64,000 nucleotides of DNA, taken from assembly GCF_000027125.1 (NCBI RefSeq), contig NC_017626.1. One strand, 5' to 3'. Source of the stretch: Escherichia coli 042 (lineage in GTDB: Bacteria > Pseudomonadota > Gammaproteobacteria > Enterobacterales > Enterobacteriaceae). The notes under the pieces were generated by a model. The model did no database searches. It was not told the origin of the DNA and saw only the letters and a program-made list of their open reading frames with translations. A program made the position numbers and the translations under genes. Below are positions 1-64,000 of this stretch, in pieces; within the stretch, counting starts at the first letter, position 1, and each line of letters opens with the position of its first letter.

Positions 1-339
1 GACACATGTCTGAAAGACATTTTTACGATGATACAAAGCAATAATACTTATATGTTCGATGATTTTAAGCACCGATACCATCCGGTCTTTTACCAAATAA
101 TGAAAAAGAATCCCTCCCTGGAAGATAATTGTAAAAAACAACAGAATAAGAATTAATCTTAGGATAAATATTTATTTACCATGGCCTTTTGAACGCTGAA
201 AAGTAGCGCTCTGCAAAGTAAATCCCGCTATAGTTATGCTATGCATTTGTCTTTAATGATATCTCGTCATTGTATTAACAGGCTGAAATTATCATTAATG
301 CACATTTCAATATTAGCAGGGATACCTGAGGAGTTTAAA

Positions 340-1392
340 GTGAACATATATATCGGGTGGCTTTTCAAATTAATCCCTTTAATTATGGGCTTAATTTGTA
401 TCGCGTTAGGTGGCTTTGTGCTGGAAAGTTCTGGGCAAAGTGAGTATTTCGTCGCGGGTCATGTGCTGATTTCTCTGGCAGCCATATGCCTGGCATTATT
501 CACTACCGCATTTATTATCATTTCGCAGCTCACGCGCGGCGTTAATACGTTTTACAATACATTGTTCCCCATTATTGGCTATGCGGGGTCAATTATCACC
601 ATGATATGGGGTTGGGCACTGTTAGCAGGCAATGATGTGATGGCAGACGAGTTTGTTGCCGGCCATGTTATTTTTGGCGTTGGTATGATTGCCGCCTGTG
701 TATCGACAGTGGCAGCGTCATCCGGTCACTTTCTGCTCATTCCCAAAAACGCAGCAGGGAGCAAGAGCGATGGAACACCGGTACAGGCTTATTCTTCATT
801 AATCGGTAATTGCCTCATTGCCGTTCCCGTTTTACTCACCCTGCTCGGTTTCATTTGGTCTATTACGCTGTTACGTAGTGCCGACATAACTCCGCATTAT
901 GTCGCCGGTCACGTATTGCTTGGGTTAACCGCAATCTGTGCCTGTCTAATTGGCCTTGTTGCCACAATTGTCCATCAAACACGTAATACGTTCTCATCCA
1001 AAGAACACTGGCTGTGGTGTTATTGGGTTATTATTCTCGGCTCAATCACGGTGCTGCAGGGCATATACGTGTTAGTCAGCTCCGATGCAAGCGCCCGACT
1101 GGCTCCCGGCATTATCCTCATTTGCCTCGGAATGATCTGTTACAGCATATTCTCAAAAGTCTGGCTACTGGCACTGGTCTGGAGACGTACCTGTTCGTTA
1201 GCCAACAGAATACCGATGATTCCCGTCTTCACCTGCCTGTTTTGCCTTTTCCTGGCATCGTTTCTTGCAGAAATGGCGCAGACCGACATAGGGTATTTTA
1301 TTCCTTCGCGGGTTCTGGTCGGTTTGGGAGCGGTATGCTTTACGTTGTTCTCAATCGTTTCAATATTAGAAGCAGGTTCTGCTAAAAAATAA
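340..1392 (+). CDS. yhiM: Inner membrane protein YhiM (acid-resistance associated). The long ORF runs 241..1392; I take GTG at 340 as the likely start, giving 350 aa.
   Basis: The translated ORF is polytopic and contains three internal repeats of a xxVAGHV(L/I) transmembrane motif. The K-12 YhiM N-terminus as I recall it (NIYIGWLFKLIPL) begins at the Val in this frame. Its position upstream of yhiN and pitA matches K-12 synteny. Confidence 0.7.
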   Translation: MNIYIGWLFKLIPLIMGLICIALGGFVLESSGQSEYFVAGHVLISLAAICLALFTTAFIIISQLTRGVNTFYNTLFPIIGYAGSIITMIWGWALLAGNDVMADEFVAGHVIFGVGMIAACVSTVAASSGHFLLIPKNAAGSKSDGTPVQAYSSLIGNCLIAVPVLLTLLGFIWSITLLRSADITPHYVAGHVLLGLTAICACLIGLVATIVHQTRNTFSSKEHWLWCYWVIILGSITVLQGIYVLVSSDASARLAPGIILICLGMICYSIFSKVWLLALVWRRTCSLANRIPMIPVFTCLFCLFLASFLAEMAQTDIGYFIPSRVLVGLGAVCFTLFSIVSILEAGSAKK

Positions 1393-1409
1393 TTGCAACG
1401 TACCGGATA

Positions 1410-1446
1410 AAACCAGCGTTGACCATTTGCGTAACGCTGGTTTTTC
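1410..1446 (+). terminator. Candidate rho-independent terminator downstream of yhiM
   Basis: Inverted repeat aaccagcgtt...aacgctggtt followed by tttttctc, 18 nt after the yhiM stop codon. Confidence 0.45.
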
Positions 1447-1706
1447 TCAGGTATCATGAAATAACGCAGAATTAATGCATAGTGGTTAAGTATAAAAAAA
1501 CAGCAAAGTTGCTGATTTTTTCAACCTGTTCATATTTTATAAAGATCTGGCCACTGGGGGAGTTTTAATCACCTTTCCTTCCACCTTATATTAAGCATGG
1601 AGGGTTTCAGTTCACAGGCTCATTAGAAAATAATCACAAGATAACCACTATCAAAATTAGCTCATTTTTAATGCGACTCTAATAATTTTCATCTTTAGGA
1701 AATAGC

Positions 1707-2909
1707 TCAGGACGACTTCGCTGCAATCAAATCCTGCGCACAAGCCCATGCACTCGACCACGCCCACTGGAAGTTATAGCCCCCCAGCCAGCCGGTGACG
1801 TCCATCACTTCGCCGATGAAGTACAGCCCAGGCACTTTGCGCGCTTCCATCGTCCGTGAAGAGAGTTCGTTGGTGTCCACGCCGCCGAGCGTCACTTCGG
1901 CAGTGCGATAGCCTTCAGTGCCGTTGGGTTGTACGCGCCAGTCGGTCAATGTGCTAATCAGTGCCTGTTGGTCACGCACGTTGAGCTGTTTTAGCGAGAC
2001 ATCCGGGATTTGCCCGAGTTGTTGTAAACGTTCAACCAACCGCTTCGGTAGATGAACCGCCAGAGTGTTTTTCAGGCTCTGATTCGGATGTGCATTACGC
2101 TGCTCATTCAGGAAGGTTTCGAGGTCCACATCCGGTAGCAGATTGATACTGACAAATTCACCCGGTTGCCAGTAGCTGGAAATTTGCAACACCGCCGGTC
2201 CAGATAAGCCGCGGTGGGTGAAGAGTAAGTTCTCACGGAAAACGGTGCCGTTTTCAGCGGTAATCACGGAAGGCACCGCCACGCCCGCCAGCACCTGTAA
2301 CTCTTCGAGCAACGGTTTATGCAGAGTGAATGGCACCAGGCCCGCGCGGGTCGGCAGCACGTTGAGGCCAAATTGTTCGGCAATCTTATAACCAAACGGC
2401 GACGCGCCCAGCCCCGGCATTGACAGTCCACCGGTCGCGATGACCAGCTTTTCGCAACCGACAGTCATGCCGTTCAGTTCAAGCGTGAAGCCTGTTTCAT
2501 CCTTCGCCACACTCAGCACTTCGCTACGCAATCTGAAGGCCACATTGCCCTTCTCGCACTCATCCACCAGCATGTCGACAATCTGCTGCGCGGAGTCATC
2601 GCAGAAGAGTTGCCCTAACGTTTTCTCGTGCCAGGCGATGCCGTGTTTATTGACCAGATCAATGAAATCCCACTGGGTAAAACGCGCGAGTGCAGACTTA
2701 CAAAAATGCGGATTCTGGCTCAGATAAGCGCCCGGTTCGACATAAAGGTTGGTAAAGTTGCAGCGCCCACCGCCAGACATGAGGATTTTGCGCCCTGGTT
2801 TTTTACCATTATCGATCAGCAGAACCCGGCATCCTGCCTGACCTGCCAGCGCAGAACAGAACATACCTGCCGCACCAGCGCCTATAATAATGGCATCAAA
2901 CCTTTCCAC
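1707..2909 (-). CDS. yhiN: FAD-dependent oxidoreductase YhiN (HI0933 / aminoacetone-oxidase-like flavoprotein)
   Basis: The 400 aa ORF has an N-terminal GxGxxG dinucleotide-binding motif (IIGAGAAGM). Length and position match K-12 yhiN. Confidence 0.85.
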   Translation of the reverse strand: MERFDAIIIGAGAAGMFCSALAGQAGCRVLLIDNGKKPGRKILMSGGGRCNFTNLYVEPGAYLSQNPHFCKSALARFTQWDFIDLVNKHGIAWHEKTLGQLFCDDSAQQIVDMLVDECEKGNVAFRLRSEVLSVAKDETGFTLELNGMTVGCEKLVIATGGLSMPGLGASPFGYKIAEQFGLNVLPTRAGLVPFTLHKPLLEELQVLAGVAVPSVITAENGTVFRENLLFTHRGLSGPAVLQISSYWQPGEFVSINLLPDVDLETFLNEQRNAHPNQSLKNTLAVHLPKRLVERLQQLGQIPDVSLKQLNVRDQQALISTLTDWRVQPNGTEGYRTAEVTLGGVDTNELSSRTMEARKVPGLYFIGEVMDVTGWLGGYNFQWAWSSAWACAQDLIAAKSS

Positions 2910-3140
2910 GTTGCGCTCCTCTAAGAAAAAACGGGCGTGAATTGTAAAGATTCCTCAGTGGTCGCACCAGCATCAATATTACTAAAAGGAAGTATTTACC
3001 TGAATTATATAAGATAATTATTTTTTGAGTGAAATCCATACAGGAGGCAAATCAAAAAAAGTCTATATTTCACTTTGCCCGCGCCGCGAAAGTCACTGAT
3101 AATGCGCCGCGTTCATGTCCTCAAAATGGCGTAACGTCCT

Positions 3141-4640
3141 ATGCTACATTTGTTTGCTGGCCTGGATTTGCATACCGGGCTGTTATTATTGCTTGCACTG
3201 GCTTTTGTGCTGTTCTACGAAGCCATCAATGGTTTCCATGACACAGCCAACGCCGTGGCAACCGTTATCTATACCCGCGCGATGCGTTCTCAGCTCGCCG
3301 TGGTTATGGCGGCGGTGTTCAACTTTTTGGGTGTTTTGCTGGGTGGTCTGAGTGTTGCCTATGCCATTGTGCATATGCTGCCGACGGATCTGCTGCTTAA
3401 TATGGGATCGTCTCATGGCCTTGCCATGGTGTTCTCTATGTTGCTGGCGGCGATTATCTGGAACCTGGGTACCTGGTACTTTGGTTTACCTGCATCCAGC
3501 TCTCATACGCTGATTGGCGCGATCATCGGGATTGGTTTAACCAATGCGTTGATGACCGGGACGTCAGTGGTGGATGCACTCAATATCCCGAAAGTATTAA
3601 GTATTTTCGGTTCTCTGATCGTTTCCCCTATTGTCGGCCTGGTGTTTGCTGGCGGTCTGATTTTCTTGCTGCGTCGCTACTGGAGCGGCACCAAGAAACG
3701 CGCCCGTATCCACCTGACCCCAGCGGAGCGTGAAAAGAAAGACGGCAAGAAAAAGCCGCCGTTCTGGACGCGTATTGCGCTGATCCTTTCCGCTATCGGC
3801 GTGGCGTTTTCGCACGGCGCGAACGATGGTCAGAAAGGCATTGGTCTGGTTATGTTGGTATTGATTGGTGTCGCACCAGCAGGCTTCGTGGTGAACATGA
3901 ATGCCACTGGCTACGAAATCACCCGTACCCGTGATGCCATCAACAACGTGGAAGCTTACTTTGAGCAGCACCCTGCGCTGCTGAAACAGGCTACCGGTGC
4001 TGATCAGTTAGTACCGGCTCCGGAAGCTGGCGCAACGCAACCTGCGGAGTTCCATTGCCATCCGTCGAATACCATTAACGCGCTCAACCGCCTGAAAGGC
4101 ATGTTGACTACCGATGTGGAAAGCTACGACAAGCTGTCGCTTGATCAACGTAGCCAGATGCGCCGCATTATGCTGTGCGTTTCTGACACTATCGACAAAG
4201 TGGTGAAGATGCCTGGTGTGAGTGCTGACGATCAGCGCCTGTTGAAGAAACTGAAGTCCGACATGCTTAGCACCATCGAGTATGCACCGGTGTGGATCAT
4301 CATGGCGGTCGCGCTGGCGTTAGGTATCGGTACGATGATTGGCTGGCGTCGTGTGGCAACGACTATCGGTGAGAAAATCGGTAAGAAAGGCATGACCTAC
4401 GCTCAGGGGATGTCTGCCCAGATGACGGCGGCAGTGTCCATCGGCCTGGCGAGTTATACCGGGATGCCGGTTTCCACCACTCACGTACTCTCCTCTTCTG
4501 TCGCGGGGACGATGGTGGTAGATGGCGGCGGCTTACAGCGTAAAACCGTGACCAGTATTCTGATGGCCTGGGTGTTTACCCTTCCGGCTGCGGTACTGCT
4601 TTCCGGCGGGCTGTACTGGCTCTCCTTGCAGTTCCTGTAA
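3141..4640 (+). CDS. pitA: Low-affinity inorganic phosphate transporter PitA
   Basis: The 499 aa polytopic membrane protein carries PiT-family GANDxxxxxG repeats (HGANDGQKG). Synteny is yhiN-pitA-uspB. Confidence 0.9.
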
Positions 4641-4658
4641 TCGCACGCACCAAAACGA

Positions 4659-4688
4659 GCGGGTCAGTTTACTGGCCCGCTTTTTTTA
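4659..4688 (+). terminator. Rho-independent terminator of pitA
   Basis: GC-rich hairpin gcgggtcag/ctggcccgc followed by a T7 run immediately after the pitA stop codon. Confidence 0.55.
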
Positions 4689-4710
4689 TGCGTTATTTTT
4701 GCTGAAGTGC

Positions 4711-5046
4711 TTAATGCCAAATCATCAATGCAATCAGACTGACCACCACCAGACCACACAATGCGCTGGTCAGAATAAACTGCCGACGCACCCGCTCACA
4801 GCGGCGAATAAACTCATCATCGTGATGATCGCGATAACGTTGGGCATAGATATACCAAACGAGACGCACCTGTTTGTTGGGTTGGCCATGTGAGGTAAAA
4901 AAGCCCCCTCCATCAACATATTGATAGAGCAATGGATCGCAGTTACGCAGTACCACTAACAACGCGCGTAGTGATGAGAAATAGCGCGCCATGTTAACAA
5001 TGCAAACGACACATAAAGCCCAAAATAATGCGACGGTGCTTATCAT
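4711..5046 (-). CDS. uspB: Universal stress protein B (small membrane protein)
   Basis: The 111 aa ORF has two hydrophobic segments and is divergent from uspA. Length and position match K-12 uspB. Confidence 0.85.
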
Positions 5047-5436
5047 ACCTCCTCCCCGGCGACCTGCCCGCGGAGTTCCACCCCGGGGCTACCGCTCCCG
5101 ATACGCTGCCAATCAGTTAACACCAGGTCCTGGAGAAACCGCTTTTGTGGTGACCAACATCCGAGCGGCTCTATAGATAGTGTAGGAGATCAGGTTGTTT
5201 TTTTTCCAGAAGGTTAACCACTATCAATATATTCATGTCGAAAATTTGTTTATCTAACGGGTAAGCAAGGCGGATTGACGGATCATCCGGGTCGCTATAA
5301 GGTAAGGATGGTCTTAACACTGAATCTTTACGGCTGGGTTAGCCCCGCGCACGTAGTTCGCAGGACGCGGGTGACGTAACGGCACAAGAAACGCTAGCTG
5401 GCCAGTCATCGACAACTTTATGGAAGGAGTAACACT

Positions 5437-5871
5437 ATGGCTTATAAACACATTCTCATCGCGGTCGATCTCTCCCCGGAAAGCAAAGTTCTGGTAGAGA
5501 AAGCAGTCTCTATGGCTCGCCCCTACAATGCGAAAGTTTCTCTGATCCACGTAGATGTAAACTACTCTGACCTATACACCGGGCTTATTGATGTGAATCT
5601 GGGTGATATGCAGAAACGCATCTCTGAAGAGACACATCATGCGCTGACCGAGCTTTCCACTAATGCAGGCTACCCAATCACTGAAACCCTGAGCGGCAGC
5701 GGCGACCTGGGCCAGGTTCTGGTCGATGCAATCAAGAAATACGATATGGATTTGGTGGTTTGTGGTCACCACCAGGACTTCTGGAGCAAACTGATGTCTT
5801 CCGCACGTCAGCTGATCAACACCGTTCACGTTGATATGCTGATTGTTCCGCTGCGCGACGAAGAAGAATAA
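5437..5871 (+). CDS. uspA: Universal stress protein A
   Basis: The 144 aa ORF begins [16 protein letters not shown], matching E. coli UspA. The GGAGT SD is correctly spaced. Confidence 0.92.
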
Positions 5872-5896
5872 TCTTCCCTCTACGACGTGTTCCTGA

Positions 5897-5926
5897 ACGC
5901 CCGCATATGCGGGCGTATTGCTTTTT
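5897..5926 (+). terminator. Rho-independent terminator of uspA
   Basis: Perfect palindrome aacgcccgcatatgcgggcgt followed by attgcttttt. Confidence 0.5.
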
Positions 5927-6186
5927 GGCGCGCCTTGTTAACTTGCAGCGTAAACACCTTATCTGGCCTACGGTCTGCGTACGCAATCAAAATCCCCTGC
6001 CAATACAACATTTAACACCATCATATTTTCCATCATTAGTGTGATCAGCTGGTTATTTTCTGTTGTAATAGTGTATTAATCTATTCACCGCATCAATATT
6101 AAGAATCTCTGACAGATGTAAACTTTTTCGCGCGTTATCCCTTACGCGTTCATACTTTTCAGGATGGTATTGGAAGGTTAATAAAT

Positions 6187-7656
6187 ATGAATACAACAAC
6201 ACCCATGGGGATGCTGCAGCAACCTCGCCCATTTTTCATGATCTTTTTTGTCGAGTTATGGGAGCGATTCGGCTACTACGGCGTGCAGGGCGTACTGGCG
6301 GTTTTCTTCGTTAAGCAGCTTGGATTCTCGCAAGAACAGGCTTTTGTCACTTTTGGTGCTTTTGCTGCGCTGGTCTATGGCCTCATTTCCATTGGCGGCT
6401 ATGTCGGCGACCACCTGCTGGGGACCAAACGCACCATTGTTCTCGGAGCACTTGTGCTGGCGATTGGCTACTTCATGACCGGCATGTCGCTACTTAAGCC
6501 TGACCTGATTTTCATCGCCCTGGGGACTATCGCTGTCGGTAACGGCCTGTTTAAAGCTAACCCAGCCAGCTTGCTTTCGAAGTGCTATCCACCGAAAGAT
6601 CCGCGGCTTGATGGCGCATTCACCCTGTTCTATATGTCGATCAACATCGGCTCGTTGATAGCGTTATCGCTGGCCCCTGTGATCGCTGATAGATTCGGCT
6701 ATTCAGTCACCTACAACCTGTGCGGTGCGGGATTAATTATCGCGCTATTGGTTTACATCGCCTGTCGCGGAATGGTGAAAGACATTGGTTCTGACCCCGA
6801 CTTCCGGCCGATGAGCTTCAGCAAACTGTTGTACGTGTTACTTGGCAGCGTGGTGATGATCTTCGTCTGTGCATGGCTGATGCACAACGTAGAAGTCGCC
6901 AATCTGGTGCTGATTGTTCTCTCCATCGTCGTCACCATCATTTTCTTTCGTCAGGCATTCAAGCTGGATAAAACCGGGCGCAATAAAATGTTTGTCGCCT
7001 TTGTCCTGATGCTCGAAGCGGTGGTGTTTTACATTCTCTACGCCCAGATGCCAACGTCACTGAACTTCTTTGCCATCAACAACGTGCATCATGAAATTCT
7101 CGGCTTTTCCATCAACCCGGTCAGCTTCCAGGCGCTTAACCCTTTCTGGGTGGTACTCGCCAGTCCAATACTGGCAGGCATTTACACGCATCTGGGTAAC
7201 AAAGGCAAAGACCTCTCGATGCCGATGAAATTTACTCTCGGCATGTTTATGTGCTCGCTGGGCTTTCTTACAGCCGCCGCTGCGGGAATGTGGTTTGCTG
7301 ATGCACAAGGACTGACATCGCCGTGGTTTATTGTGCTGGTTTACTTATTCCAGAGCCTGGGTGAACTGTTTATTAGCGCCCTTGGCCTGGCGATGATTGC
7401 TGCCCTGGTGCCGCAGCATTTGATGGGCTTTATTCTCGGGATGTGGTTCCTGACGCAGGCTGCCGCGTTCTTGCTGGGCGGCTATGTGGCAACATTTACC
7501 GCAGTACCAGACAACATTACCGATCCGCTTGAGACGTTGCCCGTCTATACCAACGTGTTTGGTAAGATTGGCCTGGTTACGCTGGGCGTTGCGGTGGTGA
7601 TGCTGCTGATGGTGCCGTGGCTGAAACGAATGATTGCGACGCCCGAAAGCCATTAA
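6187..7656 (+). CDS. dtpB: Dipeptide/tripeptide:H+ permease DtpB (POT family)
   Basis: The 489 aa ORF has a POT/PTR2 signature (ExxERFxYYG). Synteny with uspA and rsmJ. Confidence 0.9.
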
Positions 7657-7668
7657 TTATTCTTGCAG

Positions 7669-7706
7669 AAAGCAGGGTAGCGATAACGCTACCCTGCTTT
7701 ACTTTT
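7669..7706. terminator. Candidate bidirectional terminator between convergent dtpB and rsmJ
   Basis: 13-bp perfect inverted repeat aagcagggtagcg/cgctaccctgctt with flanking T/A runs. It sits between the two convergent stop codons. Confidence 0.45.
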
Positions 7707-8457
7707 ACACCGGCGTTCCGGCATAAATATCAAAGCGATGCCCTTTGGTCACTACCGCGTTTGGCGTGGCGACATTCGCCAGCGGCGGCGCGTAGTCCGG
7801 GCGCTTTACCACCACGCGTTTGGTCGCCAGCAAGCGTGCAGGCTCCAGCAATCCATCAGCGTCGAGATCCGGCCCCACCAGCGACTGGAACACGCGCATC
7901 TCTTTTTTCACCAGCGCGCTTTTCTGCTTATGCGGGAACATCGGGTCGAGATAGACCACCTGCGGGCGTGGGGTAATATCGGTCAGCGCCGTCAGGCTGG
8001 AGGCGTGAATTAACTGCAACCGCTCCTGCAACCAGCCGCCGATTTCCGCATCCGCATAACCACGCGCCAGGCCGTCGTCGAGCAATGCAGCAACCACCGG
8101 ATTACGCTCCAGCATCCGCACGCGGCAGCCGACTGAAGCCAGCACAAAGGCATCGCGCCCCAGCCCTGCGGTGGCGTCCACCACGTCCGGGAGATAATCG
8201 CCTTTAATGCCCACCGCTTTTGCCACCGCCTCACCGCGACCACCGCCGAATTTGCGACGGTGCGCCATCGCTCCGCCAACAAAATCAACAAAGATGCCAC
8301 CAAGCTTCGGCTCATCACGCTTGCGCAGTTCCAGATGCTCCGGTGTTAACACCAGCGCCATCAGGTTGTCTTCATCATGTTCCAGCCCCCAGCGAGCCGC
8401 CAGAACAGATAAGGCACCGTCTCCGGTGCCTGTTTCATCAATTAAGCAGATTTTCAC
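7705..8457 (-). CDS. rsmJ: 16S rRNA m2G1516 methyltransferase RsmJ. The start is taken at the internal GTG, which gives the 250 aa product; the raw ORF extends to 8562.
   Basis: The sequence from [26 protein letters not shown] matches RsmJ (YhiQ). It lies 7 nt downstream of the prlC stop, consistent with the prlC-rsmJ operon. Confidence 0.8.
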
Positions 8458-8464
8458 TGAATGA

Positions 8465-10507
8465 TCAGCCCTTAATGCCGTAATGCTCCAGCATCGCATC
8501 CAGTTGCGGTTCACGACCACGGAAGCGTTTGAACAGATCCATCGGCTCTTCTGAACCGCCACGGCTCAGAATGTTGTCGAGGAACGACTGTCCGGTTTCA
8601 CGATTGAAAATGCCCTCTTCCTCAAAACGCGAGAAGGCATCTGCCGCCAGCACGTCGGCCCACAGGTAACTGTAGTAACCTGCGGCATAACCACCGGCGA
8701 AAATATGGCTGAAAGCGTGCGGGAAACGGCCCCATGACGGAGAAGGTACCACGGCAACCAGTTTCTTGATTTCTGCCAGAGTTTCGAGGATTTTCGCTCC
8801 CTGATCCGGGCGGAACTCGGCATGGAGGCGGAAATCGAACAGGCCGAACTCCAGCTGGCGCAGAATAAACAGTGCCGCCTGGTAGTTTTTCGCTGCCAGC
8901 ATTTTATCCAGCAGCTCCTTCGGCAGCGGTTCGCCGGTTTCATAGTGACCGGAGATAAACGCCAGCGCCTCAGGCTCCCAGCACCAGTTTTCCATAAACT
9001 GACTCGGCAGTTCGACCGCATCCCACGGCACCCCGCTGATCCCGGAAACACCAGCGGTTTCAATGCGGGTCAGCATATGGTGCAGACCATGACCGAACTC
9101 GTGGAACAGGGTGATCACTTCGTCGTGAGTAAACAGTGCCGGTTTACCATTTACCGGGCGGTTGAAGTTACAGGTCAGATACGCGACCGGTTTTTGCAGC
9201 GAACCGTCGGCTTTACGCATCTGGCCTACGCAGTCATCCATCCACGCCCCGCCGCGCTTGTTTTCACGGGCATACAGGTCGAGGTAGAAGCTGCCGCGCA
9301 GTTCGTTGTTCTCGTCATACAGTTCGAAGAAACGTACATCCGGATGCCAGACATCAACATCTTTACGCTCTTTAGCGGTGATGCCGTAAATACGTTTCAC
9401 CACTTCAAACAAGCCGTTAACCGCTTTGTTTTCCGGGAAGTACGGACGCAGTTGTTCGTCACTGATGCTGTAGAGGTGCTGTTTTTGTTTTTCACTGTAG
9501 TACGCGATATCCCACGGCTGCAACTCATCCACGCCAAATTCGGCTTTAGCGAAGGCACGCAGTTGCGCCAGCTCTTTTTCACCTTGCGGACGCGCGCGTT
9601 TTGCCAGATCGGTTAAGAAATCAAGCACCTGCTGCGGATTTTCTGCCATTTTAGTGGCAAGGGATTTAAAGGCGTAGTTTTCAAAACCCAGCAGTTGCGC
9701 CAGTTCGTGACGCAGCGCGAGGATCTCTTCCATCACCTTGCTGTTGTCCCACTTACCGGCGTTCGGACCTTGATCGGAGGCGCGGGTGCTGTAAGCACGA
9801 TACATCTCTTCGCGCAGAGCCTGGTTGTCGCAGTAGGTCATTACCGGCAGGTAGCTTGGGATATCCAGCGTCAGCAGGTAGCCTTCAAGTTCTTTCGCTT
9901 CAGCCTGGGCTTTTGCCGCAGCCAGCGCGCTTTCTGGCATCCCCGCCAGCTCCGCTTCGTCGGTAACGAGTTTGGTCCAGCCCATTGTCGCATCGAGGAC
10001 GTTGTTGCTGTACTGGTTGCCCAGCTCGGAAAGACGAGTGGCAATCTCACCGTAACGCTGCTGTTTCTCTTTTGGCAGACCGATGCCAGAGAGTTCGAAG
10101 TCGCGCAGTGCGTTATCAACCGCTTTCTTCTGCGCCGTGTTCAGCGTGGCGTAATGATCGCCATCGCGCAGGTCGCGATATGCTTTATACAGCCCTTCAT
10201 GTTGTCCTACCCAGGTGCTGTATTCTGACAGCAGCGGCAGGGTTTGTTCGTACGCTTCACGCAGTTCCGGACTATTTTTCACCGAGTTCAGATGGCTGAC
10301 CGGGGAGAAGATACGCCCCAGCACATCGTCCACTTCCGCCAGCGGCTGGCAGAGATTTTCCCAGGTGTACGGTGCCCCCTGCGCTACTACGCGCTCCACA
10401 TTTTCGCGGCAGTCGTTCAGCGCCTTAGTCACGGCTGGAACGACATGTTCCGGGAGAATTTTAGAAAACGGAGGCAATTCAAAGGGAGTCAGTAACGGAT
10501 TCGTCAT
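8465..10507 (-). CDS. prlC: Oligopeptidase A (M3 family zinc metallopeptidase). The start is taken at [13 protein letters not shown], giving 680 aa.
   Basis: HEFGH zinc-binding motif is present. Length and N-terminus match OpdA/PrlC. Confidence 0.9.
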
Positions 10508-10570
10508 TAGCGCAGTCCTGGTTAAAGAGGTTAAGGAAGCGCTCAACAGGCGCTTTACATAATGTTTGTA

Positions 10571-10599
10571 GCATGGGGTTAAGTGTAGTGAATTTCAAT
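10571..10599 (-). promoter_or_regulatory. Sigma-32 (heat-shock) promoter of prlC
   Basis: Read on the minus strand: TTGAAA, 13-nt spacer, CCCCATGCT. This matches the sigma-32 consensus TTGAAA-N13-15-CCCCATnT about 70 nt upstream of the prlC start. prlC is an established heat-shock gene. Confidence 0.55.
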
Positions 10600-10709
10600 G
10601 AGAAACGTTACGCTTTCGCGGCGGCGGCCTCTTTTCGGTATACTGTCCTGATAGGCTTTTGTGCGCCCCGAATACGGGCCGATTTTTACTTACCGGAACA
10701 CCTTTACCC

Positions 10710-11552
10710 ATGCTCAGTTATCGCCACAGCTTTCACGCTGGCAACCACGCCGACGTCCTTAAACATACCGTTCAGAGCCTGATCATCGAGTCGCTGAAAG
10801 AGAAAGATAAACCGTTTCTCTATCTCGATACCCACGCAGGGGCCGGGCGTTATCAGTTAGGCAGCGAACATGCCGAGCGTACCGGCGAATATCTCGAAGG
10901 CATCGCCCGTATCTGGCAGCAAGACGATTTGCCTGCAGAGCTGGAGGCGTACATCAATGTGGTAAAACACTTTAACCGTAGCGGTCAGTTGCGTTACTAC
11001 CCCGGTTCACCGTTGATTGCCCGTCAGTTACTGCGTGAACAGGACAGCCTGCAACTAACCGAACTGCACCCGAGCGATTACCCGTTGCTACGTTCTGAAT
11101 TTCAGAAAGACAGCCGTGCGCGCGTGGAAAAAGCCGACGGTTTCCAGCAGCTTAAGGCCAAGCTGCCGCCGGTTTCCCGCCGTGGTTTAATCCTTATCGA
11201 CCCGCCGTATGAAATGAAAACCGACTATCAGGCGGTGGTCAGCGGGATAGCAGAAGGTTACAAACGTTTCGCCACTGGCACTTACGCACTGTGGTATCCG
11301 GTGGTGCTGCGCCAGCAAATTAAGCGCATGATCCACGACCTGGAAGCGACCGGCATTCGCAAAATTCTGCAAATTGAACTGGCGGTACTGCCAGACAGCG
11401 ATCGCCGTGGCATGACCGCTTCCGGCATGATTGTGATTAATCCGCCGTGGAAGCTGGAACAGCAGATGAATAACGTGCTGCCGTGGCTGCACAGCAAACT
11501 GGTTCCGGCTGGTACCGGGCACGCCACCGTAAGCTGGATCGTGCCGGAGTAA
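10710..11552 (+). CDS. rlmJ: 23S rRNA m6A2030 methyltransferase RlmJ. The start is taken at MLSYRHSFHAGNHADVLKH, giving 280 aa.
   Basis: N-terminus and length match RlmJ (YhiR). Divergent from prlC. Confidence 0.8.
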   Translation: MLSYRHSFHAGNHADVLKHTVQSLIIESLKEKDKPFLYLDTHAGAGRYQLGSEHAERTGEYLEGIARIWQQDDLPAELEAYINVVKHFNRSGQLRYYPGSPLIARQLLREQDSLQLTELHPSDYPLLRSEFQKDSRARVEKADGFQQLKAKLPPVSRRGLILIDPPYEMKTDYQAVVSGIAEGYKRFATGTYALWYPVVLRQQIKRMIHDLEATGIRKILQIELAVLPDSDRRGMTASGMIVINPPWKLEQQMNNVLPWLHSKLVPAGTGHATVSWIVPE

Positions 11553-11623
11553 TTGCAGCCATTGCTGGCACCTATTACGTCTCGCGCTACAATCGCGGTA
11601 ATCAACGATAAGGACACTCTGTC

Positions 11624-12976
11624 ATGACTAAACACTATGATTACATCGCCATCGGCGGCGGCAGCGGCGGTATCGCCTCCATCAACCGCGCGGCTATGTA
11701 CGGCCAGAAATGCGCGCTGATTGAAGCCAAAGAGCTGGGCGGCACCTGCGTGAACGTCGGCTGCGTACCGAAGAAAGTGATGTGGCACGCGGCGCAAATC
11801 CGTGAAGCGATCCACATGTACGGTCCGGATTATGGTTTCGATACCACTATAAATAAATTCAACTGGGAAACGTTGATCGCCAGCCGTACCGCCTATATCG
11901 ACCGTATTCATACTTCCTATGAAAACGTGCTCGGTAAAAATAACGTTGATGTAATCAAAGGCTTTGCCCGCTTCGTTGATGCCAAAACGCTGGAGGTAAA
12001 CGGCGAAACCATCACGGCCGATCATATTCTGATCGCCACCGGCGGTCGTCCGAGCCACCCGGATATTCCGGGCGTGGAATACGGTATTGATTCTGATGGC
12101 TTCTTCGCCCTTCCTGCTTTGCCAGAGCGCGTGGCGGTTGTTGGCGCGGGTTACATCGCCGTTGAGCTGGCGGGCGTGATTAACGGCCTCGGCGCGAAAA
12201 CGCATCTGTTTGTGCGTAAACATGCGCCGCTGCGCAGCTTCGACCCGATGATCTCTGAAACGCTGGTCGAAGTGATGAACGCCGAAGGCCCGCAGCTGCA
12301 CACCAACGCCATCCCGAAAGCGGTGGTGAAAAATGCTGATGGCAGCCTGACGCTGGAGCTGGAAGATGGTCGCAGTGAAACGGTAGATTGCCTGATTTGG
12401 GCGATTGGTCGCGAGCCTGCCAATGACAACATCAACCTGGAAGCCGCTGGTGTAAAAACCAACGAAAAAGGCTATATCGTCGTCGATAAATATCAAAACA
12501 CCAACGTTGAAGGTATTTACGCGGTGGGCGATAACACGGGTGCAGTGGAACTGACACCGGTGGCAGTTGCAGCGGGTCGCCGTCTCTCTGAACGCCTGTT
12601 TAATAACAAGCCTGATGAGCATCTGGATTACAGCAACATTCCGACCGTGGTCTTCAGCCATCCGCCGATTGGTACTGTTGGTTTAACGGAACCGCAGGCG
12701 CGCGAGCAGTACGGCGACGATCAGGTGAAAGTGTATAAATCCTCTTTCACCGCGATGTATACCGCCGTCACCACTCACCGCCAGCCGTGCCGCATGAAAC
12801 TGGTATGCGTTGGACCGGAAGAGAAGATTGTCGGAATTCACGGCATTGGTTTTGGTATGGATGAAATGTTGCAGGGCTTCGCGGTGGCGCTGAAGATGGG
12901 GGCGACCAAAAAAGACTTCGACAATACCGTCGCCATTCACCCGACGGCGGCAGAAGAGTTCGTGACCATGCGTTAA
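11624..12976 (+). CDS. gor: Glutathione reductase
   Basis: The 450 aa ORF has the redox-active [13 protein letters not shown] disulfide motif and a C-terminal HPT active-site region. Confidence 0.95.
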
Positions 12977-13029
12977 ATGTTAAAGGGCAAAGAGTGGTGT
13001 GCTCTTTGCCCTTAGTTACGTTTCCGCTA

Positions 13030-13113
13030 TCAGTTCAGAAGCTGAAGCAGAAAGCGGATCAGTTCCAGCAGCGCAATTAACGCCCCAAGAACGATGATTG
13101 CTTTATCAATCAC
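13030..13113 (-). CDS. dinQ: DinQ type I toxin peptide (27 aa, GTG start)
   Basis: The minus-strand ORF gtg att gat aaa ... ctg aac tga encodes VIDKAIIVLGALIALLELIRFLLQLLN, matching the DinQ membrane peptide. Its position between gor and arsR is as in K-12. Confidence 0.6.
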   Translation of the reverse strand: MIDKAIIVLGALIALLELIRFLLQLLN

Positions 13114-13306
13114 CCGTTTTCTCCATGCGATGGAGTGAGAATGCATCCGCTTACTCATCCACTGCCTGTCACGGCGCATGTCTCATTGTTAGATAAGAAC
13201 TCTCTCACTCCGGCCAGAGCATCAGTTAACGGCACCACCCGTACTTCTGACCAGGACTTTGAAAGCGTTTATGCGCATTACCAGAGTGAAAATGCCTCAG
13301 AGCTAA

Positions 13307-13322
13307 CTGGATAATCATACAG
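13307..13322 (-). promoter_or_regulatory. LexA box candidate in the dinQ promoter region
   Basis: Read on the minus strand: TACTGTATGATTATCCAG. This is the CTGT-N8-(A/C)CAG SOS box with one mismatch. dinQ is a known LexA-regulated gene. Confidence 0.45.
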
Positions 13323-13385
13323 TACATGCAGGTTATAAAACCAGCACGTCCTTGCAATAGTTTCAGTATGGTATTAGCATTGATG

Positions 13386-13470
13386 CGTTAGATGATGGCA
13401 TTCTCACTCCAGCCAGAGCCACCAACTCAGGGCTGAAGAGTAAAAAAACCGACGCAAAGTCGGTTTTTTT
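13386..13470 (+). ncRNA. agrA: AgrA small RNA (antisense-type regulator of dinQ, repeat copy 1)
   Basis: An approximately 85-nt unit ends in the intrinsic terminator ccgacgcaaagtcgg+T7. It is about 80% identical to copy 2 and to part of the dinQ 5' region (ctcactcc(a/g)gccagagc). Confidence 0.5.
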
Positions 13471-13617
13471 ACATCCGGATTCGGACAAGGCTTAATATGA
13501 CGATGACCCAGTGAAAGTATATAAATCGTCACTGCGATATATACCGAAGTGCTCCCTCCGCCAGCTGAAGAAACCGCTAATTCTTGCAATGTTAGCCACT
13601 GGCTAATAGTATTGAAC

Positions 13618-13701
13618 CGTTAGATAAGAGCTCTCTCACTCCAGCCAGAGCCACCAACTCAGGGCTGGAAAGTAAAAAACCGACGCAAAGTCGGTTTTTT
13701 T
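13618..13701 (+). ncRNA. agrB: AgrB small RNA (repressor of dinQ, repeat copy 2)
   Basis: The unit ttagataagagctctctcactccagccagagcc matches plus-strand 13186-13218 (dinQ 5' UTR region) with 2 mismatches over about 33 nt. It ends in the ccgacgcaaagtcgg+T7 terminator. Confidence 0.5.
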
Positions 13702-13853
13702 ACGTCCTGATTCAGACCTCCTTTCAAATGAATACCCAACGCTTAATTCACACCTATTACCTTCCTCTGCACATACACATTCGTTAAACCATATATGTTT
13801 TTGACTTATCCGCTTCGAAGAGAGACACTACCTGCAACAATCAGGAGCGCAAT

Positions 13854-14207
13854 ATGTCATTTCTCTTACCCATCCAACTGTTCAAAATTCTTGCTGATGA
13901 GACCCGTCTGGGCATCGTTTTACTGCTAAGCGAGCTGGGAGAGTTATGTGTCTGCGATCTCTGTACTGCCCTCGATCAGTCGCAGCCCAAGATATCCCGC
14001 CACCTGGCGCTTCTTCGTGAAAGCGGGCTATTGCTGGATCGCAAGCAGGGTAAGTGGGTTCATTACCGCTTATCGCCGCATATTCCAGCATGGGCAGCGA
14101 AAATTATTGAGCAAACAAGATTAAGCCAACTGGACGACGTGCAGGCTATCGCCCGTAAGCTGGCCGCAGCCAACTGCTCTGCAGACGGTAAAGCAAGCTG
14201 CAGTTAA
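13854..14207 (+). CDS. arsR: Arsenical resistance operon repressor ArsR (As(III)-responsive)
   Basis: 117 aa with the ELCVCDL metalloid-binding motif in the ArsR/SmtB HTH. Confidence 0.9.
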   Translation: MSFLLPIQLFKILADETRLGIVLLLSELGELCVCDLCTALDQSQPKISRHLALLRESGLLLDRKQGKWVHYRLSPHIPAWAAKIIEQTRLSQLDDVQAIARKLAAANCSADGKASCS

Positions 14208-14254
14208 AAAATTTGCCTGGATATATATGATTTTCCGAATGTGAGGTGTCGAAG

Positions 14255-14617
14255 ATGAAGACGTTAACGGTGTTTGATCCGGCGATGTGTTGCAGTACCG
14301 GCGTCTGTGGTTCTGATGTTGATCAGGTGCTGGTCGATTTTTCCGCAGATGTGCAATGGCTGAAAAGCCGCGGTGTTCAGGTCGAACGTTACAATCTCGC
14401 GCAGCAACCGATGAGTTTCGTGCAAAACGAAAAAGCGAAAGCGTTTCTTGAGGCTTCCGGGGCGGAAGGATTGCCCTTGATCTTACTGGGAGGCGAAACC
14501 GTGATGGCGGGCCGTTATCCGAAACGCGCCGAGCTAGCCCGCTGGTTTGGGATCCCGCTGGAGAAGGTGGGGCTGGCACCAACACACTGCTGTGGCGGAA
14601 AAACCGACTGTTGTTGA
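14255..14617 (+). CDS. arsD: Arsenic metallochaperone / secondary repressor ArsD
   Basis: MKTLTVFDPAMCCSTGVCG N-terminus with Cys12/13/18 and a C-terminal CCGG..CC. Near-identical to R773 ArsD as recalled. Confidence 0.85.
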   Translation: MKTLTVFDPAMCCSTGVCGSDVDQVLVDFSADVQWLKSRGVQVERYNLAQQPMSFVQNEKAKAFLEASGAEGLPLILLGGETVMAGRYPKRAELARWFGIPLEKVGLAPTHCCGGKTDCC

Positions 14618-14634
14618 GCCGGTCAGGGGGACAT

Positions 14635-16386
14635 ATGAAATTCTTACAGAATATCCCGCCTTATCTGTTTTTTACCGGTAAGGGAGGTGTAGGTAAAACG
14701 TCAATTTCCTGCGCAACTGCTATCCATCTGGCGGAACAGGGAAAACGGGTTCTGCTTGTCAGCACCGACCCCGCGTCGAATGTCGGTCAGGTATTTAATC
14801 AAACTATTGGTAACGCTATTACTCCTGTGACAGCGGTTCCCGATTTGTCAGCGCTGGAAATTGACCCTCAGCAAGCCGCTGAACAGTATCGGGCCAGAAT
14901 CGTTGACCCTATCAAAGGACTTCTCCCTGAGGAGGTTGTAAATAGTATACGCGAACAACTTTCGGGAGCATGTACGACAGAGATCGCGGCGTTCGATGAG
15001 TTCACCGGTTTACTGACCGATGCCTCTCTGCTGGCCCGCTTTGATCACATCATTTTTGATACCGCGCCAACGGGCCATACCATACGACTTCTGCAGCTCC
15101 CCGGTGCCTGGAGCAGTTTTATTGAAAGTAATCCCGATGGTGCCTCCTGTCTTGGCCCGATGGCTGGGCTGGAAAAACAGCGTGAGCAGTACGCTGATGC
15201 GGTAGAAGCATTATCCGATCCTGAGCGTACCCGCCTGGTGCTGGTTGCACGCCTGCAAAAATCAACATTGCAGGAAGTCGCTCGCACTCATGAAGAACTG
15301 GCAGCGATTGGTCTTAAAAATCAGTATCTGGTGATCAACGGCGTATTGCCTGAGTCCGGGCAGCAAAATGACCCACTAGCAATGGCAATAGTTCAGCGTG
15401 AGCAGGAAGCCCTGGTAAATTTACCCGCCGGTTTATCGACCATTCCAGCAGATACCCTCTTTCTTCAACCGGTGAACATGGTTGGCGTGCCTGCATTAAA
15501 AGGTCTTTTTAATACCCGTTTCGAGCCTGCCCCACTCTCTGGCCAGGTGCGCCAGCAATTCTCTGAAAACATGTCATTCTCTGAGTTAGTGAATGATATT
15601 GCCCGCAGTGAACACGGTCTGATCATGCTGATGGGAAAAGGCGGCGTGGGGAAAACCACAATGGCCGCAGCTATCGCCGTCAGGCTGGCAGATATGGGAT
15701 TCGATGTGCATCTTACAACCTCCGATCCTGCTGCCCACATTAACACTACCCTAAACGGCACACTTAACAACCTACAGGTCAGCAGGATCAATCCGCAGGA
15801 AGAGACCGAGCGCTATCGCCAGCATGTCCTTGAGACAAAGGGAAAAGATCTCGATGAAGCGGGGAAACGACTGCTGGAAGAGGATTTACGCTCTCCCTGC
15901 ACCGAAGAGATTGCTGTATTTCAGGCGTTCTCGCGCGTGATCCGTGAGGCGGGTAAACGTTTTGTGGTGATGGATACCGCACCAACCGGTCACACGCTGT
16001 TACTGCTGGATGCCACCGGGGCTTATCACCGTGAAATTGCGAAAAAAATGGGCGAAAAAGGTCACTTTACTACGCCAATGATGCAACTTCAGGATCCGCA
16101 ACGCACCAAAGTGCTGCTGGTTACGCTGCCTGAAACCACACCCGTACTGGAAGCGGCTAATTTGCAGGCCGATCTTAAACGCGCAGGGATTCATCCCTGG
16201 GGCTGGATAATCAATAACTGCCTTTCTATTGCGGAAACTCGTTCGTCGCTACTGTGTCAGCGAGCAACGCAGGAACGACCACAAATTGAGGCGGTGATGG
16301 CCCGACATGCTAAGCGTGTAGCGCTGGTCCCTCTATTCGCACAAGAACCTACGGGTATCGAAAAACTCAGAAAGCTGGCAAGTTAA
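14635..16386 (+). CDS. arsA: Arsenite-transporting ATPase ArsA (duplicated A1/A2 P-loop ATPase)
   Basis: 583 aa with two GKGGVGKT Walker A motifs and two DTAPTGHT signature motifs. High identity to R773 ArsA as recalled. Confidence 0.9.
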   Translation: MKFLQNIPPYLFFTGKGGVGKTSISCATAIHLAEQGKRVLLVSTDPASNVGQVFNQTIGNAITPVTAVPDLSALEIDPQQAAEQYRARIVDPIKGLLPEEVVNSIREQLSGACTTEIAAFDEFTGLLTDASLLARFDHIIFDTAPTGHTIRLLQLPGAWSSFIESNPDGASCLGPMAGLEKQREQYADAVEALSDPERTRLVLVARLQKSTLQEVARTHEELAAIGLKNQYLVINGVLPESGQQNDPLAMAIVQREQEALVNLPAGLSTIPADTLFLQPVNMVGVPALKGLFNTRFEPAPLSGQVRQQFSENMSFSELVNDIARSEHGLIMLMGKGGVGKTTMAAAIAVRLADMGFDVHLTTSDPAAHINTTLNGTLNNLQVSRINPQEETERYRQHVLETKGKDLDEAGKRLLEEDLRSPCTEEIAVFQAFSRVIREAGKRFVVMDTAPTGHTLLLLDATGAYHREIAKKMGEKGHFTTPMMQLQDPQRTKVLLVTLPETTPVLEAANLQADLKRAGIHPWGWIINNCLSIAETRSSLLCQRATQERPQIEAVMARHAKRVALVPLFAQEPTGIEKLRKLAS

Positions 16387-16428
16387 TTTTTTATACAGGG
16401 CGACCATGTCGCCCTGTCAGGAGGGTGT

Positions 16429-17718
16429 ATGTTACTGGCAGGCGCTATTTTTGTCCTGACCATCGTATTGGTTATCTGGCAGCCGAAAGGTTTAGGCATC
16501 GGCTGGAGTGCAACGCTCGGCGCGGTACTGGCGTTGCTTACGGGCGTGGTTCATCCGGGTGATATTCCGGTGGTGTGGAATATCGTCTGGAACGCGACGG
16601 CGGCGTTTATTGCCGTCATTATCATCAGCCTGCTGCTGGATGAGTCCGGCTTTTTTGAATGGGCGGCGCTGCACGTCTCACGCTGGGGCAATGGACGCGG
16701 TCGCTTGCTGTTCACCTGGATTGTCCTGCTCGGTGCCGCCGTTGCAGCTCTGTTTGCCAATGATGGCGCGGCGCTGATTTTAACGCCAATTGTCATCGCC
16801 ATGCTGCTGGCTTTAGGATTCAGTAAAGGCACTACGCTTGCGTTTGTGATGGCGGCCGGGTTCATTGCCGATACCGCCAGCCTGCCGCTTATTGTCTCCA
16901 ACCTGGTGAATATCGTTTCCGCAGATTTCTTTGGCCTCGGCTTTCGCGAATACGCATCGGTGATGGTGCCGGTGGATATCGCCGCAATTGTTGCCACGCT
17001 GGTGATGTTGCATCTTTATTTCCGCAAAGATATTCCGCAGAACTACGACATGGCGCTGCTGAAATCGCCCGCAGAAGCGATTAAAGATCCTGCTACGTTC
17101 AAAACTGGCTGGTTTGTTTTACTGTTTCTGCTGGTGGGATTTTTCGTCCTGGAACCGCTCGGCATTCCGGTAAGCGCCATTGCGGCAGTGGGCGCGCTGA
17201 TATTATTTGCCGTCGCTAAACGCGGTCATGCAATTAATACGGGTAAAGTCCTGCGCGGTGCGCCCTGGCAGATTGTCATCTTCTCGCTCGGCATGTATCT
17301 GGTGGTTTATGGCCTGCGCAATGCCGGACTAACGGAATATCTTTCTGGCGTACTCAACGTGCTGGCGGAAAACGGCCTGTGGGCCGCGACGCTCGGCACC
17401 GGATTCCTCACCGCCTTCCTCTCTTCTATTATGAACAATATGCCGACGGTACTGGTTGGCGCGTTGTCCATTGATGGCAGCACGGCATCTGGCGTTATCA
17501 AAGAAGCGATGGTTTATGCCAACGTGATTGGCTGCGATTTGGGACCGAAAATTACCCCAATTGGTAGCCTGGCTACGCTACTCTGGCTGCACGTACTTTC
17601 GCAGAAGAATATGACTATCAGCTGGGGATATTACTTCCGTACAGGAATTATCATGACCCTGCCGGTGCTTTTTGTGACGCTGGCTGCGCTGGCGCTACGC
17701 CTCTCTTTCACTTTGTAA
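16429..17718 (+). CDS. arsB: Arsenite/antimonite efflux permease ArsB
   Basis: The 429 aa polytopic protein begins [28 protein letters not shown], typical of ArsB. Confidence 0.9.
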
Positions 17719-17730
17719 TGAGATATTGAT

Positions 17731-18156
17731 ATGAGCAACATTACCATTTATCACAACCCGGCCTGCGGTACGTCGCGTAATACGCTGGAGATGATCCGCA
17801 ACAGCGGTACAGAACCGACCATTATCTATTATCTGGAAACACCGCCAACGCGCGATGAGCTGGTCAAACTCATTGCCGATATGGGGATTTCCGTACGCGC
17901 GCTGTTGCGTAAAAACGTCGAGCCGTATGAGGAACTGGGCCTTGCAGAAGATAAATTTACTGACGATCGGCTAATCGACTTTATGCTTCAGCACCCGATT
18001 CTGATTAATCGCCCGATTGTGGTGACGCCGCTGGGAACTCGCCTGTGCCGCCCTTCAGAAGTGGTGCTGGAAATTCTGCCAGATGCGCAACAACGCGCGT
18101 TCACCAAGGAAGATGGCGAGAAAGTGGTTGATGAAGCGGGTAAACGCCTGAAATAA
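17731..18156 (+). CDS. arsC: Arsenate reductase ArsC (glutaredoxin-coupled)
   Basis: 141 aa with the MSNITIYHNPACGTSRNTLEMIR catalytic Cys12 motif. Confidence 0.92.
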   Translation: MSNITIYHNPACGTSRNTLEMIRNSGTEPTIIYYLETPPTRDELVKLIADMGISVRALLRKNVEPYEELGLAEDKFTDDRLIDFMLQHPILINRPIVVTPLGTRLCRPSEVVLEILPDAQQRAFTKEDGEKVVDEAGKRLK

Positions 18157-18192
18157 AGCGGCGATATCCACTGCCGATAGTTGGTAAAGTGC

Positions 18193-18295
18193 GCTTCGTT
18201 TATGTCGGATGCGACGCTAACGCGTCTTATCCGACCTACAAAACCGTGCAAATTCAATATATGGCATGAAATCTGTAGCGCGTAGCGCATCAGGC
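18193..18295. repeat. REP elements (two palindromic units) downstream of arsC
   Basis: tgtcggatgcgacgctaacgcgtcttatccgacctaca and ctgtagcgcgtagcgcatcaggc are the typical REP stem sequences. The second unit overlaps the last codons of the downstream minus-strand regulator. Confidence 0.5.
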
Positions 18296-18586
18296 AATTT
18301 TGCTATTTACGCAGCACTCCTCGCGTAAGAATTCAATTATCGCTTCCAGCATTGCGTATTGCGAAACACACATCAGCGTCCGACTCTCACGGTTTTGTTT
18401 GACCAGCCCTACCGATACCAGTGCTGAAATATGGTGACTGAGTGTAGAGCCGGGTATCCCAAGCTGCTTTTGCAACTCACCGACCGGCAAACCTTGTTCC
18501 CCCGCTTTGACCAGGTGTTTGAATATGAACAAACGGGTCGGGTGACCTAGCTCTTTCAGCGCTTTAGCAACTTCTTCCAACTGCAT
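18290..18586 (-). CDS. ArsR/SmtB-family transcriptional regulator with C-terminal Cys cluster (atypical metalloid sensor type)
   Basis: The 98 aa winged-HTH (LSHHISALVSVGLV) lacks the canonical ELCVCDL site but has C73 and a C-terminal CC pair (REECCV). It is divergent from the ArsP-like permease. Confidence 0.7.
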   Translation of the reverse strand: MQLEEVAKALKELGHPTRLFIFKHLVKAGEQGLPVGELQKQLGIPGSTLSHHISALVSVGLVKQNRESRTLMCVSQYAMLEAIIEFLREECCVNSKIA

Positions 18587-18693
18587 ATGACACCCCCTTT
18601 GTCTGGTTGATATTTCGATAATACCAGAAATATCTTGATCTGAATTTCATTTCGATTATTCTGGAAATATGGATTCATTCAATGAGGTTACGT

Positions 18694-19695
18694 ATGAGTA
18701 GTTGGCTTGCGATGCTGCAAGATGCCGCAGAGATGTTTGTGTTTCTCGCCGTCGAGCTTTCTTTGCTGTTTATAGTGATTAGTGCCGGTGTCAGCCTGAT
18801 AAGACAAAAGGTGCCAGACCATAAAATCCAGCAGATGATGGGGGCCAGAAAAGGGAGAGGCTATCTCCTGGCGGCTCTGTTGGGAGCCGTTACCCCGTTC
18901 TGTAGTTGCTCGACAATCCCCATGTTACGTGGATTGTTGTCAGCGAAAGCCGGGTTCGGTCCGACCCTCACTTTTTTATTTGTTTCACCGTTACTTAATC
19001 CCATTATCGTCGGACTAATGTGGGTAACCTTTGGCTGGAAAGTTACCTTGTTGTACGCGATTATCGCCGCCGGCATCTCCGTACTTGCCAGTATTATCCT
19101 CGATTCTCTGGGGTTTGAACGTCATATCATTGCCAGTAAAAGCTCATCAGCAAATTGTTGTGCTCCAGCCAAAACTTCGCCAGGGACGACATATACGCCC
19201 ATAAAAGTGAGTTGCTGTAGTCCAGCGGCTAAAGTCATTGAGAAACCCGCAGTTAACTGTTGCAGTACCAAAGCAGTGGCAAGTATTAATCCCATAAAAT
19301 TAGCCATCAAAGATGCATTGCAGCAGTTTAAAGACGTACTGCCATATCTTGTGTTAGGGGTATTACTAGGCTCTTTTATTTATGGCTTTATCCCCTCACA
19401 GTGGATTGCCGCTCATGCAGGGGCAGATAATCCCTTCGCCATCCCATTGAGCGCCGTTGTCGGAATTCCGCTGTATATCCGGGCAGAGGCGGTTATCCCT
19501 CTGGCATCTGTTCTGATGACAAAAGGAATGGGTCTGGGAGCATTAATGGCATTAATCATCGGCAGTGCCGGAGCAAGCCTGACGGAAGTGATATTACTTA
19601 AATCAATGTTCAGAATACCGATGATAGTTGCATTCCTGACGGTTATATTAGGTATGGCTATCTTGATGGGCTATTTGACTCAAATGCTATTTTAA
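18694..19695 (+). CDS. ArsP-like organoarsenical efflux permease (COG0701 permease family). The start is taken at ATG 18694; the alternative is 18682.
   Basis: The polytopic membrane protein carries the motif TPFCSCSTIP, the TPFcSCSxxP signature described for the ArsP methylarsenite permease. A central loop holds three Cys-Cys pairs (NCCAP, SCCSP, NCCST). GAGG SD upstream. Confidence 0.65.
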   Translation: MSSWLAMLQDAAEMFVFLAVELSLLFIVISAGVSLIRQKVPDHKIQQMMGARKGRGYLLAALLGAVTPFCSCSTIPMLRGLLSAKAGFGPTLTFLFVSPLLNPIIVGLMWVTFGWKVTLLYAIIAAGISVLASIILDSLGFERHIIASKSSSANCCAPAKTSPGTTYTPIKVSCCSPAAKVIEKPAVNCCSTKAVASINPIKLAIKDALQQFKDVLPYLVLGVLLGSFIYGFIPSQWIAAHAGADNPFAIPLSAVVGIPLYIRAEAVIPLASVLMTKGMGLGALMALIIGSAGASLTEVILLKSMFRIPMIVAFLTVILGMAILMGYLTQMLF

Positions 19696-20275
19696 ATAGA
19701 TGCCAGCAGTAAACTATAAGGAGCATTGTGAGTGCCTTATCCTTCTGAGTAGAAAATCATAGATAGGATAATCCTTAAAAATCACAAATAACTTAACTAA
19801 TGCTTTGAGAATGATGACGGATCCGTCAGTAAGTCATCAATCGACAATCACCACGCAATCATGCTTCTCTGACATTTTATCGGAGAAGCAATGTCTCTTT
19901 GTTTCAGTGCTATCCCCCCTTTTAAAGGGCAGATTTCAGTCGCCAATACAACACATTTTTAAATACACTTTAACCTGGTTCATTATTACACATCTAAAAC
20001 ATCACAAAAATATCACTTCACACACTATCGGTGAACATCATAACTTTTTAAAATGAGCGCTTTTTGATAGTTGTTAACGTTTTCCTTTACGATACTATCA
20101 CTGCCCTTTTTTTATACACAAATATTACCGGGTGGAGATAAAAGGGAAATCAAAGGTAATTATATCAGGAAGAGATAACGCATTACATTTATTGTGTGTA
20201 GAAGAAAATCCATTCCTGTTCTAATTATCCAATTTAAACATCTTAGCATAAAACAAATGATGAATAAGGAATTTT

Positions 20276-21499
20276 ATGTCAATTGACTTTACCCCAGGTA
20301 TGATAAATACATATCACGGCGATATTTATAACCGCACAACAGATACCGACAATGTTAAAACACCAGACACACCGATGTGGCCTTGTGATAATCAGGAAGA
20401 ACAGCAGCCCATTAATTTTTCATTGTCTGAAGAAGGATATAACGCTGAACAATTTGATTTAGCGCAACAACAACTCCAACAAATTAATGCGTACCACACG
20501 AACACCACATATACAAATGCAGACTACTCAAAAATTGTGGCTCAAATTGTAAGTCTTATTAATAACATTGAAACGATAAGTTCGACACCACTTACGCAAC
20601 AGACACAATCAATACTTAATCAGATTAATAACATTAGATACGAAAAGAATAAAAATTCTGAATGTCGAATCATTGTTGTCGCTAATCCTAAACCCGACAA
20701 GGCAATCATAACTAAAATTAGCGTAGAAGAGGGAATACCAGTAAGATTCAGTGTCCAAACCATGTTTTCAGATACTAATTTTATTACTGAACAACGAGCT
20801 GACTTACCGACTAATATAAAAGATATTCAAAGCCTGTATCAAAAAATGACGAAGTTATATATTGAGCACAGTGAAAATAAAAACAGGATGAAAGTCTTTG
20901 CCGGAACCAACTTTATTGATTTCAATATGACAGGACAGAACCTGTCCGGGTTCGTTCTAACCTTGTCAAGGTTTTATTTCGAAGATCTACTTAATATAAA
21001 TTTCACTGACGCAAATTTAGGTGACGCTATTTTTTCACATAAAGAACACCCTACCCCAAAATTATATAAAGACGAACAATACCTTGACAAACAAATCGAA
21101 GGTTTATTTTCAACATTATTAACCATTAATGACAACTTTTTACGAGCAAAAGCGGAAATTGCTTCGACAATAATTAAATTCTTAGAGGCCAGGATAACCA
21201 ATATTTCATACAATGACATATTAAAATATCAGAAAGAATTCCAAAAGCAATGTTATAAGCAAGTTAAAGCCTTTACGACACTCTCCCGATACAATAAAAT
21301 TCAAACATGGGCAGAAATGTCTGAATATCAATTCGAAGTATTTCAATACGAGATGCTTAACCCCAAAAAAATGTCATACGCACCTTATTTAAAGAGATCG
21401 CTACCTGATGAAAAAACTATAAATTATGGGGTGGAAATAGAAACACCAACTGGCAAAAGAATTCGCTTATCAAATCATTACCAGAATATAATCCCATAA
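20276..21499 (+). CDS. yhiS: YhiS, uninterrupted (pentapeptide-repeat-like protein of unknown function)
   Basis: 407 aa, AT-rich, AAGGA SD. The pentapeptide-like repeats are in the middle ([29 protein letters not shown]). It occupies the slot between ars and slp where K-12 carries an IS5-disrupted yhiS. Confidence 0.6.
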
Positions 21500-21743
21500 T
21501 ATGAACATTAGCACTTTATAATCATTGAATAAAAATAGATTTTATGTACCTTTAAAAAAAGGCTATTTTATGGGGCGATGGATACTCATGTCACGCCCCA
21601 AAATTAACAGAATTAAACTAAACAGAAGGGATATAAACATCAGACAGGTTTACGTTACTATCAGGCATATCGCCTCAGAATCAGATGAAAACTATAAAGA
21701 AATATCTATTATGGTTTTAATATTTGTTGATAAGGATAGTAAC

Positions 21744-22310
21744 ATGAACATGACAAAAGGTGCACTCATCCTCAGCCTTTCATTTTTGCTTGCCGCATGT
21801 AGTTCAATTCCGCAAAATATCAAAGGCAATAACCAACCTGATATTCAAAAAAGTTTTGTTGCTGTTCATAACCAGCCGGGGTTATATGTTGGTCAACAAG
21901 CGCGCTTTGGCGGGAAGGTTATCAACGTTATCAATGGCAAAACGGATACGTTGTTAGAAATCGCTGTATTACCGTTGGATAGCTATGCGAAGCCTGATAT
22001 TGAAGCCAACTATCAGGGCCGACTGCTCGCCAGACAAAGCGGCTTCCTTGATCCAGTGAACTATCGTAATCACTTTGTTACCATCCTCGGTACCATTCAG
22101 GGTGAACAACCTGGCTTTATCAATAAAGTCCCGTATAACTTCCTCGAAGTGAATATGCAGGGCATCCAGGTGTGGCATTTGAGAGAAGTGGTTAATACCA
22201 CCTATAACCTGTGGGATTACGGCTATGGTGCATTCTGGCCGGAACCGGGCTGGGGTGCGCCTTACTACACCAACGCGGTGAGTCAGGTAACACCTGAGCT
22301 GGTCAAATAA
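21744..22310 (+). CDS. slp: Outer membrane starvation lipoprotein Slp
   Basis: MNMTKGALILSLSFLLAACSS gives a lipoprotein signal with LAAC lipobox. The product is 188 aa. The upstream extension in the ORF track is judged spurious. Confidence 0.85.
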   Translation: MNMTKGALILSLSFLLAACSSIPQNIKGNNQPDIQKSFVAVHNQPGLYVGQQARFGGKVINVINGKTDTLLEIAVLPLDSYAKPDIEANYQGRLLARQSGFLDPVNYRNHFVTILGTIQGEQPGFINKVPYNFLEVNMQGIQVWHLREVVNTTYNLWDYGYGAFWPEPGWGAPYYTNAVSQVTPELVK

Positions 22311-22462
22311 CACCACCGAAAGATGCAGATGCTTTCTCAGCATCTGCATCATGCATTACATCAAATTAATACACAGCCAGCTAACTATTATTATAAGCCC
22401 TGTCCTGTTAATTACCTTTGGCAAACTGATTATAAAGTTAATGTCCGCACCAGGAGTCGGTT

Positions 22463-22993
22463 ATGTTTCTTATAATTACCAGGGATACGATGTTCTTCAC
22501 TGCGATGAAAAACATTCTGAGTAAAGGTAATGTCGTTCATATACAGAACGAAGAAGAGATCGACGTAATGTTGCATCAGCATGCCTTCGTCATTATTGAT
22601 ACATTAATGAATAATGTATTTCATTCTAATTTGCTCACTCAAATTGAACGATTAAAACCTGTCCATGTGATTATTTTCTCCCCCTTTAATATTAAACGCT
22701 GCCTGGGGAAAGTACCGGTGACCTTTGTTCCGCGAACTATCACCATCATCGACTTTGTCGCACTCATCAATGGCAGTTACTGCTCTGTGCCTGAAGCGGA
22801 TGTGTCCCTTTCGCGCAAGCAGCATCAGGTTCTGAGCTGCATTGCGAATCAAATGACAACGGAAGATATTCTGGAGAAACTGAAAATATCGCTAAAAACG
22901 TTCTACTGCCATAAACACAATATCATGATGATCCTCAATCTTAAGCGGATCAATGAGTTGGTACGCCATCAGCATATTGATTATCTGGTGTGA
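22463..22993 (+). CDS. dctR: LuxR-type HTH regulator DctR (YhiF)
   Basis: 176 aa with C-terminal LuxR HTH. The sequence matches YhiF as recalled. Confidence 0.85.
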   Translation: MFLIITRDTMFFTAMKNILSKGNVVHIQNEEEIDVMLHQHAFVIIDTLMNNVFHSNLLTQIERLKPVHVIIFSPFNIKRCLGKVPVTFVPRTITIIDFVALINGSYCSVPEADVSLSRKQHQVLSCIANQMTTEDILEKLKISLKTFYCHKHNIMMILNLKRINELVRHQHIDYLV

Positions 22994-23053
22994 TCGATTG
23001 ATTAATATAAAGAGGCCCAGCAATAAATAGCCAGACCTCCCGTTAATTATACG

Positions 23054-24082
23054 TTATGCAGTAACGACTTCCGGTATCAGCGAAGCAATTTGCTTACGCC
23101 ATTGCGCTTGCTCCTGTTCGCCTTCTGTACGTTGACCATAAAGTTGCGCTATCTGCGTACCATCATGGGCAAACAATTCCAGACTGGTCACATAACCGTC
23201 ACTAGCAGGCTTACGGGTTACCCAGGTTTCAGCAATGCTCTCTTCTAATAGATGAAGAGTAAACGTCGGGTTAAAAATATTCAGCCAACCTTTCAGTGGC
23301 ACCACTTTTTCTACCACGCCAGTGAAAATCTGTACGCAGCCACGGTTGCCAACAAACACCATGATTTCATTACCATCCTGCTGTGCAGATTCAAGAATTT
23401 GCGCCAACGCACTGTTGGATACTTTGCAGGCCAAATCGTCTGCCACCAGATTGAACGCCTGTTGGCGCGTCAGGTTGTGGCGCTTGAGCAACGTAAAAAA
23501 CTGATGAACGTCGGTCATCGCCCGCCACTCTTGCTCGACCACACTGGCATCGGCTCGCATTTGAACGACTGGCGCATCAACGGCTTTTAACTCAAGCGGC
23601 GTATTCTCATCGGTGATAAACCGTGCCAGAAGCTCACTCCATGCCGCCATATCGGTATTGTCGGTGGCATAAACTTTTAGTAATGCATCGCCCTGATGAT
23701 CAAAGAACTGAATACTCTGGCGTTCGCCACGAGTCGTATTTTCTTTAATGTGAAAAACACTGGCCCATTGATTGAGAAACAGACGCAAATCCAGCGCGCG
23801 TGGATTGAGGATCAATCCGGCATGTCCGTTCAAATGCTGGTTTGTGAACGCACCAACTTGCTCATGGACTGCATATTCATTACGGCAAATACATTTGGTC
23901 TCGCCAACACTTTCGAGCGCCGCCAGAATGTCACGGATATCGCCGCACATCCGCCACGCATCGTGCGTGACGCGCGCAAATGCCAGTTCTGCTTCGCTAA
24001 TATTCATTAAACCTGCGATGTCACGCGCGTACTTTCCGGGATTTTGTTCTTTTAACTCAAGCCAGCGTGTGTAGTGGTTCAT
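23054..24082 (-). CDS. chuS: Haem oxygenase / haemin-degrading protein ChuS
   Basis: MNHYTRWLELKEQNPGKYARDIAGLMNISE N-terminus, 342 aa. It lies immediately downstream of chuA on the same strand. Confidence 0.85.
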   Translation of the reverse strand: MNHYTRWLELKEQNPGKYARDIAGLMNISEAELAFARVTHDAWRMCGDIRDILAALESVGETKCICRNEYAVHEQVGAFTNQHLNGHAGLILNPRALDLRLFLNQWASVFHIKENTTRGERQSIQFFDHQGDALLKVYATDNTDMAAWSELLARFITDENTPLELKAVDAPVVQMRADASVVEQEWRAMTDVHQFFTLLKRHNLTRQQAFNLVADDLACKVSNSALAQILESAQQDGNEIMVFVGNRGCVQIFTGVVEKVVPLKGWLNIFNPTFTLHLLEESIAETWVTRKPASDGYVTSLELFAHDGTQIAQLYGQRTEGEQEQAQWRKQIASLIPEVVTA

Positions 24083-24130
24083 TGTCTCTCTTCCTTCCAT
24101 ATAAATGCCCCGAAATATCGGGGCAGATGA

Positions 24131-26113
24131 TTACCATTGATAACTCACGAAAATTTTTCCATTACGACCATCCTGTGGGATGCCTTGTGGCGACCAGTAC
24201 TCTTTGTCGAAAGCGTTACCCAACACCAAAGTAGTGGTCATACCTTTGAGCGCCTGCTGCCCTTGATAACTGACGTAGAAATCATTCACGCCATAGCCTG
24301 GTTGTTTGCTGTAACTGCTGCTGATATGTGTTGAGCGATCGGCAAACGTACCAACCCACCCAACAGAGAAGCCACTGTGAGCGATCGGAATATTCAGGGT
24401 GCTGGTAACGGTATCCGGGTTAATACTGGAGATATATTCGCCGGTATCGGTGTCTTTGCCGCGGGTACGGTTATAGGCCACATCAAGGCTAAACAGATCA
24501 GTGGTATATTTCGTCATCACATCCCAACCCCAGATTTTGGCGTTCGGGACGTTATACGACATAGTTGTCGCCGCCGCGAAATCGACGGTCGTGGAGATGT
24601 AATCCTTCGCTTTGGTATCAAAGTAGCTGGCTTTAAATTCCAGAGCATCATTGGACAACATCAGATCATCAAAACGCAGCCCAAAACCGTACTCCTGAGT
24701 TTCGTTAGTTTCCGGACGTAAGTTCGGGTTTGGCACCCAATAGTTGGTATAGAAGCGACCAATCGAGAAGTGCTTAGAATCGTTATACATTTCGCCCATC
24801 GTCGGGGCGCGGAATGCCTGGGCATATGAGCCAAATAACATCAGCCAGTTAGCCGGGTTGATAGTCATCCCCGCGCGAGATGACCATTTGTCGGCATCAA
24901 CATCTTTGTAGCCGTCGCTGCTACCGCGATAACTGTCATAGCGGGTTCCGCCAAGCAGGGTAATCGGCAGATCGCGTAAGGTGATCTCATCCTGTAGCCA
25001 GCCGGAGCTAAAATCGATTTTTGCTTGCGGGAAGCCCGTCGTCGCGCCGCCCGGATGTTGTTCCTGACGATAATACTCACCGCCATATGTCAGTAAGTGA
25101 GAAGCGAAACTGTCGGCAAATAGAGTGGAACGGTTCTCCAGTTTGGCTCCTTTTGTTATCTGTTCACGATACTCGCCGGAACTCCCCGTGTTTTGCGCAT
25201 TAATACGGACTTCCGACCAGTAAATTTTTGCATCTGCATTTAACCAGTCGTTGCCCTGCGGGGCGAGTTTATAAGAAAGCTGCGCATCGCGTTGAATTGT
25301 TGAACGATCAACCATCGGGTTGCTGCTATCAGAAGCTTCAACGGTCTGCGGATTTTTTGGTTCACGCGCGTCGTTGTTGTAGTAACGCACTAAACCGCTC
25401 AGAGACTGGGCTGAATCAATTTGCCAGGTCCCTTTCGCCAGCATGTTATTAATGGACTCGTCATTCGGCGCGGTTTCACCATTGCTCTGGCGTAAATCAC
25501 CCCGATCGCGACTGGACCAGGCCACAATACCATCCAGATTTTCAGTTCGCCCAAACGCGCTCGCGCCTAATCCCAGGCTATGGTCCCCCGTGCCGCCAGT
25601 ACCAAAGACACGAAAACCACTACTTTGTCCTTCCTGCAATAAATCTTTTGCATCGACCGTATCGTAGGAGATCACCCCACCCAGCGCGCCACTGCCATAC
25701 AGTAATGCTGAAGGTCCGCGAACAATCTCAACACGCTTGATCAGCGCCGGATCAAGAAAAGTACCATTCAGGTGTCCGGTATCCGTTCCCTGGCGAACAC
25801 CATCGACAAGAACCAGCACGCCGCGATGATCATAGCCACGCATATTTACATCCTGACCGTTGGTTCGTCCGGTACCATCAAGAGTAATTCCAGGAACATG
25901 ACGCAGCAGATCGGTGGCTGAAGTAGCCGTTTGATTTTCAGGAGCGGAAGTGTCGATGACGCTGACCATCATAGGCGCTTCGAAGGAACTACGGGCATTC
26001 CCCGTTGCCGTAACGGTCATGGTTTCAGTAGCAAAAGCAAACGTTGGCAAGGTGGCAGAAACAGCCAAAGCCAACAAACTCAAACGCAACGAGGTAAATT
26101 GCGGACGTGACAT
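24131..26113 (-). CDS. chuA: TonB-dependent outer-membrane haem/haemoglobin receptor ChuA
   Basis: 660 aa with a signal peptide, a TonB-box region and a C-terminal aromatic residue (…FVSYQW). It also has the FRAP/NPNL haem-receptor motifs (AFRAPTMGE, NPNLRPE). Confidence 0.9.
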   Translation of the reverse strand: MSRPQFTSLRLSLLALAVSATLPTFAFATETMTVTATGNARSSFEAPMMVSVIDTSAPENQTATSATDLLRHVPGITLDGTGRTNGQDVNMRGYDHRGVLVLVDGVRQGTDTGHLNGTFLDPALIKRVEIVRGPSALLYGSGALGGVISYDTVDAKDLLQEGQSSGFRVFGTGGTGDHSLGLGASAFGRTENLDGIVAWSSRDRGDLRQSNGETAPNDESINNMLAKGTWQIDSAQSLSGLVRYYNNDAREPKNPQTVEASDSSNPMVDRSTIQRDAQLSYKLAPQGNDWLNADAKIYWSEVRINAQNTGSSGEYREQITKGAKLENRSTLFADSFASHLLTYGGEYYRQEQHPGGATTGFPQAKIDFSSGWLQDEITLRDLPITLLGGTRYDSYRGSSDGYKDVDADKWSSRAGMTINPANWLMLFGSYAQAFRAPTMGEMYNDSKHFSIGRFYTNYWVPNPNLRPETNETQEYGFGLRFDDLMLSNDALEFKASYFDTKAKDYISTTVDFAAATTMSYNVPNAKIWGWDVMTKYTTDLFSLDVAYNRTRGKDTDTGEYISSINPDTVTSTLNIPIAHSGFSVGWVGTFADRSTHISSSYSKQPGYGVNDFYVSYQGQQALKGMTTTLVLGNAFDKEYWSPQGIPQDGRNGKIFVSYQW

Positions 26114-26402
26114 AGCGATTCTCCATGAGGAAAATAAAAAATGCTGGCTGCCTGGGTTAATACCGGGGTGGCTGGCGAAAAATAAATTTATTTAAAATTC
26201 AGAGCGATAATATTCGCCGGGTGAGTTTACAGGCGTTTATATCCCATGAAATTGCCTGGTATCTCGGCAAATACGCAAAAGCACGCCCTCTTTGTCAGGC
26301 AAAACGATATGCCCCATCAGGAGTGAAGAGCGCTGTGCGTTACCCCTTGTAAATGATATGGCTTTGTTATCCATATGGCCGTATTTTGTTAAATGCAAAC
26401 GT

Positions 26403-26421
26403 GATAATGAGAATTATTATC
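26403..26421. promoter_or_regulatory. Fur box in the chuA/chuT divergent region
   Basis: gataatgagaattattatc matches the GATAATGATAATCATTATC consensus at 17 of 19 positions. Confidence 0.55.
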
Positions 26422-26754
26422 GATCAATTTTTTATGATCAAGCTTTTTTTTAACCGCCATTAACACAATAAACAGAGGGTTATGAAACTTATCCTGCGCC
26501 CTGGAAACCACTTTATTTTTATGGTTATTCCCCCATGACCTCATCACTAAACTTTGTCGTTAACAGTGATAATTTTCTCTTCGCTTTGCTCTGCAAGCCT
26601 CGATATCTCTGGGTTCTCAGCTTTTTCCCGCGCTGAAATTTAGTCGGTAACAAGAACGTTAGCTGACGAAGCATCTTGATAAAAATCAAAAATAAATACG
26701 CTTGTAACGCCTTGCGTATTGAATCGACGGTTGTATTTCATATATAACTCAAAT

Positions 26755-26773
26755 GATAATCATGATCATTCTC
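26755..26773. promoter_or_regulatory. Fur box immediately upstream of chuT
   Basis: gataatcatgatcattctc matches the Fur consensus at 16 of 19 positions, 24 nt upstream of the chuT ATG. Confidence 0.55.
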
Positions 26774-26796
26774 AATTTGATAAGAGTTCTCATATT

Positions 26797-27711
26797 ATGC
26801 CAAGGATCATCACCAGGCCGTTTCTTTTTTCCCCACTGACGTTATGTATTTCAGCCGTGGCCTCTGCTGCGAAGACCGCGGTAAAACGAAAAAAATTGTT
26901 TACGGCAGTACTGGCTCTTAGCTGGGCTTTTAGCGTAACGGCTGCCGAACGTATCGTGGTCGCAGGAGGATCGCTGACGGAGCTAATCTACGCGATGGGC
27001 GCTGGCGAACGCGTGGTTGGTGTCGATGAAACGACATCTTATCCACCAGAAACCGCCAAACTGCCGCATATTGGCTACTGGAAACAACTCAGCAGCGAAG
27101 GCATTTTGTCACTTCGCCCGGATAGCGTAATTACCTGGCAGGATGCCGGGCCACAAATTGTGCTCGACCAACTACGAGCGCAGAAAGTCAACGTCGTCAC
27201 CCTGCCGCGTGTGCCTGCCACCCTTGAGCAGATGTACGCCAACATTCGCCAACTGGCAAAAACGTTACAGGTTCCTGAACAAGGGGACGCGCTGGTGACA
27301 CAAATCAGCCAACGCCTGGAGCGAGTACAGCAAAACGTGGCGGCCAAAAAAGCCCCGGTTAAAGCCATGTTTATTCTCTCCGCAGGCGGAAGTGCGCCAC
27401 AGGTTGCCGGTAAAGGCAGCGTCGCGGACGCCATTCTTTCGCTTGCCGGAGCAGAAAACGTCGCTACCCACCAGCAGTACAAAAGCTACAGCGCGGAATC
27501 GCTGATTGCGGCTAACCCTGAAGTGATTGTCGTAACCTCACAAATGGTCGATGGCGATATTAATCGGCTACGTTCTATTGCCGGAATTACCCACACTGCC
27601 GCATGGAAAAACCAGCGCATTGTCACCGTTGATCAAAACCTGATTCTGGGAATGGGTCCGCGTATTGCTGATGTCGTTGAGTCTTTACACCAGCAGCTTT
27701 GGCCGCAATAA
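26797..27711 (+). CDS. chuT: Periplasmic haemin-binding protein ChuT. The start is taken at MPRIITRPF, giving 304 aa. The longer ORF from 26719 would include the Fur box.
   Basis: Class III periplasmic binding-protein fold signature. Position and length match ChuT/ShuT. Confidence 0.8.
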   Translation: MPRIITRPFLFSPLTLCISAVASAAKTAVKRKKLFTAVLALSWAFSVTAAERIVVAGGSLTELIYAMGAGERVVGVDETTSYPPETAKLPHIGYWKQLSSEGILSLRPDSVITWQDAGPQIVLDQLRAQKVNVVTLPRVPATLEQMYANIRQLAKTLQVPEQGDALVTQISQRLERVQQNVAAKKAPVKAMFILSAGGSAPQVAGKGSVADAILSLAGAENVATHQQYKSYSAESLIAANPEVIVVTSQMVDGDINRLRSIAGITHTAAWKNQRIVTVDQNLILGMGPRIADVVESLHQQLWPQ

Positions 27712-27730
27712 ATGGATTTAAATCAGACGA

Positions 27731-29068
27731 ATGAACACAAATAACACCCTGGATCTCACGCCACATTTTGCTTTAGACGGTGATCAGCCATTTAAAGACA
27801 GGCGCGCCATGATGCCGTTTCGTGGGGCCATTCCAGTTGCCAAAGAGCAACTGGCACAGACCTGGCAAGAGATGCTCAATCAAACGGTATCACCACGTAA
27901 GCGACTGGTTTATCTACACATTCCTTTTTGTGCAACACACTGCACGTTTTGTGGTTTTTATCAGAACCGTTTTAATGAAGATGCGTGTGCTCATTATACC
28001 GACGCCCTGATTCGTGAAATAGAAATGGAAGCGGACAGCGTATTGCATCAGTCAGCCCCCATCCACGCGGTCTATTTCGGTGGCGGCACGCCTTCCGCGC
28101 TTTCGGCACACGATTTGGCCAGAATTATCACCACATTACGAGAAAAGCTGCCACTGGCCCCTGATTGTGAAATCACTATCGAAGGCCGGGTACTGAATTT
28201 TGACGCTGAGCGAATCGATGCTTGCCTTGATGCAGGAGCAAACCGCTTCTCAATTGGTATTCAGTCGTTTAACAGCAAAATCCGCAAGAAAATGGCCCGC
28301 ACCTCGGATGGCCCAACCGCCATTGCGTTTATGGAAAGCCTGGTCAAACGCGACCGTGCAGCGGTGGTCTGTGACCTGCTGTTTGGCCTGCCGGGTCAGG
28401 ATGCGCAAACCTGGGGAGAAGATCTGACTATTGCCCGCGATATCGGTCTCGACGGCGTCGATCTCTATGCGCTCAATGTCCTGCCCAATACACCGCTGGG
28501 CAAAGCCGTGGAAAATGGGCGCACTACCGTGCCCTCTCCGGCAGAACGTCGCGATCTTTATCTGCAAGGGTGTGATTTTATGGACGATGCCGGTTGGCGC
28601 TGCATCAGTAACAGCCACTGGGGCCGTACCACACGCGAACGCAATCTCTATAACCTGCTGATAAAACAAGGTGCCGATTGTCTGGCCTTTGGTTCCGGAG
28701 CCGGCGGTTCGATTAATGGTTACTCCTGGATGAACGAACGCAATCTGCAGACCTGGCATGAATCCGTCGCGGCAGGCAAAAAACCGCTGATGATGATCAT
28801 GCGTAACGCCGAACGTAATGCGCAATGGCGTCATACCTTGCAGTCAGGTGTTGAAACAGCGCGTGTACCGCTGGATGAACTTACGCCACATGCCGAAAAA
28901 CTCGCGCCGTTACTGGCTCAATGGCACCAAAAAGGCTTAAGCCGCGATGCGTCAACTTGCCTGCGGCTGACTAATGAAGGTCGTTTCTGGGCAAGCAATA
29001 TTTTGCAGTCTCTTAATGAACTAATTCAGGTACTTAATGCGCCAGCGATTGTGCGTGAAAAACCATAA
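27731..29068 (+). CDS. chuW: Radical-SAM anaerobic haem-degrading methyltransferase ChuW (HemN-like)
   Basis: 445 aa with the CxxxCxxC radical SAM motif (CATHCTFC). Confidence 0.85.
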   Translation: MNTNNTLDLTPHFALDGDQPFKDRRAMMPFRGAIPVAKEQLAQTWQEMLNQTVSPRKRLVYLHIPFCATHCTFCGFYQNRFNEDACAHYTDALIREIEMEADSVLHQSAPIHAVYFGGGTPSALSAHDLARIITTLREKLPLAPDCEITIEGRVLNFDAERIDACLDAGANRFSIGIQSFNSKIRKKMARTSDGPTAIAFMESLVKRDRAAVVCDLLFGLPGQDAQTWGEDLTIARDIGLDGVDLYALNVLPNTPLGKAVENGRTTVPSPAERRDLYLQGCDFMDDAGWRCISNSHWGRTTRERNLYNLLIKQGADCLAFGSGAGGSINGYSWMNERNLQTWHESVAAGKKPLMMIMRNAERNAQWRHTLQSGVETARVPLDELTPHAEKLAPLLAQWHQKGLSRDASTCLRLTNEGRFWASNILQSLNELIQVLNAPAIVREKP

Positions 29069-29080
29069 CAGGAGTGATTT

Positions 29081-29575
29081 ATGAGCCATGTCTCGTTACA
29101 AGAATTTTTGAAAACGGAGCCGGACGGTACGCTGGAGGTGGTAGCCGAACAATACAACACCACACTGCTGGAAGTAGTGAAAAATCTGCCCTCCTCTACC
29201 ATAGTGTCAGGCGATAAATTCGATACTGTCTGGGATACCGTCTGCGAATGGGGCAACGTCACCACGTTAGTACATACTGCCGATGTCATCCTCGAATTTA
29301 GCGGCGAACTGCCTTCGGGTTTCCACCGCCACGGCTATTTCAACCTACGCGGAAAGCACGGCATGTCCGGGCATATCAAAGCAGAAAACTGCACACATAT
29401 TGCCTTGATCGGACGTAAATTTATGGGCATGGACACCGCATCCATTCTCTTTTTCAACAAAGAAGGCAGCGCAATGCTGAAAATCTTCCTCGGCAGGGAT
29501 GACCATCGTCAGCTCCTGAGCGAACAAGTCAGCGCCTTCCATGCTCTGGCAGCATCGTTAAAGGAACACGCCTGA
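29081..29575 (+). CDS. chuX: Haem utilisation/carrier protein ChuX
   Basis: 164 aa. Position between chuW and chuY. Confidence 0.8.
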   Translation: MSHVSLQEFLKTEPDGTLEVVAEQYNTTLLEVVKNLPSSTIVSGDKFDTVWDTVCEWGNVTTLVHTADVILEFSGELPSGFHRHGYFNLRGKHGMSGHIKAENCTHIALIGRKFMGMDTASILFFNKEGSAMLKIFLGRDDHRQLLSEQVSAFHALAASLKEHA

Positions 29576-30198
29576 TGACGCCGTGGCTACTCTTTGGCGC
29601 AGGCGGAAAAGGTATGGGTGCCAGAACGCTTGAACTGGCGCTGGCGGAACAACGTCCGGTCGTTGCTGTCGTTCGTCATGCCGATGCCGCTACGAAACTG
29701 GCGCAACAAGGCGTACAGGTTTTTACAGGCGACGCCTGTGATGCCAGCGTAGTCGCGAATGCTTGCCGCGCAGCTGGCCCGGATGCGCTTATCATCTCAA
29801 CAATGGGCGGAGCTCAGGATTATCTGGCGCACAGAACAGTGATTGATGAGGCCGAAAAGGCCGGCATCAGTCGCATGATTCTGGTGACCTCTTTGGGATG
29901 CGGCGATAGCTGGCCGTTTTTATCGGAGCGGGCAAAGGCTGCGTTTGGTCAGGCGGTACGGGAAAAAACGCTGGCGGAAAGCTGGTTGCAAACCAGCCAG
30001 CTTGATTACGCCATTCTCCGCCCTGGCGGTCTGCTTGATGGGGCGGCAACGGGCAAAGCACAACGGATACAAAATCAGGAGTGTCATGGTTTTGTTCACC
30101 GTGCCGATGTCGCCGCACATATCCATGAACTGGCAAATGCGCCAGCACTTAACCAGCAGGTCTACAGTCTGATTGAACCGGACCTGAAACCGGCGTGA
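29575..30198 (+). CDS. chuY: NAD(P)H-dependent anaerobilin reductase ChuY
   Basis: 207 aa with Rossmann GAGGKGMG. Its start codon overlaps the chuX stop. Confidence 0.8.
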   Translation: MTPWLLFGAGGKGMGARTLELALAEQRPVVAVVRHADAATKLAQQGVQVFTGDACDASVVANACRAAGPDALIISTMGGAQDYLAHRTVIDEAEKAGISRMILVTSLGCGDSWPFLSERAKAAFGQAVREKTLAESWLQTSQLDYAILRPGGLLDGAATGKAQRIQNQECHGFVHRADVAAHIHELANAPALNQQVYSLIEPDLKPA

Positions 30199-30246
30199 TA
30201 CCCCGGCGCGGCATGTCCGCGCCGTAATGTCGTAACGGAGTTTTGC

Positions 30247-31239
30247 GTGCTCAAGGATTCACTCTCTTCCGCCAGGGTCTTTATGGGGCTATCACTATTA
30301 TTGCTAGCTCTGGTGCTGTTCGGTGCCAGTCAGGGAGCGTTAAAGATCAGTTTTGATGCCCTTTTTGATGAGGAATACCGCGATATTTGGCTCAATATTC
30401 GTCTACCACGGGTTTTGTTGGCGGTGCTGGTAGGTGCAGCGTTGGCAACCGCAGGGGTAATTATGCAGGGGCTTTTTCGCAACCCAATGGCTGACCCTGG
30501 ATTACTCGGCGTCAGTAGCGGTTCTGCATTAATGGTTGGCGTTGCTATTGTACTGCCCTTTTCGTTCCCCGTGGTGCTGGTGCTTTATGAACAAATGGTG
30601 TTTGCCATCGCCGGAAGTTTAGTGGTCTGCACCATCATTTTTCTCATCACGCAGCGCCATCGCGATGGCAGCATGATGCAATTGTTACTCGCCGGTATCG
30701 CCATCAATGCCCTGTGCGGCGCAGCGATCGGCATCCTGAGCTATATCGGCGATGAGCAACAGCTACGACAACTCACGTTGTGGATGATGGGCAATCTCGG
30801 TCAGGCGCAATGGCCAACGTTATTGGTTGCCAGTTCCTTCATTCTGCCCGCCATTATGGCAACAACGTGTCTCGCCGGAACGCTGAATTTGCTGCAGCTC
30901 GGTGATGAAGAAGCCCATTACCTCGGCGTGAACGTAAAGCGTAAACGCCAGCAATTACTGTTAGTGAGCTCACTGCTCGTTGGTGCCGCCGTATCGGTAA
31001 GCGGCATTATCGGCTTTATTGGCCTGGTGATCCCGCATCTGATTCGTATGACTACCGGGGCAAATCACCGCTGGCTAATCCCTTGCTCCGCCCTCGCCGG
31101 AGCCTGTTTATTGCTGATGGCAGACACGCTTGCCCGCACGCTGGTACAGCCAGCAGAAATGCCCGTGGGATTATTAACCAGCCTGCTTGGCGGTCCTTAT
31201 TTTATGTGGTTGATTCTGCGCAACCGGAGGATCACATGA
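30247..31239 (+). CDS. chuU: Haemin ABC transporter permease ChuU
   Basis: 330 aa FecCD-family permease. Confidence 0.85.
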
Positions 31240-32006
31240 TCAGCGCCCAGAATCTGGTTTATAGCCTTCAGGGGCGGCGTCTGACTGACAATGTCTCGCT
31301 GACTTTTCCCGGTGGGGAAATTGTTGCCATTCTCGGCCCTAATGGTGCGGGAAAATCTACGCTGCTTCGCCAGTTAACCGGCTATCTTCAACCTGATAGC
31401 GGCGAATGTCGGTTGTTTAATAAGCCATTAAATGAATGGTCGATTACTGAACTGGCGAAACACCGGGCCGTGATGCGTCAAAATAGCCACATGGCGTTTC
31501 CATTCAGCGTACAAGAAGTTATCCAGATGGGGCGGCATCCGCATCGTACTGGTAATCAGGATAATGAAACAGCACAAATAATGGCGTTATGTGACTGTCA
31601 GGCGTTAGCAAACCGCGACTATCGGCAATTATCCGGTGGTGAACAACAGCGCGTGCAATTAGCGCGCCTGCTGGTGCAACTCTGGGAACCTACTCCCTCA
31701 CCGAAATGGTTATTTCTTGATGAGCCAACTTCGGCGCTGGATATTCACCATCAGCAGCACTTGTTCCGTTTATTACGCCAGTTAGTTCACGAACGGCAGT
31801 TCAATGTTTGCTGCGTATTGCACGATCTAAATCTTGCCGCGCGTTATGCAGACCGTGTTGTATTAATGCAAAAAGGAAAGGTTATCGCAAATGGTAAACC
31901 TCAGGACGTATTGACACAGCAGGCGCTGACAATGCTCTACGGCGCGGATATTACCGTACTTAAAGATCCTGCCAACCATTCACCACTGATCGTCCTCGAT
32001 CATTAA
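31236..32006 (+). CDS. chuV: Haemin ABC transporter ATPase ChuV (HmuV). The start is taken at [12 protein letters not shown], and the ATGA overlaps the chuU stop.
   Basis: Walker [18 protein letters not shown] signature and Walker [12 protein letters not shown]. Confidence 0.85.
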
Positions 32007-32012
32007 AAGCAA

Positions 32013-32037
32013 CAGGAGTACCGCACTGGTACTCCTG
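32013..32037. terminator. Hairpin between convergent chuV and yhiD (candidate terminator)
   Basis: caggagtacc gcact ggtactcctg is a perfect 10-bp stem. A U-rich tract follows on the yhiD (minus) side. Confidence 0.4.
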
Positions 32038-32057
32038 CGAATAAATAACTATACAGA

Positions 32058-32705
32058 TTAGCTAATTGAAACGCCTTTCACCCCTGCCATACCTTTTAAT
32101 AATCGCAACAGATCTTCTATCGACGTTGTGGCATGAAGCTGGATATCAATGGCGACCACTTCATGATCTTCATTTTCCTGCAACGAAACTAAATCAGTTT
32201 TTATTTTTTGCTGCTTAAACCAGTCGAGCATTGACACCGTATTACCGTTCACTAATGTCAGCTGTAAATGGTAATTTTTGTTCATCAGGCGGAAGGTTAA
32301 TTGATGGAAGACTTCCAGCACCAGTAAGGTCATCACTGAACCATAAATGCCCAGTTCGTACATACCGCTACCAATAACCATACCAATGGCGGCGGTCACC
32401 CAGATATCCGCTGCCGTCGTCAGACCTACAATATTTTGGTTACGAACGAGAATGTTACCTGCACCGATAAACCCGACGCCCGTCACCACCTGAGCAGCAA
32501 TACGGCTGGGGTCCAGTCCGACGTGATCTAAAGACAGCACGTCAGCAAAACCATATTTCGAAACAATCATAAACAGGGCGCTTCCCATGCCAATTAATAC
32601 ATGTGTGCGTAACCCTGCTCCTTTGCCGCGCATTTGCCTTTCCATGCCAATAGCGCCACAGGCAATTGCTGCGAGTATAAGACGTATAATAAATTCTGCT
32701 GTCAT
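32058..32705 (-). CDS. yhiD: MgtC-family inner membrane protein YhiD
   Basis: MTAEFIIRLILAAIACGAIGMERQ has the MgtC signature. 215 aa. Confidence 0.8.
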   Translation of the reverse strand: MTAEFIIRLILAAIACGAIGMERQMRGKGAGLRTHVLIGMGSALFMIVSKYGFADVLSLDHVGLDPSRIAAQVVTGVGFIGAGNILVRNQNIVGLTTAADIWVTAAIGMVIGSGMYELGIYGSVMTLLVLEVFHQLTFRLMNKNYHLQLTLVNGNTVSMLDWFKQQKIKTDLVSLQENEDHEVVAIDIQLHATTSIEDLLRLLKGMAGVKGVSIS

Positions 32706-32768
32706 ATAAAAATGCAAAAAGGAGCAGCAAGATGGCTCAACTTGCTACTCCTTTTTACTTGTACCTCA

Positions 32769-33095
32769 TTAATTCGGCAAGTCATTAGATGCTTGATTTT
32801 TGAAGGTATACAAATTTTTCTGCGGGTTTTTCTTGCAGTATTCGATCACTTTAGGAATTTGAGTGAGATCGGTTTCATTTAAAGTAACGGTATCGCCACC
32901 TTTATATACTGTTTCTTCATGCAGCATCCACCATGCAACCGGTGTCATGGCTTTTGGATTCAGATCAATAAATTCCTGGCAGGTCATATCTTTAGCGGAT
33001 TCATTGGCTGCCAGCGCAGATTGTGCGTTCACCAGTGACAAAGCCGCTACAGCGCCCATAAAAATAAACGCTTTACGGAGAGATGAAATATTCAT
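32769..33095 (-). CDS. hdeB: Acid-stress periplasmic chaperone HdeB
   Basis: MNISSLRKAFIFMGAVAALSLVNAQSALA signal peptide, 108 aa. Confidence 0.85.
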   Translation of the reverse strand: MNISSLRKAFIFMGAVAALSLVNAQSALAANESAKDMTCQEFIDLNPKAMTPVAWWMLHEETVYKGGDTVTLNETDLTQIPKVIEYCKKNPQKNLYTFKNQASNDLPN

Positions 33096-33210
33096 TTTGT
33101 AACCCATTCAATATAGAGATTATATATGAACAGGAGGAATAGCTGCTTTTAAAGAAGATATTCCGGCCTGTTCAATATGCAAGGAAGTACGATGTAACGC
33201 ATTCCCGGAA

Positions 33211-33543
33211 TTACATATCTTTCTTAATTTTGTCCCATTCGCCTTTAACTTTATCTTTAAAGTTGGCTTGTTTATCCTGAGTACAAGCCTGAACGATAGC
33301 TGGGGTTACGGTTGCAATACCCTGAACATCTAAAACCGCATCTTCTGGTTTATCTTTGTTGTTCAGCGCTTCAGCAAAACCAACTGCAGTTGGCTGGAAG
33401 GATTCGTCCACAGCCAGGAAATCTTCACAGGTCCAGGAGTTGACCGGTTTTTTGTTATCAGCTGCTTTTTGCGCATCCGCTGCATTGCTCACAACTGGCA
33501 GAAGAAGCAGACCACCAAGAATAACGCCTAATACTTTTTTCAT
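33211..33543 (-). CDS. hdeA: Acid-stress periplasmic chaperone HdeA
   Basis: MKKVLGVILGGLLLLPVVSNAADAQKAADNKKPVNSWTCEDFL matches HdeA. Confidence 0.92.
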   Translation of the reverse strand: MKKVLGVILGGLLLLPVVSNAADAQKAADNKKPVNSWTCEDFLAVDESFQPTAVGFAEALNNKDKPEDAVLDVQGIATVTPAIVQACTQDKQANFKDKVKGEWDKIKKDM

Positions 33544-33797
33544 CGTAATATCCTCAACTATAAAGTGAAAGAGCCGTCACGAATCAATTTCGACACTGAG
33601 GTTATAACCTGGTTTTCTGTATATGTCATGTTGATGGAAAATATCAAAATCAGATATTTTTATTTCAATACAATGAGTTACAGATGCATCAGATACTGTA
33701 ATTAGGAAATTTTTATTAAATCGACTGCATTCTTAGACGCGTTTTTGGCATAGATTGATAGCAGGGGATTTTCTTCTTAATTTTATAGGGTGGTTCT

Positions 33798-34370
33798 ATG
33801 TTATATATAGATAAGGCAACAATTTTGAAGTTTGATCTGGAGATGCTGAAAAAGCATCGCAGAGCAATCCAGTTTATTGCCGTGTTGCTGTTTATCGTCG
33901 GGTTGCTGTGTATCAGTTTCCCGTTCGTCTCTGGCGATATTTTAAGCACGGTAGTGGGTGCATTATTAATATGCTCGGGCGTTGCGCTTATTGTTGGATT
34001 ATTCAGCAACCGCAGTCATAATTTCTGGCCGGTATTATCCGGTTTCCTCGTCGCAGTCGCCTATTTATTGATCGGCTATTTCTTCATCCGCGCACCGGAG
34101 CTGGGCATTTTTGCCATTGCGGCATTTATTGCCGGTTTGTTCTGTGTTGCAGGGGTTATTCGCCTGATGAGTTGGTATCGTCAGCGTTCAATGAAAGGCA
34201 GCTGGCTACAGCTCGTTATTGGTGTGCTGGATATCGTCATTGCCTGGATATTCCTTGGTGCAACGCCGATGGTGTCTGTAACTTTGGTTTCCACACTGGT
34301 GGGTATTGAACTGATATTTAGCGCCGCCAGCCTGTTCAGCTTCGCCAGTTTGTTCGTTAAGCAGCAATAA
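33798..34370 (+). CDS. hdeD: Acid-resistance membrane protein HdeD
   Basis: The 190 aa polytopic protein is divergent from hdeAB. Confidence 0.85.
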   Translation: MLYIDKATILKFDLEMLKKHRRAIQFIAVLLFIVGLLCISFPFVSGDILSTVVGALLICSGVALIVGLFSNRSHNFWPVLSGFLVAVAYLLIGYFFIRAPELGIFAIAAFIAGLFCVAGVIRLMSWYRQRSMKGSWLQLVIGVLDIVIAWIFLGATPMVSVTLVSTLVGIELIFSAASLFSFASLFVKQQ

Positions 34371-35166
34371 TTATCCCAGTTGTCACCCGGATCATAGTCA
34401 CTTGATGTGACTATGATCCGATTAATACTCTCTCCGCTACACAGCGTTGTAGATCAATTGCGCACTATCATTGAAATAATTACCTGCTGATGATTATTTC
34501 AACCTACTGAATTTCATCTGATTTTTTCATTCCATGGCAAATTAGCCATTTCAAACATTATCATGGCTGATATTTTCCGTAGTCAGGTTTAATGTTTTAA
34601 AAGTGCTGTGGGAAAGTGAACAAAGAGTTCCGTAAGCGTTGATGCTATGGGCGGTTAAATAAGTAATCCGGGTTCATTTTTTGCAACAGGCGTTGATTAC
34701 ATTGCATAAATATCCGTGTCTCCAGACGCTATATAAAAACCTGAAGACATGAATGAGTTATTTACTCAGGTAATTTCAATGCGTTAAAAGAAAGCTGGCA
34801 ATCCAATTGCCAGCTTAAGTCGAAACAAGGAGACTCGATATTTAAATCGGATTACATTTTAACTTTAGTAATATTCTTCAGAGATCACAAACTGGTTATT
34901 GATAACTTATTCTTGGGCAGTAATCCGCAAACGTTAACTTTTTGTTTACTATTTACAAACTGTTAACAACCAGGAATCTTACTTAGGATCAATATATGGA
35001 GTGCGTGATGGATAAATCTGAAGTATTGATTAGTGTTAATAAACGTATTAGTTCACGAAGGGCAAAGTTCTTATAGGCGTTTACTATATTGAACAACGAT
35101 TCGGACAAGGATGTAAATAATGAAAAGGATGACATGTGCGAAACGATAACGGCTAAGGAGCAAGTT

Positions 35167-35694
35167 ATGATTTTTCTCATGACGAAAGATTCTTTTCTTT
35201 TACAGGGCTTTTGGCAGTTGAAAGATAATCACGAAATGATAAAAATCAATTCCCTGTCAGAGATCAAAAAAGTAGGCAATAAACCCTTCAAGGTTATCAT
35301 TGATACCTATCACAATCATATCCTTGATGAAGAAGCGATTAAATTTCTGGAGAAATTAGATGCCGAGAGAATTATTGTTTTGGCACCTTATCACATCAGT
35401 AAACTAAAAGCTAAAGCGCCTATTTATTTTGTCAGCCGCAAAGAAAGTATCAAAAATCTTCTTGAGATTACTTATGGTAAACACTTGCCCCATAAGAATT
35501 CACAATTATGTTTTTCACATAATCAGTTCAAAATTATGCAACTGATTCTGAAAAATAAAAATGAAAGCAATATCACGTCGACGCTCAATATTTCGCAACA
35601 AACATTAAAGATTCAGAAATTCAACATTATGTACAAGCTGAAACTAAGACGTATGAGCGACATCGTCACCCTGGGTATCACATCTTATTTTTAG
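35167..35694 (+). CDS. gadE: Acid-resistance LuxR-family transcriptional activator GadE. The start is taken at MIFLMTKDSF, giving 175 aa.
   Basis: The sequence matches GadE. It follows a long AT-rich leader of about 800 bp, typical of gadE. Confidence 0.85.
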   Translation: MIFLMTKDSFLLQGFWQLKDNHEMIKINSLSEIKKVGNKPFKVIIDTYHNHILDEEAIKFLEKLDAERIIVLAPYHISKLKAKAPIYFVSRKESIKNLLEITYGKHLPHKNSQLCFSHNQFKIMQLILKNKNESNITSTLNISQQTLKIQKFNIMYKLKLRRMSDIVTLGITSYF

Positions 35695-36032
35695 TCAGGA
35701 CATAAGCAACTGAAATTGATGGCTGGCATGACGAGGGATGCAGATGCTGATTTCATTACCCCCGGTGATTACTAAAGGAGAGGCGAAAACGACTTTATTC
35801 CCCTGGTATGTGTATCCACCAGTAGAACCCTTCGTTGCCCGAATGCTGGCAGGAACTGTTGGCAGAACGGCAACATTTTTTTTGTCGTTGACCTCACCAT
35901 GTCGATCACTATGCCTGTATCCCACCTTACTGGCTGACAACCCCACTATGCCGCTGGTCTGTAAATCCCTCATATCTCTCCTCGCGCGCAATTTAAAGAA
36001 CCGTTATTTCTCAAGAATTTTCAGGGACTAAA

Positions 36033-37190
36033 ATGAACAGAAGAAGAAAGCTGTTAATACCGTTGTTATTCTGCGGCGCGATGCTCACCGCCTGCGATGA
36101 CAAATCGGCGGAAAACGCCGCCGCCATGACGCCTGAGGTCGGTGTCGTCACGCTCTCCCCCGGTTCGGTCAATGTGTTGAGCGAATTACCCGGTAGAACC
36201 GTTCCTTATGAAGTTGCCGAGATACGTCCCCAGGTGGGCGGTATTATCATTAAACGCAACTTTATCGAAGGCGATAAAGTGAACCAGGGCGATTCGCTGT
36301 ATCAGATTGATCCTGCACCTTTACAGGCCGAGCTGAACTCCGCCAAAGGCACGCTGGCGAAAGCGCTCTCTACCGCCAGCAATGCCCGCATCACCTTTAA
36401 CCGCCAGGCATCGTTGCTGAAGACCAACTACGTTAGCCGTCAGGATTACGACACCGCGCGCACCCAGTTGAATGAAGCAGAAGCCAATGTCACCGTCGCC
36501 AAAGCGGCTGTTGAACAGGCGACTATCAACCTGCAATACGCAAATGTCACCTCGCCGATTACGGGCGTCAGCGGGAAATCGTCGGTGACCGTCGGCGCAC
36601 TCGTTACCGCTAATCAGGCAGATTCGCTGGTTACCGTACAACGTCTGGACCCGATTTATGTCGATCTCACGCAGTCGGTGCAGGATTTCTTGCGTATGAA
36701 AGAAGAGGTCGCCAGTGGGCAAATCAAACAGGTTCAGGGCAGTACGCCAGTACAGCTCAATCTGGAAAATGGTAAACGTTACAGCCAGACCGGCACGCTG
36801 AAATTCTCCGACCCGACGGTGGATGAAACCACGGGCTCCGTGACGTTACGGGCGATTTTCCCCAACCCAAATGGTGACTTGCTGCCTGGCATGTATGTCA
36901 CGGCATTAGTGGATGAAGGTAGCCGCCAGAATGTATTACTGGTGCCGCAGGAAGGTGTCACCCACAACGCCCAGGGTAAAGCAACGGCGCTCATTCTGGA
37001 TAAAGACGATGTTGTGCAGCTACGCGAAATTGAAGCCAGCAAAGCCATCGGCGACCAGTGGGTCGTCACCTCTGGCTTACAGGCTGGCGATCGGGTGATT
37101 GTTTCCGGTTTGCAACGCATTCGTCCGGGTATCAAAGCACGAGCAATTTCCTCCAGCCAGGAAAACGCCAGCACCGAATCGAAACAATAA
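36033..37190 (+). CDS. mdtE: RND efflux membrane fusion protein MdtE
   Basis: 385 aa lipoprotein (LTAC lipobox) of the HlyD family. Confidence 0.9.
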   Translation: MNRRRKLLIPLLFCGAMLTACDDKSAENAAAMTPEVGVVTLSPGSVNVLSELPGRTVPYEVAEIRPQVGGIIIKRNFIEGDKVNQGDSLYQIDPAPLQAELNSAKGTLAKALSTASNARITFNRQASLLKTNYVSRQDYDTARTQLNEAEANVTVAKAAVEQATINLQYANVTSPITGVSGKSSVTVGALVTANQADSLVTVQRLDPIYVDLTQSVQDFLRMKEEVASGQIKQVQGSTPVQLNLENGKRYSQTGTLKFSDPTVDETTGSVTLRAIFPNPNGDLLPGMYVTALVDEGSRQNVLLVPQEGVTHNAQGKATALILDKDDVVQLREIEASKAIGDQWVVTSGLQAGDRVIVSGLQRIRPGIKARAISSSQENASTESKQ

Positions 37191-37214
37191 CGTTGCAGGC
37201 TTAAGGGGACTTTC

Positions 37215-40200
37215 ATGGCTAACTATTTTATTGATCGCCCGGTTTTTGCCTGGGTACTTGCCATTATTATGATGCTTGCAGGCGGTCTGGCGATCATGAA
37301 CTTACCGGTTGCGCAGTATCCGCAGATTGCGCCACCGACCATTACCATCAGCGCTACCTATCCAGGTGCCGATGCGCAAACGGTAGAAGACTCGGTCACT
37401 CAGGTGATTGAGCAAAATATGAATGGGCTTGATGGCCTGATGTACATGTCTTCAACCAGTGATGCGGCGGGTAATGCCTCTATTACTCTGACCTTCGAGA
37501 CTGGGACATCTCCTGATATCGCACAGGTTCAGGTGCAAAATAAACTGCAGCTCGCTATGCCTTCATTACCTGAAGCGGTGCAGCAGCAGGGGATTAGCGT
37601 CGATAAGTCGAGCAGTAATATCCTGATGGTAGCGGCGTTTATTTCTGATAACGGCAGCCTCAACCAGTACGATATCGCGGACTATGTAGCGTCTAATATC
37701 AAAGACCCGCTAAGCCGTACCGCGGGCGTTGGTAGCGTACAGCTCTTTGGTTCCGAGTACGCCATGCGTATCTGGCTGGACCCGCAAAAACTCAATAAAT
37801 ACAATCTGGTACCTTCCGATGTTATTTCCCAGATTAAGGTGCAGAACAACCAGATTTCTGGTGGGCAATTGGGTGGCATGCCACAGGCGGCAGACCAGCA
37901 GCTAAACGCCTCGATCATTGTGCAGACGCGTCTGCAAACGCCGGAAGAATTTGGCAAAATCCTGTTGAAAGTTCAGCAAGATGGTTCGCAAGTGCTGCTG
38001 CGTGATGTCGCCCGCGTCGAACTTGGAGCGGAAGATTATTCCACCGTGGCGCGCTATAACGGCAAACCTGCTGCCGGGATCGCCATCAAACTGGCTACCG
38101 GAGCAAACGCCCTGGATACCTCGCGGGCAGTCAAAGAGGAGCTGAACCGCTTATCAGCCTATTTCCCCGCAAGTCTGAAGACGGTTTATCCTTACGACAC
38201 CACGCCGTTTATCGAAATTTCTATTCAGGAAGTTTTTAAAACACTGGTTGAGGCTATCATCCTCGTCTTCCTGGTCATGTATCTGTTTTTGCAGAATTTC
38301 CGTGCCACAATCATCCCGACGATTGCCGTACCGGTGGTTATTCTCGGGACGTTTGCGATCTTGTCGGCGGTCGGTTTCACCATCAACACGTTAACTATGT
38401 TCGGGATGGTGCTGGCGATAGGGTTACTGGTGGATGACGCCATCGTGGTGGTGGAGAACGTCGAGCGTGTCATTGCGGAAGATAAGCTACCGCCGAAGGA
38501 AGCAACGCATAAATCGATGGGGCAGATCCAACGTGCGCTGGTCGGGATTGCCGTTGTTCTTTCCGCAGTGTTTATGCCGATGGCCTTTATGAGCGGTGCA
38601 ACCGGGGAGATCTACCGCCAGTTCTCCATCACGCTGATCTCCTCCATGCTGCTTTCAGTATTTGTGGCAATGAGCCTGACCCCTGCCCTGTGCGCCACCA
38701 TTCTGAAAGCCGCGCCGGAAGGCGGTCATAAACCTAACGCCCTGTTCGCACGCTTCAACACGCTGTTTGAAAAATCAACTCAGCACTATACCAATAGCAC
38801 CCGCTCGCTGTTGCGTTGTACCGGTCGCTACATGGTGGTCTACCTGCTGATTTGCGCCGGGATGGCGGTGCTGTTCCTGCGTACGCCGACCTCTTTCTTA
38901 CCAGAAGAGGATCAGGGGGTATTTATGACCACCGCGCAGTTACCTTCCGGTGCCACCATGGTTAACACCACGAAAGTGCTGCAACAGGTGACGGATTATT
39001 ATCTGACTAAAGAGAAAGATAATGTTCAGTCGGTGTTTACCGTTGGCGGCTTTGGCTTCAGCGGCCAGGGGCAAAACAACGGTCTGGCGTTTATCAGCCT
39101 CAAACCGTGGTCTGAACGTGTCGGTGAGGAAAACTCGGTTACCGCGATCATTCAGCGGGCAATGATTGCGTTAAGCAGTATCAATAAAGCCGTCGTCTTC
39201 CCGTTCAACTTACCCGCGGTGGCTGAACTGGGTACCGCGTCAGGTTTTGATATGGAACTGCTGGACAACGGCAACCTGGGGCACGAAAAACTGACCCAGG
39301 CGCGAAACGAGCTATTATCACTGGCAGCGCAATCACCGAATCAAGTCACCGGGGTACGTCCGAACGGACTGGAAGATACGCCGATGTTCAAAGTGAACGT
39401 CAACGCCGCGAAAGCTGAGGCAATGGGTGTGGCGCTGTCTGATATCAACCAGACAATTTCCACCGCCTTCGGCAGCAGCTACGTGAACGACTTCCTCAAC
39501 CAGGGGCGGGTGAAAAAAGTGTATGTCCAGGCAGGCACGCCGTTCCGTATGTTGCCGGATAACATCAACCAATGGTATGTACGCAACGCCTCTGGCACGA
39601 TGGCACCGCTTTCGGCCTATTCGTCTACCGAATGGACCTATGGTTCACCGCGACTGGAACGCTACAACGGCATCCCGTCAATGGAGATTTTAGGTGAAGC
39701 GGCGGCCGGGAAAAGTACCGGTGACGCCATGAAATTTATGGCAGACCTGGTCGCTAAACTTCCGGCAGGCGTCGGCTACTCATGGACCGGACTGTCGTAT
39801 CAGGAAGCGTTATCCTCAAATCAGGCTCCCGCGCTGTATGCCATTTCACTGGTCGTGGTGTTCCTCGCCCTCGCCGCACTTTATGAGAGCTGGTCAATTC
39901 CGTTCTCGGTGATGTTGGTTGTACCGTTAGGCGTCGTTGGCGCATTACTGGCCACCGATCTACGCGGCTTAAGTAATGACGTCTACTTCCAGGTTGGTTT
40001 GCTGACCACCATCGGGCTTTCCGCCAAAAACGCCATCCTGATTGTCGAATTTGCCGTTGAGATGATGCAGAAAGAAGGGAAAACGCCGATAGAGGCGATC
40101 ATCGAAGCGGCGCGAATGCGTTTACGCCCAATCCTGATGACCTCTCTGGCCTTTATTCTCGGCCTGCTGCCGCTGGTTATCAGTCATGGTGCCGGTTCTG

Positions 40201-40328
40201 GCGCGCAAAACGCGGTAGGTACCGGCGTGATGGGCGGGATGTTTGCCGCAACAGTGCTGGCAATTTACTTCGTTCCGGTCTTTTTCGTTGTAGTGGAACA
40301 TCTCTTTGCCCGCTTTAAAAAAGCGTAA
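37215..40328 (+). CDS. mdtF: RND efflux pump MdtF (AcrB family)
   Basis: 1037 aa with [27 protein letters not shown], the typical AcrB-family N-terminus. Confidence 0.92.
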
Positions 40329-40690
40329 CGTGTAAATGAGAGTAAGGTTGAACGTGAGGGTTCAGCCTTACTCTTTCCTGCCAACCATTCACCACTCAAC
40401 AACCAGCTAACCGTCAGGAATACCAGGCTTAGTACACAGCACTGAAAGTAGAAACCACTCCAGCCATTCGTCATCAATTTGAATAACACAATAGTGACCC
40501 ACATTCCCGTAATCGTATGAATTGTCAGCTTAATAATCCCAAACATGCCGAGTCTTTTCCTCCTGAAAATACCTATACCGCCTGGCAAACTGCGAAAGAG
40601 AACTAGCCGGTAGCCCGGCAGAAATCATCAGGGAAGAGTTTCACATGAAGCAGGTGTGAGATCCTGACCAATATTCAAATGCAAAATATG

Positions 40691-41419
40691 TCAGGAAAAG
40701 GTACCTGGCGAATGTTGCGCAAACTGATGTGGCGTTACACCATAATATTGTCGAAATGTGTTTATAAAGTACGATGTACTGCTATAGCCACATTTTTCCG
40801 CAATAGTATGCAGAGGAATTTGACGTAACTCGAGTAATCGTCTGGCCATCGACATCCTGGAGGCGAGTAATATTTTACTGAAACAGGTATTTTCATCCTG
40901 CAACTTTTTTTTGATTAGACTCTCGCTGGTATACATTCTTTCCGCGATATCGCGCAGATACCAACGTTTAGCGATATCAAAGCTAATAAGGCGTTCAACT
41001 TTTCCTGAAACAGTACTGATACTATTGAAAAGTAAGGGGATCAGTTCTTTCTTATGAGAAAACATCGATAAACAGGAAAGATAGAGCATTTTGCTCAGTA
41101 TCGGCGAATTTACCCCGGAGTCATTGAAACTATCAAAAATCGCCGTCACCAGCGGCATGGGGGGTGACTGGTTAATTAACAGACGGTCTTTGCTATGTAA
41201 CCCTAAATTGCGTGGTATCTGACGAATATTTTGTAAGTAATGGCAAACTGTCAGCTCATCGATATCCAGTCGTCGCGTATCCGGTGAACAAAACGCAAAA
41301 TCGTCTGCCAAATTTTTATCCAGTAACAGGATACTCTCGTTGTGCAACGATATTTTTTGCTGTTCATGATAAATATCGAATGAACGACGAACGAGGATCA
41401 CCGAGCAGACATGAGTCAT
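40691..41419 (-). CDS. gadW: AraC-family regulator GadW
   Basis: 242 aa with C-terminal AraC HTH. Confidence 0.85.
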   Translation of the reverse strand: MTHVCSVILVRRSFDIYHEQQKISLHNESILLLDKNLADDFAFCSPDTRRLDIDELTVCHYLQNIRQIPRNLGLHSKDRLLINQSPPMPLVTAIFDSFNDSGVNSPILSKMLYLSCLSMFSHKKELIPLLFNSISTVSGKVERLISFDIAKRWYLRDIAERMYTSESLIKKKLQDENTCFSKILLASRMSMARRLLELRQIPLHTIAEKCGYSSTSYFINTFRQYYGVTPHQFAQHSPGTFS

Positions 41420-41665
41420 GACTATCCCTTATATTTCATTACTGCGATTATTTCAATTTCAGTATACTAATGAAATGATGCCAGACTGTTTCTTAGCGCA
41501 AAAACTGCCAGATTTGGTAGGACCAAAATTTATCCACAAAGTAGTTTTGCATAACAGTTAATTGATAATAAGTAAATGCAACACGAATATATTTTCGCAC
41601 AGCGTATAGCTTATGTTTATAAAAAAATGGCTGATCTTATTTCCAGTAAAAGTTATATTTAACTT

Positions 41666-41770
41666 ACTGAGAGCACAAAGTTTCCCGTGCCAACAGGGAG
41701 TGTTATAACGGTTTATTAGTCTGGAGACGGCAGACTATCCTCTTCCCGGTCCCCTATGCCGGGTTTTTTT
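41666..41770 (+). ncRNA. gadY: GadY small RNA (stabilises gadXW mRNA)
   Basis: ACTGAGAGCACAAAGTTTCCCGTGCCAACAGGGAGTG…CCCGGTCCCCTATGCCGGG+T8 matches the GadY sequence as recalled. It is encoded opposite the gadX 3' end and ends in an intrinsic terminator. Confidence 0.75.
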
Positions 41771-41787
41771 TATGTCTGAGTAAAACT

Positions 41788-42612
41788 CTATAATCTTATT
41801 CCTTCCGCAGAACAGTCAGTGCCGTAAAAATTCCCTTGCGCAACAATACTTGCCGCCGAGTCACGGTTCGACAATCCCTGCGCCGATCGCTCCTGATACT
41901 CTGTGGGCGTCATCCCATAATAATTTCGAAAGACGTAAATGAAATACGACACGCTGTGATATCCACAGGACACTGCGACTCGCTTAATTGAAAAGCCATG
42001 TATAACAATAAGTTGCAAAGCATGTTGCATTCTACACTCAGTAAGCAACTGTGAATATGAAGTCTCTTCTTCGCGCAATTTTTTCTTTAACAGGCTTGGA
42101 CTCATCAACAGCTCGCTGGCGATTCGGGCTAGTGTCCACTCATGGGCGATATTATTATTGATAACCGTACAAACTCGTGTTCGCATGTTCGGTTGCAAAA
42201 CGTTCAGAAGTAGCGGTATAAACTGCTCATCCTCCAGAAAAACAGATAACAGCGCAAAGATTAATGCTCTTTTACGTAGCGTTTCTGCATAGCGAAGATT
42301 CTTATTCTGCGATAGTTGCGCAACTTCCTGAAAAACAGGAATATCTCTGGTACAGTGATGAACGAGTAATGAAGGAACTTTTTTATGTGCATGAAGTTTT
42401 AATGCCTCCTCCTTGAGCATCGGGAGAAATAATGAAAGCGTATCCCTTGAAACTAATATGAAATGTTCACCACACTTATCTACTCGAATTTGGCTTGCAT
42501 CCGCAAAAACCAGGTCACCGCCATTAAAATAGCGATATTCACCATTAACCATGGTGAGAATATATTTATGTCTTGCGTACGCAATTAGACAATTCCCATG
42601 TAGTGATTGCAT
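41788..42612 (-). CDS. gadX: AraC-family regulator GadX
   Basis: 274 aa with C-terminal AraC HTH. Adjacent to gadA. Confidence 0.85.
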   Translation of the reverse strand: MQSLHGNCLIAYARHKYILTMVNGEYRYFNGGDLVFADASQIRVDKCGEHFILVSRDTLSLFLPMLKEEALKLHAHKKVPSLLVHHCTRDIPVFQEVAQLSQNKNLRYAETLRKRALIFALLSVFLEDEQFIPLLLNVLQPNMRTRVCTVINNNIAHEWTLARIASELLMSPSLLKKKLREEETSYSQLLTECRMQHALQLIVIHGFSIKRVAVSCGYHSVSYFIYVFRNYYGMTPTEYQERSAQGLSNRDSAASIVAQGNFYGTDCSAEGIRL

Positions 42613-42971
42613 AGTTGGCTTAATATTACATAAACATATTACTGTTTATTAATGTAGCACGCCGCCCTCTTAAGTCAAATTGATTGATAAATAAATTTTA
42701 ACGAAGCGGGAAAACAGGATGATAATCTACGGGCAGGATGACTGGATTTATAATACAAAAGGCGCGCTTAAGAACGCAGTGAAATTAATAATAAGCAAAT
42801 AATACCTTGTAGTGACATGAAAAATATCCGTTACATTGAATAAACATTCATATAACATATATCTTATCAACACGATGAATAGACAGCCAATATATTATTG
42901 CGATTAATAAGCAACCGAATGCCCAACTGTTTTTTAAAGGTTGGGCATTCGGTTTTTACAACGTTATGTTA

Positions 42972-44372
42972 TCAGGTGTGTTTAAAGCTGTTCTGCTGGG
43001 CAATACCCTGCAGTTTCGGGTGATCGCTGAGATATTTCAGGGAGGCTTTGTAGTCTTCCAGCAACAGTTCAGCAAAGTCCATTTCGAAGCCGCGACGACA
43101 CATAATGCGCATCACCACGATGTCGGTGGCTTCACCGCCGAGAGTGAAGGCCGGAACCTGCCAGCCGCGCAGACGCAGACGTTCAGAGAGGTCGTACAGG
43201 GTGTATCCCGGATCTTCACCATCTTTCAGTTTGAAGCAAACCGCCGGGATGCCTTCGTCCGGGCGACCGGTACAGATGAACTCATACGGCCCCAGTTTGG
43301 CGATTTCATCCGCCAGATAGGCAGCGACCTGGTAGGAAGCATTCTGTACTTTGGTATAGCCTTCACGACCGAGGCGCAGGAATTCATAGTACTGTGCAAT
43401 TACCTGACCCGCCGGGCGGGAGAAGTTGATGGCGAAAGTCCCAATCTGACCACCGAGATAGTCAACGTTGAACACCAGTTCCTGCGGCAGCGCTTCTTCA
43501 TCACGCCAGATAACCCAGCCGCAGCCCAGCGGAGCCAGACCGAATTTATGGCCTGAAGCACTGATCGATTTCACACGCGGCAGGCGGAAGTCCCAGACGA
43601 TATCCGGGGCGACGAACGGTGCCAGGAAGCCACCGCTGGCGGCGTCGATGTGCATGTCGATGTCGATGCCGGTGTCGGCCTGGAATTTATCCAGCGCATC
43701 GTGCAGCGGCTGCGGGAACTCATAGTTACCGGTGTAGGTCACGCCGAAAGTCGGCACCACGCCGATGGTGTTTTCGTCGCAGGCTTCAATCATGCGTTTC
43801 GGGTCCATAAACAACTGACCGGGGCGCATAGGGATCTCACGCAGCTCCACATCCCAGTAGCGGGCAAATTTATGCCAGCAGATTTGTACCGGACCGCACA
43901 CCAGGTTTGGTTTGTTGGTCGGCTTACCTGCGGCTTCCATACGCTTGCGCCAACGCCATTTCATCGCCATCCCGCCGAGCATACAGGCCTCGGAAGAACC
44001 AATGGTGTTGGTGCCAACGGCCTGACCATTTTTCGGCGCAGGCGCATGCCACAGATCGGCAACCATGTTTACGCAACGCAGGTCGATGGCTGCAGATTGC
44101 GGATATTCTTCTTTGTCGATCCAGTTTTTATTGATCGACAAATCCATCAATTTATGGACGTTTTCGTCGTCCCAGGTCTGGCAGAAAGTGGCCAGGTTCT
44201 GACGAGCGTTGCCATCAAGATATAATTCATCATTGATAATCTGGAATGCGACATCATCGCGCATTTCGTGCAGCGGAAATCGTTTTGACTCCGCGATAGT
44301 AGAAATGGCCTTTGCGCCAAAACGTGAATCGAGTAGTTCTGAGCGGAAATCCGTTAACAGCTTCTGGTCCAT
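42972..44372 (-). CDS. gadA: Glutamate decarboxylase alpha (PLP-dependent). The start is taken at [19 protein letters not shown], giving 466 aa.
   Basis: The sequence matches GadA/GadB, with the PLP-lysine region (SISASGHKF). The copy linked to gadX is gadA. Confidence 0.9.
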
Positions 44373-44451
44373 TTCGAACTCCTTAAATTTATTTGAAGGC
44401 AATAAAAAAGTAGGATTTATCCGCAATGGAAGCAAGGCATTACAGGCTTAA

Positions 44452-44471
44452 TTTAAATAACAAAATCCTAA
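44452..44471 (-). promoter_or_regulatory. GAD box (GadE/RcsB site) upstream of gadA
   Basis: tttaaataacaaaatcctaa is the exact reverse complement of the 20-bp GAD box TTAGGATTTTGTTATTTAAA. It lies about 80 to 100 nt upstream of the gadA start. Confidence 0.55.
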
Positions 44472-44582
44472 GCAGAAAAACGACTTTTTATAATATAAAC
44501 ATTTAACATGATAATATTAAAAACAGACTTTATTATCGTAATGAAAATCGCCCAAACATTCCTGTTCGGGCGATTAAATTAA

Positions 44583-45980
44583 TTATTGTTTATCCTGCAT
44601 ATACGGCGTGTAAACCCCGTTCAGACTGTGCAGGAAAGCTACGATATCATCCACATCCTCCTGCGGCAGCTCTTTGCCTACCTGATAGCGCAACATCAGT
44701 TTCACCGCCCCGTCCAGCGTCGGCACATCACCGCGATGGAAGTACGGTGCCGTTAGTGCAACGTTACGTAAACCGGGTACTTTCTGACGCAATTTATCGC
44801 GCTCTTCTTTAGTAACATTCATACGACCAATATCCGCCGCCGTAATTTCACCAAAGTTAAAGTCTTTTTTCAGCCCCAACGGTTCGAAGGAACGTCCGCC
44901 GAGAATAATACCACCATGACAAGTTGCACATTTATTATCTTTAAATAATTGATAGCCTTTTTTCTGTTGTGCCGTCAGCGCATTCTCATCTCCACGCAAC
45001 CATTTATCAAATGGGGAATCCGGCGTAATTAATGTTTTCTCAAATTCAGCAATGGCATCAGTAATATTTTCGCCACTGAAACCTTGCGGATAGACTTCGA
45101 GGAACTGCGCTTTAAGCTGCGGATCTTTTTCCAGCTTAGCAATAATTTCGTCCCAGGATTTCGACGCCATTTCAATCGGATTCAACGGCGGTCCACCAGC
45201 CTGATCCTGCAATGTTGCCGCACGACCATCCCAGAACTGCTCAACGTTAAATACTGAGTTAAATACCGTCGGCGCGTTAATCGGGCCCACTGCGCCACCA
45301 ACACCAATCGATGTTTTTCTGCCATCGACGCCCCCCGCATTCAACGCATGGCAATGAGCGCATGAAATGGTGCTATCAGCCGATAAACGGGGATCGTGAT
45401 ACAGCGCAAAACCCAACTCCACTTTTTGCGCATCGGTAGGCAGTTTTTGCGGGATGGGCTGCACCGGTTCATTGCGATGCTCCGGAGCAGTATCATTGCT
45501 GGCGTAATATTCCGCGCGCTGTTTTGCAATCCAGGCCAGTATTTCCGCCCGCTCTTCATCACTCACCTTACCCGCCCAGTGTAGCGCGGTATAACGCGTT
45601 GGCGGCATAGTTTCATACTGCATCACCCATTCAATCTTATTCAGATCGCTTTGCGAAACGGGTTTATCAGCCAACAGAGCCGCACGCACGGCCTCGAGGT
45701 TAAAAGATTTATATCCAAGCTTTATGTCGTAATCCATCAACTGTTTCGCGCCGGGAATATAATAATAGGCAGGTAATTCTGCCGAAGGCGTATGGCAATA
45801 ATCGCATCCTTTTTCGCGGAGAAAGCCTAAAACCTGATTATTTTCACTGACAGCAGATGCCTGAACATCGGCCTGTTTACTGCGTTTATTATCGTGGTAC
45901 CACACATAACCAGATAACCCTAAATAGCAAATCGCGACGCCAGCCAGGCCGATCGCGGTAATACGTGAGACCATTTTCAT
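44583..45980 (-). CDS. yhjA: Di-haem cytochrome c peroxidase YhjA (Ccp)
   Basis: 465 aa with three CxxCH haem-binding motifs (CDYCH, CAHCH, CATCH) and an N-terminal membrane anchor. Confidence 0.85.
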   Translation of the reverse strand: MKMVSRITAIGLAGVAICYLGLSGYVWYHDNKRSKQADVQASAVSENNQVLGFLREKGCDYCHTPSAELPAYYYIPGAKQLMDYDIKLGYKSFNLEAVRAALLADKPVSQSDLNKIEWVMQYETMPPTRYTALHWAGKVSDEERAEILAWIAKQRAEYYASNDTAPEHRNEPVQPIPQKLPTDAQKVELGFALYHDPRLSADSTISCAHCHALNAGGVDGRKTSIGVGGAVGPINAPTVFNSVFNVEQFWDGRAATLQDQAGGPPLNPIEMASKSWDEIIAKLEKDPQLKAQFLEVYPQGFSGENITDAIAEFEKTLITPDSPFDKWLRGDENALTAQQKKGYQLFKDNKCATCHGGIILGGRSFEPLGLKKDFNFGEITAADIGRMNVTKEERDKLRQKVPGLRNVALTAPYFHRGDVPTLDGAVKLMLRYQVGKELPQEDVDDIVAFLHSLNGVYTPYMQDKQ

Positions 45981-46087
45981 TATTCTTCCCTCACGGTGGT
46001 GAGTTATTGTGACCCAGAAAATTTTCCAGAATGCTGCAAACGTCTCTGCGAGACAAAGCCATCATAAAAAACAGGGAGATACGCTTT

Positions 46088-46101
46088 TTGATAGGAATCA
46101 A
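46088..46101. promoter_or_regulatory. FNR binding site upstream of yhjA
   Basis: TTGATaggaATCAA is a perfect match to the FNR consensus TTGAT-N4-ATCAA, about 110 nt upstream of the yhjA start. yhjA is a known FNR/OxyR-dependent gene. Confidence 0.55.
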
Positions 46102-46354
46102 TCAATTACATGAATATAAACTATCAATAAGATAGCCTGTGCCTATTACCCAGATCAGAAATGGCATATCATGATTGCGGCGAGAGCAGGATTGAATGTT
46201 CTGAAAATGAAAAACAAAACCAAATCCGTATTTTTATAAATTCCATTGATATTAGTGCGTTATATTTTTTGACAAGTTAATAAACGTGATCTACCGCACG
46301 CTTTGTCGCCCACCAGGCGGAGCGAATGACTACCCTTAAAGAAAAGCCCGATAA

Positions 46355-48034
<1,680 letters not shown>

Positions 48035-48041
48035 TATTTTT

Positions 48042-48070
48042 ACAGCCAGCCGCTAACTTCCTGCTGGCTG
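48042..48070. terminator. Bidirectional terminator between treF and yhjB
   Basis: acagccagc cgctaacttcct gctggctgt hairpin flanked by ttttt on the 5' side and aaaatt on the 3' side. Confidence 0.5.
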
Positions 48071-48084
48071 TAAAATTATCCTCT

Positions 48085-48687
48085 TCAGGAGGAGATATTT
48101 AACATCATTGCCGCCTGGGTGCGATTTTTCACTTCCAGACGGCGATACAGGGATTCCAGATGCGCTTTTACCGTTCCGGTACTGATATTCAGCGCCCTGC
48201 CGATCTCTTTATTTGATTCGCCCGCCGCTAACATGGTTAAAATCTCCCGCTGGCGGGCGCTTAACGATTTGAGATCTTTAATGTCCTTTTCCGGCGTCGT
48301 CCGCCAGTCTCCAGGCAGAAACATCATCCCCATCGCCGCACTATTTACCGCCAACGCAAATGTCTCGACGGTTGAATCACGAGGCACAATGGCCAGCACA
48401 TTAAAATGGATAACTTCCTGTAACCACCGTTTATTACAATCCGTCGCCGTAATTAACACCTTAACCTCAGGAAATTGCACCACGGTTTTTTGCAGCAACC
48501 AGTAGCAAAACTCACCATCCTGATCGCCATCGAGCATCACTAAGGCTTCAGGGTAACTTTCCAGCTTTTGCCATAACTCGTCTGCCTGACCGGCCCCCTG
48601 AATACTCACTCCTGGAATACGCTGCTGTAAACTGATTTTCATTCCATGAATAAATATTGACTGCCTGTCAAACATGACTATTTGCAT
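48085..48687 (-). CDS. yhjB: LuxR-family response-regulator-like protein YhjB
   Basis: 200 aa with C-terminal LuxR HTH (LSARQREILTMLAAGESNKEIG). Confidence 0.8.
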   Translation of the reverse strand: MQIVMFDRQSIFIHGMKISLQQRIPGVSIQGAGQADELWQKLESYPEALVMLDGDQDGEFCYWLLQKTVVQFPEVKVLITATDCNKRWLQEVIHFNVLAIVPRDSTVETFALAVNSAAMGMMFLPGDWRTTPEKDIKDLKSLSARQREILTMLAAGESNKEIGRALNISTGTVKAHLESLYRRLEVKNRTQAAMMLNISS

Positions 48688-49206
48688 AACTGAATCTCCA
48701 CCTGAATACGTTAAAAAGACTTAAGTAGTGGAAGGGTATTACCCGCGAGAAAAAATAAGAATTCGCCATTTGGCGGTGGCCATTCTACAGAGATGACGCG
48801 TAGAAAATAGTTACCGATATAAATAGTTACAGCTAAACGCCTGAAATTACATGTCGAGGGCACTATTTAAAACAATTTTGAGGATTTCCTTATATTGATG
48901 GTTAGTACGCATGCAATTAAAAATGAAACTCCGCGACCACAAGCAAAAATAACAAACGGCAATGAGACAAAAATAAGCACAAATAGCCAACACGTCCTCT
49001 GTTCACTTTAAAGGGAATCGCTGAAAAAAACGCTCTGTTTAGGGAAATTCACCTTTCTCATAAAGCTATTCCGCCCTTTTCCTGCTGAGAAATCGCCACA
49101 TTCGTCATGACAACATTGTGAAACCCGGCATAAGATGTTAGAAAAAACAATAAACAATGCGATATGCGCGCTACTGTTTCGCTGTGAACAACAATCGGTC
49201 AAAGAA

Positions 49207-50106
49207 ATGGATAAAATTCACGCAATGCAGTTGTTCATCAAAGTCGCTGAGCTGGAAAGTTTTTCCCGCGCAGCGGATTTCTTTGCTTTGCCAAAGGGAA
49301 GTGTTTCGCGCCAGATACAGGCACTGGAACATCAACTTGGCACCCAGCTTCTCCAGCGCACCACGCGGCGGGTCAAACTCACGCCAGAAGGCATGACCTA
49401 TTATCAACGGGCAAAAGATGTGTTGAGTAATCTCAACGAACTGGACGGTCTGTTTCAACAGGATGCCACCAGTATCAGCGGTAAATTACGCATCGACATC
49501 CCGCCAGGAATCGCGAAAAGCCTGTTACTGCCGCGTCTGTCGGAATTTCTCTATCTGCATCCGGGAATTGAGCTGGAGCTGAGTAGCCATGACCGTCCGG
49601 TAGATATTCTTCACGATGGTTTTGATTGCGTGATACGCACTGGCGCGTCACCGGAAGATGGCGTTATCGCCCGTCCCCTCGGCAAACTGACCGTGGTCAA
49701 TTGTGCCAGTCCACACTATCTGACGCGCTTTGGTTATCCTCAAAGCCCCGACGATCTGACTTCGCACGCAATAGTGCGTTACACACCGCACCTGGGTGTA
49801 CATCCGTTAGGTTTTGAGGTTGCCAGCGTTAATGGCGTCCAGTGGTTTAAGTCTGGCGGCATGTTGACGGTAAACAGTCGCGAAAACTATCTCGCCGCCG
49901 GTCTTGCCGGTCTGGGGATTATTCAGATCCCGCGCATTGCCGTGCGCGAAGCCCTGCGTGCCGGGCGGCTTATTGAAGTGTTGCCTGGCTACCGTGCCGA
50001 GCCGCTCTCCCTTTCGCTGATTTATCCGCAGCGTCGGGAGCTTTCCCGGCGTGTAAACCTGTTTATGCAGTGGCTGGCTGGCGTAATGAAAGAGTACCTG
50101 GACTGA
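49207..50106 (+). CDS. yhjC: LysR-family transcriptional regulator YhjC. The start is taken at MDKIHAMQLFIKVAELESFSRAA.
   Basis: N-terminal LysR HTH. The ORF track start at 49135 probably overextends. Confidence 0.75.
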   Translation: MDKIHAMQLFIKVAELESFSRAADFFALPKGSVSRQIQALEHQLGTQLLQRTTRRVKLTPEGMTYYQRAKDVLSNLNELDGLFQQDATSISGKLRIDIPPGIAKSLLLPRLSEFLYLHPGIELELSSHDRPVDILHDGFDCVIRTGASPEDGVIARPLGKLTVVNCASPHYLTRFGYPQSPDDLTSHAIVRYTPHLGVHPLGFEVASVNGVQWFKSGGMLTVNSRENYLAAGLAGLGIIQIPRIAVREALRAGRLIEVLPGYRAEPLSLSLIYPQRRELSRRVNLFMQWLAGVMKEYLD

Positions 50107-50154
50107 CCGACTATACTTTTTAAGAATGACCACGACAGAAGGACAAAAGAGCGG

Positions 50155-51168
50155 ATGACGCAGGAAAACGAGATCAAACGTCCCACCCAGGATCTGGAGC
50201 ACGAGCCGATTAAGCAGTTGGATAATAGCGAGAAAGGCGGCAAAGTTAGCCAGGCGCTGGAAACCGTCACCACCACTGCCGAAAAAGTCCAACGCCAACC
50301 GGTTATTGCGCACCTGATTCGCGCAACAGAACGCTTTAACGATCGGCTGGGTAACCAGTTTGGTGCGGCTATCACCTATTTCTCATTTTTATCGATGATC
50401 CCGATTTTGATGGTGTCGTTTGCCGCAGGGGGCTTTGTGCTGGCCTCCCATCCGATGTTGCTACAGGATATCTTCGACAAAATTCTGCAAAACATCAGCG
50501 ATCCGACGCTAGCCGCCACGTTGAAAAACACCATCAACACCGCCGTTCAGCAGCGTACTACCGTAGGGCTTGTCGGCCTGGCGGTGGCGCTTTATTCCGG
50601 CATCAACTGGATGGGTAACCTGCGTGAAGCGATTCGCGCCCAGTCGCGCGATGTCTGGGAACGCTCGCCGCAAGATCAGGAGAAGTTCTGGGTAAAATAT
50701 CTGCGTGATTTTATTTCGCTGATTGGTTTGTTGATTGCACTGATTGTGACGCTTTCGATCACCTCGGTTGCCGGTTCGGCGCAGCAAATGATTATTAGCG
50801 CCCTGCACCTGAACAGCATTGAGTGGCTGAAACCGACGTGGCGGTTGATTGGCCTGGCGATTTCCATCTTCGCCAACTATCTGCTTTTCTTCTGGATCTT
50901 CTGGCGCTTGCCGCGCCACCGTCCGCGCAAAAAAGCCCTGATTCGCGGAACATTTCTGGCTGCGATTGGTTTTGAAGTGATTAAAATCGTGATGACCTAC
51001 ACCCTGCCATCGCTGATGAAATCCCCCTCTGGCGCAGCATTTGGTTCCGTGCTGGGACTGATGGCGTTTTTCTACTTCTTCGCCCGTTTGACGCTGTTTT
51101 GCGCGGCGTGGATTGCCACCGCCGAATATAAAGATGACCCGCGAATGCCGGGGAAAACGCAGCGGTAA
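50155..51168 (+). CDS. yhjD: Inner membrane protein YhjD (YihY/virulence factor BrkB family)
   Basis: The 337 aa polytopic protein matches YhjD in sequence and synteny. Confidence 0.8.
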   Translation: MTQENEIKRPTQDLEHEPIKQLDNSEKGGKVSQALETVTTTAEKVQRQPVIAHLIRATERFNDRLGNQFGAAITYFSFLSMIPILMVSFAAGGFVLASHPMLLQDIFDKILQNISDPTLAATLKNTINTAVQQRTTVGLVGLAVALYSGINWMGNLREAIRAQSRDVWERSPQDQEKFWVKYLRDFISLIGLLIALIVTLSITSVAGSAQQMIISALHLNSIEWLKPTWRLIGLAISIFANYLLFFWIFWRLPRHRPRKKALIRGTFLAAIGFEVIKIVMTYTLPSLMKSPSGAAFGSVLGLMAFFYFFARLTLFCAAWIATAEYKDDPRMPGKTQR

Positions 51169-51559
51169 TTCAATGGTTTATAATGCCTGATAAACGCACG
51201 GTCGATCCCCTCGCCCCTTCGGGGAGAGGATTAGGGTGAGGGGGTACAAGCCAGCCAGAGACCAGGCAATGACATGCACATAACCACCTGAAACTACATT
51301 TCTTCAGGAGCAAACAATTTCATACCAACTCATAACCCCAGCATATAAATCCAGTTGGTAACTTTTATTTAACCTGAAACCAGTTTTATCCACTATTTAT
51401 AAAATTATGTGAAGCATTTCATAGAAGAAAAATCACTGGCCTAAACATTATCCCCTTTTTGCCTGGTTTTTGACCATTTCCGCGATTTGTTACACATTGA
51501 AATATCACTTTTGCTGTGCGTAATATGGCTATTCGTTAGCCAAAAAATAAGAAAAGATT

Positions 51560-52882
51560 ATGCAAGCAACAGCCACAACACTCGACCACGAGCAAGAATA
51601 CACGCCGATCAACTCGCGTAATAAAGTCCTTGTCGCCTCTCTCATTGGCACGGCCATTGAGTTTTTCGACTTTTACATTTACGCCACTGCGGCCGTTATT
51701 GTGTTTCCGCATATCTTCTTCCCGCAGGGCGATCCTACGGCAGCAACGCTCCAGTCGCTCGCCACCTTCGCCATCGCCTTCGTCGCGCGCCCCATTGGCT
51801 CTGCCGTTTTTGGTCATTTTGGCGATCGCGTTGGGCGTAAAGCGACGCTGGTCGCCTCGTTGCTAACGATGGGGATTTCGACCGTGGTGATTGGTCTGCT
51901 GCCGGGCTATGCCACGATTGGTATTTTCGCCCCGCTGCTGCTGGCGCTGGCTCGATTTGGTCAGGGTCTGGGCTTAGGCGGTGAATGGGGCGGCGCGGCG
52001 CTGCTGGCGACTGAAAACGCCCCACCGCGCAAACGTGCACTGTATGGCTCCTTCCCGCAGCTGGGCGCACCGATTGGCTTCTTCTTTGCCAACGGCACTT
52101 TCTTGCTGCTTTCCTGGCTACTGACCGACGAGCAGTTTATGAGCTGGGGCTGGCGTGTGCCATTTATCTTCTCAGCGGTGCTGGTCATTATCGGCCTGTA
52201 TGTTCGCGTGTCGCTGCATGAGTCGCCGGTGTTTGAGAAAGTCGCTAAAGCGAAAAAGCAGGTGAAGATCCCGCTGGGTACGCTGCTGACCAAACACGTA
52301 CGCGTCACGGTGCTCGGTACCTTCATCATGCTGGCAACCTATACGCTGTTTTACATCATGACGGTCTACTCTATGACCTTTAGTACCGCCGCCGCGCCAG
52401 TTGGGCTTGGCCTGCCGCGTAACGAAGTGTTGTGGATGCTGATGATGGCAGTTATTGGTTTTGGCGTGATGGTGCCAGTCGCCGGATTACTGGCTGATGC
52501 CTTTGGTCGCCGTAAAAGCATGGTAATCATCACCACGCTGATCATCCTGTTCGCGCTGTTCGCCTTTAACCCGCTGCTCGGTTCTGGCAACCCGATTCTG
52601 GTTTTTGCCTTCCTGCTGCTGGGGTTAAGTCTGATGGGACTGACCTTCGGGCCGATGGGCGCGCTGTTACCAGAGCTGTTCCCGACAGAAGTGCGTTACA
52701 CCGGAGCATCGTTCTCTTACAACGTAGCGTCGATTCTCGGGGCTTCCGTTGCGCCGTATATCGCAGCCTGGTTGCAGACTAACTACGGGTTAGGTGCGGT
52801 GGGGTTATATCTGGCGGCGATGGCTGGCTTGACCTTAATCGCCCTACTGCTGACCCATGAGACGCGACATCAATCGTTGTAA
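51560..52882 (+). CDS. yhjE: MFS metabolite:H+ symporter YhjE
   Basis: 440 aa MFS protein with GxxGDRxGRK motif (GHFGDRVGRK). Confidence 0.85.
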   Translation: MQATATTLDHEQEYTPINSRNKVLVASLIGTAIEFFDFYIYATAAVIVFPHIFFPQGDPTAATLQSLATFAIAFVARPIGSAVFGHFGDRVGRKATLVASLLTMGISTVVIGLLPGYATIGIFAPLLLALARFGQGLGLGGEWGGAALLATENAPPRKRALYGSFPQLGAPIGFFFANGTFLLLSWLLTDEQFMSWGWRVPFIFSAVLVIIGLYVRVSLHESPVFEKVAKAKKQVKIPLGTLLTKHVRVTVLGTFIMLATYTLFYIMTVYSMTFSTAAAPVGLGLPRNEVLWMLMMAVIGFGVMVPVAGLLADAFGRRKSMVIITTLIILFALFAFNPLLGSGNPILVFAFLLLGLSLMGLTFGPMGALLPELFPTEVRYTGASFSYNVASILGASVAPYIAAWLQTNYGLGAVGLYLAAMAGLTLIALLLTHETRHQSL

Positions 52883-52889
52883 TAAGAGT

Positions 52890-53060
52890 GAAAAGCCTGA
52901 TGCGCTACGCTTATCAGGCCTGAATTTCCATACAATATATTGAATTCGCAAAGATTTGTAGGACGGATAAGGCGTTCACGCCGCATCCGGCATGAACAAA
53001 GCACACTTTGCCAACACTCTAAATCTGTTTAATTGCCGGATGTCAGACATCCGGCAATTA
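52890..53060. repeat. BIME/REP cluster (three palindromic units) between yhjE and yhjG
   Basis: The units are gcctgatgcgctacgcttatcaggcc, ttgtaggacggataaggcgttcacgccgcatccggcatg and gccggatgtcagacatccggc. Confidence 0.55.
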
Positions 53061-53063
53061 TCA

Positions 53064-55124
53064 TCACTTCTTCATCTGCGACAATATCGTCCGACACTGA
53101 TTAGCCTCCCCTTCGGAAGGTGAGATCAGCGCCAGTAACGCCGCCGCTGGCGTAACCAGCGTTGCCAGTGCCGCCGCAACGGCTCCGCGAGCAATCAACG
53201 GCCCGGCTTTCACCCCAGCCTGCGGATTTTTAAACGTCCCACGCACATACAGCGGCGAACGCAGTGTGATAATCCGAATTCCTTTACTCTCCGGATCAAT
53301 AGTCAAATCCAGCTGTTCCGAAGCAAAACTTGCCGTGCCGGTAATGTTAATCAACGCGTTCTCAGTATCGAAAGCAAAAATCTGCGGACGCGCCACGCCG
53401 TTGGCAATATCCAGATTCGCCGCCGCACAGTTCACCCGCACCTCATCGTCACCAAATATCGCACCGACAATGTAGTTACCGACATTCAGCCCGACAATCT
53501 CCATCAGGTTGCGGCTCACCAGCCCGTCATTCATCAGCAGTTTCAGGTTGCCGTTACTGTTGCCTAAAAGCGCCGCCACCGAGTTACCGCTACCGCGTAG
53601 TTCCGCGTCACCGTTCATTTCCCCCAGCGTCTTCTGCATCAGTTCTACATCGGGCATCAGTTCTTTCAGTTTCAGCCGACGAGCCTGAATATCCGCCCGC
53701 CCCTGCATCGGTTTTTTATCGCCCTCCAGATGAATATTCGCCGCAATGCTGCCGCCCGCCATGCCAAATTTCAGCGGTTGCAGGCGCAGGTCAGCATTTT
53801 TGAGGATGATATGAGTAGAAAGATCGCTAATCGGCAGGCTACTGCCATGCTCAATGCGCCGCCCTTTGAAGCGAACATCGGCATCCATAACGTCCCATTT
53901 ATCGGTTTCGAAGCGGTCATAAGGCAGCACTTTGCCCGCAGGCTGAATGCTTTTTTCACCCTTCTTCTGTTCAGACCGTTTCGACTTTTCAGCTCCTTTC
54001 CCGGAATCAACGCCAATCAACGGTCCCAGGTCCACCAGCCGCAATTGCCGCGACTCGACATCACCTTCTAGTTTTGGTCGTGGCTTGCCGGTGGTGTAGA
54101 CCAGAGAACCGTGGATATCGCTATCGCCAATGCGCCCATTAAAACCGCGATAATCAAAGACCGACGATTTTTCAGTGTCGATTTTCGCTACCAGCCGACC
54201 ATCCGTTTCAAACGGCGGGGTATCGGGCAGCAGAACGCCCGTCAGTTCATAGAGATCACCCAGCGAATCGCCAGAAAATTTAAGCCGTAAATCGACACCA
54301 CCCATCTTCATTGGGTCATTCACAACGCCATCAAAAGCAACACGGGTGTTACCAGAGCGGAAATCAGCCTGTACCGGAAACGGCGTCCCTTCGCCACGCA
54401 GCGCCAGCATACCGCCAATTTTCCCCTTACCCGCGAGCGGCTCTCCGTTATAACGTCCCTGCGCCTTCAGGCCAAAAACGTAATCGCCCACCTTTTCTTT
54501 ATCCGCTTTACCTTTCGATCCAGTAACTTCGCTGAACGGCAGCGGCTTGCCTAACGGATCGACAAAAATTTCCAGATCCGCTTTGCTTACTTTGTCATCA
54601 ATGGCGATCCGCCCTTGATCGAACAGAATATTATCCAGCCGAAACGACCATGCCGACGGCTTTGCATTCGTGTCTTTGTTGTCATCGTTGGCGAGATTAA
54701 AGGTCCAGTTATTGTTCTTTTCAGAGAGGCGAATCAGGCGTGCGTCGGGCTTTTCCAGTTTGATCCACGGTAGCCAGACCGTTTTGGTCAGCAGCGCCAA
54801 CGGTGCCAGCGTTGCCTCTACGCGTGGCAAATGCACCATCGTGACTTCGGGAATATCCGGTGGATTGCCAAGAATGATGTCTTCCGCGTGTACATGGGGC
54901 CACGGCACCCAGCTGCGCCAGCCAGTTTCTTGTTTTTGTCGCTCCCACTCCACGCCCAGATCGCCACGGATAGCGAACGGACGATTCAGTTCAGTAGAGA
55001 CTTTCTGGTTGATGGTCGGTTTAAGGCGATTCCAGTCAAAAGTTGCAATCAAAATGATCGCCACGACAATCAACAACAAGAAAGCCCCTGAAATCGCAGC
55101 GGTTATTTTGCCTGCCTTGCTCAT
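53064..55124 (-). CDS. yhjG: AsmA-family protein YhjG
   Basis: About 686 aa with an N-terminal membrane anchor (MSKAGKITAAISGAFLLLIVVAIILI) and a long periplasmic AsmA-like region. Confidence 0.8.
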   Translation of the reverse strand: MSKAGKITAAISGAFLLLIVVAIILIATFDWNRLKPTINQKVSTELNRPFAIRGDLGVEWERQKQETGWRSWVPWPHVHAEDIILGNPPDIPEVTMVHLPRVEATLAPLALLTKTVWLPWIKLEKPDARLIRLSEKNNNWTFNLANDDNKDTNAKPSAWSFRLDNILFDQGRIAIDDKVSKADLEIFVDPLGKPLPFSEVTGSKGKADKEKVGDYVFGLKAQGRYNGEPLAGKGKIGGMLALRGEGTPFPVQADFRSGNTRVAFDGVVNDPMKMGGVDLRLKFSGDSLGDLYELTGVLLPDTPPFETDGRLVAKIDTEKSSVFDYRGFNGRIGDSDIHGSLVYTTGKPRPKLEGDVESRQLRLVDLGPLIGVDSGKGAEKSKRSEQKKGEKSIQPAGKVLPYDRFETDKWDVMDADVRFKGRRIEHGSSLPISDLSTHIILKNADLRLQPLKFGMAGGSIAANIHLEGDKKPMQGRADIQARRLKLKELMPDVELMQKTLGEMNGDAELRGSGNSVAALLGNSNGNLKLLMNDGLVSRNLMEIVGLNVGNYIVGAIFGDDEVRVNCAAANLDIANGVARPQIFAFDTENALINITGTASFASEQLDLTIDPESKGIRIITLRSPLYVRGTFKNPQAGVKAGPLIARGAVAAALATLVTPAAALLALISPSEGEANQCRTILSQMKK

Positions 55125-55193
55125 CGTTCGCTTCCTCATATTCTTCCTGTGCCAGTCCTAAAGATAGTCCAGCCAGGCGGAAAATGAGGCAGC

Positions 55194-55961
55194 TTATAGC
55201 GCCAGAACCGCCGTATTCAGCGTTTCTATCGGTGCCGGGCGTGAAAGAAACCAGCCTTGTGCGGCGAATGCGGGCGAGTTCTGAACATCACGCCACTCTT
55301 CCGGCGTTTCTACGCCCTCGACGATCACCCCGCGACAATAGCGATTCATGAGATGTAAAAGCTGAGAAAAGAGTGTGCGTCCTTCCGGCGACTGACGCAG
55401 CATCACAAACAGCTCTCGCGCGATTTTGATGTAGTCATAACGCACTTCACTTAGCGCAGAGAAATTTGCCATCCCGGTGCCAAAATCATCCAGCCACAGC
55501 GGGCCAAATTCACACATCGAGGCAAAGGTTGAATCTTTCGGCAGACGGATGTGTTCCACCAGTTCGAAACGCAGCCAGGGAAGACGCTCAATCTGGCGCA
55601 GGATTTTTGGTTGCTGACGCAGGGCGATGAGCGTAGGGCCATCAATATTGACCGATGCCAGCAGGTCGTGCTCTACAAAGAAGTCGGCTTTTTGCGCCAG
55701 CAAATCAATCTGCTCTTTCACAACCTCCATCCGATAGCTGACGGTGATTTCAGTAAAATAGCGATCCGGCGGCAGGCGTTGCGAAGGGTTCAAGGGATGC
55801 GTGACCACCGTTAATAGCTCCACGGCCATTAACCGCCCGCATGTTTGATAGATCGGCTGCCAGGTGTAAGCACGCTCACACTGCAACCAAAAACGCCGTT
55901 CCTGCAAGCTCTCGATGCTTGCTTCAGGGTTGCTTATTCGCTGGATAACCTGCCTTATCAT
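55194..55961 (-). CDS. pdeH: c-di-GMP phosphodiesterase PdeH (YhjH), EAL domain. The start is taken at MIRQVIQRIS, giving 255 aa.
   Basis: EAL-domain motifs (ELLTV for EAL-like, DDFGTG). Confidence 0.8.
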   Translation of the reverse strand: MIRQVIQRISNPEASIESLQERRFWLQCERAYTWQPIYQTCGRLMAVELLTVVTHPLNPSQRLPPDRYFTEITVSYRMEVVKEQIDLLAQKADFFVEHDLLASVNIDGPTLIALRQQPKILRQIERLPWLRFELVEHIRLPKDSTFASMCEFGPLWLDDFGTGMANFSALSEVRYDYIKIARELFVMLRQSPEGRTLFSQLLHLMNRYCRGVIVEGVETPEEWRDVQNSPAFAAQGWFLSRPAPIETLNTAVLAL

Positions 55962-56107
55962 CAAAGATGTCCTGTGTTTAAAAGTGATGCTGCCCGGACT
56001 CGACAAAGATTATCGGCGCGCAAGGGCAGAACTTTACCGCCTGGCCGGGTTAAATTTCCCCACTCCACAACGGAATCTTTCAGGAATACGTTCTGGCTCA
56101 AAAAAAT

Positions 56108-56126
56108 AATGGAACACTGTTTTAAT
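56108..56126 (+). promoter_or_regulatory. KdgR-like operator in the kdgK promoter region
   Basis: aatggaacactgttttaat matches the KdgR consensus AATRAAAYRNYRTTTYATT at 17 of 19 positions. It lies about 70 nt upstream of kdgK. The palindromic core is aacaCTGtt. Confidence 0.45.
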
Positions 56127-56193
56127 ATGGTTGACCAGCAAACCACCACAGCGCAAACTAACGCTAATTTTTTACAGATCAGGTTCACGACTA

Positions 56194-57122
56194 TGTCCAA
56201 AAAGATTGCCGTGATTGGCGAATGCATGATTGAGCTTTCCGAGAAAGGCGCGGACGTTAAGCGCGGTTTCGGCGGCGATACCCTGAACACCTCCGTCTAT
56301 ATCGCCCGTCAGGTCGATCCTGCGGCATTAACCGTTCATTACGTAACGGCGCTGGGAACGGACAGTTTTAGCCAGCAAATGCTGGACGCCTGGCACGGCG
56401 AGAACGTTGATACTTCCCTGACCCAACGGATGGAAAACCGTCTTCCGGGCCTTTACTACATTGAAACCGACAGCACCGGCGAACGTACGTTCTACTACTG
56501 GCGTAACGAAGCCGCCGCCAAATTCTGGCTGGAGAGCGAGCAGTCTGCGGCGATTTGCGAAGAGCTGGCGAATTTCGATTATCTCTACCTGAGCGGGATT
56601 AGCCTGGCGATCTTAAGCCCGACCAGCCGCGAGAAACTGCTTTCTTTGTTGCGCGAATGCCGCGCCAACGGCGGAAAAGTAATTTTCGACAATAACTATC
56701 GTCCGCGCCTGTGGGCCAGCAAAGAAGAGACACAGCAGGTGTACCAGCAAATGCTGGAATGCACGGATATCGCCTTCCTGACGCTGGACGACGAAGACGC
56801 GCTATGGGGTCAACAGCCGGTGGAAGACGTCATTGCGCGCACCCATAACGCGGGCGTGAAAGAAGTGGTGGTGAAACGCGGGGCGGATTCTTGCCTGGTG
56901 TCCATTGCTGGCGAAGGGTTAGTGGATGTTCCGGCGGTGAAACTGCCGAAAGAAAAAGTGATCGATACCACCGCAGCTGGCGACTCTTTCAGTGCCGGTT
57001 ATCTGGCGGTACGTTTGACGGGCGGCAGTGCGGAAAACGCGGCGAAACGCGGGCACCTGACCGCAAGTACCGTTATTCAGTATCGCGGCGCGATTATCCC
57101 GCGTGAGGCAATGCCGGAATAA
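56194..57122 (+). CDS. kdgK: 2-dehydro-3-deoxygluconokinase KdgK. The start is taken at MSKKIAVIGECMIELSE, giving 309 aa.
   Basis: PfkB-family sugar kinase with the GAGDSF motif near the C-terminus. Confidence 0.85.
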
Positions 57123-57678
57123 TGGTTTTTGACGGAGAACGGGTAGATATTCGTTCTCCGTTAATCGCCTTGCAGGGGTGAACCGAACTATGCTGATAAT
57201 TTGAAGTAAACTGCTGACGCATATCATTCAAACTACGCGTAAATTTAAGCGGGTTCTCACCTTTAATTTCGACCGTGACGAAGACATTCCCATTGTTGTT
57301 AAAGAAGCCAAAATAATAGTCATGTTGATGACGACGATTGGTTTTAAATTGACGAAATGATAAATAGCAGCGGTTATCGTAGGTAATTAAAAAATCATTT
57401 TCTCCGTATTCGTTTATCATCTTATTTTTCAGGCTACCATCGAAGAGCACTGCATACTTATCTTTGTCAGCAAATAATTCGGCATCAGTTTCTCGGTTGA
57501 TCGTGTTGACGCTGATACCGAATTCTATTTTTACCTTGTCTTTATCGATATTATTTCTTGTGCTGACATACATATTATTGGCATCCCAGAGTAAGAGAAA
57601 GTTTTTGTTGCAGGAATAAAGACCTGTTAAGCAAAGAATGACTGTTAGCAAGAATAGTATGCGTTTTTTGTTACGCAT
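57094..57678 (-). CDS. Hypothetical lipoprotein (accessory insert gene 5 of 5). Its last 29 nt overlap the kdgK 3' end in antisense.
   Basis: ATG start with the AGGAG SD 5 nt upstream. The signal peptide MRNKKRILFLLTVILCLTGLYSC is followed by a Cys. AT-rich codon usage differs from the flanking genes. Confidence 0.55.
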   Translation of the reverse strand: MRNKKRILFLLTVILCLTGLYSCNKNFLLLWDANNMYVSTRNNIDKDKVKIEFGISVNTINRETDAELFADKDKYAVLFDGSLKNKMINEYGENDFLITYDNRCYLSFRQFKTNRRHQHDYYFGFFNNNGNVFVTVEIKGENPLKFTRSLNDMRQQFTSNYQHSSVHPCKAINGERISTRSPSKTIIPALPHAG

Positions 57679-57739
57679 TTATACTCCTGAAAATGCGTTG
57701 AGGTCGCAAATATAATTAAATAGTCTGACATAAATAAAA

Positions 57740-58060
57740 TTAATTCCCTATCAATAATACATCTGCGACTTTTCTTGGTCCTTCGTAGATCTCAAATGCC
57801 TCGTACTTAGTCATCCATTGTTCAGGGGCGGTATCGAAAAGGAACTGAACGCACCCCATTGAAACGATACGTCCATCGGTTACATTAGGTTTTTCCAATT
57901 CAAAAACAACGCTCCATGCATTATTTTGCCAGTCAGTTTTCTCCTCTGGAAACCTGGAGACGGGATAATATCTACCGATAGGAGGTGCGCTCCTTCTGCC
58001 ACCTTCATTTTCTGTAAGCCAAACAACCTTTACACGATACATATGTTTCCATTCATTCAT
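57740..58060 (-). CDS. Hypothetical protein, 106 aa (accessory insert gene 4 of 5)
   Basis: ATG start 3 nt after the stop of the upstream gene, suggesting translational coupling. No signal peptide. AT-rich. Confidence 0.5.
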   Translation of the reverse strand: MNEWKHMYRVKVVWLTENEGGRRSAPPIGRYYPVSRFPEEKTDWQNNAWSVVFELEKPNVTDGRIVSMGCVQFLFDTAPEQWMTKYEAFEIYEGPRKVADVLLIGN

Positions 58061-58063
58061 TAA

Positions 58064-58543
58064 TTAAATTAAGTGTGAATTATATAATATTGCCACCCCA
58101 TGCGATCTTTCCCATTTTAGTCCATCAACTAATAATGATAGAAAAGAATACTGGAAGCTTATATTTTTAATCACTTCTATTTTTTCATCATCTAATGACA
58201 AGATTACCCACCCCCCGTAATTTTTGCTAACCAGGTTGTTAATAAATTTAATTATAGGATTGGTTGAAATATCCTTTCCTTTATTCACAGCCATTTCCAG
58301 GTCATCGACTAAAGAACCATTGAAGTTGTAAACATGATATTCATTAAAGTCTATGTGCTCATCTAAAGGTGGGCCATAAGTAATCGGTAGATTGCATCTC
58401 TGCAAAAGATGATGATTACACCAGGCGTATACCGGAGGGTCGCGATGAAAGGTTTCCCCACCCCAGTGAACCATAACCTCTTGTAGATCTAGTTCCTCTG
58501 GAGCGAATCGTGTAGGGAGTAAAATATCCAAGTGAAAATCCAT
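58064..58543 (-). CDS. Hypothetical protein, 159 aa (accessory insert gene 3 of 5)
   Basis: ATG start. The uninterrupted ORF lies in an AT-rich block. I recognise no motif. Confidence 0.5.
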   Translation of the reverse strand: MDFHLDILLPTRFAPEELDLQEVMVHWGGETFHRDPPVYAWCNHHLLQRCNLPITYGPPLDEHIDFNEYHVYNFNGSLVDDLEMAVNKGKDISTNPIIKFINNLVSKNYGGWVILSLDDEKIEVIKNISFQYSFLSLLVDGLKWERSHGVAILYNSHLI

Positions 58544-58642
58544 AGCCTATCCTAAATTTGGCACCCATAACATAAACTGTGTAAGAATCAACGACTGCCC
58601 CCCCAAAAATGGGAAAATTTACTTATTATGCAAAGTTACTTA

Positions 58643-58897
58643 TTAAGAAGCCCATTCCTCATTTTTTGGCAAATAGCCCTTTCGCCAACAGGTCAGAATC
58701 TTAAAACTCGCTCGCAAATAAAATTTATTAGCCGAATCGTTTTTAACCATTCTGACTAATGTCATCTCACCCGTTCTTTTATCTATCACGAACTCGCCGT
58801 AATCAGATCTACAATAGTCAGAAGATGTAGGTCCAAATTCATATTTTACTACTTTATCAGTTTCTTCAATTTTCAATATTTCTATATGATAGGCCAT
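58643..58897 (-). CDS. Hypothetical protein, 84 aa (accessory insert gene 2 of 5)
   Basis: Its ATG overlaps the TAA stop of the upstream gene (ATAATGG), a sign of translational coupling. Confidence 0.5.
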   Translation of the reverse strand: MAYHIEILKIEETDKVVKYEFGPTSSDYCRSDYGEFVIDKRTGEMTLVRMVKNDSANKFYLRASFKILTCWRKGYLPKNEEWAS

Positions 58898-59322
58898 TAT
58901 TTAACACCATCTATTGCCTGGCATCGTATACAGCTAAAACCAGTAGCTAAAATCTCAACATAACTATCATAACCTGCTATAATATAATGTTTTAACTTTA
59001 ACCGTTTTTTAGGGTCATATAATCTCTCTTTTTCTTCAAGCGGTACAGAATTCATTACTTGATATATACCGGAGTCCAGATTTTCACCATCAACCTTCTT
59101 AATAACAATATTGTTATAGTTGGCTTCATGAAAATTGACGGTAGCACACTTAACTTCAGCAACTGTAGTGAAGACCAGTTCAATTTGAACATAATCTTTC
59201 TCTGTTGATATTAACTCCAGAGCATCTACTTTAATGTTGACGCCATCAGACTCTGTATATGTTAAAGATAAATAAGTTGTGGAAATCCTGAATCCAATCG
59301 ATTGTGATTTTAACACAAGCAT
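58897..59322 (-). CDS. Hypothetical protein, about 141 aa (accessory insert gene 1 of 5). ATG at 59322 is preferred over the GTG at 59346 used by the ORF track.
   Basis: The strong SD GGAAGGAG lies 7 nt upstream of ATG 59322. This is the first gene of the minus-strand cluster. Confidence 0.5.
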   Translation of the reverse strand: MLVLKSQSIGFRISTTYLSLTYTESDGVNIKVDALELISTEKDYVQIELVFTTVAEVKCATVNFHEANYNNIVIKKVDGENLDSGIYQVMNSVPLEEKERLYDPKKRLKLKHYIIAGYDSYVEILATGFSCIRCQAIDGVK

Positions 59323-59492
59323 AAACTCACTCCTTCCAGTAGGCACAGGTATAATTTATTCAGCTAATAAATAATTAAACCCACTCTACGGTAAGTTTAT
59401 TTTAATAATGAATGGTTATCTGCGCGCTACCGCCGTGCCCGGAAAAATATCTGCGGTTATATCACGGTAACTAATTTATTACCGTTAATCCC

Positions 59493-59518
59493 GGCAGCGC
59501 AGAAGAAACGCTGCCGGG
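59493..59518. terminator. Hairpin just downstream of the yhjJ stop (candidate terminator / insert boundary)
   Basis: cccggcagcg cagaagaaac gctgccggg is a 10-bp GC-rich stem. Only a weak U-tract is present. Confidence 0.35.
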
Positions 59519-59525
59519 TTATTTA

Positions 59526-61022
59526 TTACTGTGCGGGGGGAATATCCGTCACTTCAGGATGTACGTCATCCGTGGCGACAGAGGTGGTCGCAGCGGCGGT
59601 AGATGGGGTCATGATTTGATCCCAGGCCGCCTGCAACGCTTTCATGTTAAATTCCGGCTCGCCTTTCGGCTGCAGAAGTATTAACGCCATATCATTCGAC
59701 AACTGCTGACGCAGATCCTGATTTAACATCTCCACCGTCAGGCTGTTAAGGAAGTCCTGGCGCAGTTTCTGATATTGCTCCGGCGCGATATCAACGACCT
59801 GATTTTGCAACGAACGCATCCGCTGACCCATCAGAATATCGGTATCAGCTCGCGCATAGGCGGCAAACAGTTTCTGCAGCTCCAGTTTCTTTTGCGCCAC
59901 TAACGCATTGAACTCTTCTTCCGGCAGACCTTTATCGCGAACCTTCGCCAGTTCACGCGCCACCAGATTAAGGTTGCTGCTCAGCTTGTCGTTTGGTGAT
60001 TCGATGTTAATGGCACACTGCGCACGCAGATACAGCACACGACAGTCAAATCCAAGACCGATATCTTTGCTGTTACTGGCGCTTAACGCTTGCTGAACAT
60101 GCCAGAACAGCGCCTCACGGGCCAGGTCCGCACGCCAGTAGCGCAGCAGTGCGGCTGATTCACGAATCGGCTGCCACGGCGTATCCCACATGATTGATAA
60201 CCGGTCCTGACGCACCGCGTCAGTCATAATACTCACCGCTTCCGCACGCAGCGGAGAAAGCGTCGGCACCGGAGCCGGTGTTTCACGTTTGCCTTTCAGT
60301 TCGCCAAACGTTTTATTGATTTGGTCGACGACCGAGCGCGCATCCACGTTTCCCACCACCAGCAGCGTCATTGCATCCGGGGTATACCATTTCTGATAGA
60401 AATCTTTAATCTTTTCCGCTTCAACGGGTTGTTTCAGCGGATCGGCAGGATCGTGACCTAACAAGGTTGATCCTTTCAGACGATAGCGCCACCAGCCCTC
60501 TTTAGTATCGGCAGGCCAGGTTGCCACCATGTCCTGACTTTGCAGCGCGTGGTTGATGGTTTCTGGCGTGATAGTCAGTTTGCCAGTGGCATTTGCCAGA
60601 TAAGAGAGCGCTTCTTTCAGCAAGTCGTTACGGTTATTGGGCAAACTCAGATTAAACAGCGTGGTGTCATAAGAGACAATTACCGGCGGCATCGGGCGTT
60701 TAGGGTCGATCCCCTGCTGCCACAATGAACGCGCCTGTGCTGCTTCAAGGCCACCGCTTTGCGTTAACGCAATACGAGGGATGGCGTGGCTGTAACCGCT
60801 CTGTTGTGTACTTTCGGCGAGCGAACCGGTATTAACCAGCAGGCGAATTTCAACACGATCGCTGGGACGCTGGGGTGTGGTCAGCACTTGCCACTGTAAA
60901 CCGTTGGAAAGCGTCCCCTGTTGCCATGCTGGATCAGGCTGGAGCGCATCTGCCTGCACATAGCCAGCAGTGGCCATCATCAGCAAACCGCCCGCTAAAA
61001 GTCGAATTTTTGTGCCCTGCAT
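59526..61022 (-). CDS. yhjJ: Periplasmic M16-family (pitrilysin-like) zinc protease homologue YhjJ
   Basis: 498 aa with a signal peptide. Length and synteny match yhjJ upstream of dctA. Confidence 0.85.
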   Translation of the reverse strand: MQGTKIRLLAGGLLMMATAGYVQADALQPDPAWQQGTLSNGLQWQVLTTPQRPSDRVEIRLLVNTGSLAESTQQSGYSHAIPRIALTQSGGLEAAQARSLWQQGIDPKRPMPPVIVSYDTTLFNLSLPNNRNDLLKEALSYLANATGKLTITPETINHALQSQDMVATWPADTKEGWWRYRLKGSTLLGHDPADPLKQPVEAEKIKDFYQKWYTPDAMTLLVVGNVDARSVVDQINKTFGELKGKRETPAPVPTLSPLRAEAVSIMTDAVRQDRLSIMWDTPWQPIRESAALLRYWRADLAREALFWHVQQALSASNSKDIGLGFDCRVLYLRAQCAINIESPNDKLSSNLNLVARELAKVRDKGLPEEEFNALVAQKKLELQKLFAAYARADTDILMGQRMRSLQNQVVDIAPEQYQKLRQDFLNSLTVEMLNQDLRQQLSNDMALILLQPKGEPEFNMKALQAAWDQIMTPSTAAATTSVATDDVHPEVTDIPPAQ

Positions 61023-61241
61023 GTGAACCCCTGATCAACTATCCTGGTAATAAAAAACTGCCCGTTGTCGGTCAGTCTAAATGACGTTAAAAACACTTCG
61101 TGTTAGACCGCAAGAACATGAAAATGTCACGGAAGAAGTGAAATAAACCTGAACTCACCCAGGTGGTAAGTTCAGGCACAGGGGTCAATTATGCGCAAAC
61201 ACCCGCACTCGGGGAAGGGAGTGCGGGCATAAGTGATGAGA

Positions 61242-62564
<1,323 letters not shown>

Positions 62565-62710
62565 TTATGGGGTACCTGCGGCCTTAAAATAACACCCAGA
62601 CAACATCACAGAAATGTACCTGGATCATAATTGAAACAAAAAGGTTAAAAAGTTTGAGCTGGCTCGCACAAACCAGCACTTTTTAAAGTTTTGTAATCAG
62701 TTTGGGGTAG

Positions 62711-64000
62711 CTACTTTTCTTCCAGGTAACTCTCTTCGAAGATTTCAATAGGGAGTGGGCGAGCAAAAAGGAAGCCCTGGGCAATACCAACGCCCGCTTT
62801 TGCCAGCCAGTCGCGTTGTGCTTCAGTCTCCACGCCTTCGGCAATCATTTGTAAGTTCAGGCTTTGCGCCAACATGATAATTGCAGCAATCATGCTGCTA
62901 TCTTCCGGCAAGCCTTCAACAAACATTTTGTCGATTTTTAACACGTCGATTGGCAACGATTTCATATGCTGCAGCTGACGCAGCCCTGCGTAGCCCATGC
63001 CGAAATCATCCAGCGCCACCCGAACTCCGGCATTGCGCAGCGGACGGAGGATTGCCACCGCAGCATGAGGGTCGTCAATACGTCGGCTTTCTGTCACTTC
63101 CAGAATCAGTGTTCCCGGCTGAATGCGATAGCGGGTTAACAGTTCCAGCATATCCGCCACCATATTCGGGTGCATCAGTTGCAGCGCAGAGAGGTTTACC
63201 GACAAGGGCAGCATAATGCCGCGCTCTTGCCAGGCTGCAAGCAATCGACAGGACTCTTCCAGCACCCAGTGACCGACGGTAACCATCAGCCCACAGCACT
63301 CAATGCGATCGATTAAGCCATCCGGCAGATCCCAACTGCCATCCGGTTGCTGGATACGCAGTAACACTTCCGCACTGACCAGTTTACCGCTGTTCATCTC
63401 GACCTGTGGCTGTAACCAAATCGCAAACTGATGATTTTCCAGCGCATTAAGGATATCGCTCTCTTCCGTCAACCGCTGCTGGGCGGCTTCCATCTGCTGC
63501 GGATCAAAGAACTGAATCTGATTCTTGCCTTTATGGCGAGCGGTAAATGCCGCAGAAATAGCGCGACTGTAAAGCTGTTCGGCGGTGAGATCGCCGTAGA
63601 ACATCGCCACGCCAATGCTACAGTGCGGACGGAGTTGAATACGTTCAATCGGCAGGCGCTCGCTCATGATAGTGAGCACTTGCTGACCTAAAGTGATTGC
63701 GTGCCACGGTTCCTGTACACCATTGGCAATGACAGCAAAGTCATAACCACTAATCTGCGCGAGGATCATACGTGGCGACAGTACCGATTTGAGTTTTTCC
63801 ACCAGCGTCAGCAGCAGAATTTCTCGTTGCGCCTCTTTCAGCACGCCCGCAGTATCACGCAGGGTTTCACAGGTGATGATCATCAGCGCGGTGGTTTGTT
63901 TACGCGCGACAACCTGCTCCAGCATCTCCATCAGCAAGGCTTTGTTCGGCAAATCCGACACCGGGAAGCGCATCGCGTTTTCGTTCTGTTCTTCATAATG
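62711..64000 (-). CDS. pdeK: c-di-GMP phosphodiesterase PdeK (YhjK), C-terminal GGDEF-like and EAL part. The gene is partial because the N-terminus lies beyond the window end.
   Basis: EAL-domain motifs ([22 protein letters not shown]) are present. The reading frame stays open to the window edge. Confidence 0.75.

Follow-up and report, generated by a model that had tools for sequence, protein, structure and literature searches.

Two described systems bear on the gene pair presented here, a permease of C. jejuni and a repressor-permease pair of Shewanella putrefaciens. From the studies by Shen in 2014 and Chen in 2015, ArsP of C. jejuni is reported to carry out efflux of MAs(III) and Rox(III); to our knowledge it is the only ArsP assayed for transport, and we know of none from the subclade of the permease described below. 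Chen, Nadar and Rosen are said to have described SpArsR of S. putrefaciens in 2017 as a MAs(III)-selective repressor. This selectivity has been assigned to C101/C102, and SpArsR is described as unresponsive to As(III) for want of a third ligand (PMC11868830, PMC13236881). A biosensor built on SpArsR/P_arsP responded strongly to 0.1-1 µM MMAs(III); at 50 µM As(III) it gave only 9% of the signal of the repressor-free control strain, and neither DMAs(III) nor pentavalent species elicited a response (PMC12124457). On the side of the permeases, all ArsP homologues share an intramembrane C(S/T)C motif, given as tPF-CSC in 'cluster 2' (PMC4435449).

Here we describe a gene pair of Escherichia coli 042 which would, with a probability of roughly 0.75, be the orthologue in this species of the SpArsR-ArsP module that deals with trivalent organoarsenicals. 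It is a system of known type, of which this is an additional E. coli member, and not a new kind. The pair lies in a stretch of 64,000 nucleotides of contig NC_017626.1 (the window), where the genes of a 98-residue regulator and a 333-residue permease are arranged head to head directly past arsRDABC (Table 1). The regulator gene is convergent to the operon, with 134 bp between the end of arsRDABC and its stop codon. Annotations of E. coli ST2747 and of a Citrobacter prophage show the same order of arsRDABC followed by the pair, and the current annotation of the pair goes no further than 'permease' and 'ArsR/SmtB family transcription factor'.

Table 1. Coordinates of the ars operon, the divergent pair and its putative sites in the window
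Feature	Position	Strand	Basis or remark
arsR (canonical)	13854-14207	+	ORF and translation
arsD	14246-14617	+	ORF and translation
arsA	14635-16386	+	ORF and translation
arsB	16429-17718	+	ORF and translation
arsC	17731-18156	+	ORF and translation
SpArsR-type ArsR/SmtB repressor, 98 aa	18290..18586	-	Pfam/NCBIfam matches, AfArsR alignment, SpArsR identity
Putative operator site 1, GATATTTCGATAATACCAGAAATATC, perfect 8-10-8 palindrome	18609..18634	.	Abuts permease -35
Putative permease promoter: -35 TTGATC, 16-nt spacer, -10 TATTCT	18635-18640, 18657-18662	+	Read from sequence
Putative operator site 2, ATTTCGATTATTCTGGAAATAT	18649..18670	.	Overlaps inferred permease -10
ArsP-family (PF03773, TC 2.A.119) permease, 333 aa	18694..19695	+	Pfam match
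Codons of T67-PFCSCSTI-P76	18892..18921	+	Inferred intramembrane thiol binding site
Hypervariable Cys-rich hydrophilic inter-repeat loop, residues ~139-199	19108..19290	+	pLDDT, homologue statistics
Codons of the loop CC dyads	19156-19161, 19213-19218, 19258-19263	+	Translation

The regulator and its putative operators

Two Pfam models, HTH_20 (1.5e-14) and HTH_5 (5e-7), indicate an ArsR/SmtB winged-helix fold for the regulator, and the NCBIfam model HTH_metalloreg scores 61.9, above its cut-off of 55. The best match among solved structures is AfArsR (PDB 6J05, E = 5e-10). The only cysteines of the regulator are residues 73, 91 and 92, and its C-terminus reads …REECCVNSKIA. As the first-pass annotation had stated, the 98-residue translation lacks the ELCVCDL(C) site of the ArsR encoded upstream, i.e. 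the CVCDLC site of canonical R773-type ArsR. The C-terminal cysteine pair had been likened to the site of AfArsR-type sensors, and the alignment bears this out: C91 and C92, a vicinal pair at the C-terminus of helix alpha5, fall on C95 and C96 of AfArsR. An equivalent of AfArsR C102 is missing, as the pair is followed by six residues, none of them cysteine, and the regulator does not possess the three-cysteine site C95/C96/C102 of type 2 As(III) sensors.

Much higher similarity is found with SpArsR of S. putrefaciens 200, at 58% identity over 92 residues, compared to about 32% with AfArsR and 25% with canonical ArsR. The SpArsR sequence was reconstructed from a machine-read supplement in which two bases were dropped, and was confirmed via a 98%-identical database protein. 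Both proteins have the same set of cysteines (C73/C91/C92, corresponding to C83/C101/C102 of SpArsR), and all cognate regulators listed for the homologous loci have these three residues. The genera that carry the cognate regulators are also the source of SpArsR homologues with 63-70% identity. Judged by these comparisons, the regulator is an orthologue of the MAs(III)-selective SpArsR. The idea that C73 supplies a third As(III) ligand from the other subunit is disfavoured, since SpArsR has the equivalent C83 and yet hardly responds to As(III).

Two putative operators lie in the intergenic region. Site 1 is identical at 22/24 and 20/24 positions to the two sites in the S. putrefaciens arsP promoter, and is conserved from Enterobacterales to Deferribacteraceae and also on an Acinetobacter plasmid. 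Site 2 arises from a 37-nt direct repeat, of which it is the second copy; most of the orthologous intergenic regions examined keep a second site at an equal relative position, and in most of them TTGAC follows site 1. By these matches, the operator of the regulator is orthologous to that of the methylarsenite-responsive Shewanella system. The putative permease promoter between and across the two sites has a match of 8/12, which is under the scan threshold, and it was therefore not listed by the promoter scan.

The permease and its cysteine-rich loop

The permease reading frame has two candidate ATG starts (18682/18694..19695, + strand). The most likely start is ATG 18694, and the upstream ATG is unlikely to be used, because a GAGG is found at 18684-18687, orthologues begin at that methionine, and PGAP agrees. 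A proposed HMM search confirmed the suspected relationship to ArsP: the Pfam model ArsP_1 matches with E = 1.2e-51 and 176 bits (cut-off 32.3) over profile positions 3-293 of 294, by which the permease is a member of the ArsP family. It is 53% identical to the product of the arsP gene controlled by SpArsR. Only two NCBIfam models, SO_0444 and SaoE, match the permease, both below their cut-offs (109.2 vs 300 and 86 vs 325, respectively). A sequence search against solved structures gave no match, and Foldseek with the predicted model of the permease returned nothing significant.

The two halves of the permease (residues 2-138 and 200-332) show matching helix patterns in the AF2 secondary structure; the ArsP literature gives a 4+4 arrangement that includes a variable loop. 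C70 and C72 lie at the break between half-helices 55-66 and 71-83. The surrounding segment TPFCSCSTIP is invariant in three homologue alignments; its invariance in the 80 loci of the genome scan is by construction, because CSCSTIPM was the search pattern. This segment had been taken as an ArsP signature, and it is indeed present at residues 67-76, but it is a family-wide feature which is also found in the SO_0444 Cu/Zn exporters and in SaoE. Since C(S/T)C is conserved across the whole family, TPFCSCS alone cannot indicate the substrate, and we rejected it as evidence of an arsenic substrate. A full-text literature search for 'TPFCSCS' found no mention.

The loop between the two halves contains the three CC dyads noticed earlier, namely ANCCAP (C155-156), VSCCSP (C174-175) and VNCCST (C189-190), and its residues 150-196 are predicted to be disordered (pLDDT < 50). 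Over 82 homologues the cysteine content of the loop is 10.6%, vs 0.8% in the remainder of the protein, and 199 CC dyads were observed in the loops, compared to 58.9 +/- 6.9 in shuffles; the cysteine enrichment is beyond chance. The loops of these homologues vary from 44 to 155 residues, with 2-18 cysteines and 0-9 CC dyads. The first-pass annotation called the loop unusual; such a loop is common to all relatives sampled, at 46-96% identity. Charge counts suggest that it is probably cytoplasmic. Tandem Repeats Finder found no repeats in the DNA under the loop, and its length variation is therefore not accounted for by any evident array of repeats in the present allele.

A role of the loop in substrate capture or sensing was hypothesized at the outset. 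As a tentative version of this idea, the loop could be a built-in metallochaperone-like 'antenna', of which the vicinal dithiols capture trivalent (organo)arsenicals in the cytoplasm and deliver them to C70/C72, and it could also be where ArsD/ArsA dock or transfer their load in arsB-less arsD-arsA-arsP operons. Such docking, if true, would turn a small elevator-type secondary carrier into an ATP-driven organoarsenical pump. In the searchable literature neither the antenna nor the docking is described for ArsP.

Distribution of the pair and its deletion from K-12

At least 80% of the region is kept at 95-100% identity in 2221 of the 5426 complete E. coli genomes (~41%). On chromosomes, prophages and plasmids alike, the pair or close paralogues of it adjoin ars genes, in ten or more different arrangements. 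In E. coli the pair directly follows arsRDABC or arsRBC, on IncI/IncF/IncC plasmids the permease gene is paired with a regulator-arsH-sigma-arsD-arsA series, and on an Enterobacter plasmid the pair lies inside an ars cluster with arsH. Hundreds of conjugative Escherichia and Salmonella plasmids carry the module, several of them from poultry or meat isolates. Among 80 species-level related loci, ars genes are found at most 5 kb away in 14, in several gene orders, and no ars gene within 5 kb in the other 66. In the Vibrio group, the genes found with the module are instead those of an ECF sigma factor, GST and PAP2. Operons of arsD, arsA and the permease gene without arsB occur in Deefgea, Crenobacter, Endozoicomonas and Vibrio algivorus, a hint that some of the relatives may have inorganic As(III) as a substrate. 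None of the loci inspected showed linkage of the module to cop, czc, znt or mer.

The pair had been reported as absent from the corresponding interval of K-12, with a distance of about 0.8 kb between arsC and yhiS. It is indeed not intact there, and the spacer is shorter (629 bp in MG1655, compared to 2119 bp here), but relics of both genes are present. Because of these relics, it can be concluded that K-12 lost the pair by deletion and that the pair is ancestral at this locus; a recent insertion in the present strain was rejected on the same grounds.

Proposed function and relation to known systems

We propose the following mechanism, in which the inducer of the E. coli regulator, the substrate and membrane topology of the permease and any role of its loop are inferred. 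A dimer of the 98-residue repressor would bind the palindromes of sites 1 and 2, which surround and partly cover the putative permease promoter and, probably, the repressor's own divergent one, and would thus keep both genes off. C91 and C92 at the end of alpha5 would ligate methylarsenite and probably other trivalent aromatic arsenicals (e.g. reduced roxarsone), a two-sulfur site being presumably enough for R-As(III) and insufficient for As(OH)3. The arsenical-bound repressor would leave the DNA, whereupon the permease would be made and would export the organoarsenical out of the cytoplasm. In the permease, with a predicted fold akin to that of elevator-type DASS/ArsB transporters, C70 and C72 at the tip of the TPFCSCS hairpin would form an intramembrane binding site. 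The disordered, probably cytoplasmic loop, rich in S-C-C, may be the first to bind the substrate and then hand it over, in the manner of the vicinal cysteine pairs of ArsD.

Against this reading stand the Cu/Zn exporters that the family also contains, the absence of ars genes within 5 kb of most related loci, the arsB-less operons of some relatives, and the invariance of C73. The last of these would fit a permease that is mainly an exporter of inorganic As(III)/Sb(III) and the membrane partner of ArsA/ArsD (an 'ArsAP' pump), with a regulator that senses As(III) by means of C73' as third ligand. The arsB-less operons mentioned above (with the order arsR-arsD-perm-arsA in Deefgea) and the IncI/IncF plasmids argue for such a pump, as do many Vibrio-group regulators with an extra cysteine 3-5 residues past the CC pair, a possible S3 site. 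Moreover, coupling and co-evolution of ArsA and ArsP have been proposed by Castillo and Saier, who list an E. coli member (PMC2963123). We nevertheless consider this explanation unlikely, as SpArsR with its identical C83/C101/C102 set responds very weakly to As(III), ArsB already serves ArsA in this window, several of the arsB-less operons also hold Acr3, and C. jejuni ArsP reportedly fails to extrude As(III) (PMC6205960). The scarcity of ars genes near most related loci would also agree with a pair that acts on a soft metal cation, be it Cu, Zn, Cd or Hg, as the SO_0444 branch does, the loop being a metal-binding domain. SO_0444, which is needed under Zn/Cu stress (PMC3219624), and SaoE are the sole NCBIfam models matched, the CSC motif is common to these branches, and poly-Cys loops bind many thiophilic metals. 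However, both model scores remain far under their cut-offs, the regulator and operator are orthologous to those of a methylarsenite-responsive system, and in the loci inspected it is ars linkage, including arsH, that recurs, with no linkage to cop, czc, znt or mer; a metal substrate is less probable still.

Two further possibilities are both very improbable. The regulator could belong with BigR, SqrR and YgaV among the thiol/persulfide or redox sensors, with a permease exporting sulfur or electrophile species; YgaV and BigR are its second and third PDB matches (E = 2e-7), the NCBIfam BigR model gives a weak match, and GST and ECF sigma factor genes are neighbours in Vibrio loci. In BigR/SqrR, one of the two sensing cysteines resides in helix alpha2, but the regulator has no cysteine before residue 73 and hence none in alpha2; the BigR model scores only 38.5 vs a cut-off of 155, while sequence identity is far greater with SpArsR, which also has the same operator. 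A decaying remnant, functionless in present-day E. coli, might be suspected from the loss of the pair in K-12 and many other strains, from an IS5 inside the pair in one strain and from a plasmid copy split by ISCro1. This is countered by the intact state of both ORFs here, by the many complete genomes that keep the region, by a transmembrane core that is nearly invariant between E. coli and Aeromonas, and by the conservation of operators and promoter.

If the pair is indeed an SpArsR-ArsP module, about two in five complete E. coli genomes hold a dedicated module that seems made for sensing methylarsenite and similar trivalent organoarsenicals and for expelling them, and the annotation could be put right in thousands of genomes. 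Its loss from K-12 may explain why it went unnoticed in the best-studied bacterium; lacking the pair, this strain is a convenient null background in which to test it. The same function would also matter for the way in which Enterobacteriaceae of gut and farm deal with arsenic methylated by microbes and with feed additives that are aromatic arsenicals. The cysteine-rich loop and the arsD-arsA-arsP operons provide testable leads on substrate acquisition by ArsP-type carriers.

Of the other systems, C. jejuni ArsP shares with the permease the PF03773/TC 2.A.119 family, the C(S/T)C motif and ars linkage, a likeness at the family level; it is reported to be shorter (~315 residues) and is encoded in an arsP-arsR-arsC-acr3 operon, unlike the E. 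coli pair. AfArsR of Acidithiobacillus ferrooxidans, a type 2 As(III) sensor, uses C102 as third ligand, which the E. coli regulator does not have. The SO_0444 and SaoE branches have the Pfam family and the CSC motif in common with the permease, but have different regulators (ZntR-like for SO_0444) and no ars context. ArsD, of which the vicinal cysteine pairs bind trivalent metalloids, contains repeated pairs in flexible segments (MCCSTGVC…HCCGGKTDCC) that are similar to the dyads of the permease loop, without sequence homology, and the loop belongs to a membrane protein. In comparisons with the predicted model, ArsB and DASS/IT-superfamily transporters (Pho90, INDY, LaINDY and L. ferriphilum ArsB 10tp) have 9-12% identity to the permease; they comprise 430-540 residues, compared to about 285 ordered residues in the permease, which unlike them would carry thiols at the tip of the first hairpin.

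Among the systems compared, the closest resemblance is with S. putrefaciens 200, where SpArsR (Sput200_1227) and the divergent arsP (Sput200_1226) have the same layout as the E. coli pair. TPFCSCS is likewise present in the Shewanella permease, the central loop of which also has three CC dyads, and the two operator palindromes are nearly identical to those of E. coli. The same cluster encodes a second ArsP_1 paralogue (arsP2) which is loop-less and 29% identical to the window permease, and the PF03773 ArsP family therefore has distinct subclades. The two systems differ in that SpArsR has an N-terminal extension of 10 residues that is lacking in the E. coli regulator, and in that the Shewanella regulator heads an arsC-arsR-arsP2-arsE-gapdh-arsJ cluster, whereas the E. 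coli pair follows arsRDABC.

Regulator, operators and gene layout

The regulator and permease genes are probably (roughly three chances in four, judged from sequence) the E. coli representative of a known module, the methylarsenite-responsive SpArsR-ArsP pair. They lie head to head 134 bp beyond the ars operon, and are followed by an intact yhiS-like ORF, slp and dctR. The most likely start codon of the permease is ATG 18694, as it is preceded six bases upstream by GAGG, orthologues align from the same methionine, and the RefSeq annotation of an allele of about 97% identity also starts there. The spacer downstream of arsC contains a REP-like element that recurs at many other genome sites, which accounts for thousands of short partial matches to E. 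coli genomes.

Features of the ars region and of the adjoining regulator-permease pair
Feature	Position	Strand	Basis or remark
arsR-arsD-arsA-arsB-arsC, complete operon	13854-18156	+	ORFs
arsC-to-regulator 3' end spacer with REP-like palindromic element (…GCCGGATGCGACGCTAACGCGTCTTATCCGACCTAC…)	18160-18290		
Regulator ORF, 98 aa	18290-18586	-	window ORF reading
Predicted operator site 1, palindrome GATATTTC-N10-GAAATATC	18609-18634		in one 37-nt copy
Predicted operator site 2, ATTTCGATTATTCTGGAAATAT	18649-18670		in other 37-nt copy
Permease ORF, 333 aa	18694-19695	+	window ORF reading
yhiS, intact 407-aa ORF	20276-21499		

By its Pfam matches (HTH_20 and HTH_5) and an above-cut-off NCBIfam match (HTH_metalloreg), the regulator belongs to the ArsR/SmtB winged-helix proteins; it scores far below the NCBIfam cut-offs for the BigR, CmtR, PagR and Rv2640c families. 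As described in the first-pass annotation, it lacks the canonical ELCVCDL site, present in the upstream ArsR as ELCVCDLC, and its cysteines are Cys73 and the C-terminal pair of REECCV (positions 73, 91 and 92 only). The proposed likeness to AfArsR-type sensors also holds, AfArsR (6J05) being the best match among solved structures (E = 5e-10). The As(III) ligands C95 and C96 of AfArsR align with C91 and C92, whereas its third ligand, C102, has no equivalent in the regulator, which ends before it.

A CC pair with no third downstream ligand is also the two-cysteine pattern that defines SpArsR, a repressor of Shewanella putrefaciens 200 described as methylarsenite-selective (PMC11868830, PMC13236881). 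The sequences of its gene and of the 222-bp arsP promoter were taken from the supplement of a 2025 biosensor paper (PMC12124457), and two machine-reading frame slips were corrected before translation; the resulting protein has cysteines at 83, 101 and 102, in agreement with the published numbering, and is supported by a 98%-identical database protein. Over 92 residues the regulator and SpArsR share 58% identity, and they have exactly the same three cysteines once a 10-residue N-terminal extension of SpArsR is allowed for. MMAs(III) at 0.1-1 uM elicited a strong response from the SpArsR/P_arsP biosensor; with 50 uM As(III) its signal reached no more than 9% of that of a control strain lacking the repressor, and DMAs(III) and pentavalent species elicited no response (PMC12124457).

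The regulator-permease intergenic region consists in part of two tandem 37-nt copies, each with a predicted operator site. A -35-like hexamer (TTGATC) adjoins the end of site 1 and a -10-like hexamer (TATTCT) is overlapped by site 2, an arrangement that was read off the sequence and scores below the promoter-scan threshold. The two-site layout around TTGAC is kept in most of 24 orthologous intergenic regions inspected, from Enterobacterales, Aeromonas, Amphritea, Microbulbifer, Deferribacteraceae and an Acinetobacter plasmid. Two sites in the S. putrefaciens arsP promoter match site 1 at 22/24 and 20/24 positions; together with the similarity to SpArsR this indicates that both the regulator and its DNA target correspond to a system of published behaviour.

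The permease and its cysteine-rich loop

The ArsP homology claimed for the permease was confirmed by an end-to-end match to Pfam ArsP_1 (PF03773; E = 1e-51). The only NCBIfam models touched are those of the SO_0444 Cu/Zn exporter and SaoE, with scores of about one third of the cut-off. The motif TPFCSCSTIP, previously taken as an ArsP signature, is present and fits the family, but does not point to an arsenical substrate. All ArsP homologues share a C(S/T)C motif, preceded by 'tPF' in one of two clusters (PMC4435449), and CSC is also a signature of the SO_0444 and SaoE branches. TPFCSCS is thus a mark of the family, and was ruled out as evidence of an arsenical substrate.

The three vicinal Cys-Cys (CC) dyads reported earlier (ANCCAP, VSCCSP and VNCCST) are indeed found in the permease. 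Between E. coli and Aeromonas the transmembrane core is nearly invariant, whereas the central segment defies alignment and differs greatly among homologues, ranging from 44 to 155 residues, with 2-18 cysteines and 0-9 CC dyads. In 82 homologues, which are related and hence not independent samples, cysteine makes up 10.6% of the loop versus 0.8% of the remaining protein, and 199 loop dyads (142 of them preceded by Ser) were observed versus 58.9 +/- 6.9 in composition-preserving shuffles (maximum 88). The retention of CC dyads in an otherwise freely drifting segment nonetheless argues for selection. Extreme loops were seen in uncultured Desulfovibrionaceae (155 aa, 18 Cys and 9 dyads in L041 8001-9254; 137 aa, 15 Cys and 7 dyads in L046 5728-6933), and the second of two tandem permease genes in Enterovibrio (L085 8001-10162) has a short loop of 44 aa with 2 Cys.

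An AlphaFold2 model built from a 40-sequence alignment (pLDDT 77.9, pTM 0.73) has pLDDT below 50 at residues 150-196, so that the loop is predicted to be disordered. The model contains two helix-break-helix elements, the first with motif residues TPFC at its tip and the second with IPLYIR. Structure searches with the model suggest an elevator-type fold of the ion-transporter superfamily with opposed hairpins; Foldseek gave no significant match in the PDB. Charge counts in 40 homologues fit best with an inverted-repeat topology with the N terminus outside and a cytoplasmic central loop (short-loop K+R 7.4 inside versus 2.4 outside), as compared to 3.8 and 6.0 on the two sides for plain eight-crossing models in either orientation, and we infer that the loop is cytoplasmic.

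Distribution and genomic context

At least 80% of the 1.6-kb pair region is present in 2221 of 5426 complete E. coli genomes, always after arsC and annotated as 'ArsR/SmtB family transcription factor' and 'permease'. MG1655 lacks the pair, as previously stated, but its arsC-yhiS spacer is 629 bp rather than about 0.8 kb, and still holds relics of both genes: for the regulator the 3'-terminal ~70 bp, for the permease a 42-bp fragment (K-12 L097 4208-4929 compared with window 17701-18359 and 19300-19341). K-12 has therefore lost the pair by deletion. In K-12 an IS5 interrupts yhiS, which is intact in the window. The closest chromosomal match (H1) has an IS5 inside the pair region. No description of the K-12 deletion, or of the E. 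coli pair as SpArsR-ArsP orthologue, was found in the searchable literature, which is weak evidence.

In Citrobacter (L005-L007 3230-9092) arsRDABC and the pair are cargo of a lambdoid prophage, between the replication genes and dinI/rusA, and form a phage-borne arsenic resistance island. Hundreds of plasmids of Escherichia and Salmonella carry a paralogue with 75-80% identity (629 records lie between 60 and 80%), and in these plasmids arsH, an ECF sigma factor, arsD and arsA come after the regulator; ArsH reportedly oxidises trivalent organoarsenicals. Among the plasmid copies listed (H22-H44), several originate from poultry or meat (chicken, duck, turkey, Salmonella Infantis megaplasmids), and aromatic arsenical feed additives could, anecdotally, have been the selective agent. 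In one E. coli plasmid (L002 8394-12181) the permease is split by ISCro1. More distant homologues adjoin the regulator and arsH in an Enterobacter plasmid ars cluster (46%), and are found in a staphylococcal-type ars cluster on an Enterococcus plasmid (37%).

Among 80 species-level loci (46-96% identity), a cognate regulator is present in at least 47, with C73, C91 and C92 in every one listed. Fourteen loci carry ars genes no more than 5 kb away, arranged in several different ways, and 66 have none in that range; the link to arsenic is thus recurrent, far above chance, and not universal. In 15 Vibrio-group loci (e.g. L080 6886-7485 (-)) the regulator is followed by an ECF sigma factor that is 24-31% identical to the SigZ-like one of the plasmid cluster, where it separates arsH from arsD (L008 5208-5753 (-), L011). 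On a Citrobacter braakii plasmid (L015) a sigma-70 family gene precedes a 33% ArsP_1 homologue and a thioredoxin-like gene, and a Pseudomonadales MAG contig has two separate regulator-permease pairs (L064 1235-2680, 8895-10328).

Many Vibrionaceae and Oceanospirillales regulators have an extra cysteine 3-5 residues past the CC (such as ECCVDEC and ECCADEKC; L051, L055, L060-L062, L066, L067, L074-L076, L080, L083, L086, L087, L089, L093, L094, L096), and some of these also have one at position 79. With the extra cysteine these regulators, unlike those of E. coli and Shewanella, could have a natural three-sulfur site and respond to As(III).

Relation to known systems

The loci with nearby ars genes include operons without arsB, of the order arsR-arsD-permease-arsA or arsD-arsA-permease, in Deefgea (L027), Crenobacter (L037), Endozoicomonas (L068) and Vibrio algivorus (L070). 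These hint that the permease may also transport inorganic As(III) in some relatives, and agree with an earlier proposal in which ArsP-type permeases can be energised by ArsA; co-occurrence and co-evolution of ArsP homologues with ArsA, including E. coli and Aeromonas members, were described by Castillo and Saier (2010; PMC2963123). The same authors described an ArsP subtype with a hydrophilic insert of about 100 aa between TMS 4 and 5 (PMC2963123), and the TCDB group described the variable loop of ArsP homologues and proposed a 4+4 topology. The searchable literature yielded no description of the cysteine content of the loop, an absence that is weak evidence. A cytoplasmic, reduced poly-dithiol loop near a thiol-lined site recalls the vicinal cysteine pairs of ArsD, also encoded in the window, and by analogy the loop may play an ArsD-like role.

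On a Shewanella contig encoding the 98%-identical SpArsR, an ArsP_1 gene is divergent from it across a 221-bp spacer, and the regulator is the first gene of a cluster that comprises LMW-phosphatase arsC, arsR, a second ArsP_1, an ArsE-type thioredoxin-like protein, GAPDH and an arsJ-like MFS protein. Over its full length the divergent ArsP shares 53% identity with the window permease, and its central loop likewise carries three CC dyads, whereas the second ArsP_1 is only 29% identical and has no such loop. The window pair is therefore the counterpart of the SpArsR-controlled arsP, in a distinct subclade. The earlier reading of an ArsR-family sensor resembling AfArsR-type sensors with an ArsP-like permease was essentially right. 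For the regulator, the assignment to the module rests on orthology to a tested protein and operator; the substrate proposed for the permease rests on family membership, gene context and the way its orthologue is regulated. SpArsR and its arsP promoter have already been characterised; the loop and a possible coupling to ArsA are the parts that could prove new.
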